Assembly (NCBI GenBank): GCA_026396015.1 | Contig: JAPLXP010000007.1 | Span: forward strand, 1-48,005 | Reading direction: 5' to 3' | Source of the DNA: Candidatus Nomurabacteria bacterium | Lineage (GTDB): Bacteria; Patescibacteriota; Minisyncoccia; Phycocordibacterales; UBA9973 | DNA length: 48,005 nt | Part shown: positions 1 through 48,005 of the stretch, in pieces | How the letters are laid out: every line of letters starts with the position of its first letter | Numbering within the stretch: position 1 is the first letter of the stretch | Translations under genes and position numbers: made by a program | Notes under the pieces: generated by a model | Databases searched by the model: none | Told to the model about the DNA's origin: nothing | The model's input: only the letters and a program-made list of their open reading frames with translations

Positions 1-407
1 AGAAAATTTCAGAAAAACAGATCAAGGAAGAAATAAATTTAATAAAAAATAAAATAGTAGAAATCACCACTGTTCTAAAAAAAGAACCCGAAACAGAAAC
101 GAAACCAAAGATTCGCATAGATTTACGAGGTTATATTTTTATAAAAGACCAACAAGAAAATGGTATGAAAGTTGGTGACAAAAAATTAGAGATTTTGAGA
201 GTTCTGTCAGACAAAAAACCTAAAACAATGTTTCAAATAGCAGAGATGGTTAAATACAAAGATGATCGAAGAGTTGTTCCCGCAATTACAGAAATAAATA
301 ATTCTATTAAAAAATTAACTGGTGGTAGCGATTTAATTATTAACCTTGGTGCTGGGTATTGTTTTAATACATCGAATCTTTTAATCTCATTTATAAATAA
401 AAAATAG
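1..407 (+). CDS. OmpR/PhoB-type winged-helix DNA-binding protein; 5' end lies outside the window
   Basis: The frame of the 165..407 track ORF stays open back to base 3 (KISEKQIKEE...IRIDLRGYIFIKD...). The C-terminal part fits the trans_reg_C pattern (KLEILRVL, VVPAITEINNSIKKL, GAGYCF). TAG stop, followed by a terminator. Confidence 0.55.
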   Translation, partial: KISEKQIKEEINLIKNKIVEITTVLKKEPETETKPKIRIDLRGYIFIKDQQENGMKVGDKKLEILRVLSDKKPKTMFQIAEMVKYKDDRRVVPAITEINNSIKKLTGGSDLIINLGAGYCFNTSNLLISFINKK

Positions 408-422
408 CCACTTATCCACAGT

Positions 423-456
423 AAAAAATAACCTTATTAAATAAGGTTATTTTTTT
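423..456 (+). terminator. intrinsic terminator
   Basis: ATAACCTTAT (428-437) pairs with ATAAGGTTAT (441-450); flanked by an A-run and a 6-T run. Confidence 0.7.
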
Positions 457-525
457 GCGTTAAATGCGTGTAGCGTGAGGATGCAGACAAGTTACCGACA
501 AAAAAGTTAATGAGACAATGAGTCC

Positions 526-687
526 ATGGTGATAATAATTACACGTAAGGCAAAAAATAAAAGAGAAACAAAGCAAATCAGAATAGTTTCAGATTTGCAC
601 GAGAAACTCTTATTTAAAGCAAATGAAGAGAATCTTACATTATCAAAGACGATTGAAAAAATATGTCGTCAGTATTTTAGCAAATGA
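526..687 (+). CDS. small ribbon-helix-helix (CopG/Arc-like) DNA-binding protein; not in the ORF track (53 aa)
   Basis: My translation: MVIIITRKAKNKRETKQIRIVSDLHEKLLFKANEENLTLSKTIEKICRQYFSK. It has a basic N-terminus, a beta-strand (KQIRIV) and a helix-helix layout. Its TGA overlaps the ATG of the next ORF (ATGA at 684-687). Confidence 0.45.
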   Translation: MVIIITRKAKNKRETKQIRIVSDLHEKLLFKANEENLTLSKTIEKICRQYFSK

Positions 688-872
688 TCAATTTAAGCAC
701 ACAAGCAATAGAAGAATTACGAATTGCTCTCCAAAAATCATATGGGGTTGATTTTGCTTGTGGCTTATCAGATGAAGAAGTTAATGAAATTGGGAATTTA
801 CTTATTTCATCTCTTGCAGAAAGTTTGAATGTAAAAATTGCAAAGCCTGAAGTGTCTACAGTAAGTATGTAG
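684..872 (+). CDS. hypothetical protein (62 aa), translationally coupled to the RHH ORF
   Basis: Track ORF; ATGA overlap with the upstream ORF; TAG stop. No recognisable domain. Confidence 0.4.
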   Translation: MINLSTQAIEELRIALQKSYGVDFACGLSDEEVNEIGNLLISSLAESLNVKIAKPEVSTVSM

Positions 873-1267
873 GTAGTTCAGGATCTGTAATTGGATCCAT
901 ACAATGTCATAATAAACTCTTTATGGGGCAGAGAGTATAACTAAGCTCCAACAAAACTTCTACTGCTTGGTTCAGCACAGAAGCAAAACCCTTAAGGAAT
1001 ATTAAGGTTCAAATGCGAAAGCTGGGAAAATGGTGGTCACGCCTTCCACCCAGCCATCTGATTTGCATCGTAATGTTTCAAGATATAAATGGAGTTATGT
1101 AAGTGAAATGAAATACCGAGTTTTAATCAAAACTAGTTTCACTGAAAGGTACTCGCATTGTATATCTCAAATACCTTGACTACATATTCAGATAAGTGAA
1201 GTTGATTTATTATCTTTTCTTATCACAAAACACCCTCTTGCTATAGCTAATATCGTAAAGGTAAGGC
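873..1267. other. ORF-free, relatively GC-richer, hairpin-dense segment (candidate structured RNA or cis-acting site of the mobile element)
   Basis: No ORF of 60 aa or more on either strand. Several local stems are visible, e.g. GCTGGG..(TGG..CCA)..CCCAGC, CTTCT.CTGCT/AGCA.AGAAG, and GTGAAA..AGTTTTaatcAAAACT..TTTCAC. Confidence 0.3.
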
Positions 1268-1549
1268 GTGGAGTGGGTAAAATTATTAAGTAAAAACAAA
1301 AAACAAATTATGAGAAGCATAAAAAGCAGATTTGATAAAATACAAAATAAGTATCCTTCTCTTGGAGCTTGTATTATTCTTGCTCAAGCAGTCAGAGGAA
1401 GAAGATTCACTCAAAGTTCTATAACGAGAGAATTCACGAAATTAGTGCCGAAAGATGAATATGACAAAAAGGAGCGTAGGACAATAATAAAGTTTCTTGT
1501 AGAAGTTTCAAACACCTTGGAGGACGACACGATAACAATGAAAAATTAG
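1268..1549 (+). CDS. hypothetical protein (GTG start in track; ATG at 1310 is an alternative)
   Basis: Track ORF, TAG stop, no recognisable domain. Confidence 0.4.
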   Translation: MEWVKLLSKNKKQIMRSIKSRFDKIQNKYPSLGACIILAQAVRGRRFTQSSITREFTKLVPKDEYDKKERRTIIKFLVEVSNTLEDDTITMKN

Positions 1550-1647
1550 CCGGTAAGAGAATTTAAAGGTCTGGTCAGTAAAGATATCATTAAGCACTAA
1601 AAGTTTCCCCAGAAGAGAAAAAATTACAAATATGTTAAAATTGTAAG

Positions 1648-1761
1648 TGCTACACCAAAGGAATTATAAAAATGTGCTATTTGTGCATTTTTGTATATAA
1701 AAACGAGGCAATGACCTTCCTTTGGTGTAGCAACTAAAAGTAATCGTCGTTGCCTCATTTT
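1648..1761 (+). promoter_or_regulatory. two interlocked long hairpins in the leader of the recombinase gene
   Basis: Perfect 16-bp stem 1648-1663 / 1717-1732 with a 53-nt loop. A second 15-position stem (13 Watson-Crick, 1 GU, 1 mismatch) pairs 1700-1714 with 1747-1761; its left arm lies in the first loop. A T-run follows, with the ATG at 1767. Confidence 0.4.
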
Positions 1762-1766
1762 TATTT

Positions 1767-3461
1767 ATGAATAATTACAAAAATCTAGATACAAGTAAAT
1801 TAAATTATATTATCTACTGTCGTAAATCAAGCGAGGGTGAAGATAAGCAAGTTCAATCTCTTGATACTCAATTAAGAGAATTGGAAGATCACGCAAAAAG
1901 AAATGGTTTAAATATAATAGAGGTTATTTCAGAGAGTAAAAGCGCCTTTAAAATTGGACGCCCAGGATTCGATAGAATGATGAACCTAATAAAAATAGGT
2001 AAGGCTAACGCAGTTTTAGTTATTCGTGCGAATCGTATATCAAGAAATTCTATAGATGCAGGATACGCAATTTCTTTAATGGATGAAAAGAAATTATTAT
2101 ACATCCGAACCCCTAATTCTACTTGTTACACATGCTCTTCAACAGACAAAATGATGATAGCTCTAGAATTGATTTTTTCCAAGAAAGATAGTGATGAAAA
2201 GGGTGATATGGTGAAAGAAGGACAAATGTCAAAAGCACTAAAAGGTATTCCTCATGGACGAGCTTGTCTAGGATTTTTAAATGACAAATCAGAAGAGAAA
2301 GGAAATAGAAAATGGTTAATAGATGAAATAAGGTTAGGTAAAATAAAAATATTATTGGATATGTTTCTAACTGGCACACATTCTGCTGGAAAGCTATATA
2401 AGTATGCAATAAATGATCTTAAATTAACTACTGTAGGCAAAAAAAGACAAGGAGGACAACTTATTGTAATGTCTCGTATTTATGAGATTTTAAAAGACCC
2501 AATTTATTCTGGATTTTTCTTTTACGGAGGAGAAAGGTATGAACTCGATAGGAATCTTCCAAGACTTATAACAGAGGCACAACACAATAAAATTAAACAA
2601 ATATTATCCAGAAAAAATATACCAAAATCACAACATCACGAAGCTGTATATGCAGGTTTTATACAATCAACAGAAGGAAACTATATGGGGTTAGATCCAA
2701 AGTTCCAAGTAATTTGTGATTGTAAGAAAAAATTTGCTTATAGAGATAAAACCCATTGTCCTCAATGTAGAGTTAATATTGATAGAATGGAGAATCCTAA
2801 ATATTTGGATTATTCGCATTATTATGATGTAAAGAAAAAGAAAGCTTCACTACCATATAAATGTATTTCTGAAAAAAATATTACGAAAGAAATGATTAAA
2901 TACATAAATGAAAATTTAAATTTCTCTAATGATTTATTGGAATGGTCTAAAAAATATATATATGAAATGAAAGACCAAGAAGTTTCAGCGAAGGTTTTAA
3001 TTTCAAAAGACAGAGAAAACAGAAAAGAAGATTATGAATTAAAAAAATCAAAATTAAGAGGAATGCTTCGTGATGGAAAAATAACAGACGATGAATACAA
3101 TATAGATCTTGAATTTTTAAATAAGGAATATACTGATACAAATATTGAAGTACAGAATGTGGATTGGTATCAAGAGATGATGGATATTACTAATTTGACT
3201 CAAGGTGTAGTTGAGGTATTGCAAAATGGTTCATTTCAATCAAAAAGAAACATACTTTCAAAGCTTGGTTCGAACCTAGTGTGGAATGACGAGAAACTCA
3301 GTATTTACAACAGAAAATCAATAGAAGCTCTTGTTAAAGGTATAAAAAGTATTAAATCAATATATCCAAAGTTCGAACCTAGTTTATCTTTTGCAGAGCA
3401 AGGCTTAAATGAAAAAACAAGCGAGTTTTCGCTTGTTAATTCTACTATGCTCCCCCGGTAG
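1767..3461 (+). CDS. large serine recombinase (integrase/resolvase family)
   Basis: N-terminal resolvase domain (YIIYCRKSSEGEDKQVQSLDTQ, ANRISRN), a recombinase domain, a zinc ribbon (CDCKKKFAYRDKTHCPQC) and a coiled-coil tail. The last 12 nt overlap tRNA-Asn on the opposite strand. Confidence 0.9.
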   Translation: MNNYKNLDTSKLNYIIYCRKSSEGEDKQVQSLDTQLRELEDHAKRNGLNIIEVISESKSAFKIGRPGFDRMMNLIKIGKANAVLVIRANRISRNSIDAGYAISLMDEKKLLYIRTPNSTCYTCSSTDKMMIALELIFSKKDSDEKGDMVKEGQMSKALKGIPHGRACLGFLNDKSEEKGNRKWLIDEIRLGKIKILLDMFLTGTHSAGKLYKYAINDLKLTTVGKKRQGGQLIVMSRIYEILKDPIYSGFFFYGGERYELDRNLPRLITEAQHNKIKQILSRKNIPKSQHHEAVYAGFIQSTEGNYMGLDPKFQVICDCKKKFAYRDKTHCPQCRVNIDRMENPKYLDYSHYYDVKKKKASLPYKCISEKNITKEMIKYINENLNFSNDLLEWSKKYIYEMKDQEVSAKVLISKDRENRKEDYELKKSKLRGMLRDGKITDDEYNIDLEFLNKEYTDTNIEVQNVDWYQEMMDITNLTQGVVEVLQNGSFQSKRNILSKLGSNLVWNDEKLSIYNRKSIEALVKGIKSIKSIYPKFEPSLSFAEQGLNEKTSEFSLVNSTMLPR

Positions 3462-3521
3462 GGAGCGAACCTACGACCAATCGATTAACAGTCGATTGCT
3501 CTACCGCTGAGCTACAGGGGA
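3450..3521 (-). tRNA. tRNA-Asn (anticodon GTT), CCA not encoded
   Basis: Hand fold: TCCCCTG TA GCTC AGCGGTA GAGC A ATCGA CTGTTAA TCGAT TGGTC GTAGG TTCGCTC CCTAC CGGGGGA G. All four stems pair; discriminator is G. Confidence 0.9.
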
Positions 3522-3690
3522 ATATTATGTTATCAAACATATCTGACTACTAATTATAATAATCAGAATTTGTTGTACAACCGCAATCGAAACAATCGAT
3601 GTCACTGTATTTTTCTGCTGAAAAATCTCGCGACCCCGGCTCGGCTCGCCAGCCTCCACCCTTGCTAAATGGGTCCCATCCCATTTCTCA

Positions 3691-3717
3691 CTCCACCGCT
3701 CTGCTACAGGGGAATAT
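3691..3717 (-). pseudogene. decayed duplicate of the tRNA-Asn 5' part (acceptor and D-arm) including 5' flank
   Basis: 24 of 27 positions are identical to 3499-3525, including ATATT upstream of the acceptor stem. The D-stem no longer pairs, and no anticodon or T arm follows. Confidence 0.55.
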
Positions 3718-3823
3718 ATCCATAATTAAATGAACGAGTATATAGTATCAAATATACTACTTTATTTCAAGGGGGTATTTATATTCTAAATATAATGGAT
3801 ATTTCTATGTTATAATATTTTTT

Positions 3824-4189
3824 ATGAAAAAATATAAAATAATTTTTTGGATTACAACGGGTATCATATTTTTATTTGAAGGTGTAATGGTAGCCTTCAC
3901 TTCTCAGACAGAGATGGCAGTACAGGGGATTACACATCTAGGATATCCTGTGTATTTTGGTAATATGCTCGCTGTATTCAAAGTATTGGGCACACTAGCA
4001 TTGATCATCCCTATGGTTCCTCGTCGAATCAAAGAGTGGGCATATGCTGGATTTATGATTGATTTTATAGCAGCGTTGGTGGGTATGCTCGTAGTGGATG
4101 GCTGGAGTGGAATGGTATTTATGCCTATCGCATTTATCGGAATACTAATCGCATCATATGTGTCGTTTGATAAACTAAATAAAATATAA
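3824..4189 (+). CDS. DoxX-like family membrane protein
   Basis: 121 aa with four hydrophobic segments. The sequence resembles the DoxX-like family (FEGVMVAF...LGYPVYF...LGTLALIIP...KEWAYAG). Confidence 0.7.
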   Translation: MKKYKIIFWITTGIIFLFEGVMVAFTSQTEMAVQGITHLGYPVYFGNMLAVFKVLGTLALIIPMVPRRIKEWAYAGFMIDFIAALVGMLVVDGWSGMVFMPIAFIGILIASYVSFDKLNKI

Positions 4190-4200
4190 AAATTTACATT

Positions 4201-4230
4201 AAAAAACACCACATGATCGTGGTGTTTTTT
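4201..4230 (+). terminator. intrinsic terminator
   Basis: ACACCAC (4206-4212) pairs with GTGGTGT (4219-4225); A-run before, T-run after. Confidence 0.8.
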
Positions 4231-4418
4231 AATGTATGCCTGTCTACTATAATCTATTTATGAAAAATCACCCAGAAACTACAGTTGGTCATATACATCT
4301 CACGGTATTGCACAAGGCTGCCTTACTGATGACTGGTGAGTATGAGGCGACAATGGTGGGAGAAAATTTTGCCGAAATTAAAAGAACCCATTAATTAAAT
4401 ATTTATGGGTTTTATTTA

Positions 4419-4772
4419 TTGTCTATAATTTGCTATAGTGACTTTGTGAATATATTAAATAAAAATACAGATAGATATCATGTTATTACAGCAGTGGCCT
4501 CTTTGTCTTCATTGATGGCTGTAGGTACAATAACCTTCCATTTCTTGGAAAAGTGGGATTGGGCAACTAGTTTTTATTTCTCAGTTATTACTCTGACTAC
4601 TGTTGGATATGGGGACATATATCCGACTACTGATGTATCTCGTATCGTCACCGCTTTTTATATATTGATAGGCGTCGGTGCAGTGCTAGCATCTCTGACT
4701 GTTATTGCTACTGATCGTATTAACAAGACAGCAGGTAGAATGCGTAATTTTGCGGACAATAAACAAGATTAA
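4419..4772 (+). CDS. minimal two-TM potassium channel (pore domain only); start codon uncertain (TTG 4419 or GTG 4446)
   Basis: K+ selectivity filter TLTTVGYGD between two hydrophobic helices. No cytoplasmic regulatory domain. Confidence 0.8.
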   Translation: MSIICYSDFVNILNKNTDRYHVITAVASLSSLMAVGTITFHFLEKWDWATSFYFSVITLTTVGYGDIYPTTDVSRIVTAFYILIGVGAVLASLTVIATDRINKTAGRMRNFADNKQD

Positions 4773-4898
4773 ATAGCATTTTCTAAAAAATGAATTTTGT
4801 GCTATAATGATTAAATAATTTTAAATAAAAGACTCGTACCAGTTACGGGCCTTTATTTATGTATAAATAATTTGTAAATTAAAAACTAAATAAAAAAA

Positions 4899-5831
4899 AT
4901 GAAGAGAACTTTTAAACTTTTTACTATCATTACTTTTTGTGTATTTTCACATAAAATTTACGCTCAACCATTCTATTCTGGGGAGATATTTATAGATAGT
5001 CTTACTTCAGGTAAAACTACTATAGGTATCTATGGCAAGTATGATCCTGTGGGTGTAAAGACCACAATCACAGCTTTTGCAAATGGTGTAGCTTGCTCCA
5101 TGGATACTGTATACAGTATAGGTGTGAACCCCTTTAATATCAGGATTGTGAATTTATCACCAGGTTCTGATTATTATGTATATTTATTTTTCTCAAATTT
5201 TTATGGTTCTGACACTGTTGACTTAGGTAGGATTACTACTCTTTACGATAATCACAACAATAATATTTTTAGGATTAAAAATACATTATTCACTAGGAAT
5301 ATAGGATCTAGTAATGTTGAGTTGCGGGGGATAATAGATTTGTCACCCAAATCAACAGCTGTAGCTTTTTGTGCTATCTATTCAGATAGTCTTTGTAAAA
5401 AGATGATTGGAAATATGAGCACAAGACTGAATTATTCAAATAATTATTCATTTGAATACATGTATGATTTATATTATAGTTTTAAAATAGACACACTAAA
5501 TAATTCTTCAGTGTATGGTAAATTTTGGGGTAGTGACAATATTGGTCATTCTGATTCTGATACTATTCCATTAAAATTAAATACTATAAATAAAAAAGGT
5601 ACTACATCTGGTGTTGATGAATTTGAATTTGGTAAAAAAGATATTTCGGTCTATCCGAATCCTGTAAATGACTTTTTGTATTTTTCTGAAACAGAAGATT
5701 ATAAAATATTTAATCTTTTTGGTCAGGTTGTAAAAAATAATCATGGTAACTGTGTAAATCTGAGTGATATACCTACTGGTATATATATGATTAATATTGG
5801 ATCAAAAAGAATTCAATTCTTCAAAAATTAA
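4899..5831 (+). CDS. secreted protein with T9SS-type (Por) C-terminal sorting domain
   Basis: Signal peptide MKRTFKLFTIITFCVFSHKIYAQ. The C-terminal ~70 aa (ISVYPNPVNDFLYFSETEDYKIFNLFGQVV...LSDIPTGIYMINIGSKRIQFFKN) match the type A CTD pattern (VYPNP..D.L.., G..V, GIY). Confidence 0.75.
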   Translation: MKRTFKLFTIITFCVFSHKIYAQPFYSGEIFIDSLTSGKTTIGIYGKYDPVGVKTTITAFANGVACSMDTVYSIGVNPFNIRIVNLSPGSDYYVYLFFSNFYGSDTVDLGRITTLYDNHNNNIFRIKNTLFTRNIGSSNVELRGIIDLSPKSTAVAFCAIYSDSLCKKMIGNMSTRLNYSNNYSFEYMYDLYYSFKIDTLNNSSVYGKFWGSDNIGHSDSDTIPLKLNTINKKGTTSGVDEFEFGKKDISVYPNPVNDFLYFSETEDYKIFNLFGQVVKNNHGNCVNLSDIPTGIYMINIGSKRIQFFKN

Positions 5832-5915
5832 ATGATAAAAGCTGTCGAGGAATCGGCGGCTTTTTCTATTGACATATTTTTTTATAAATTATAATCTATA
5901 TAAAAATTGAAAATT

Positions 5916-6512
5916 ATGAATATAACACAAAGTACCGAACCAGGAAACATTGTTGGAAACAAAGTTGTACTAAGACCTATTAAAGAAGAGGATCTTCAAA
6001 TATTTATGACGTGGGTGAATCACCCAGAAATATTTCATTATTTAAACAAGACCATGCCTATTACTTTTGAGGAGGAGTTGGCTTGGTACTACAGGTCAAA
6101 ACAAAATCCAAAAGATAGAATTGATTTTACTATTTTGGACAAAGAAACTGAAAATCCAATTGGGACTCTCGGTGTGCACCATATGGACAACATAAATGGC
6201 GTTGCTTACACTGGGACTATCATATCCACTGAATATCAGTGTTGTGGTTATGCCACTGAAGCCAAGATGTTGTTATTGAACTATGTTTTCAGTCATTATA
6301 ATGTTCGTGTTATTTACTCCTACATAAAAGGTTATAATGAAAAAAGTATAGCCTATGCTACAAAATGCGGTTATAAAGAAATAACAAGATTTCCTAAACA
6401 TTATTTTCGTGAGAGTGATGGTAAATATCACGACCGCGTGATAATGGTTGTTGAAAAAGATGAATGGATTAGAGATTATTGGACTGAGTATACAAAAAGA
6501 TATAATCTTTAG
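5916..6512 (+). CDS. GNAT family N-acetyltransferase (RimJ/RimL-like)
   Basis: VVLRPIKEEDLQIFMTWVNHPEI..., then a central acetyl-CoA-binding-like segment. The track starts at TTG 5907; ATG 5916 is preferred. Confidence 0.75.
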   Translation: MNITQSTEPGNIVGNKVVLRPIKEEDLQIFMTWVNHPEIFHYLNKTMPITFEEELAWYYRSKQNPKDRIDFTILDKETENPIGTLGVHHMDNINGVAYTGTIISTEYQCCGYATEAKMLLLNYVFSHYNVRVIYSYIKGYNEKSIAYATKCGYKEITRFPKHYFRESDGKYHDRVIMVVEKDEWIRDYWTEYTKRYNL

Positions 6513-6626
6513 AGATAAAAATAAAAAGTTGTCAAATTATTGGCAGCTTTTTTATTTTGCTTGAGCAAATCTTGACAATATTAATGTTTGGGTGTATAAT
6601 ATTTATAAATAAAAAATCAAATAGAA

Positions 6627-7226
6627 ATGAAAAAAAATATCGCAATGGCATTTTGTCTTGCAATTTTTGCAGGATCATGTCAGACCATAGAGTTAAAAAA
6701 TTATGGTAACAAAATTTCAAATCAGAATTCTACTGAAATCGTTGATTTTACTAAAAATTATCGGCAGTATCTATCTGATAAGGAGCTGCTGGAACACAGA
6801 GATGCAACTTTTTTAAATAAGGAAGAAATTCAATTGTTGGGTGTACCAGCAACCAAAAATTCAATTTATTTTAAAGAGTCATATCTAATGGAAGACAGCT
6901 GGAAGCACATTGTCGTACCAGCGGGAACTCTAGGTAAGGCTGTAAGGGTTAGCTCATCTCGGATTGAGACTATATTTTCCCAGAAAGATACAGTCATGTT
7001 TACATGGATGGAATTTGGTGAAGACTATCTCTTGATAGTAAAGAGAGACCCAGCACCTAAGATACCTCCAGGTATTTTAGAAAAGTATCGTTTTACGCAA
7101 GATTTTCAATACATAGATTATCTTGGGTCAAAATTTTATCTACTGGAAGGTAGAAATGAAAACAAATTACAGGTTCGTGTTAAAAAACTTGAACCAACAA
7201 AAATTGAAATGCAAGGTATTAAATAA
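6627..7226 (+). CDS. hypothetical lipoprotein
   Basis: Signal peptide with lipobox (LAIFAGSC). No recognisable domain. Confidence 0.55.
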   Translation: MKKNIAMAFCLAIFAGSCQTIELKNYGNKISNQNSTEIVDFTKNYRQYLSDKELLEHRDATFLNKEEIQLLGVPATKNSIYFKESYLMEDSWKHIVVPAGTLGKAVRVSSSRIETIFSQKDTVMFTWMEFGEDYLLIVKRDPAPKIPPGILEKYRFTQDFQYIDYLGSKFYLLEGRNENKLQVRVKKLEPTKIEMQGIK

Positions 7227-7250
7227 TTTTTTTGCATAAAATTAAAAATA

Positions 7251-7280
7251 AAAAGCTGTCGAATAATCGACAGCTTTTTT
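7251..7280. terminator. bidirectional intrinsic terminator between convergent genes
   Basis: AAAAGCTGTCG aataat CGACAGCTTTT. Confidence 0.8.
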
Positions 7281-7290
7281 GTTTTTAAAT

Positions 7291-8682
7291 TTACAGAGCA
7301 CCCAATAGATAGCTGATTACTTCACGAACATTGTAATCACTATTTTCGTTAGTCATTAATTTTTGCAAAAATCTTACATCGTCACCAATTGTTACTACCA
7401 TGGGTTCAAAATCAGAATTCTTGCTAGCAGTAGAGAATAGACCGTTACAAAGGCAACCTCTGCCTATTGTTTCTTCTATTTTTCCACCTTTATTCAGGAA
7501 TTTATCAATGGGTTCTGCTGCGCATCTGCGTCCAATTTTACCATCTGATTTTTCATAGAGAGATACTAATCCTCCAATATTGCATATCCTAGATCTTGAT
7601 TCATAGACATTAGCTTCTGATATGGTTCCGGGTAATTCTATTACCTTAAAAGGAAAGCCTGTAGGGGATATTCTCATATCAGTTCTAATTTTTAATTCAC
7701 CCCTGAATCCAAGCCTCCTGACTTCTTTTCGAATACTGGGATTCATTCCAGATTCTTCAGAAAGTGCAAAAATTGAGCCTACTTGAATACCTTCTGCACC
7801 TATCTGTATTGCACGATTTAGTGCTCCAGGTGTAGCGTATCCACCACCAATCCAGAATGGTAAACCTAGCTCTGAGAGTTTTTTGTAATCGACATAATCC
7901 TTTTCTCCGTAGCTTAATTTATTTCTTGGAGGGGCATTGTGTCCACCTGCAGTTGGTTCTTCTACTACAAATCCATATATACTACCTGGTGGTAGTTTTT
8001 GTATGAGCATTGTAGCTAATAAATTTGATGAGATAATTGGTATAAATTTTGGAATTTTTTTGATATTCAGCTTTTCACCAAAAAATTTTTGTGTATCAAA
8101 AGTCATTGTAAAGCTCGTGATACTTGTACCTATGACAGGAATACGATATTGTGCAACTTTGCTTTCAAAAATAGAATTCATCACTTCAGGTATTTGCAGT
8201 GGTATACCGGCACCCATAGTGATAAAGTCCACGTCTGCGAGCATTGCTCCAGTGATAGCATATATGTGCGGCATAGCCACCTTCTCTAAATAATTTATAC
8301 TTACAGGATTTTTATGTCCTTCTTTTGCAAGCCACACGTATGCGTAGTTTGCACAAATCACAGTAGATATCAAAAGATCAGGAGGATCGGTATTAAACAT
8401 CTGTACTCTTTTGATTGGTATGTCTTTTGGGGCACCTCCTTCTACGTAAAATTTTTTTATTACACTTTCAGATATGTTTGGAAATGGAAATGTAGATAAA
8501 GCTCGCCTAATGTGGCCACCCTTGTCTCCATTTTGTAGTTCATGAACTAGTACTCCTTCGAGTATTGTTCCAGATAATGTGCCAAGTTGACCAAGGCTGG
8601 ATACTCTATTTGCAAGCACGTAAGATGACGTGTTTACTCCCATACCACCTTGGATGATTTCAGGATGTTGATGTGTTTTCAT
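7291..8682 (-). CDS. nitronate monooxygenase / 2-nitropropane dioxygenase family flavin oxidoreductase (FabK/PfaD-like TIM barrel)
   Basis: N-terminal IIQGGMGV motif, a 463-aa TIM-barrel-like layout, and a GGGYATPG / IQVGS segment typical of the NMO family. Confidence 0.7.
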   Translation of the reverse strand: MKTHQHPEIIQGGMGVNTSSYVLANRVSSLGQLGTLSGTILEGVLVHELQNGDKGGHIRRALSTFPFPNISESVIKKFYVEGGAPKDIPIKRVQMFNTDPPDLLISTVICANYAYVWLAKEGHKNPVSINYLEKVAMPHIYAITGAMLADVDFITMGAGIPLQIPEVMNSIFESKVAQYRIPVIGTSITSFTMTFDTQKFFGEKLNIKKIPKFIPIISSNLLATMLIQKLPPGSIYGFVVEEPTAGGHNAPPRNKLSYGEKDYVDYKKLSELGLPFWIGGGYATPGALNRAIQIGAEGIQVGSIFALSEESGMNPSIRKEVRRLGFRGELKIRTDMRISPTGFPFKVIELPGTISEANVYESRSRICNIGGLVSLYEKSDGKIGRRCAAEPIDKFLNKGGKIEETIGRGCLCNGLFSTASKNSDFEPMVVTIGDDVRFLQKLMTNENSDYNVREVISYLLGAL

Positions 8683-8758
8683 GGTATTTATTTTTTAGTG
8701 TTCTTTTATAAAATAGTAACACAGTATCAGGTATATTAATATATGTTATAATTTATGT

Positions 8759-9487
8759 ATGGCAAGATTAGTTCATGGATTTCATTTAACCAAAAAAAGA
8801 AAACACAAGATAACTACATTTTTTTTGTTGTTTTTTATATTGGCTATAATAATCACAATTAGTATTTCTGCGGGGGATTCACTGGGTCTATTGATTCAAG
8901 CTTTATGTCTATCTCTGTTCAGACTCATATTTGCTTATCTGATATCTCTTTTTGTAGCAGTACTCATCGCTATATCTATTAATAATAGTAAATTAGGGGA
9001 TTCGCTTATTCCAATTTTTGATTTAATGCAAAATTTGCCGTCGTTTGCTCTTATTCCATTGTTTGTATTTTATTTTGGATATACTAGCTTGATGACAATA
9101 ATTTTTGCTGCTACTTCTATTCTTTGGCCAATTCTATTCTATGTCTTGCACGCCCTAAAGACTGCAGACAAGGATCAAGAAAATGCTGCTCGTATATTTG
9201 GTGCACATGGATTAAAAAAAATTCTATTCTTCTCTCTACCAGTTGCCTTTCCTGCTATTATTACAGGTTCCATCGTTGGATTTAGTATTGGGTGGGAAGC
9301 AGTAATCGGAGTAGAAATTATTGGTCTATCTACTGGTATCGGGCCCTTTTTGAATAATGATAATTCTAGTAGTATGCACAACAAAACTTTAATCTTGGGT
9401 ATATCTGCCTTGCTTGTTGTTGTTTTTTTAATTAATAGATTAGTGTGGATGCCTCTTTTAAAAAAGACACAATTGTATGCAAACTAA
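8759..9487 (+). CDS. ABC transporter permease (NitT/TauT-like)
   Basis: Multi-pass membrane protein with an EAA-like loop (ENAARIFGAHGLKKILFFSLPVAFP). Overlaps the downstream ATPase gene. Confidence 0.8.
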   Translation: MARLVHGFHLTKKRKHKITTFFLLFFILAIIITISISAGDSLGLLIQALCLSLFRLIFAYLISLFVAVLIAISINNSKLGDSLIPIFDLMQNLPSFALIPLFVFYFGYTSLMTIIFAATSILWPILFYVLHALKTADKDQENAARIFGAHGLKKILFFSLPVAFPAIITGSIVGFSIGWEAVIGVEIIGLSTGIGPFLNNDNSSSMHNKTLILGISALLVVVFLINRLVWMPLLKKTQLYAN

Positions 9488-10217
9488 AAAAACTATATTA
9501 TCGGCTTCAGATTTATACTATTCATATTTAAATGAAGATACTGGTGAACATCTGTCTGTATTAAAAAATATTACTTTTGAAATATTAGAAGGTGAATTTG
9601 TGTGTTTTGTTGGACCTTCAGGCTGTGGAAAGTCTACAATTTTAAAAATATTATCCGGACTTGAAAAATCAACAAAAGGTAAGGTGAATATAGAAGCTAA
9701 AAAAATAGCAATGGTTTTTCAGAATTCTGCATTATTTCCATGGCTGACAGTTCGAGAAAATATCGCATTTGGTTTAAAAATGGAAAATATAAATAAATCA
9801 GAAATAGATAAAATAGTCACAGAAAAAATTAACGAAGTAGGTCTATCTGGTTTTGAAGATAAATATCCAATTGAACTTTCTGGAGGCATGAAGCAAAGAG
9901 TTGGTATTGCTAGAGCATTAGCAATTAGCCCGGATTTATTGTTGATGGATGAACCTTTTTCAAGTCTTGATATATTGACTGCGGAGAAATTAAGAAAAGA
10001 ACTTCTTGATATATGGGTTAAATACAAAGTCACGATTGTCATGGTCACACATCTAGTAGAGGAGGCAGTCGAGCTCGCAGATAGAATATTTATTTTTGCT
10101 CCAAGGCCGACTTTTATTGAAGAGGTTGTTAGTATTAACTTAGATAAGCCAAGAGATAAAAGATCTCAAGAATATTATGATCAAGTAGATAAGATCAGTA
10201 GGCAAATAAAGACATAA
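9477..10217 (+). CDS. ABC transporter ATP-binding protein (NitT/TauT-like)
   Basis: Walker A GPSGCGKST, signature LSGGMKQR, Walker B LLLMDEPFS. Confidence 0.9.
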   Translation: MQTKKTILSASDLYYSYLNEDTGEHLSVLKNITFEILEGEFVCFVGPSGCGKSTILKILSGLEKSTKGKVNIEAKKIAMVFQNSALFPWLTVRENIAFGLKMENINKSEIDKIVTEKINEVGLSGFEDKYPIELSGGMKQRVGIARALAISPDLLLMDEPFSSLDILTAEKLRKELLDIWVKYKVTIVMVTHLVEEAVELADRIFIFAPRPTFIEEVVSINLDKPRDKRSQEYYDQVDKISRQIKT

Positions 10218-10346
10218 TATTGAGTATTTTATATTTTAAAAAATAATTGAATTTTATTCAAAAATGATGTATAGTGTATTTATCTTATTAATAAACAAAG
10301 ATAGCATCATATTTTCTTAATCATGATGTAATTCTATAGAAACAAT

Positions 10347-10472
10347 ATGGCAAAAAGAAGTACAAACCTTGGTGTTCATCCTAAATCAATACATTCTCAC
10401 AAGACAGCTAAGAGATTAGAGATCAAGAGAGCGATGCTTGTTAAAAAAGCAGCCAAGAACAAAAAGAAATAG
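10347..10472 (+). CDS. small highly basic protein (41 aa); not in the ORF track
   Basis: My translation: MAKRSTNLGVHPKSIHSHKTAKRLEIKRAMLVKKAAKNKKK. It sits in its own intergenic space and is followed by the terminator hairpin 10480-10513. Confidence 0.4.
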   Translation: MAKRSTNLGVHPKSIHSHKTAKRLEIKRAMLVKKAAKNKKK

Positions 10473-10555
10473 TTTATCTAAAAAACACAGCAATATCTAT
10501 TGCTGTGTTTTTTGCTGTTGCGTAATTTTTATTTGTGGTAAAATATATTTATAAA

Positions 10556-11149
10556 ATGAAAAAAGCGATATATATAATTTGTGGGGTAGTTGGTGGAATT
10601 TTTAGCTTGATAGTCATATCAGGTATTGTTCGGTTTGTGCTTACTCAAAATGATACTATCATCATAGGTAAGAATGCCCCAGATGCTGAAAATATGAATT
10701 ATATCGTTGGTTCAGAGAATTTTACACTCAAGGACGGAAAAGCTGAGAAGGATTATGTAAAGGGTGCAACTGTGAAAAATAAATTGGCAGTGTTTGGTGA
10801 GCCTGTATATGGAGATTTAGATAATGATGGGGATGTAGATGCTGCGACTTATTTGGTGAATGATGCTGGAGGGAGCGGCACATTTTACTATGGTGTACTA
10901 GTGATCAATAATAAGGGTACTTTTAATTCTACAAATGCAATGTTCTTGGGAGATAGGATTACCAATGCTAGTCTACGAATAGATGACGGGCATGCTGTAT
11001 TTGGATTTAATACTACTGCTGGCTTAGATAGTAAAGCAAAAGTTGCATCTTTAAAGAAAACAGTCTGGGTAAATTTTGATAAAACAAAAAATGAAATAGG
11101 TGAATGGGTAAAAGATTTTGAGGGCGAATCTGCTGGTTTCAATAAATAA
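10556..11149 (+). CDS. membrane-anchored/secreted hypothetical protein with an FG-GAP/VCBS-like DxDxDGxxD segment
   Basis: N-terminal TM helix; GDLDNDGDVDAATYLVNDAGGSG. The track starts at GTG 10535; ATG 10556 is preferred. Confidence 0.5.
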   Translation: MKKAIYIICGVVGGIFSLIVISGIVRFVLTQNDTIIIGKNAPDAENMNYIVGSENFTLKDGKAEKDYVKGATVKNKLAVFGEPVYGDLDNDGDVDAATYLVNDAGGSGTFYYGVLVINNKGTFNSTNAMFLGDRITNASLRIDDGHAVFGFNTTAGLDSKAKVASLKKTVWVNFDKTKNEIGEWVKDFEGESAGFNK

Positions 11150-11191
11150 CACTTTCTATTTAATGAAAAATAGTGTATTCTGTGTATCTAT

Positions 11192-12664
11192 ATGGCTCAC
11201 GGCGAAGTAGTAGTAAGGTTCGAAAAAGTCACCTTTGAATATGGTCACAATAAAACGATATTAGATGCGGTGGATTTTTCTGTGCGTCGTGGTATGAAGG
11301 TGACTATCATGGGTCAGAATGGCGCAGGAAAGAGTACTCTTTTTTCTCTTATTACTGGTGCCAATACTCCAGAGGATGGAATAATTAATCTTGCTCAGCG
11401 TACTACTATAGCATTATCTCGTCAGGTTATCCCTCGTGATGAACTGGATCTGACTGTCCGTGAATTCTTCCTTAAATGTTTTAAAGAAAAAATATATGAT
11501 ATTGATCCACGCATAGATGAAGTGCTCGAAGTAGTGAATCTAAAAGGTCATGAAAAAGTTCACGACCGAATAGTGCGATCATTTTCTGGTGGACAGCAAG
11601 CACGCCTACTCCTAGCTTCTGCTCTTATTCAAGAACCAGATATTTTGCTACTCGATGAGCCGACAAACAATCTAGACAAGGCCGGTATCGCACATTTGAC
11701 AGACTTTCTTGTGAAATACAAAAAGACTGTGATCGTCATCTCTCACGATGCGCATTTCCTAAATGCCTTTACTGATGCAGTGTTGTACCTAGATGTGTAC
11801 ACAAGAAAGATCGAGCAGTATGTAGGTAACTATACAGATGTACGTGATCAGATCGCTGTGCGTATGGAACGCGAAAATAGAAAGAATGCGCTCCTCTCGA
11901 AAGAGATCCAGGCAAAGAAAGATCAAGCTAACGCTTTTGCGATGAAGGGAGGAAATCTCCGTGCTGTAGCAAAACGTATGCGTGAACTAGCAGCAGATCT
12001 CGAAGAAGAAAAGGTGGATGTAAGAAAAGAAGACAAGACTATACGCCCATTCAAAATTCCATTCCAGGGTGATTTGATAGGAGACATTATTACATTTGAA
12101 TCAGTCTCTATTCTAAAGAAGCACAAGCCAACACAAGTAAAAGTAAATATTAAGCTCCGCAAGAACAAGCACCTACTACTCTCTGGTCCAAATGGTATCG
12201 GTAAGAGTACACTACTTGAAGCTCTAGCAAATAATCGTGCAGAGGGTGTGACTATAACTCCTGGCGTCAGTGTGGGATACTATCGTCAAGATTTCTCGAC
12301 TTTGAATTTCGAGCATACAGTATTCGAGGCACTCGCTGAAGTATCACGCAAATATGCAGGACGTGTAGATGAAGAGCGTATTCGCGCTACAGCTGCATCA
12401 TTCCTAATCGTAGGTGATATGGTCAATACGCGCATTGGAAGCTTATCCGAAGGGCAGAAGGGCCTTGTAGCATTTGCAAGTCTAGTGATAGAGCGACCAG
12501 GATTATTAATACTTGATGAGCCTACGAACCATATAAACTTTCGCCACCTACCAGTCATCGCAAAAGCACTCGATGAATACGAGGGTGCGATGATTCTAGT
12601 CTCTCACGTACCAGAATTCGTAGAGCAAATACGTATTGACGAAATACTTGATTTAGATAAATAA
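11192..12664 (+). CDS. ABC-F family ATPase (two ABC domains, no TM domain)
   Basis: Two Walker A sites (GQNGAGKST, GPNGIGKST), two signature and Walker B sets (LLLDEPTN, LILDEPTN), and a charged inter-domain linker. Confidence 0.85.
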   Translation: MAHGEVVVRFEKVTFEYGHNKTILDAVDFSVRRGMKVTIMGQNGAGKSTLFSLITGANTPEDGIINLAQRTTIALSRQVIPRDELDLTVREFFLKCFKEKIYDIDPRIDEVLEVVNLKGHEKVHDRIVRSFSGGQQARLLLASALIQEPDILLLDEPTNNLDKAGIAHLTDFLVKYKKTVIVISHDAHFLNAFTDAVLYLDVYTRKIEQYVGNYTDVRDQIAVRMERENRKNALLSKEIQAKKDQANAFAMKGGNLRAVAKRMRELAADLEEEKVDVRKEDKTIRPFKIPFQGDLIGDIITFESVSILKKHKPTQVKVNIKLRKNKHLLLSGPNGIGKSTLLEALANNRAEGVTITPGVSVGYYRQDFSTLNFEHTVFEALAEVSRKYAGRVDEERIRATAASFLIVGDMVNTRIGSLSEGQKGLVAFASLVIERPGLLILDEPTNHINFRHLPVIAKALDEYEGAMILVSHVPEFVEQIRIDEILDLDK

Positions 12665-12696
12665 AAATGAGTAAGGCAAGACCTTACTCATTTTTA
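12664..12696 (+). terminator. intrinsic terminator
   Basis: AAAATGAGTAAGG caaga CCTTACTCATTTT. Confidence 0.8.
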
Positions 12697-12704
12697 TTTT
12701 ATAA

Positions 12705-12732
12705 TTGACAATACCCCCAGGGGGTATATACT
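12705..12732 (+). promoter_or_regulatory. csoR/copA promoter with CsoR-type operator in the spacer
   Basis: TTGACA (12705-12710); perfect palindrome ATACCCCC-A-GGGGGTAT (12711-12727); TATACT (12727-12732); ATG at 12739. Confidence 0.75.
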
Positions 12733-12738
12733 TTAATT

Positions 12739-13002
12739 ATGAATACAAATAAACAAAAACTAATTCGGCGCTTGAAGATTATTGAGGGTCAGGTGAGGGG
12801 ACTTCAAAAGATGGTAGAAAGTGATAAATATTGTATAGATGTGATCACTCAGACATCAGCTATCAAAAAAGGTTTATCTGGAGTAGAGGATATCTTGATG
12901 GAGAGTCACCTGGGTCATTGTGTGATAAATCAGATAAAGAATGGACAAACAGACAAGGCGACAAAAGAAATCTTAAAAGTTTATCAACTTAAAAGAAAAT
13001 AA
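12739..13002 (+). CDS. csoR: CsoR/RcnR family metal-sensing repressor (copper-sensing CsoR type)
   Basis: 87 aa. LKIIEGQVRGLQKMVE..KYCIDVITQ....ESHLGHCV carries the C-H-C ligand pattern of CsoR. Confidence 0.85.
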   Translation: MNTNKQKLIRRLKIIEGQVRGLQKMVESDKYCIDVITQTSAIKKGLSGVEDILMESHLGHCVINQIKNGQTDKATKEILKVYQLKRK

Positions 13003-13010
13003 TATTATAT

Positions 13011-15332
13011 ATGAGCGAAACTAAAACATATAAAGTTAAAGGGATGCACTGTGCATCTTGTGCCAGTATTATAGAAAGAGCTATTAAGAAAATTGATGGA
13101 GTTGCAGAAGTATCTGTAAACCCAGGCACAGAAAATGCAAAGATATCTTTTGATTCCAATAAAACAAATGGAGATGATTTTAATAAAAAATTGGAAACAC
13201 TCGGATATTCCCTTATAGTACAAATGAAACATGATATGAAAAATATTTCTGCAAGTGAGATGGGTATGAGCGAAAATGAACACGCAAAGCATCTAGGGTT
13301 GAACCAATCAAAGAAAGAAAAACTTGCAGAGATAAAAGAAATGAGAAATAAAGTAATTTCAGCTATTCCTCTAGCTGTCGTGAGTGTTCTTATTATGCTC
13401 TGGGATATTTTGGTAAAACTCGGAACTATATCAGAGATGTCTTTGGTGTGGTCAGAATTTTTCCATCATTTACTTCCTGTAATGGCTACTTATATTTTAT
13501 TTACTGTAGGCCGGCCATATTTGATTGGATTTTACAGATTCATCCGTACTGGGCAGGCAAATATGGATACACTCATCGGTCTGGGTACATCTGTCGCGTT
13601 TACCTATAGTTTTATAGTGAGTGCATTTGAGGAGACATGGTTAAAGGATTTCCCAAATGTAGGGGTGACTTATTATGATGTGACAATCATTGTCATTACT
13701 TTTATCGCCCTGGGTAAATATTTAGAAACACGCTCAAAGTTGAAAACTGGTGATGCAATAGAGAAGCTTTTAAATCTACAAGCGAAAACAGCGCTAGTTC
13801 TCCGTGATGGAAAAGAAGTTGAAGTCCCATCTGATCAGGTAGTTATCGATGATTTAGTTATAATAAAACCAGGTAGTAAAATCCCTGTAGATGGTGTTAT
13901 TACCGAGGGGTTATCATTTATTGATGAATCAATGGTCACAGGCGAGCCAATGCCAGCACAGAAAAAAGTCGGAGACAATATAATAGCTGGGACTATTAAT
14001 ACTACAGGAGCATTTACATTTAAAGCTACAAAAGTTGGATCCGAGACAATGCTCGCACATATTATTAAAATAGTGGAAGAAGCCCAAGGGAGTAAGGCTC
14101 CAGTTCAAGCATTAGCAGATAAAATATCAAGCATCTTTGTGCCGATAGTGCTAGTTATTGCATTTATTACATTGGGATCATGGATTTTCTTTGGTATTAA
14201 TACAATTGGTCTTTCTAGTTCCTTGTCATTTGGCCTGATGTCATTTGTCGGTGTACTCGTCATCGCTTGTCCATGCGCATTAGGACTCGCTACTCCTACA
14301 GCTATCATAGTCGGTGTTGGCAAGGGTGCGCGCGAAGGAATATTGATTAAAGATGCAGCAACACTTGAGAAACTTCATAAAGTAGATACAGTCATAGTAG
14401 ATAAGACTGGTACGATAACAATCGGCAAGCCGACACTTGTTGATATTAAAAATTTCTCTGATATTGATGAGCAAAAATTTATCTCTACCCTCGCTTCGCT
14501 TGAAAATAAATCAGAGCATCCCATTGCCCATGCAATAGTCAATTATGCAAAAGAAAAGAATTTAAATACAGTAGAATTAAATAATTTCGAAGGTTTACAA
14601 GGCAAAGGATTGAGGGGAACGATAGATGGTACAGAATATTTTGTTGGGAATGTGAAGTTAATAAAAGAATTAAATTTAAATTTTGATAATATACAAATAG
14701 AAGAATTTACGGCTCAAGGTAAAACGCCAGTTATATTGGCAACAAAAGAAAAGGTGCTAGGTTTTGTAATGGTGGCTGATGAAATAAAAGTTGAATCAAA
14801 ACAGGCAATTACCGATTTGCATAAATTAGGAATCAAAGTAATTATGTTAACAGGGGACGATGAAAAGGCAGCAAAGTATATGGCGTCTCTCGTAGATATC
14901 GATGAAGTCGTAGCGCATGTCATGCCGGCAGATAAATTGACAAAAATAAAAGAACTTCAATCGGGTGGCCACATAGTAGCGATGGCTGGCGATGGAGTAA
15001 ATGATGCCCCAGCCCTCGCCCAAGCCGATGTCGGCATTGCTATGGGTACTGGTACTGATGTAGCAATAGAGTCTGCAGGAATCACACTATTGGGCGGAGA
15101 TATTTCAAAATTAGTCAAAGCTATAAAGCTTTCAAAGATGACAATGTGTGGTATCAAGCAAAATCTATTCTGGGCATTCTTCTACAATATAGTAGGTATA
15201 CCACTTGCAGCTGGAATATTCTATCCGATATTTGGGTGGACACTCAATCCTGCATTTGCGGGACTCGCTATGGCAATGTCGTCCGTATCAGTAGTCGGCA
15301 ATTCACTACGAATTAAAAGTAAGAAACTATAA
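13011..15332 (+). CDS. copA: copper-translocating P1B-type ATPase
   Basis: N-terminal HMA domain (GMHCASCASIIE), CPC motif (ACPCALGLATP), DKTGT, and GDGVNDAP. Confidence 0.95.
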   Translation: MSETKTYKVKGMHCASCASIIERAIKKIDGVAEVSVNPGTENAKISFDSNKTNGDDFNKKLETLGYSLIVQMKHDMKNISASEMGMSENEHAKHLGLNQSKKEKLAEIKEMRNKVISAIPLAVVSVLIMLWDILVKLGTISEMSLVWSEFFHHLLPVMATYILFTVGRPYLIGFYRFIRTGQANMDTLIGLGTSVAFTYSFIVSAFEETWLKDFPNVGVTYYDVTIIVITFIALGKYLETRSKLKTGDAIEKLLNLQAKTALVLRDGKEVEVPSDQVVIDDLVIIKPGSKIPVDGVITEGLSFIDESMVTGEPMPAQKKVGDNIIAGTINTTGAFTFKATKVGSETMLAHIIKIVEEAQGSKAPVQALADKISSIFVPIVLVIAFITLGSWIFFGINTIGLSSSLSFGLMSFVGVLVIACPCALGLATPTAIIVGVGKGAREGILIKDAATLEKLHKVDTVIVDKTGTITIGKPTLVDIKNFSDIDEQKFISTLASLENKSEHPIAHAIVNYAKEKNLNTVELNNFEGLQGKGLRGTIDGTEYFVGNVKLIKELNLNFDNIQIEEFTAQGKTPVILATKEKVLGFVMVADEIKVESKQAITDLHKLGIKVIMLTGDDEKAAKYMASLVDIDEVVAHVMPADKLTKIKELQSGGHIVAMAGDGVNDAPALAQADVGIAMGTGTDVAIESAGITLLGGDISKLVKAIKLSKMTMCGIKQNLFWAFFYNIVGIPLAAGIFYPIFGWTLNPAFAGLAMAMSSVSVVGNSLRIKSKKL

Positions 15333-15333
15333 T

Positions 15334-16341
15334 ATGAAAAATACATATCATGTATCAGGAACACATTGTGCATCTTGTAAAATCTTACTCGAAGATATTA
15401 TTGGCGAGCAGGAATATATTGCGAGTGTAAATGTAAATCTAAAAAAAGAAACTATAGAAATCGAAATTAAAGACGATAAAAATAAAGAAGAAGTATTAGA
15501 TATTTTAAATTCAAAAATAAAAGAAAATGGCTATATTCTAACTACAGAGAAACAAGAAAAAGAAAAACAAAATCATAGAGAGTTGTACCTAGCTGTACCA
15601 ATCGGAATTGTATTTCTAATTTTATTTTTCTTGCTTCAAAAATCTGGAATTTTAAATTTTGGTATTGGTGGAGATATTACACCGGCTACCAGCTTTATCA
15701 TAGGATTGATCGCATCTGTATCTTCTTGTCTTGCAATAGTCGGTGGACTTATATTGTCACTGTCTGCTACGTCTGCACGTGATGATAGTAAAACAAGTAA
15801 TAAACACATGATCCTTTTTCATCTTGGACGACTCCTGGGCTTTGCAATATTGGGAGGAATTTTAGGATTCATAGGTAAAACGATAGGTATAAATTTTACA
15901 ATTTCTACAATATTGGGATTAATCGCTTCAATTATTATGATTATTCTTGGGATGAATCTAGTTGGTATTTTTAATAAAAATAAAATTACATTGCCGTCCG
16001 GAGTATTTTCTTATTTCAGAAAAGTAGAGCATTCGACCCTAGCACCGATCGTAGTAGGCATAGGGACATTCTTTCTGCCTTGCGGTTTTACTCAGTCGAT
16101 GCAGTTCTCAGCACTCTCTAGTGGATCATTCACTTCAGGTTTTATTATTATGTTATTCTTTGCATTTGGTACATTACCAGTGTTGGGATTGCTCTCTTTT
16201 AGTTCTGTGTCTTTTGCAAAAAGTAAATATGCACCAATATTCTTTAAATCTGCAGGTGTGGTAGTGCTAGGCTTGGGTATATTTGCATTACTTGCTGGAT
16301 TAGCTAGTTTAGGTATTATAAATCCAATAATTAATATATAA
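15334..16341 (+). CDS. HMA domain fused to a DsbD_2 / TauE-SafE-like membrane domain
   Basis: N-terminal GTHCASCKILLEDII, then 6-7 TM segments with conserved Cys (SSCLA, FFLPCGFTQS). Confidence 0.65.
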   Translation: MKNTYHVSGTHCASCKILLEDIIGEQEYIASVNVNLKKETIEIEIKDDKNKEEVLDILNSKIKENGYILTTEKQEKEKQNHRELYLAVPIGIVFLILFFLLQKSGILNFGIGGDITPATSFIIGLIASVSSCLAIVGGLILSLSATSARDDSKTSNKHMILFHLGRLLGFAILGGILGFIGKTIGINFTISTILGLIASIIMIILGMNLVGIFNKNKITLPSGVFSYFRKVEHSTLAPIVVGIGTFFLPCGFTQSMQFSALSSGSFTSGFIIMLFFAFGTLPVLGLLSFSSVSFAKSKYAPIFFKSAGVVVLGLGIFALLAGLASLGIINPIINI

Positions 16342-16474
16342 ATGACGCATTTCTTTGTTGCTGCGTTCGTTTGTTGCCGCAATGTACATTAGTACATTTT
16401 AGTCACAAGCCTCACTTGCGCCTCGAACTGCATTCATTTATAAATTAATTAATATTTTAATATATAATATACAT

Positions 16475-16885
16475 ATGAAAAAAAAGACATCTATAATAAT
16501 CGGAGTAGGATTAATAATAGTCTTTGCTATTATTTTACTTGGTAGTACTACAAATAAAAATACGAATACCGACAAAATATCAGAAAATGAAAATATAAAC
16601 AATGTAGAAGTGCGAGATGGTATTCAATATATTACAATAAATGCACGTGGGGGATATAGTCCACGACTATCGGAGGCACAATCAGGTATACCGACAAAGT
16701 TGATAATGAAGACAGATGGGACGTATGATTGCTCGTCATCACTATTGATCCGATCGATCGGTATTCAGAAAATCCTACCGAATACTGGTAATACCGAGAT
16801 TGATCTGGGTATACCAAAATCGGGAAATCCAATATCTGGTATGTGTGGTATGGGAATGTATAATTTCAATATTGATTTTAAATAA
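16475..16885 (+). CDS. membrane-anchored cupredoxin-like (Cupredoxin_1-type) protein
   Basis: N-terminal TM helix and a small beta-rich domain with C...C.MGM (YDCSSS...SGMCGMGMYNFNIDF). It lies in the copper cluster. Confidence 0.5.
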   Translation: MKKKTSIIIGVGLIIVFAIILLGSTTNKNTNTDKISENENINNVEVRDGIQYITINARGGYSPRLSEAQSGIPTKLIMKTDGTYDCSSSLLIRSIGIQKILPNTGNTEIDLGIPKSGNPISGMCGMGMYNFNIDFK

Positions 16886-16888
16886 AAT

Positions 16889-16922
16889 AAAAGCCGATCC
16901 ATTTTATAGGATCGGCTTTTTT
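16889..16922. terminator. bidirectional intrinsic terminator
   Basis: AAAAGCCGATCC attttata GGATCGGCTTTT. Confidence 0.8.
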
Positions 16923-16924
16923 GT

Positions 16925-26304: not shown

Positions 26305-27171
26305 ATGAATCTCACAGATGAAAAAATAAAAGTTCTCGAATCTCGGGCAGAAAAAATTCGCGAGAGCATCATCGAGATGCTCGTCGAAGCTGGATCTGGT
26401 CATACTGCAGGACCACTGGGTATGGCAGATATTTTTACACTTTTGTATTTTCATGCACTCCGACATGATCCTCATAATCCAGAATGGAGAGAGCGTGATC
26501 GACTAGTATTGTCCAATGGGCATATATGTCCTGTATTGTATGCCACTATGGCACATGCGGGGTATTTTCCTATTTCTGAATTAAAGACCTTGCGTAAGTT
26601 CGGTAGCCGTCTGCAAGGCCATCCACATCGTGAATTCATGACTTATCTGGAGACTAGTTCTGGACCGTTGGGCGAGGGTATGGGCCAAGCTATCGGTATG
26701 GCTCTAGCAGATAGAATAGACTTTGGAGACAATACTGATAGATTTATCTACTGCCTGACTGGTGATGGAGAATTGAATGAGGGAATAAATTGGGAATCTA
26801 TAATGCTCGCAGGAAAAGAAAAACTTCGTAATTTAATCGTGATTGTAGATCGCAATAATATTCAGATAGATGGATATACAGAGGACATCATGCCACTTGA
26901 TAGTCTGACTAAAAAATTCCACGCTTTCAATTGGCATGTCGAAGAAGTCGACGGTCACAATTTTGAGATGGTGAACAGTGCCATAGATATCTGCAAGGCG
27001 GTATATGAAAAGCCTTCTGTTATCATCGCACGTACTATCCCAGGCAAAGGTGTAAAAGAATTTGAACGTGATTATCATTGGCATGGCAAGCCACCCACAA
27101 AAGAAGAGGGTGATATGGCTCTACGTGAACTACGTACTCTAGGAGGCAAAATTACAAGCGAACATCAATAA
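26305..27171 (+). CDS. tkt: transketolase, N-terminal (TPP-binding) subunit
   Basis: GSGHTAGPLGMADIF, LSNGH, and GDGELNEG motifs. 288 aa split form. Confidence 0.9.
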   Translation: MNLTDEKIKVLESRAEKIRESIIEMLVEAGSGHTAGPLGMADIFTLLYFHALRHDPHNPEWRERDRLVLSNGHICPVLYATMAHAGYFPISELKTLRKFGSRLQGHPHREFMTYLETSSGPLGEGMGQAIGMALADRIDFGDNTDRFIYCLTGDGELNEGINWESIMLAGKEKLRNLIVIVDRNNIQIDGYTEDIMPLDSLTKKFHAFNWHVEEVDGHNFEMVNSAIDICKAVYEKPSVIIARTIPGKGVKEFERDYHWHGKPPTKEEGDMALRELRTLGGKITSEHQ

Positions 27172-27172
27172 A

Positions 27173-28183
27173 ATGCTCAATCCACAATTACATTTAAATA
27201 CGAAGATTTTTGATAAAGACGTAGAGCAGGCGCCGACTCGTAAAGGTTTTGGGCTGGGCTTATTACAAGCTGGTACAGACAATGAAAATATTGTCGCTCT
27301 TTGTTCTGATTTGACTGAGTCTACACAGATGCATCTATTTAAAGAAAAATTTGAAAAAAGATTTATAGAGATGGGCATAGCCGAGCAAAATATGGCGACA
27401 GTAGCGAGTGGTATGGCAGCGATGGGAAAGATTCCATTCATGTCTTCATATGCGATGTTCTCTCCGGGCCGCAACTGGGAGCAGATCCGAACTGCAATAT
27501 GCTACAACAATAGAAAGGTGATAATAGTAGGATCTCATGCTGGTGTGTCCGTAGGTCCGGATGGAGGTACACATCAAGCTATCGAGGATATAGCTCTGAT
27601 GCGTGTGATACCCAATATGACTGTAGTATATCCATGTGATTCAGTAGAGGCCAAGAAAGTTACTCTCGCATCTGTATACAGTCGTACACCAGTATATATA
27701 CGCCTCGCTCGTGAAAAGAGCCCGATCATCACTACAGAGGATACACCTTTTGAGATAGGTAAAGCTCAGATATTATTCGTACCAGATGTAGGGTTGGCAC
27801 AGGTAGGTATCATCGCTACTGGACCACTACTATCTCGTGCACTATTTGCAGCAAAAGAATTAGAAAAGAAGGGTATTCGTGTAAAGGTCATGAACCTTGC
27901 TACTATCAAGCCACTGGATACAAAAGCCATAGCAGAATTGGCTCGCGAATGTAAAGCCATCATCACAGTAGAGGAGCATCAAATAGCAGGTGGAATGGGT
28001 AGTGCGATAGCTGAATATCTAGTAGGAGAGTATCCTGTGCCTATGGAGTTTGTAGGTGTAGCTGATGCCTTTGGTCAGTCTGGAACCCAAGATGAGTTGA
28101 TAGCCCACTACAATCTAGATACTACAAATATTGTCAAAGCAGCCGAAAAAGTATTAGAAAGAAAGAGTAAAATATACCAATAA
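27173..28183 (+). CDS. tkt: transketolase, C-terminal (pyrimidine-binding) subunit
   Basis: FIEMGIAEQNM, GPDGGTHQAIEDIALMR. Starts 1 nt after the N-subunit stop. Confidence 0.9.
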   Translation: MLNPQLHLNTKIFDKDVEQAPTRKGFGLGLLQAGTDNENIVALCSDLTESTQMHLFKEKFEKRFIEMGIAEQNMATVASGMAAMGKIPFMSSYAMFSPGRNWEQIRTAICYNNRKVIIVGSHAGVSVGPDGGTHQAIEDIALMRVIPNMTVVYPCDSVEAKKVTLASVYSRTPVYIRLAREKSPIITTEDTPFEIGKAQILFVPDVGLAQVGIIATGPLLSRALFAAKELEKKGIRVKVMNLATIKPLDTKAIAELARECKAIITVEEHQIAGGMGSAIAEYLVGEYPVPMEFVGVADAFGQSGTQDELIAHYNLDTTNIVKAAEKVLERKSKIYQ

Positions 28184-28187
28184 ATTT

Positions 28188-28406
28188 ATGAAGGAAATTT
28201 TAAATACAGCGAATGAAATAGTGAGAACAAATCCAATGCAAGAGATAAGGGCGTTGATGCAGCAGATTCAGCAAGAAGGTAATGTTGATTCAGAGTTAAC
28301 AGCATTTAATTGTATTTTGGAAAAAATTAAAAAAGAAGAAATAACTCCAGAAGAAGGTTTAACTCAAGCTCAGCATATGATAGATAGAAGACAAAATTAT
28401 CATTAA
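28188..28406 (+). CDS. hypothetical protein (72 aa)
   Basis: Track ORF immediately after tkt, followed by a terminator. Confidence 0.4.
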   Translation: MKEILNTANEIVRTNPMQEIRALMQQIQQEGNVDSELTAFNCILEKIKKEEITPEEGLTQAQHMIDRRQNYH

Positions 28407-28440
28407 AAAATTCCCTCGACTTTAGTCGAGGGAATTTTTT
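28405..28440. terminator. bidirectional intrinsic terminator
   Basis: AAAAAATTCCCTCGAC ttta GTCGAGGGAATTTTTT. Confidence 0.85.
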
Positions 28441-28443
28441 AAT

Positions 28444-29436
28444 TTATATTTTTTGTATTTTGTAATCTTCTGGAGCATTTTGTAAATATTCTAGGAGTTG
28501 CTCTTGGGTGAGGAGTCCCTTTTGTGCTCCTACTTGTTGAGTCACAGACATTGAATTTATTGGTGCCCACATGAGTGCTTCTTCTAATGTCTTGCCCATA
28601 CATAGTACTGTAGCTAGTGTAGATGCAAATGCATCTCCTGCACCAGTACGCTCAATGGCTTCCTTTGGGAAGATCGGCATAAAGTAATATGTACCATCCG
28701 TATCTTTTGCATATGCACCATTCATACCATCAGTGACTACTACGATCTTTGGTCCCAATGCATTGATACCATCCATCAATACTTTTAGGTCATGGTTTTC
28801 TGTGTTTAGGATTCTCTGAGCTTCTTCCTTGTTGCAGAAGAATACCTCTGTATGATTGTAGATTGATTGTAGGAGGTCTATTCCTAGCTTCATCTGAAAT
28901 GTTCCAGGCTGAAAAGCCAATTTAACGCTTGGATTTTTTTCTAGGTATGCAGCTATTTGCTCGTGGTATTCTGTAGAATTTGCTGCGAGTGATGATAGGT
29001 ACATCCACTTTGGTGCAGGTAGATCCATAGGGAATGCATAAGGGAATTCTGTATGTTTGACGAGGATTGTACGCTCTACATCGTACCAGAGTACATAGTG
29101 GTAGTTAGAAGGCATACCATTTACTGTCTGCATCAAGTCAATCTTTACACCATTGTGTGTGAGCTCTTCTAGGTTTCCTTTGCCTATCTCATCATTACCA
29201 TTGTATGACATCAGATATGAATTTACTCCGAGACGAGCAGCCGATACTGCAGCATTGGCACTATTGCCCACAGCACGACAGACCTCTACACTCTCATAGG
29301 GTACCTTGTCGCCAAAACGAAGACACAATTTACAGTGTTCCTTGTTTATGTCGCAAGTTTCTTCAGCATCCTTTATTCTGATAAATGGCTCTGTGACTAC
29401 ATCGCCAATTGCTAAAAAGTCGATTTGTTTTTCCAT
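28444..29436 (-). CDS. PfkB/ribokinase-family carbohydrate kinase
   Basis: PfkB fold signatures, including the C-terminal TGAGDAF motif. Start set at MEKQ (29436) because the track ATG (29445) lies inside the -10 box. Confidence 0.8.
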   Translation of the reverse strand: MEKQIDFLAIGDVVTEPFIRIKDAEETCDINKEHCKLCLRFGDKVPYESVEVCRAVGNSANAAVSAARLGVNSYLMSYNGNDEIGKGNLEELTHNGVKIDLMQTVNGMPSNYHYVLWYDVERTILVKHTEFPYAFPMDLPAPKWMYLSSLAANSTEYHEQIAAYLEKNPSVKLAFQPGTFQMKLGIDLLQSIYNHTEVFFCNKEEAQRILNTENHDLKVLMDGINALGPKIVVVTDGMNGAYAKDTDGTYYFMPIFPKEAIERTGAGDAFASTLATVLCMGKTLEEALMWAPINSMSVTQQVGAQKGLLTQEQLLEYLQNAPEDYKIQKI

Positions 29437-29443
29437 GTGCACC

Positions 29444-29466
29444 ATTATATCACAGTGTGATATAAT
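29444..29466. promoter_or_regulatory. 23-bp perfect palindrome holding two back-to-back extended -10 boxes (divergent pfkB-family / fba promoters)
   Basis: ATTATATCACA-G-TGTGATATAAT. It reads TGaTATAAT on both strands, 7 nt from ATG 29436 (-) and 8 nt from ATG 29475 (+). Confidence 0.65.
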
Positions 29467-29474
29467 TTAAATAT

Positions 29475-30341
29475 ATGAAAACATTGCGTGAATATGTAAA
29501 AGAGGCAAATGAAAAAGGTACGGCCATTGGCCACTTTAATATTTCAAATTTAGAAGGATTACATGGTATCTATCAGGCTGCAAAAAAGCTTGATGTTCCA
29601 GTGATTATTGGTTTGTCAGAAGGTGAGGAGGATTTTGTGGGTAGGACAGAGGCTGTCTCTATGATCCACAGTCTACGTGAAAAAGAGAATTTTCCAATAT
29701 TCTTGAATGCTGATCATCATTATAGTTTTGAGAGAGTAAAGGAGGCTATCGATGCTGGTTTTGATGCTGTCATTATCGACGGTGCAGCAAAATCTCACGA
29801 GGAGAATATCACCATGACAAGGAAGTGTGTTGAGTATGCCCGCAAGATCACATCAGAGACTGGACGAGATATTCTAGTAGAGGCAGAGATTGGATATATT
29901 GGATCTGGTTCAAATATAAAAGAGACAATTCCCGAAGGCGCAGGTATCAAGACAAAACCTGAAGAAGCTAAATCTTTTGTTGATGCTACTGGTATCGACA
30001 TGCTAGCTCCATCAGTAGGTAGTATTCATGGACTCATCAAGAGTGGCAAGCCACATATCGATACAGATTTAGTCCGAGAGATTCGTACTACTGTAGGTAT
30101 ACCTCTAGTATTACATGGTGGTTCTGGTTTACGTGATGAGGACTTTGTGAATGGTATAAAAGCTGGTATCAATATCGTACATATCAACACTGAAATACGT
30201 ATAGCATTTGATGAAGCAATAAAGAAATCTATCATAGATAATCCAGACGAAGTTGTACCTTATAAATTATTAACACCCACAGTAGATGCTATCGAAAAAG
30301 TCGTCGAGAATCGTCTAAAATTATTCAATGGAATAGTATAA
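29475..30341 (+). CDS. fba: class II fructose-bisphosphate aldolase
   Basis: GHFNISNLE, LNADHH, VLHGGSG motifs; 288 aa. Confidence 0.9.
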   Translation: MKTLREYVKEANEKGTAIGHFNISNLEGLHGIYQAAKKLDVPVIIGLSEGEEDFVGRTEAVSMIHSLREKENFPIFLNADHHYSFERVKEAIDAGFDAVIIDGAAKSHEENITMTRKCVEYARKITSETGRDILVEAEIGYIGSGSNIKETIPEGAGIKTKPEEAKSFVDATGIDMLAPSVGSIHGLIKSGKPHIDTDLVREIRTTVGIPLVLHGGSGLRDEDFVNGIKAGINIVHINTEIRIAFDEAIKKSIIDNPDEVVPYKLLTPTVDAIEKVVENRLKLFNGIV

Positions 30342-30345
30342 AATT

Positions 30346-32085
30346 ATGTTCTTATTTAAATCAGATTTAAAAAGAGTTTTCAAAGGGGATATAGATGACA
30401 GTGAGGATGCTATAAAAACTTACTCTAGAGATGCTTCATTGCTTGAAGTTTTTCCGCAAGTAGTCGTATACCCTAGAGATGCAGAAGATATAAAGAATCT
30501 AGTGATATGGGTCAATCAAAAAAATATCCAGATCAATGATGATAGCCATCGTCTGTTTATTACACCTCGATCAGCAGGTACATGTATGGCAGGTGGTGCT
30601 ATAGGTGAGTCTATCGTTGTAGATTTCATGCGATACATGAATACTATCGAGAGTGTGAATATTGTGACTCCTTTTGCTATTACACCAAAATTCCCAAATG
30701 CGAATCCAGTAGAGATATCAGGCGAGGCTAGTGTTATGCCTGGTGTGTACTATCGTGATTTTGAGCCAAAGACTTTTGAAAAGGGATTACTCTTGCCTTG
30801 CTACACAGCATCAAAGAGCCTCAATGCTCTCGGTGGTATGATCGGCAATAATTCTGCCGGTGAAAAGACACTAGGTTATGGAAAGACAGAGGACTATATA
30901 AAGGAACTATCTGTTGTATTTTCTGATGGACGTGAATACAAAGTCGCTCCGCTTACTAAAAAGGAATTGTATGCCAAGATTGCCCAAGGGGACTTTGAGG
31001 GTAATATATACAAAGATATTTTTGCAATAATAAATGACAATAAGGATGAAATAAAAAATGCGAAGCCAGCAGTATCCAAGAATTCTGCAGGATACTATAT
31101 CTGGAATGTATGGGATGCAGAAAAAGAAATTTTTGATCTTACAAAATTGATAGTAGGTTCACAGGGTACACTAGGTATAGTGACTCATATGAAGCTACAC
31201 CTAGTAAAGGTAAAGCCAGCATCAAAATTGGTAGCTGTATTCATGAAGGACCTGACAAATCTAGGAGGTATCGTAGGTCAGATTCTCACACACAAGCCCG
31301 AGAGCCTAGAATCATACGATGATGCTACTATGAAGCTCGCGATAAAATTCTTCCCAGATTTCCTCAAGAAAAAAGGTCCATGGGGGATGCTCAAATTCAT
31401 GTTTTCATTCTTGCCAGAGGCAGGACTCATGGCTTGGAAAGGATTTCCAAAGCTCGTCTTGCTCGTAGAGTTTGCTGGAGAGAATGAGAAAGAGATAGAT
31501 CAAAAAGCTCGAGACTTGGTAAAAGATATCTCATCATTTGGTTTTGGTATGAGAGTCACTTCATCTCAGGCAGAATCTGAGAAATATTGGGATATTCGTC
31601 GCGAGAGCTTTGCTCTACTACGCAAGCATGTAAAAGATTTGCACACTGCGCCATTCATTGATGATATTATCGTAAAGCCAGAGCTGCTGCCTGAATTCCT
31701 CCCAAAGCTCCGAGCGATATTGGATCAATATCCTATCACATATACTATCGCAGGTCATGCAGGAAATGGTAACTTCCATATCATCCCTCTGATGGATTTT
31801 AGAGAAAAGAAAACTGCTGATATTATTCTAGAATTGTCAGACAAGGTATATGATCTAGTATTCCAATACAAGGGATCTACTACTGCAGAGCACAATGATG
31901 GTATCATCCGAGCTCCATTCCTGAAACAAATGTATGGAGAAAAAATTTACAGTATTTTTGAAAATACTAAAAATGTTTTCGATGTAAAAAATATTTTTAA
32001 TCCTGGTAAAAAGGTAGGTGCTACAAAGGATTATATCCGTGCACACATTGTCCAAGAGGGGCATGAACATAGTCATAAGATATAG
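30346..32085 (+). CDS. FAD-linked oxidase (D-lactate dehydrogenase / GlcD-like)
   Basis: N-terminal FAD_binding_4-like domain (PRSAGTCMAGGAIG) and a C-terminal FAD-oxidase_C-like domain (GHAGNGNFH, GSTTAEHNDG). Confidence 0.8.
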   Translation: MFLFKSDLKRVFKGDIDDSEDAIKTYSRDASLLEVFPQVVVYPRDAEDIKNLVIWVNQKNIQINDDSHRLFITPRSAGTCMAGGAIGESIVVDFMRYMNTIESVNIVTPFAITPKFPNANPVEISGEASVMPGVYYRDFEPKTFEKGLLLPCYTASKSLNALGGMIGNNSAGEKTLGYGKTEDYIKELSVVFSDGREYKVAPLTKKELYAKIAQGDFEGNIYKDIFAIINDNKDEIKNAKPAVSKNSAGYYIWNVWDAEKEIFDLTKLIVGSQGTLGIVTHMKLHLVKVKPASKLVAVFMKDLTNLGGIVGQILTHKPESLESYDDATMKLAIKFFPDFLKKKGPWGMLKFMFSFLPEAGLMAWKGFPKLVLLVEFAGENEKEIDQKARDLVKDISSFGFGMRVTSSQAESEKYWDIRRESFALLRKHVKDLHTAPFIDDIIVKPELLPEFLPKLRAILDQYPITYTIAGHAGNGNFHIIPLMDFREKKTADIILELSDKVYDLVFQYKGSTTAEHNDGIIRAPFLKQMYGEKIYSIFENTKNVFDVKNIFNPGKKVGATKDYIRAHIVQEGHEHSHKI

Positions 32086-32176
32086 TTAGATAATAGATAA
32101 AATGCTCAAGATCATAAATCTTGAGCATTTTTGACATTTGGATAAAAACATGATATTTTAAAGAAAAGTTACAATT

Positions 32177-32467
32177 ATGAACAAAGATAAACAATACATT
32201 AAAATAGGCCTCGCCTTTTTTCCTTTTGTAAATCCTTACCTAGAATTTTTTGATGAAAATCATAAATTTTCTAAAGACAGCCCTCTGTCTATCGATGTCG
32301 ATGGTGATGAGATTAATATAAATATTTATATTAAAGATTTATATCAAGAAGGTATTTACCTTAAGATAAAGGATGCCCTAGAATCTTATGATAAAGACCA
32401 AGAATATATAGATGCATATTGCCGATCTATAGAAACAAAAATTCCTAAAGAAAAAATAATTCAATAA
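32177..32467 (+). CDS. hypothetical protein (96 aa)
   Basis: Track ORF followed by the terminator at 32488-32516. Confidence 0.4.
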   Translation: MNKDKQYIKIGLAFFPFVNPYLEFFDENHKFSKDSPLSIDVDGDEININIYIKDLYQEGIYLKIKDALESYDKDQEYIDAYCRSIETKIPKEKIIQ

Positions 32468-32487
32468 AACTAAGAAACATTTTTAGT

Positions 32488-32516
32488 AAAACACGTTGTA
32501 TTTACAACGTGTTTTT
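32488..32516 (+). terminator. intrinsic terminator
   Basis: AAAACACGTTGTA ttt TACAACGTGTTTT. Confidence 0.8.
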
Positions 32517-32539
32517 CTTTTTAGTTATCCACATTTATT

Positions 32540-32606
32540 GTGGGTTTTTTTGTTGCAGTGTGGGATGAAGTGGAGTATAATGTAAACAGGTGGGATACAG
32601 TGGGAT
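32540..32606 (+). promoter_or_regulatory. dcw (mra) promoter with five 10-bp-phased GTGGG(A/T) MraZ boxes
   Basis: GTGGGT 32540, GTGGGA 32560, GTGGAG 32570, GTGGGA 32590, GTGGGA 32600. TTGCAG (32553-32558), a 17-nt spacer, then TATAAT (32576-32581). Confidence 0.75.
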
Positions 32607-32709
32607 TAAAGCAATTTATTAAAATTGCTCATCCGAATAAATATTTTCTGATATTTGTTTTAGGATGATTTATTTAATCATTTTCATTAAAATATTTCAC
32701 AAAAATTGT

Positions 32710-33144
32710 ATGCTAATCGGAGAATATAAACACACACTAGATGAAAAGAATAGAATGTCTCTCCCTGTTAAATTCCGCAAGGAAATGGGGAAGTGTGTCG
32801 TAGTAGCTCCAGGTCTTGATAACTGTCTTTCTCTGTTCACTGTAAAGGAATGGGAAAAGATTTCAGAAAAGCTTTCTGAGTCATCAATGCTTTCTGCTGA
32901 CAATAGAAGTTTCTCGAGATTTATGTTTGGACAGGCAGTCCTAGCTGATGTGGATGCCAGTGGCCGAATATTGATTCCGGAAAATTTAAAAATTCGTTCA
33001 AAGCTCGCTCGTGAGGTTATCGTCATCGGTGTACAGAACCGGGCAGAAATCTGGAATGAGAAGGCTTGGAATGATTACAAGAAAGTGGTTGAAAAAGAAG
33101 CCGATGCATTGGCTGACAAATTAGGAGGAGTAGGTGTCCTTTAA
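32710..33144 (+). CDS. mraZ: transcriptional regulator MraZ
   Basis: Two DxxxR SpoVT/AbrB-like repeats (LDEKNRMSLP and VDASGRILIP). The track start (32665) adds an implausible N-terminal extension. Confidence 0.9.
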   Translation: MLIGEYKHTLDEKNRMSLPVKFRKEMGKCVVVAPGLDNCLSLFTVKEWEKISEKLSESSMLSADNRSFSRFMFGQAVLADVDASGRILIPENLKIRSKLAREVIVIGVQNRAEIWNEKAWNDYKKVVEKEADALADKLGGVGVL

Positions 33145-33149
33145 AATAT

Positions 33150-34043
33150 ATGAAGCATATTTCAGTATTACTCAATGAGACTGTGGATGGATTAGCTATC
33201 AAAGCAGGAGATATCATCGTAGACGGGACCCTCGGTGGAGGCGGTCATACAAAGGAGATCGTCCGCAGATATGGCAGTGCAGTAAAGGTGATTGGCTTGG
33301 ATTTGGATAGCGATGCTATGCACAGAGCAGAATCCAATCTAGTAGATACAGACCACGATACAGTATTCAAAATCGCAGGATTTCAAGATATGGATAAGGT
33401 ATTGGATAATTTGAATATTCCAAGTGTAGATCGAATCATGCTAGACCTGGGTATCAGTTCATTTGAGTTAGACATAGGAGGTAGAGGATTCTCATTCTTA
33501 CGTGATGAACCACTATTGATGACAATGAAGAAAAATCCTGACGAAGAAGATATTACGGCTATGGATATCGTGAACAATTGGCAAGAAGAAAATATCGCAG
33601 ATATCATATACGGTTTTGGTGAAGAGAAATTATCCAGAGTCATAGCCCGTGCGATAGTGGCTGCAAGAAAGGAGAAGAAGATAGAGACCACATTTGATCT
33701 AGTAAAGATATTGGACGAATGTATCGGTCGCAGATATAAAGGTTTAAAGATTCATCCTGCTACTCGAACATTTCAAGCATTACGCATAGCGACAAATAGC
33801 GAGCTTACGAATTTAGAAAAAGTAATCGAAAAAGGTTTTCATAGATTATCATCTGGAGGACGAATAGCCATAATCAGCTTTCATAGTCTAGAAGACAGAA
33901 TAGTCAAAAGAGCATTTGTAAAGTTAAAGGAAGATGGAGTAGCTACAATCATCACAAAAAAGCCTATAGTTCCAACAACTGAAGAGATAAAAGAAAATAG
34001 CCGATCACGCAGCGCAAAACTAAGAGTCATCGAAAAATTATAA
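33150..34043 (+). CDS. rsmH: 16S rRNA (cytosine1402-N4)-methyltransferase
   Basis: HISVLLNE...DGTLGGGGH...DLGISS...SFHSLEDRIVK...SRSAKLR. Confidence 0.95.
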   Translation: MKHISVLLNETVDGLAIKAGDIIVDGTLGGGGHTKEIVRRYGSAVKVIGLDLDSDAMHRAESNLVDTDHDTVFKIAGFQDMDKVLDNLNIPSVDRIMLDLGISSFELDIGGRGFSFLRDEPLLMTMKKNPDEEDITAMDIVNNWQEENIADIIYGFGEEKLSRVIARAIVAARKEKKIETTFDLVKILDECIGRRYKGLKIHPATRTFQALRIATNSELTNLEKVIEKGFHRLSSGGRIAIISFHSLEDRIVKRAFVKLKEDGVATIITKKPIVPTTEEIKENSRSRSAKLRVIEKL

Positions 34044-34057
34044 TTAATCTAAATAAA

Positions 34058-34384
34058 ATGAATAAAGCAAAAACAATTACACAAACCTTATCAAATGATA
34101 CAAATGCACAACGCACAGTATTTAAATTTTTGGTGAGTTCTCTTGTTTTGTTGTCTTTGGTTTATATTTATTTTATTGGTTCTATTACTTTCAATGTTTT
34201 GGCTCGAAAGTCTTTGGAGAATAATATGCGAGAAGTGGGTAGTAGTGTGAACAATCTTGAGCTTACGTACCTTTCACTATCAAACTCTGTGGATAAAAAT
34301 TTTGCACTATCTTCTGGCTTTGTCGATGCCTCTGCACCAATCTTTGCAACACGCGCGGGTGTGTCTCGTGTCGCATTTAGATAA
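34058..34384 (+). CDS. FtsL-like small bitopic membrane protein (assigned by position)
   Basis: One TM helix followed by a short periplasmic segment. It occupies the ftsL slot between rsmH and ftsI; its stop overlaps the ftsI ATG by 1 nt. Confidence 0.45.
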   Translation: MNKAKTITQTLSNDTNAQRTVFKFLVSSLVLLSLVYIYFIGSITFNVLARKSLENNMREVGSSVNNLELTYLSLSNSVDKNFALSSGFVDASAPIFATRAGVSRVAFR

Positions 34385-36096
34385 TGAATACAGCAGGATT
34401 TAAATCACGTATACGAATTATTTCGGTATGCGTTTTTTTATTTGCTGTTGTTTTGATTTCAAAGCTTTTCTTTGTTCAAATCATTCACAAAAATTCTTAT
34501 TTAGAAAAAGCTGACAAACAATACACTACACCATCTGGTAATATTTTAAATAGAGGGTCTATATTTTTCACAAAGAGAGACGGATCTGTTGTGGCTGCTG
34601 GGGCTATGATGTCTGGATTCAAAGTCGCTATAAAGCCCAAGGATGTAAAGGATCCAGAAGCTCTATACACTATATTGTCCCCATATCTTAAAATGGACCA
34701 TGATACATTCATATCCAAGGCCAGCAAGAAATTTGACCCTTACGAGGAGGTGGCCAGTCACCTTACAAAAGAGGATGCTGACAGTATTACAAAGTTGGCA
34801 TTGCCTTATGTATCGATATACAAAGAGAAATGGCGCTTTTATCCTGGTGGTAGCCTCGCATCTCAAACGCTAGGATTCATCTCTTACAAGGGTGATGACC
34901 TGACTGGTCAGTATGGTATAGAGAGATTTTATAATACGACATTATCAAAGCCAAAGGATCAATCTTATGTCAATTTCTTTGCTGAAGTTTTTTCTAATAT
35001 CAAAGATACTGTATCAGGACAAGAGAATGGTGATATAGTCACTACTATCGAGCCTACAGTTCAGCAGACACTAGAGAGTGAGATGAAGAAAACATTTGGT
35101 CAATGGAATGCAGATGAAGCAGGAGGAATAATTATGGATCCGAAAACAGGTGAGATATACGCCATAGCTGGAGTACCAGATTTTGATTTAAATGAATTTG
35201 GAAAAGTTGATAGTATGAAGGTGTATCGGAATCCTCTCGTCGAAGATGCATTTGAATTTGGATCTGTTATAAAGCCACTCGTGATGGCAGGAGCTGTAGA
35301 TCAAGGTGTGGTCACACCACAGACCACATACTACGATGCAGGATCTGTAACCATAAACGGCAAGATAATAAGCAACTTTGATAAAAAAGGACGCGGTGCA
35401 AATACTACAATGCAGCACGTACTCGATGAATCTTTAAATACCGGAATGGTCTTTGTCGAAGGTAAGATGGGTCATGAATCATTTCGTAATTATATGAAGA
35501 GTTACGGAATAGGTGAGAAGACTGGTGTAGATATTCCAAATGAAGTTAGTGGTATTACAGGTAACCTCTCTGGCAAATCTCATGACTTCGAATATGCTAA
35601 CATGTCTTTTGGTCAGGGTTTAGCTTTAACTCCTATGCAAGCAATTCGTGCGTTCTCTGCTCTTGCAAATGGTGGTAGTCTAGTAGTGCCTCATCTTGTA
35701 AAGCAAATTCGTTATGATAATGGGCTCTCAAAGGAGATAGTCTATGCTCCGATTAAAACAAATCTACTCAAGAAGGAATCTACTGACACAATTACTGCTA
35801 TGTTGGTTCATGTATTTGAATCATACGGCAAAGGTTCTTATATAATTCCTCATTATAGTGTCGCCACAAAGACTGGAACTGCGCAAGTAGCCAAAGAGAG
35901 CGGTGGAGGCTATTATAAGGACGAGCATATGCACTCATTCTTTGGCTTTTTCCCAGCTTATGAGCCCAAATTCATTGTTTTCTTGTTCTTGAAGAATCCA
36001 AAGAATATCAATTATGCTTCTCAGACTCTGATATCACCGTTTGTCAATATTACTAAATTCTTATTAAATTATTATGATGTTCCGCCAGACAGATAA
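34384..36096 (+). CDS. ftsI: penicillin-binding protein 2 / FtsI-type transpeptidase
   Basis: N-terminal TM anchor, a dimerisation domain, and SVIKP (SxxK), SLN (SxN) and KTGT motifs. Confidence 0.9.
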   Translation: MNTAGFKSRIRIISVCVFLFAVVLISKLFFVQIIHKNSYLEKADKQYTTPSGNILNRGSIFFTKRDGSVVAAGAMMSGFKVAIKPKDVKDPEALYTILSPYLKMDHDTFISKASKKFDPYEEVASHLTKEDADSITKLALPYVSIYKEKWRFYPGGSLASQTLGFISYKGDDLTGQYGIERFYNTTLSKPKDQSYVNFFAEVFSNIKDTVSGQENGDIVTTIEPTVQQTLESEMKKTFGQWNADEAGGIIMDPKTGEIYAIAGVPDFDLNEFGKVDSMKVYRNPLVEDAFEFGSVIKPLVMAGAVDQGVVTPQTTYYDAGSVTINGKIISNFDKKGRGANTTMQHVLDESLNTGMVFVEGKMGHESFRNYMKSYGIGEKTGVDIPNEVSGITGNLSGKSHDFEYANMSFGQGLALTPMQAIRAFSALANGGSLVVPHLVKQIRYDNGLSKEIVYAPIKTNLLKKESTDTITAMLVHVFESYGKGSYIIPHYSVATKTGTAQVAKESGGGYYKDEHMHSFFGFFPAYEPKFIVFLFLKNPKNINYASQTLISPFVNITKFLLNYYDVPPDR

Positions 36097-36108
36097 ATAT
36101 ATAGCGTA

Positions 36109-36190
36109 ATAAAGTTTATTCATTTTTGAACGGTCTGGCCGAATGTACTCATGAGGAGATCCGAGGACCTGAAAAAAGAATAAACTTTAT
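36109..36190. repeat. 82-bp element bounded by perfect 13-bp terminal inverted repeats (MITE-like or structured RNA)
   Basis: ATAAAGTTTATTC (36109-36121) pairs with GAATAAACTTTAT (36178-36190). AGCGTA occurs on both flanks (36103-36108 and 36193-36198). The interior is GC-richer. Confidence 0.4.
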
Positions 36191-36213
36191 GAAGCGTATC
36201 TTAAATTAATTAC

Positions 36214-37509
36214 ATGAAAAAAACTTTTAAAAAAATTATTGTAGCCATCCTCTTTTGGCAATCAAAAAAAATACTTGCAAAATACAAGCCCAAGATTATA
36301 GCTATTACTGGATCTGTCGGTAAAACTTCTACAAAGGATGCAATATTCACTGTATTGTCTCATTTTAAATCTGCTCGCAAGAGTGACAAGAGCTTCAACA
36401 GTGAGATAGGTTTACCCCTGACTATTATAGGAGTTCCCAATGCATGGAGCAATCCGATAGCGTGGGCCGAGAATATCCTAAAAGGTTTTTATATTATTCT
36501 ATTCAAGGTAAATTATCCTGAATGGCTCATCCTTGAAATCGGTGCTGGAAAGCCAGGGGATATAAAGAGTGTAGCTCACATGCTTTCTCCGGATGTAGTA
36601 GTCATCACACATTTCCCTGACAGGCCTGTTCACGTTGAATTCTTTGGATCTGTGGAAAAGATTATAGAGGAGAAGAGTACTCTAGCTTTTGCCACAAAAA
36701 TGGACGGTGTTTTGATATTGAATCATGATGATGAAAAGGTATATGCCCTTCATAAAAAAGTGAAGGCTCGCGTAGTATCATTTGGTCTGAATGAAGTAGC
36801 TACATACAATGCGTCTTATGGTGGAGCATCTATACAAAAAGAGCATTCTGGAATCCCTTCTGGTGTAGAGTTCAAGCTACACTATAATGGTAGTGTCTTT
36901 CCTGTGACTATGCCCTATGTGATAGGTATGCACTATGTGTCTTCTGCATTGGCAGCTATAGCCGTAGCAAATGAAGCTGGGTGTGACATATTGCAATCTA
37001 TCTCTCAGTTGGCTAGCTACACTACACCTCCTGGTAGAATGTCTCTCATTGAAGGTATAAACAATTCATATATTATTGATGATACATACAATGCATCCCC
37101 TATCGCTATGTCTGCTGCTATAAAATTCCTAGGCGAGGTAAAGGCCAAGCGTAAGATTGCTGTTTTAGGTGATATGCTTGAGTTGGGTAAATTAAGTGAT
37201 TCATCACATCGAGAGATGGGGTATGAAGTATCTAATATTGCCAACGTATTGATCACGGTAGGTCCTCGTGCGAAGTCTATAGCAGAAGGTGCTGTAGAAA
37301 AAGGATTTCCTCAAAAGGATATATATATGTTCGATTCATCTGATACCTGCGGCAAATTCCTAGCCGGAGTAGTAGAAGAAGGGGATATTGTCCTACTAAA
37401 AGGCTCGCAGGGTACTAGGTTAGAACGTTCAGCAAAGATGATTATGAAGAATCCTGAATACGCAGCAAAGCTACTCTGCCGCCAAGAAAAAGAATGGGAA
37501 AAGAGATAA
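36214..37509 (+). CDS. murF: UDP-N-acetylmuramoyl-tripeptide--D-alanyl-D-alanine ligase
   Basis: ITGSVGKTSTKD P-loop, DDTYNASP motif, 431 aa. Confidence 0.85.
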   Translation: MKKTFKKIIVAILFWQSKKILAKYKPKIIAITGSVGKTSTKDAIFTVLSHFKSARKSDKSFNSEIGLPLTIIGVPNAWSNPIAWAENILKGFYIILFKVNYPEWLILEIGAGKPGDIKSVAHMLSPDVVVITHFPDRPVHVEFFGSVEKIIEEKSTLAFATKMDGVLILNHDDEKVYALHKKVKARVVSFGLNEVATYNASYGGASIQKEHSGIPSGVEFKLHYNGSVFPVTMPYVIGMHYVSSALAAIAVANEAGCDILQSISQLASYTTPPGRMSLIEGINNSYIIDDTYNASPIAMSAAIKFLGEVKAKRKIAVLGDMLELGKLSDSSHREMGYEVSNIANVLITVGPRAKSIAEGAVEKGFPQKDIYMFDSSDTCGKFLAGVVEEGDIVLLKGSQGTRLERSAKMIMKNPEYAAKLLCRQEKEWEKR

Positions 37510-37520
37510 AGTAAAATAAT

Positions 37521-37546
37521 AAAACCACTCAAATTTGAGTGGTTTT
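37521..37546 (+). terminator. intrinsic terminator
   Basis: AAAACCACTCAAATTTGAGTGGTTTT. Confidence 0.8.
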
Positions 37547-37615
37547 ATTATTTTGACTTAGATTCATATATAGAGTAGACTAGGCTTAAATTCACCCTTT
37601 AAAAAATATATAATT

Positions 37616-39076
37616 ATGCAAGAAGAAGATGGAAATGCAAACAGTACCAGTAAGGTAAAAGTTGCAGTAAAAAAAGTAGCAAGATCTACCAAAAAAAATG
37701 TAGTAAAAGTTGCAGTAAAAAAACCAAATGTTCTTAGAAAAAAAACAACATCCAAGAACAAGGTTAAAAAAATTTTTGTTCTAGATACGAATGTACCATT
37801 ACATGATCCAAATTGCTTAAGATGTTTTGAGAATAATGATATTATCATTCCTCTGGTTGTTATACAAGAGCTTGATCCTTTTAAAAAGGGGTCTGATACT
37901 ATTAACCTGAATGCTAGAAGTTTTTTGAGACAATTAGATAAGATTTCTTCAAAAGAAGGTTTTAACGGTGGAGTTAGTTTAGGCAGGGGTTTAGGAATAC
38001 TAAAAGTAGTTTTAAATCAACCTTACTCTGAATTCATAAAAGCACAACTGTATCCAGAGAGCGTAGATAATTCAATTATTAACATTGCTTATGATATAAA
38101 GCAAAAAAATATCAATACTGAAGTTGTTCTTGTTTCAAAAGATGTAAATGTATTGGTAAAGGCAAGATCATTAGGTATTGCTGCACAAGATTTTCGTTTT
38201 GAAAAGGTTGATAATGTTGATTTTTTATCAGAAGAAATTAAAACAATAAAAGTATCAGAATCTATTATTGATTCTATATATGAAAATCGTGAGGTGCTTT
38301 ACGCAATAAAAGGTGCGACAGTAAATCAGAATTATATTTTAAAGTGTAATCATGGAAATAAAACAGCTATGGCTGTTCACCAGGAAGGTATTTTGAAACT
38401 AATTAAAAAAGATGATTTATGGGCGTTCAGTGTTAAACCAAACAACGCAGAGCAATCTTTTGCAATGAATGCGTTACTAGATCCTGATATCTCAATTGTA
38501 ACGATAGAAGGAGAGGCGGGTACTGGTAAAACATTGGCTGCATTAGCTACTGCTTTTGAACAAACAAAAAAAGGTAAAAATTCTAAATATGGAAAAATAT
38601 TTTTTGCTCGAAAAATAATCTCTGTTGGTGCTGCTGAAATTGGTTTTCTACCTGGCGATGCTCAGGACAAGATGAATCCTTTTATGGGTGGAATGCTTGA
38701 TAATTTAGAATACTTAGAATCATTGAGTGATAAAAATGCAACAATTGTTTTAGAATTTAAAAATAAAAATATTTTTTCTGTTGAAGCATTGGGTTTTATC
38801 CGAGGTAGAAGCTTGCGTAATATATTTTTTATCATCGATGAGGCTCAAAATTTAACACCTCATGAGGTTAAAACAATTGTTAGCCGTGCTGGTATGGGAA
38901 CTAAGATTGTATTGATAGGGGATACTCATCAGATAGATAGTCCATTTCTGAATGAAAGTTCTAATGGATTTAGTTATTTGATTGATAAATTCCGTGGTCA
39001 ACCAATATATTCACATATTCATTTAGTTAAAGGTGAGAGATCACCCCTTGCTGAATTGGCAGGTAAATTATTGTAA
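37616..39076 (+). CDS. PIN domain + PhoH-like ATPase (YlaK-type) with a Lys-rich N-terminal tail
   Basis: FVLDTNVPLHDP (PIN), GEAGTGKT (Walker A), IIDEAQNL (Walker B), and the PhoH C-terminal motifs. Confidence 0.85.
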   Translation: MQEEDGNANSTSKVKVAVKKVARSTKKNVVKVAVKKPNVLRKKTTSKNKVKKIFVLDTNVPLHDPNCLRCFENNDIIIPLVVIQELDPFKKGSDTINLNARSFLRQLDKISSKEGFNGGVSLGRGLGILKVVLNQPYSEFIKAQLYPESVDNSIINIAYDIKQKNINTEVVLVSKDVNVLVKARSLGIAAQDFRFEKVDNVDFLSEEIKTIKVSESIIDSIYENREVLYAIKGATVNQNYILKCNHGNKTAMAVHQEGILKLIKKDDLWAFSVKPNNAEQSFAMNALLDPDISIVTIEGEAGTGKTLAALATAFEQTKKGKNSKYGKIFFARKIISVGAAEIGFLPGDAQDKMNPFMGGMLDNLEYLESLSDKNATIVLEFKNKNIFSVEALGFIRGRSLRNIFFIIDEAQNLTPHEVKTIVSRAGMGTKIVLIGDTHQIDSPFLNESSNGFSYLIDKFRGQPIYSHIHLVKGERSPLAELAGKLL

Positions 39077-39097
39077 AATTGTAACTTATTTAAAACC

Positions 39098-39129
39098 AAA
39101 AATCCTGATGAAAATCAGGATTTTTTTTA
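39098..39129 (+). terminator. intrinsic terminator
   Basis: AAAAATCCTGAT gaaa ATCAGGATTTTTTTT. Confidence 0.85.
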
Positions 39130-39290
39130 TTTGGAATTCTATTTCAAATGTGAGCCACAATAATTTACTTGCCGCTCATAAATTTGAAAGCAAACGGACT
39201 CGGTTATCTTTCCACTAAAAAATTATGTCTCCGTCTTCACAAAAGCGAAACAGACTGGAATAGTCCAGTATTTTTGAATTCGCGCTTTTG

Positions 39291-39362
39291 TGACCCTACA
39301 GGGAATCGAACCCTGATTACCGCCTTGAGAAGGCGATGTCCTAACCGTTAGACGATAGGGCC
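39291..39362 (-). tRNA. tRNA-Glu (anticodon CTC), CCA not encoded
   Basis: Hand fold: GGCCCTA TC GTC TAACGGTTA GGAC A TCGCC TTCTCAA GGCGG TAAT CAGGG TTCGATT CCCTG TAGGGTC A. Confidence 0.9.
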
Positions 39363-39406
39363 AAGTGAGTAGATAATAGCATAAATAAATAAAGTTGTAA
39401 AAAATT

Positions 39407-39434
39407 AAAAAATCTCGCAAGTGCGAGATTTTTT
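39407..39434 (-). terminator. intrinsic terminator of the 39437..39781 gene
   Basis: AAAAAATCTCGC aagt GCGAGATTTTTT (palindromic, so it reads the same on the minus strand). Confidence 0.75.
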
Positions 39435-39436
39435 AA

Positions 39437-39781
39437 TTATAGTTTACAAACTAGTAGCATGATTTCTTGAAAGTGTTTTTCGGCAATACTTTGGTCTCGA
39501 AAATTTTTAGCAAATTCTTTTAATTTTTCCATAATCAGTAAAATTGATTCTTTGTCTGGTTTATCAAAATCACCGCCTACTTCATTAAAATAATTTCGAA
39601 TCATTTGAACTACACTAAGATGCTTGATTTCCTGAAAAGATATGTCGTCCATATTTTTTGCATAATTTTTTAAATCTTCCAGCACCTCATTGTGTGCTAG
39701 AGTAAAGCATTCGATTATTGCATCACGCACGTCTTCTGGGTTAACTTTTTTATCTGTATCTACCCCATATATTATAGTCAT
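39437..39781 (-). CDS. hypothetical protein (114 aa)
   Basis: Track ORF with a terminator. No domain I can name. Confidence 0.5.
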   Translation of the reverse strand: MTIIYGVDTDKKVNPEDVRDAIIECFTLAHNEVLEDLKNYAKNMDDISFQEIKHLSVVQMIRNYFNEVGGDFDKPDKESILLIMEKLKEFAKNFRDQSIAEKHFQEIMLLVCKL

Positions 39782-39933
39782 AAAATTTTTGTAGTTATTA
39801 ATAATAGAAGATTACTTCTTATTATATTTATTATAGACTATTTATTTTTAAAAATAAATAGTCTATAAACATAATTATTATTTATATTTTAAACATGTTT
39901 GTTTTTATTGTTAATTTGAGTCATTATGTGTGT

Positions 39934-40155
39934 ATGTATATAAAAGTCGCAGTAGTGGCAGGAGCCAAGAAGGAGATAGTGGTTCGTGATAGAGAGGATC
40001 ACTACACTATTACTGTGCGTGAGCCAGCCGAGCGCAATTTAGCTAATACTCGCATAAGAGAGATCATCGCCCACGAGGTATCTGTACCAGTAGGTAAGGT
40101 TCGTCTAATATCTGGCCATCAGAACCCTCACAAAATACTCTCGATAATGGACTAA
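39934..40155 (+). CDS. DUF167 (YggU-like) family protein
   Basis: MYIKVAVVAGAKKEIVV...YTITVREPAERNLANTRIREIIAHEVSVPVGKVRLISGHQNPHKIL matches the DUF167 pattern. The track start (39895) is probably too early. Confidence 0.7.
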   Translation: MYIKVAVVAGAKKEIVVRDREDHYTITVREPAERNLANTRIREIIAHEVSVPVGKVRLISGHQNPHKILSIMD

Positions 40156-40173
40156 TATAGTCCATTATTTTTG

Positions 40174-40202
40174 TTTAACTTGCGCTCTGGTCGTGATATA
40201 AT
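40174..40202 (+). promoter_or_regulatory. hpf promoter (leaderless-type)
   Basis: TTTAAC (40174-40179), a 17-nt spacer, then TGaTATAAT (40194-40202). The ATG at 40209 is 6 nt after the -10 box. Confidence 0.6.
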
Positions 40203-40208
40203 AGTAGT

Positions 40209-40592
40209 ATGAATATCAATATAAAGGGTACGCAAATGGAGTTGACTGATGCGATCCGTGACTATGTCACAAAGCGTGTCGAGTCCCTCGAAAAATTTAT
40301 TAAGGATGACAGTGCTACGGTTTATGTGGAAGTAGGCAAGACTACTCACCACCACAAGAATGGAGATTTCTTTAGGGCAGAATTTGATCTCAGAATGTCT
40401 GGACAAAAATTCTTTGCTTCATCAGAAAAAGAGGATTTGTACAGTGCTATCGATGACGCAAAAGAGGAAATTTCTCGAGCTATGACTTATCAAAAAGATA
40501 AGAAGGAAAATCTCTACCGAAGAGGTGCTCGCAGTGTCAAAAAGATGATCAAAGGTCTATCAAAAAGAAATCCGTTCACTTCAAAATATTAA
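40209..40592 (+). CDS. hpf: ribosome hibernation promoting factor (HPF/RaiA family, short form)
   Basis: MNINIKGTQMELTDAIRDYVTKRVESLEKF...AEFDL...GQKFFASSEKEDLYSAIDDA. Confidence 0.85.
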   Translation: MNINIKGTQMELTDAIRDYVTKRVESLEKFIKDDSATVYVEVGKTTHHHKNGDFFRAEFDLRMSGQKFFASSEKEDLYSAIDDAKEEISRAMTYQKDKKENLYRRGARSVKKMIKGLSKRNPFTSKY

Positions 40593-40596
40593 AAAC

Positions 40597-40642
40597 AGAC
40601 TAAACAAAAATCACCCCTAATGGGGTGATTTTTGTTTAGTCT
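40597..40642. terminator. unusually long (21-bp perfect stem) bidirectional terminator
   Basis: AGACTAAACAAAAATCACCCC taat GGGGTGATTTTTGTTTAGTCT. The right arm overlaps the last codons of the MerR-type gene. Confidence 0.8.
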
Positions 40643-40923
40643 CGAAGGTGGAGGACTTTGAGTTGGTATGTCTTTGGCTTGTCACTCTCTGGAGCCTTCT
40701 TTTCCTTTTTGGGTCGAAGGGTAGGTTTCTCACCAGACTCCATCTTGGTGATTAACTTCTCAATATCTTCTCGGAGGTATACTCGGTAGTTGCTGATCGG
40801 GTGGCGACGGGCCTCTAGCTTGCCACTCTTGTCCCAGTTGCGGAGGGTGAGGGCTGTGACTCCGAGCATCTCTGATGCTTCTTTAATGTTTATATATAAC
40901 TTATTCATGTATATAGTATACAT
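40636..40923 (-). CDS. MerR/excisionase-type HTH DNA-binding protein with a Lys/Pro-rich tail; compositionally GC-rich
   Basis: INIKEASEMLGVTALTLRNWDKSGKLEARRHPISNYRVYLREDIEKL. Alternative start at 40908 (MNKLY). Confidence 0.7.
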   Translation of the reverse strand: MYTIYMNKLYINIKEASEMLGVTALTLRNWDKSGKLEARRHPISNYRVYLREDIEKLITKMESGEKPTLRPKKEKKAPESDKPKTYQLKVLHLRD

Positions 40924-41436
40924 TAGTAAACATTAATAAACAATACTAAATACGGCAAATCTATATAAGAATATTAATAACTCTTATTAGGGTTTAGATA
41001 TCTTTATGTATTACTTTTGTTAAGGTTTAATATAGATATATATTTATTAAATTATGTTTATTTTTCTAAAGTTAATAATATTTTAATACAAAAAGTTTAG
41101 TAATATTATTAATAATAAATAATAGGGAAGTCGTACCTATCTATGTGTTCACAATTACAATCTGTGTAGGGTATAATTCCCTATTTTATTTTCGCAATTC
41201 TTAATAAGAGCATTTGTATGTTATTTATCAGATATGATTTATAATATAAACATAACAAATTAATACTACCCTTACCATTTAACTGTAGAATAATTTTTAT
41301 AAAAAATTTATTTTTAAAAAATATTTTTGAAAATAAAAAAGTTATCAACAGTTTTTTATAAAAAAATTTTGTTTTAATATCAGCGTAGTGTTATACTTTT
41401 TTGTAGAGAAATATTTTAGAACAAAAAATAATTTAA

Positions 41437-43986
41437 ATGAGAAAATTTTTCAAAAAAATAATTAAAGAAAATGTTCTAATTGCTAAACATGATCATAAAA
41501 AAGATCTTAGATATTTTTACAACCTCCGAGTAAAAAAAATAATAAAAAATAAAATTGATAACGAAAATAAATGGTACAAAAATTACAAGGAAAAAATTAC
41601 TGAGGTGAGAATCGAAGGAGAAAATAAAAATCAAATCTACAAAAATAAAATTTACAAAATATTAACTAATCTAAAAAATATAAATTATAACTTCATGAAA
41701 AAAATATTATCAAAACTAAATAAAGTGCTAAGGAAAAATTTCTTCGCAATCGCTCCTCGGTTTGCTGTTGCAGTTTTGATTGTGTCTACAATTTTTTCAT
41801 TTTCTTATAATCCTCAAAAAGCTTATGCTGCGACTTGTGTGACATTGTCTCCAGGTTCATATACGGCGACAACATTCAATACCGCTGTATCGAGTTGTAT
41901 TGCTGGAAGTAATGATATTGTGATTAGCGGTGCTGTCACATTTGCTGCTGGTACATACAATATCGGAAGTGCTAACTTGGTAATAAATAATGGAGGTACT
42001 CTTACTGTGCAATCTTCATCTACTACAAGTACTGGTGCTACTGGTGTGATTATTAGTGGTTCCGGTAATGTTACTGTTAATACTGGAGGTACTATCACTG
42101 GTGTGGGAACTGGTTATGCAGGAGGTACTGGAGAGGTCAGTGGGTATGGTGAGGGTGGGGGTATTGCAAATGGTACTATAGGATATTTTTCTGGAGCTGG
42201 TGGTGCCCATGGTGGTGCAGGTGGAAGAGGTAATGATTCATCTGCCTCTGGTTCTGTTAAGAGTTCTGCTTATGATACTTATAATGCCCCAGTAAGACCT
42301 GGTTCTGGAGGTGCAGGTACTGGGTCTGGTGGCAAAACTGGTACAGCTGGAGGAGGTGCAATTAAATTGAGTACTACTGGTACTGTAACTTTGAATGGTT
42401 CTATTAATATGAGTGGTGCAAATTATACTACAGCAGGATCGAACTGCCCTGGTGTCGGTGCTGGAGGAAGTATTTGGATTGTTGCAGGTACTCTTGCTGG
42501 ATCAAATGCAGGATTACTTAGTGCAAATGCTGGTGCATTTGATAATGTTGCTAATTGTGCTACTAATCCTGGTGGAGGTGCTGGTGGAGGTATGATTTAT
42601 CTAGATTCTACAAATGATACTTATGCTGGGTCTATAACTGTTGCTAGTAGTGCTGGTATTGAAGGAGGTGAGACTGGAACTGTGGGAAGAAATGTAGTCA
42701 CTCCTGGTAATATTTTAATTACAGGAAACAGTACTGTTACTTGGACAAGAACAAATTCACCATCAAATGTGTCTGGCGACTTTAAATTCAGCAATCTTCA
42801 GATTGATTCAGGATCAACTATTACGACTGGGTCTGCTGAAGCTAGTGGTGTGGGTGCAAATAACCCAGGACCAGTTGTTAATGTGAATGGTGGTCCTTTA
42901 CCTGGTCAAACTTCATACAATGGAGGAGGAGGAGGAGGTCACGCCGGTGCAGGTGCAAATGGTGATTATGGTTATGGTGGTCTTGGTGGTTCTTCTGATG
43001 GTGGAGGGTCGCAAGTCTCTGCTCCTACTTATATGGGTTCTTCTGGTGGAGGAAAATTTAATAGTGGCTACTCATTGGGGGGTGCAGGTGCAGGTGCTTT
43101 AAAATTAACAATAACTGGAACTCTTACAAATAATGGAAGTATAAACGCGAACGGAGGGTCTGTTACTGGCGGCGGCGGTGGTGGATCTGGAGGAAGTATT
43201 TGGATTAATTCACCTACTGGAATAGTAACAGGTACTGGTAGTTATACTGCAAATGGAGGAAATGGAGGTGATGGTTATTTAATTACTCCAGCTACTTATC
43301 CTTCAGGGGGTTCAGGTGGACGTATCTCATTTACTGCAGGTGCAACATTTTCTAGTTTTTCACCTTCATCTTTGACTGCTAGTGCGGGTACTGCTTATCG
43401 TGAAAATACACACATTACTAACAATGGTGCCGCGGGTACTGTTTCTGGTGTTGTAGTTTCTTCTGTGACTACACCTACTGCTGGATCATTCAATAATTCT
43501 ACTGGTTTTGATTCTGGAAACAAAATCACTGGTACTGCTGGTGACTATGGTGGAGGAACTATATCTAGTGTTCAAGTTTCTATAAAGAACAATACCACTG
43601 GTTTTTGTTGGAATGGTACTAATTTTACTACAGCTGCTTGTGATAACTGGATTAATGTGACTTCGGGCACAACTTCTTGGTATTATACTGGATTGACTAG
43701 TTCTAGTCTGACAAATGGAGTAAATTATACAATAAAATCAAAAGCTACATCAAGTGGTGGTACAGAGACTCCGGGTTCAGGTACTACATTTACATACGAC
43801 AGTAGTAATCCAACATCTACAATCTCAAGTCCATCTACTGGTACGTATTCAAGTAGTACAACTGTCTCTCTCTCTGGTACATCATCTGATACAAACCTTT
43901 CAACAACCACTATTTCTGTAGATGGTGGAGCATTCGTTGCTATACATCATCTGATACAAACCTTTCAACAACCACTATTTCTGTAG
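41437..43986 (+). CDS. giant secreted/surface protein, part 1 (ends at a frameshift-induced TAG); likely signal peptide at internal ATG 41695
   Basis: Track ORF. MKKILSKLNKVLRKNFFAIAPRFAVAVLIVSTIFSFSYNPQKAYA|AT, then ~500 aa of Gly-rich repeats (GGGAIKL, GAGGSIWIVAG, GGGAGGGMIYL, GGGGGSGGSIWINS), then Ig-like segments. Confidence 0.85.
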   Translation: MRKFFKKIIKENVLIAKHDHKKDLRYFYNLRVKKIIKNKIDNENKWYKNYKEKITEVRIEGENKNQIYKNKIYKILTNLKNINYNFMKKILSKLNKVLRKNFFAIAPRFAVAVLIVSTIFSFSYNPQKAYAATCVTLSPGSYTATTFNTAVSSCIAGSNDIVISGAVTFAAGTYNIGSANLVINNGGTLTVQSSSTTSTGATGVIISGSGNVTVNTGGTITGVGTGYAGGTGEVSGYGEGGGIANGTIGYFSGAGGAHGGAGGRGNDSSASGSVKSSAYDTYNAPVRPGSGGAGTGSGGKTGTAGGGAIKLSTTGTVTLNGSINMSGANYTTAGSNCPGVGAGGSIWIVAGTLAGSNAGLLSANAGAFDNVANCATNPGGGAGGGMIYLDSTNDTYAGSITVASSAGIEGGETGTVGRNVVTPGNILITGNSTVTWTRTNSPSNVSGDFKFSNLQIDSGSTITTGSAEASGVGANNPGPVVNVNGGPLPGQTSYNGGGGGGHAGAGANGDYGYGGLGGSSDGGGSQVSAPTYMGSSGGGKFNSGYSLGGAGAGALKLTITGTLTNNGSINANGGSVTGGGGGGSGGSIWINSPTGIVTGTGSYTANGGNGGDGYLITPATYPSGGSGGRISFTAGATFSSFSPSSLTASAGTAYRENTHITNNGAAGTVSGVVVSSVTTPTAGSFNNSTGFDSGNKITGTAGDYGGGTISSVQVSIKNNTTGFCWNGTNFTTAACDNWINVTSGTTSWYYTGLTSSSLTNGVNYTIKSKATSSGGTETPGSGTTFTYDSSNPTSTISSPSTGTYSSSTTVSLSGTSSDTNLSTTTISVDGGAFVAIHHLIQTFQQPLFL

Positions 43987-44007
43987 ATGGTGGAGCATTC
44001 GTTGCTA
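43878..44007 (+). repeat. perfect 65-bp tandem direct duplication (43878-43942 = 43943-44007)
   Basis: Base-by-base comparison of the two copies shows them identical. 65 is not divisible by 3, so the reading frame shifts. Confidence 0.95.
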
Positions 44008-47000
44008 CAGGTGGTACAGCTGCTTCATGGACATACTCTGCAACAGGGCTTTCTTCTGGTGCACACACATTTCAAACTAAAGGTACAGACTTGGCTGGAA
44101 ACACAGGTCTATCTTCTGTTGTTACTGTGACTGTCGATAATACGAATCCAACATCTGCAATTTGTAGTGTCGGTGGTAATGGATGTACTCCCTCTGGTCA
44201 ATCTGCTAATCCGCAACAAGCTTATAGCGTACAATCTATTTCTGGAACTGCGAGTGATACTAGTGGATCAGGGGTGACTTCTGTAAATATTTCAATATTA
44301 GATTCTACGACAAGTAGGTATTATACAGGTTCTACTTTTACAAGTATTAGTCAGGTTTACCTGAGTGCTGCTGGTACAAATACATGGACTTATTCTACTT
44401 CAGGTGTTCCGTTTACTGTCGGTGATAGATATGTATTAAATGTAAGGTCCCATGATCTTGCTGGAAATACAGAGACAGCTGTTGCTTTGACTTTTGATGT
44501 TACAAATTCTCCACCAACAGTATCAAATGTAACAGCATCTGAAAACAGTAGTGGTGTGGTGACTGTAGGATATGATGTGGCTGATGTGGAATCTTCTCAG
44601 ACTACAAACTATCTATTCTACGGAGTTGGGGCTACACTCAATGGGTCGCTAACTAGTGGGGCTTCATCAATAACAGTTTCTAGTGGTACATATTTTCCAA
44701 GTTCTGGTACAATATTTATTAACGATGGTTCAGATGGAGTAAATGAAATAATAAATTACTCAAGTAAATCTGGGAATGTTCTTAGTGGACTTACAAGAGG
44801 TGCTTCTAATTCCTCTGCCCTTTCTCATAATTCTGGAGTCTCTGTATACATAAATGCTAGTTCTGCGAGTGGAACTGGAATTGGTCTTTCAAATAAGGGT
44901 ACAGGAAAAACAATATCTTGGACTGCTCGTACTGATGCAGATGGATATCAAAACGCTACTGAAAATATAATAGTTGTCGCGAATGATGGATCTGTTGGAT
45001 CTATGCTTGGTCGTGCTACAAACTCAAGCACATTTAATCTTGATGCCGCAAAGACGACAGGTAATAGTGCATCAATTTTAATAAACAATAATGATGGTAC
45101 ACTTGGTAATGTTGTAAGTTCTTCAAATGTTATTACTCTTAAAATTCAAAATATTACTGGTTCTCCTGCAAGTGAAAATATAAAAGTACAATTCTCACGT
45201 GATGGATCAACATGGTTTGGAGCAAATGCAAATGGAACAATTTCTGTTGATTCTACAAGCACATCCTTTGCTTCTGATTCTACAACTATTGGTGCACTTT
45301 CATGGCCTTGGACAATGGCGTCTCGTTCTGAGACCATACAAGTAAGAATAATAGATTTATATTCAAATGGAAATTTGTCAGTTGTAGATAGTAATACTGT
45401 AGGATTCAATGCTACTCCGCAATTTGATGCGACATTTGGAACCGGTGGCATGAGTGTCACTCAAATTTCTGATAGTAATGATTCTCATTTTGGACAAGTC
45501 AAGATTGATTATAAAGTTCGTGATACTGACAATACAACCGCTACACCTGCATTTAGTTATGATGCAGCTGGTGGTACAAGCTATACGACTATAAACAATA
45601 GTCAAATAACAGGAATTAGTGCTGCTATAACTTCTACATATACACAGCACACTGTGTATTGGACTCCAACAGCTGAATCTATTTCATCAGCACTTACAAA
45701 ATTCAAGGTAACTCTAGATGACGGTGAAGCTGTTGTGAATACCACATCACAAACTATTTCTTCTATAATAATTGATGCAAAAATACCAGTAGTTTCTACT
45801 CCTATTACTTTTGATGCAGGTGAAGCAGGTATCTCAAATTCTGCTACGATTACAATTCCAAGGCCTGCAGATGATTCAAGTGTACAATATAGAATAACAG
45901 ATGATTCAATAACACAAGATAAGGCTACTGTAGTAGATACTGGGTGGGTAAATCTTCCTTCTTCAACTTCAATACCTTGGACTCTTGACTCAGATATTGA
46001 ATCAAAGACTATTAAATATCAATTTAGAGATTTGTATGGAAATACTACGACTCTTGCTTTTGCTTCAACACCAACTCCAGTAGCAGCAAATTCATTTACT
46101 ATTCAAGATATTTCAAATACGCCAACTAATTATTATGGTATGTATATTGGATGGAACGATCCTGCAAAAATAGGTACATACAAAATGGAGCATGCTACAT
46201 CTAGTGATAATAATACTTATGGATCTTATTCAGATGTGAATACTGTTGGTGAAATTGTATCTGATAATAATGGAAATTATCATTTCCTTGATCTCGGCTT
46301 GGATTCTACTAAATATTATAGATATAGATTAGGTGTTGTTGGTGGGGGTAATACTTCTGTACGTGCTGGTGCTTATGTAACTGTTCGCCCGGATGGAGTT
46401 CAAAACTTTAGTGAAGGAGGTGGTGGAAGTGTTGCTACCGCTTCAAAAGTTGAAAATGTGGTACCTACACAAGATCCAAACAATAAGACAGTTTCTGTGA
46501 CATATAAATTGACAGATTCATCTAATTCACAAAAAACTAATTTATCATATGAAGGTAGAATTTTTTACAACATTGGTATCACATTACCATTAAGTGCTTT
46601 AACTGGTTCAAATTTGACTGTTTCTGATGCTTCAAAATTAGGAACAAGTGGCTACATTCAAATCAACAACGAAGTTCTTCAATATACAGGAAAGAGCGGC
46701 AATGTTCTTTCTGGAATTGTTCGCGCAACGTGGCCAGGTGGAACAAGAACAACAAGACAAAATGCAACATTGTTTGCTGGTAATCAAGTATGGGTAATGG
46801 CAAATACTGTGACTCCAACTACTATTACAAATAGTACTATTTCAACAGGTCAGACAGGAACAATTGTTTGGAATACATATAACGATATAACTTTAAATGG
46901 ATCTTCGTATTCAAATGTGGGAGTGAGAGTGCTAGTTCACGATAATCAAGCAGGTGCCTCAGGTCCTCTTTCAAGTCAAAATGATTATTCAACAGATGCG

Positions 47001-48005
47001 ACACTTTCTACCTTTGATTTGTCTGCCCCTTTAGTTGCTTTTAGCCAGACGTCTGGATCTAACCCTCAGAATGTATTAAATCCAACACCATTTAGAATTT
47101 CTCTTTCTAGAGTATATCCTATTAATGTAACTGTTCATTATAATGTTACAGGAACAGCTGTCGGAGGTGGAGTAGACTATACTCTTGCAAGTGGAACGGC
47201 AACAATTACAGCAGGACAGCTATATACAGATGTAGTTGCTCCAACTATTATTGACCACAATAATACTCGAACAAATAAGACTATAATTGTAACTCTATCA
47301 GCACCTACAAGTTCAACATTGGGAATAGATACTGTATATATTTATACAATTATAAATACGCAATCTGATACTACACCTCCCGTGATTGTGTTAAAGGGTC
47401 AAAACCCTGATCTTTCAATAGATTCAATCACAAATCCAGATACGCCTATACATATAATGAGTGGTACTATCTTTGTAGATCCTGGGGTTGATGTGACAGA
47501 TGATGTTGATGGATTATGTACTTATACTACTGACCAAGGAACACCTTCTAATGGATGTACATATTTTAATCAGGTAAATGTAGATACAAATAACCCTGGT
47601 ACTGGTCAAGTTGTCTATACAGCAATTGATACCTCAGGGAATAGATCTACTGATCTTTTACGTCAAGTTATTGTTGATGATGCAAATGCTGTAACTTATT
47701 TGATTACAACAGATGCTGGTGCGCATGGTAATATATCTCCGATGAATCCTAGTGTGCAGACTGGAACAGATCAAGAATTTACAGTCACACCAAATACCGG
47801 ATACAAGGTTGCAACAATTTCTATTGATGGGGGAGCATCCCTTCTTCCGTCTGCTGGTGTGAATACCTACACATTCACAAACGTATTAACCACACACACT
47901 ATCGCAGCAACATTCTCTGATAATCTCGCTCCGGTTATCACAATCACAGGTGCTAACCCAGCATCAGTTACTCGTGGATCATCATACACAGATGCTGGTG
48001 CAACA
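43944..48005 (+). CDS. giant surface protein, part 2 (continuation in another frame; open to the window end, 3' partial)
   Basis: My translation from 43944 (TSSDTNLSTTTISVDGGAFVATGGTAASWTYSATGLSSGAHTFQTKGTDLAGN...) has no stop up to 48005. It contains Ig-like repeats, a Calx-beta-like domain (~47030-47360), DUF5011-like segments and an InlB-B-repeat-like segment. Confidence 0.85.

What the first reader, a model, noticed from the sequence alone, without database searches (positions are those of the whole stretch)
43878..44007. Perfect 65-bp tandem duplication splits a >2,100-codon surface-protein gene
Segments 43878-43942 and 43943-44007 are identical base for base. The unit length of 65 nt is not a multiple of 3. 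The frame starting at 41437 therefore reads ...ISVDGGAFVA, then IHHLIQTFQQPLFL, and stops at TAG 43984-43986. The second copy, read from 43944, gives TSSDTNLSTTTISVDGGAFVATGGTAASWTYS... and stays open to base 48005. Deleting one copy restores a single ORF of 2,168 codons inside the window, still open at the 3' end. Three explanations are possible: a local assembly error, a very recent inactivation, or a duplication/deletion on-off switch for a surface antigen.
Basis: seen in the sequence. Interest (0 to 1): 0.7.

Follow-up and report, generated by a model that had tools for sequence, protein, structure and literature searches.

The report
65-bp duplication breaking giant surface gene
A perfect back-to-back 65-base duplication splits a very large surface-protein gene of an uncultured ultra-small bacterium; it is either a very recent knock-out mutation or an assembly error, and nothing shows it is a purpose-built on/off switch.

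Summary
Segments 43878-43942 and 43943-44007 are identical. They are the only exact repeat of 25 nt or more in the contig. Removing one copy fuses two frames into an uninterrupted 2,168-codon ORF.

The window is a complete 48,005-bp contig of a Patescibacteria (CPR) MAG held at NCBI. There the gene is annotated as two proteins, of 849 aa and 1,305 aa (partial). The gene encodes a giant secreted protein with Ig-like domains. Intact relatives are about 3,000 aa long, and the single-copy frame aligns colinearly with them across the junction. The duplication sits inside an Ig-like domain.

The junction is blunt, with no microhomology. There is no simple-sequence tract, no hairpin and no slippery site. 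The homologue whose DNA could be read has no tandem repeat.

Independent k=31 assemblies of the same strain (Logan, three sequencing runs, 99.9-100% identical) all stop at 43836, 42 nt before the duplication. Neither the one-copy nor the two-copy form predicts that end. The locus therefore has a further sequence context in the samples. The contigs that would cross the junction could not be retrieved.

Verdict: real recent frameshift about 0.45; assembly artefact about 0.40; evolved switch about 0.07. Interest is low.

The parts
43878..43942 (+). Copy 1 of the 65-nt unit TACATCATCTGATACAAACCTTTCAACAACCACTATTTCTGTAGATGGTGGAGCATTCGTTGCTA
   Evidence: 100% identical to copy 2
43943..44007 (+). Copy 2 of the 65-nt unit. 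The junction 43942|43943 (GCTA|TACA) is blunt, with no microhomology.
41437..43986 (+). Upstream fragment of the split gene (849 aa; deposited at NCBI as a separate protein, P0126). It ends in 14 out-of-frame residues and the TAG at 43984-43986.
41695..41829 (+). Probable true start and signal peptide (MKKILSKLNKVLRKNFFAIAPRFAVAVLIVSTIFSFSYNPQKAYA|A)
   Evidence: Read from the sequence; inference, no signal-peptide predictor was run
43984..43986 (+). Premature TAG stop created by the frameshift
43944..48005 (+). Downstream part of the same gene in the -1 frame, open for 1,354 codons to the contig end. NCBI annotates a 1,305-aa 3'-partial CDS from TTG 44091 (P0149).
43807..44156 (+). The Ig-like (Big_13-type) domain that holds the duplication. 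It is bracketed by the 12-mer AATCCAACATCT (NPTS) at 43807-43818 and 44145-44156, which are 273 nt (91 codons) apart in the single-copy form.
   Evidence: Big_13 E=1.7e-5, 25.7 bits, just under the 27-bit cut-off; homologues carry Big_13/Big_7 hits; the 12-mer was read
43806..43837 (+). Branch point of independent k=31 assemblies. Logan contigs of the same strain from three runs all end at 43836.
   Evidence: the simulation shows the window's own sequence does not predict this end

Best explanation
The 65-nt tandem duplication is real and very recent. It arose inside the coding sequence of a giant secreted Ig-domain surface protein of a Patescibacteria (CPR) bacterium.

The insert is 65 nt (3 x 22 - 1), so the ribosome leaves the frame in the middle of an Ig-like domain, reads 14 wrong residues and stops. 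The cell then makes at most a truncated N-terminal fragment: signal peptide, Gly-rich region and half an Ig domain. The remaining 1,330 or more codons have no start or export signal of their own and are silent.

This is a loss-of-function allele of a surface protein, a class of gene that is often lost or varied within populations. Like any perfect tandem repeat it can revert by precise deletion of one copy through slippage or recombination, so the inactivation is reversible in principle. Nothing indicates the locus evolved to switch.

Shown: the sequence structure, the frame consequences, and that the single-copy form is ancestral. Inferred: that the junction exists in real molecules, the consequences for expression, and the reversibility.
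For: - The copies are identical, and the downstream 1,354 codons are still free of stops in a 37% GC genome. The event is therefore younger than any second disabling mutation.
- The single-copy frame aligns colinearly with giant homologues that no stop interrupts, P0005 (3,005 aa, partial) and P0006 (2,942 aa, complete).
- The contig has no Ns, no other exact repeat of 25 nt or more and no other strong tandem repeat. It therefore shows no sign of scaffolding, gap filling or a systematic duplication error.
- A unit of 65 nt is not the final k-mer of the common default settings of MEGAHIT, metaSPAdes or IDBA-UD (my own knowledge). A de Bruijn graph assembler cannot create a unit-to-unit junction unless reads contain it (inference).
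- The strain is a real, widespread population, present at 99.9-100% identity in three independent sequencing runs.
- Frameshifting tandem duplications that switch genes off and revert by loss of the duplication are documented in Streptococcus pneumoniae cap3A, cap8E and tts.
Against: - No read-level or independent-assembly evidence for the junction could be obtained. The unit has no exact match in three public contig collections, and the two-copy product is not on record elsewhere.
- The junction has 0 nt of microhomology, which is less usual for replication slippage and is what blunt concatenation of overlapping contig ends gives.
- Independent k=31 contigs break 42 nt upstream in three runs for a reason not contained in the window. 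The assembly graph is therefore tangled exactly here, which is where local assembly errors concentrate.
Confidence: 0.45

Rival explanations
1. Assembly artefact. The true genome has one copy, or a different arrangement of this Ig-domain region, and the second copy was introduced during assembly. Possible routes are two contig ends overlapping by 65 nt being abutted without trimming (scaffolding, gap closure, contig merging or bin re-assembly), or a polymorphic or repeated domain region being mis-traversed.
For: - The duplicate is exact, directly abutting and blunt, with no microhomology.
- Duplicate sequence at scaffold joins, a wrong number of local repeats and other local errors are documented for metagenome assemblies. 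One curated 1.13-Mb CPR genome had 13 local assembly errors, one of them in a repeat-containing protein gene. Contig ends typically overlap by k or k-1.
- Logan k=31 contigs from three runs end at 43836. The inferred shared stretch would begin at 43807, the 12-mer that marks the Ig-domain boundary. This implies a second sequence context next to the duplication.
- The gene runs off the contig end, so the assembler had trouble with it.
- Both NCBI proteins are singletons with no relative at 90% identity or more.
Against: - There are no Ns anywhere in the contig and no second such duplication.
- 65 is not a standard final k (my own knowledge).
- Graph assemblers do not invent junction k-mers, so a post-assembly step is needed, and there is no sign of one.
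- The attempt to infer the assembler's k from the contig's 5' end was inconclusive: the Logan contig starts at 164, which fits no standard k.
Confidence: 0.4
2. Evolved duplication/deletion phase variation. The locus is prone to tandem duplication and precise excision, so the population toggles the surface protein off and on, as in pneumococcal capsule genes.
For: - The target is a giant surface protein, the class of gene usually subject to phase variation.
- A perfect 65-nt tandem repeat is intrinsically unstable and reverts precisely. The mechanism is known.
- The unexplained graph branch, whose inferred shared stretch begins at 43807, could be the junction of a second, different duplication in the same domain. 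This is speculation.
Against: - There is no simple-sequence tract, flanking microhomology, hairpin (z = -0.13) or recombinase site.
- The giant gene on L012, the only homologue whose DNA could be read, has no tandem repeat.
- No assembly showing the other state was found.
- A single observed state cannot show switching.
Confidence: 0.07
3. The two frames are joined during translation by programmed -1 ribosomal frameshifting, so a full-length protein with a 22-residue insertion is still made.
For: The downstream frame is -1 relative to the upstream frame. The two frames overlap between 43890 and 43983.
Against: There is no X XXY YYZ heptamer in any frame in 43887-43986 and no significant local structure. 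The overlap is simply the duplicated unit.
Confidence: 0.01

Closest known systems
Tandem-duplication phase variation of pneumococcal capsule genes (cap3A, cap8E/wchA, tts; Waite et al. 2001, 2003, as cited in PMC11163986 and PMC4022640)
   Same: A perfect tandem duplication inside an ORF puts a surface structure in the off state. Loss of the duplication restores it. No dedicated recombinase or simple-sequence tract is needed.
   Different: In pneumococcus both states, the reversion and recurrent independent duplications were shown experimentally. Here only one state is seen, in one assembled contig of an uncultured CPR bacterium, and the junction itself is not verified in reads.
Local assembly errors in metagenome-assembled genomes (Chen et al. 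2020, PMC7111523)
   Same: Duplicate sequence at joins of overlapping scaffold ends and a wrong repeat number are both described there. Errors fall in repeat-containing genes of CPR genomes and produce broken gene calls in public databases.
   Different: The described duplicates flank inserted Ns. This contig has no Ns, and the 65-nt length matches no default k-mer.
Simple-sequence-repeat contingency loci (Haemophilus, Neisseria, Campylobacter; reviewed in PMC4235727)
   Same: A frameshift gives on/off control of a surface protein through a change in repeat copy number.
   Different: Those use many copies of 1-9-nt units and have high slippage rates. Here there are two copies of a 65-nt unit and no SSR.
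Giant Ig-like/fibronectin-III-domain surface proteins of Patescibacteria and other uncultured bacteria
   Same: N-terminal signal peptide, Gly-rich repetitive region, Big_13 and Bact_surface_Ig-like domains. The best relatives are 2,942-3,610 aa proteins from MAGs, including Moraniibacteriota and Pacebacteria.
   Different: The best relative is only 49% identical. There is no orthologue at 90% or more in 15 billion proteins.

Membership tests
Tandem-duplication phase variation (pneumococcal cap3A type) | Perfect tandem duplication inside an ORF that abolishes the product | tested here: met
   65 nt x 2.0 copies at 100% identity, with a frameshift and a TAG 14 codons later
Tandem-duplication phase variation (pneumococcal cap3A type) | Both states (with and without the duplication) coexist or interconvert in one lineage | not testable with these tools
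The Logan contigs of the same strain stop at 43836, and the contigs downstream could not be looked up.
Tandem-duplication phase variation (pneumococcal cap3A type) | Recurrent, independent duplications of different size or position in the same gene | tested here: inconclusive
   There is no other tandem repeat in the gene or in homologue L012. An unexplained second sequence context, whose inferred shared stretch begins at 43807, could be another junction or something else.
Simple-sequence-repeat contingency locus | A tract of many copies of a 1-9-nt unit in the ORF or promoter | tested here: not met
   TRF finds only short low-copy repeats (at most 5.7 copies of GGA) besides the 65-nt pair.
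Assembly artefact: untrimmed overlap at a contig join | Exact, directly abutting duplicate with a blunt junction | tested here: met
   0 nt of microhomology, exactly 2.0 copies
Assembly artefact: untrimmed overlap at a contig join | Duplicate length equals the assembler's k or k-1, and/or Ns at the join | tested here: inconclusive
   There are no Ns in the contig. The assembler and its k are unknown. The look-up designed for k=65 found nothing, and the Logan contig found at the 5' end starts at 164, which maps to no standard k.
Assembly artefact: untrimmed overlap at a contig join | No sequencing read spans the unit-to-unit junction | not testable with these tools
   No access to reads or to Logan unitigs by DNA sequence
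Programmed -1 ribosomal frameshift | Slippery heptamer X XXY YYZ in the frame overlap plus a downstream structure | tested here: not met
   There is no heptamer in 43887-43986 in any frame. The fold z-score is -0.13.
Bacterial Ig-like domain surface protein (Pfam Big_13 / Bact_surface_Ig-like) | Pfam domain hits at or above the gathering score | tested here: inconclusive
   Big_13 scores 25.7 bits against a 27-bit cut-off (E=1.7e-5). Bact_surface_Ig-like scores 20.5 against 27. Homologues P0001-P0006 carry precomputed Big_13, Big_7 and Bact_surface_Ig-like hits, and NCBI names P0005 'immunoglobulin-like domain-containing protein'.

The most novel reading that the evidence does not exclude
The Ig-like domain at 43.8-44.2 kb is a duplication-prone contingency region of a CPR giant surface protein. 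Several different tandem duplications arise and are precisely excised in the population: the 65-nt one assembled here, plus a second junction responsible for the graph branch whose inferred shared stretch begins at 43807. This would give reversible on/off control of a host- or phage-facing protein in an episymbiotic ultra-small bacterium, without SSRs or invertases.
Probability: 0.06. Interest if true: 0.6.

Novelty: new member of a known kind. Interest (0 to 1): 0.2.

Why it matters
If the duplication is real, it is one more natural knock-out of a giant surface protein in a CPR population. It would be of modest interest for how these episymbionts vary their cell surface.

If it is an artefact, it matters for database hygiene. 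NCBI currently carries two spurious proteins (849 aa and 1,305 aa) instead of one protein of about 3,000 aa.

It would become a notable finding only if reads showed mixed one-copy and two-copy states, or several different duplications. That would be duplication-based phase variation outside pathogens, in Patescibacteria.

Tried and rejected
- **Exact 22-26-mers in public contig collections.** I searched for pieces of the unit and for the contig's 3' end in genome contigs, metagenome contigs and viral contigs. There were 0 hits.
- **Protein-guided locus searches with the restored sequence.** These gave one distant relative (39%) in genomes and none in metagenomes.
- **Homologue searches.**
  - There were no near-identical proteins; the best hit was 49% identical.
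  - The tool did not return the window's own P0126, although P0126 is in the collection.
  - Logan's cut gene products are not in that collection. Absence there is therefore not evidence.
- **Look-ups of the two-copy products.** I tried the 849-aa, 763-aa and 59-aa versions. None is on record.
- **Inferring the MAG assembler's k from the Logan contig start at the 5' end.** Guesses for k=65 and k=141 were not found. The contig that was found starts at 164, which fits no standard k. The result is inconclusive.
- **Programmed frameshifting.** Rejected.
- **Hairpin or quasi-palindrome-driven duplication.** Rejected.
- **A 7-nt repeat as the cause.** TGGTACA lies near both boundaries, but slippage between those copies would give a 72-nt duplication, not 65 (rejected).
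- **Target-site duplication of an excised element.** Rejected, because 65 nt is far beyond known target-site duplications and nothing lies between the copies (inference).
- **Mis-resolved tandem duplication of the whole 273-nt Ig domain as the origin of the 65-nt repeat.** The arithmetic does not fit any single k (inference).
- **Papers naming the runs or samples.** None was found.

Full report
**1. Observation**

- Positions 43878-43942 and 43943-44007 are the same 65-nt string. Tandem Repeats Finder reports period 65, 2.0 copies and 100% matches.
- A k-mer count over the whole window shows this is the only exact repeat of 25 nt or more.
- The frame opened at ATG 41437 runs through copy 1, leaves the protein sequence at ...ISVDGGAFVA, reads IHHLIQTFQQPLFL and stops at TAG 43984-43986.
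- The frame starting at 43944 repeats TSSDTNLSTTTISVDGGAFVA and then stays open for 1,354 codons to the last base of the window.
- Removing one copy gives a 2,168-codon ORF without a stop.
- The repeat does not extend by a single base on either side, so the junction GCTA|TACA has no microhomology.

**2. Context**

The window is not a slice of something larger. Its proteins are recorded on a contig whose length is 48,005 bp, from an NCBI genome.

The neighbouring genes are ordinary bacterial housekeeping genes:
- MraZ/MraW, a PBP transpeptidase and a Mur ligase;
- PhoH, a hibernation factor, enolase and GAPDH;
- a P-type ATPase and two tRNAs.

The GC content is 31-42%. The enolase is at best 65% identical to any species representative, and the top hits are 'Candidatus Saccharibacteria' and Patescibacteria MAGs. 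The organism is therefore an uncultured CPR bacterium without a close sequenced relative.

NCBI's annotation treats the split gene as two proteins: 849 aa (41437-43986) and a 1,305-aa 3'-partial protein starting at TTG 44091. Each is a singleton at 90% identity among about 15 billion proteins.

**3. The gene**

The first 86 codons of the ORF are an AT-rich leader. A typical signal peptide follows Met 41695 (n-region rich in Lys, a hydrophobic core, then AYA|A) (read from the sequence).

The rest of the protein consists of:
- a long Gly/Ser/Thr-rich repetitive region;
- an Ig-like domain with a near-threshold Big_13 match;
- further beta-rich regions;
- a Bact_surface_Ig-like match near the contig end.

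The best relatives are giant proteins from MAGs:
- P0005 is 3,005 aa, 49% identical over 67% of the query. NCBI names it 'immunoglobulin-like domain-containing protein' and marks it partial.
- P0006 is 2,942 aa, 42% identical, and is a complete gene with neighbours on both sides.
- More distant relatives are fibronectin-III-type proteins of Moraniibacteriota and Pacebacteria.

Both P0005 and P0006 align across the junction with the restored, single-copy sequence and continue colinearly downstream. The single-copy ORF is therefore the ancestral, functional form. The duplication lies inside the Ig-like domain (residues 720-794 of the protein counted from Met 41695, with the junction at residue 749), not at a module boundary.

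**4. Features that could make this a device rather than an accident**

I found none.
- There is no simple-sequence tract.
- There is no flanking direct repeat that fits the 65-nt period. The nearby TGGTACA pair would give 72 nt.
- The single-copy DNA does not fold better than shuffles, with z = -0.13.
- The downstream frame is -1 relative to the upstream frame, but there is no X XXY YYZ heptamer in the overlap.
- There is no other strong tandem repeat in the contig or in the giant gene of homologue L012.

**5. Independent assemblies**

The same strain is present in three public sequencing runs assembled independently by Logan. Their contigs are 99.9-100% identical to the window.

I simulated a canonical k=31 de Bruijn graph of the window.
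- It reproduces the observed contig starts at 37525 and 39839 exactly. Both are caused by palindromes, which validates the model.
- If the reads carried two copies, the simulation predicts breaks at 43907, 43942, 43972 and 44007.
- If the reads carried one copy, it predicts no break anywhere in the giant gene.

The observed contigs are L014 from SRR20698640, an identical contig from a second sample, and L015 from ERR12084942. All end at 43836, which neither form predicts.

An end at 43836 has one of two meanings:
- the 31-mer 43807-43837 has a second predecessor in those samples, or
- a variant diverges at 43837.

Position 43807 is the first base of AATCCAACATCT (Asn-Pro-Thr-Ser). This 12-mer recurs at 44145 and brackets the Ig-like domain. 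A second copy or context of this domain start is therefore the most natural reading. It could be a tandem domain copy, a paralogous copy beyond the contig end, a mosaic strain, or another duplication junction. This remains an inference.

The contigs that continue past 43836 would settle the copy number, but I could not reach them. The two-copy-specific product is not on record.

**6. Other searches**

- Exact pieces of the unit and of the contig end have no match in the genome, metagenome or viral contig collections.
- Protein-guided searches found only a 39% relative.
- The attempt to read the MAG assembler's k from the offset between the contig's 5' end and the Logan contig was inconclusive. 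That contig starts at 164.

**7. Weighing the explanations**

Points for a real mutation:
- The contig is clean, with no Ns and no other such repeat.
- 65 is not a default final k.
- Graph assemblers cannot invent a unit-to-unit junction.
- Tandem duplications of this size are a known class of spontaneous gene-inactivating mutation. In pneumococcal capsule genes they act as reversible off states.

Points for an artefact:
- The blunt, exact abutment is what an untrimmed overlap looks like.
- Local assembly errors are documented in CPR genomes assembled from metagenomes. They include duplicate sequence at joins and a wrong repeat number, and one case lay in a repeat-containing gene.
- The only unexplained graph branch in the 5.8 kb of Logan contigs retrieved around the gene (37525-39364 and 39839-43836) lies 42 nt from the duplication. 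The locus is therefore tangled in the read data.

I put a real recent frameshift at about 0.45, an artefact at about 0.40, an evolved switch at about 0.07, and the remainder on other causes.

If the duplication is real, the intact 1,354-codon downstream frame and the identical copies mean it is very young. Its perfect repeat makes precise reversion possible. That is a property of the mutation class, not evidence of design.

**8. Verdict**

The choice between error and mutation needs reads, and the switch idea has no positive support.

The public annotation of two separate proteins is misleading in either case.

Noticed in passing
window 43806-43837 (and the 12-mers at 43807-43818 and 44145-44156): Independent Logan k=31 contigs of the same strain from three runs all end at 43836. 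The window's own sequence does not explain this end. The inferred shared stretch would begin exactly at the AATCCAACATCT (NPTS) motif that brackets the Ig-like domain. This suggests a second copy or context of this domain in the samples.
   Followed up: partly
window 1-3521: A serine recombinase gene (1767-3461, Resolvase + Recombinase domains) overlaps the 3' end of tRNA-Asn (3449-3521, minus strand). Logan contigs in this stretch have further unexplained ends: starts at 164 and 625, and an end at 1398. This looks like an integrated or variable mobile element at the contig's left end.
   Followed up: partly
window 4899-5831 (+): A 310-aa protein has a C-terminal Por_Secre_tail (type IX secretion sorting) domain, E=3e-10. 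This is unexpected in a Patescibacteria contig.
   Followed up: no
window 39831-39868 and about 37524-37554: A 38-nt perfect AT-rich palindrome lies upstream of the DUF167/hibernation-factor genes, and a terminator hairpin follows the Mur ligase gene. Both coincide exactly with Logan contig starts.
   Followed up: partly
window 24606-24648 and 25034-25082: Two nearly identical terminator-like hairpins (AAAAAACCTGAACGAAATTTCGTTCAGGTTTTTT) flank the small ORF 24704-25039.
   Followed up: no
window 41437-41694: The annotated start of the giant gene includes 86 AT-rich, Lys/Asn-rich codons before a canonical signal peptide. Met 41695 is the more plausible start.
   Followed up: partly
L013 (ENA GROS21-1 scaffold_3002, 20,156 bp): A relative about 87-90% identical at the DNA level is syntenic from the transketolase genes to the hibernation factor. 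Its contig ends just before the position of the giant gene, so this gene also terminates assembly in the relative.
   Followed up: no
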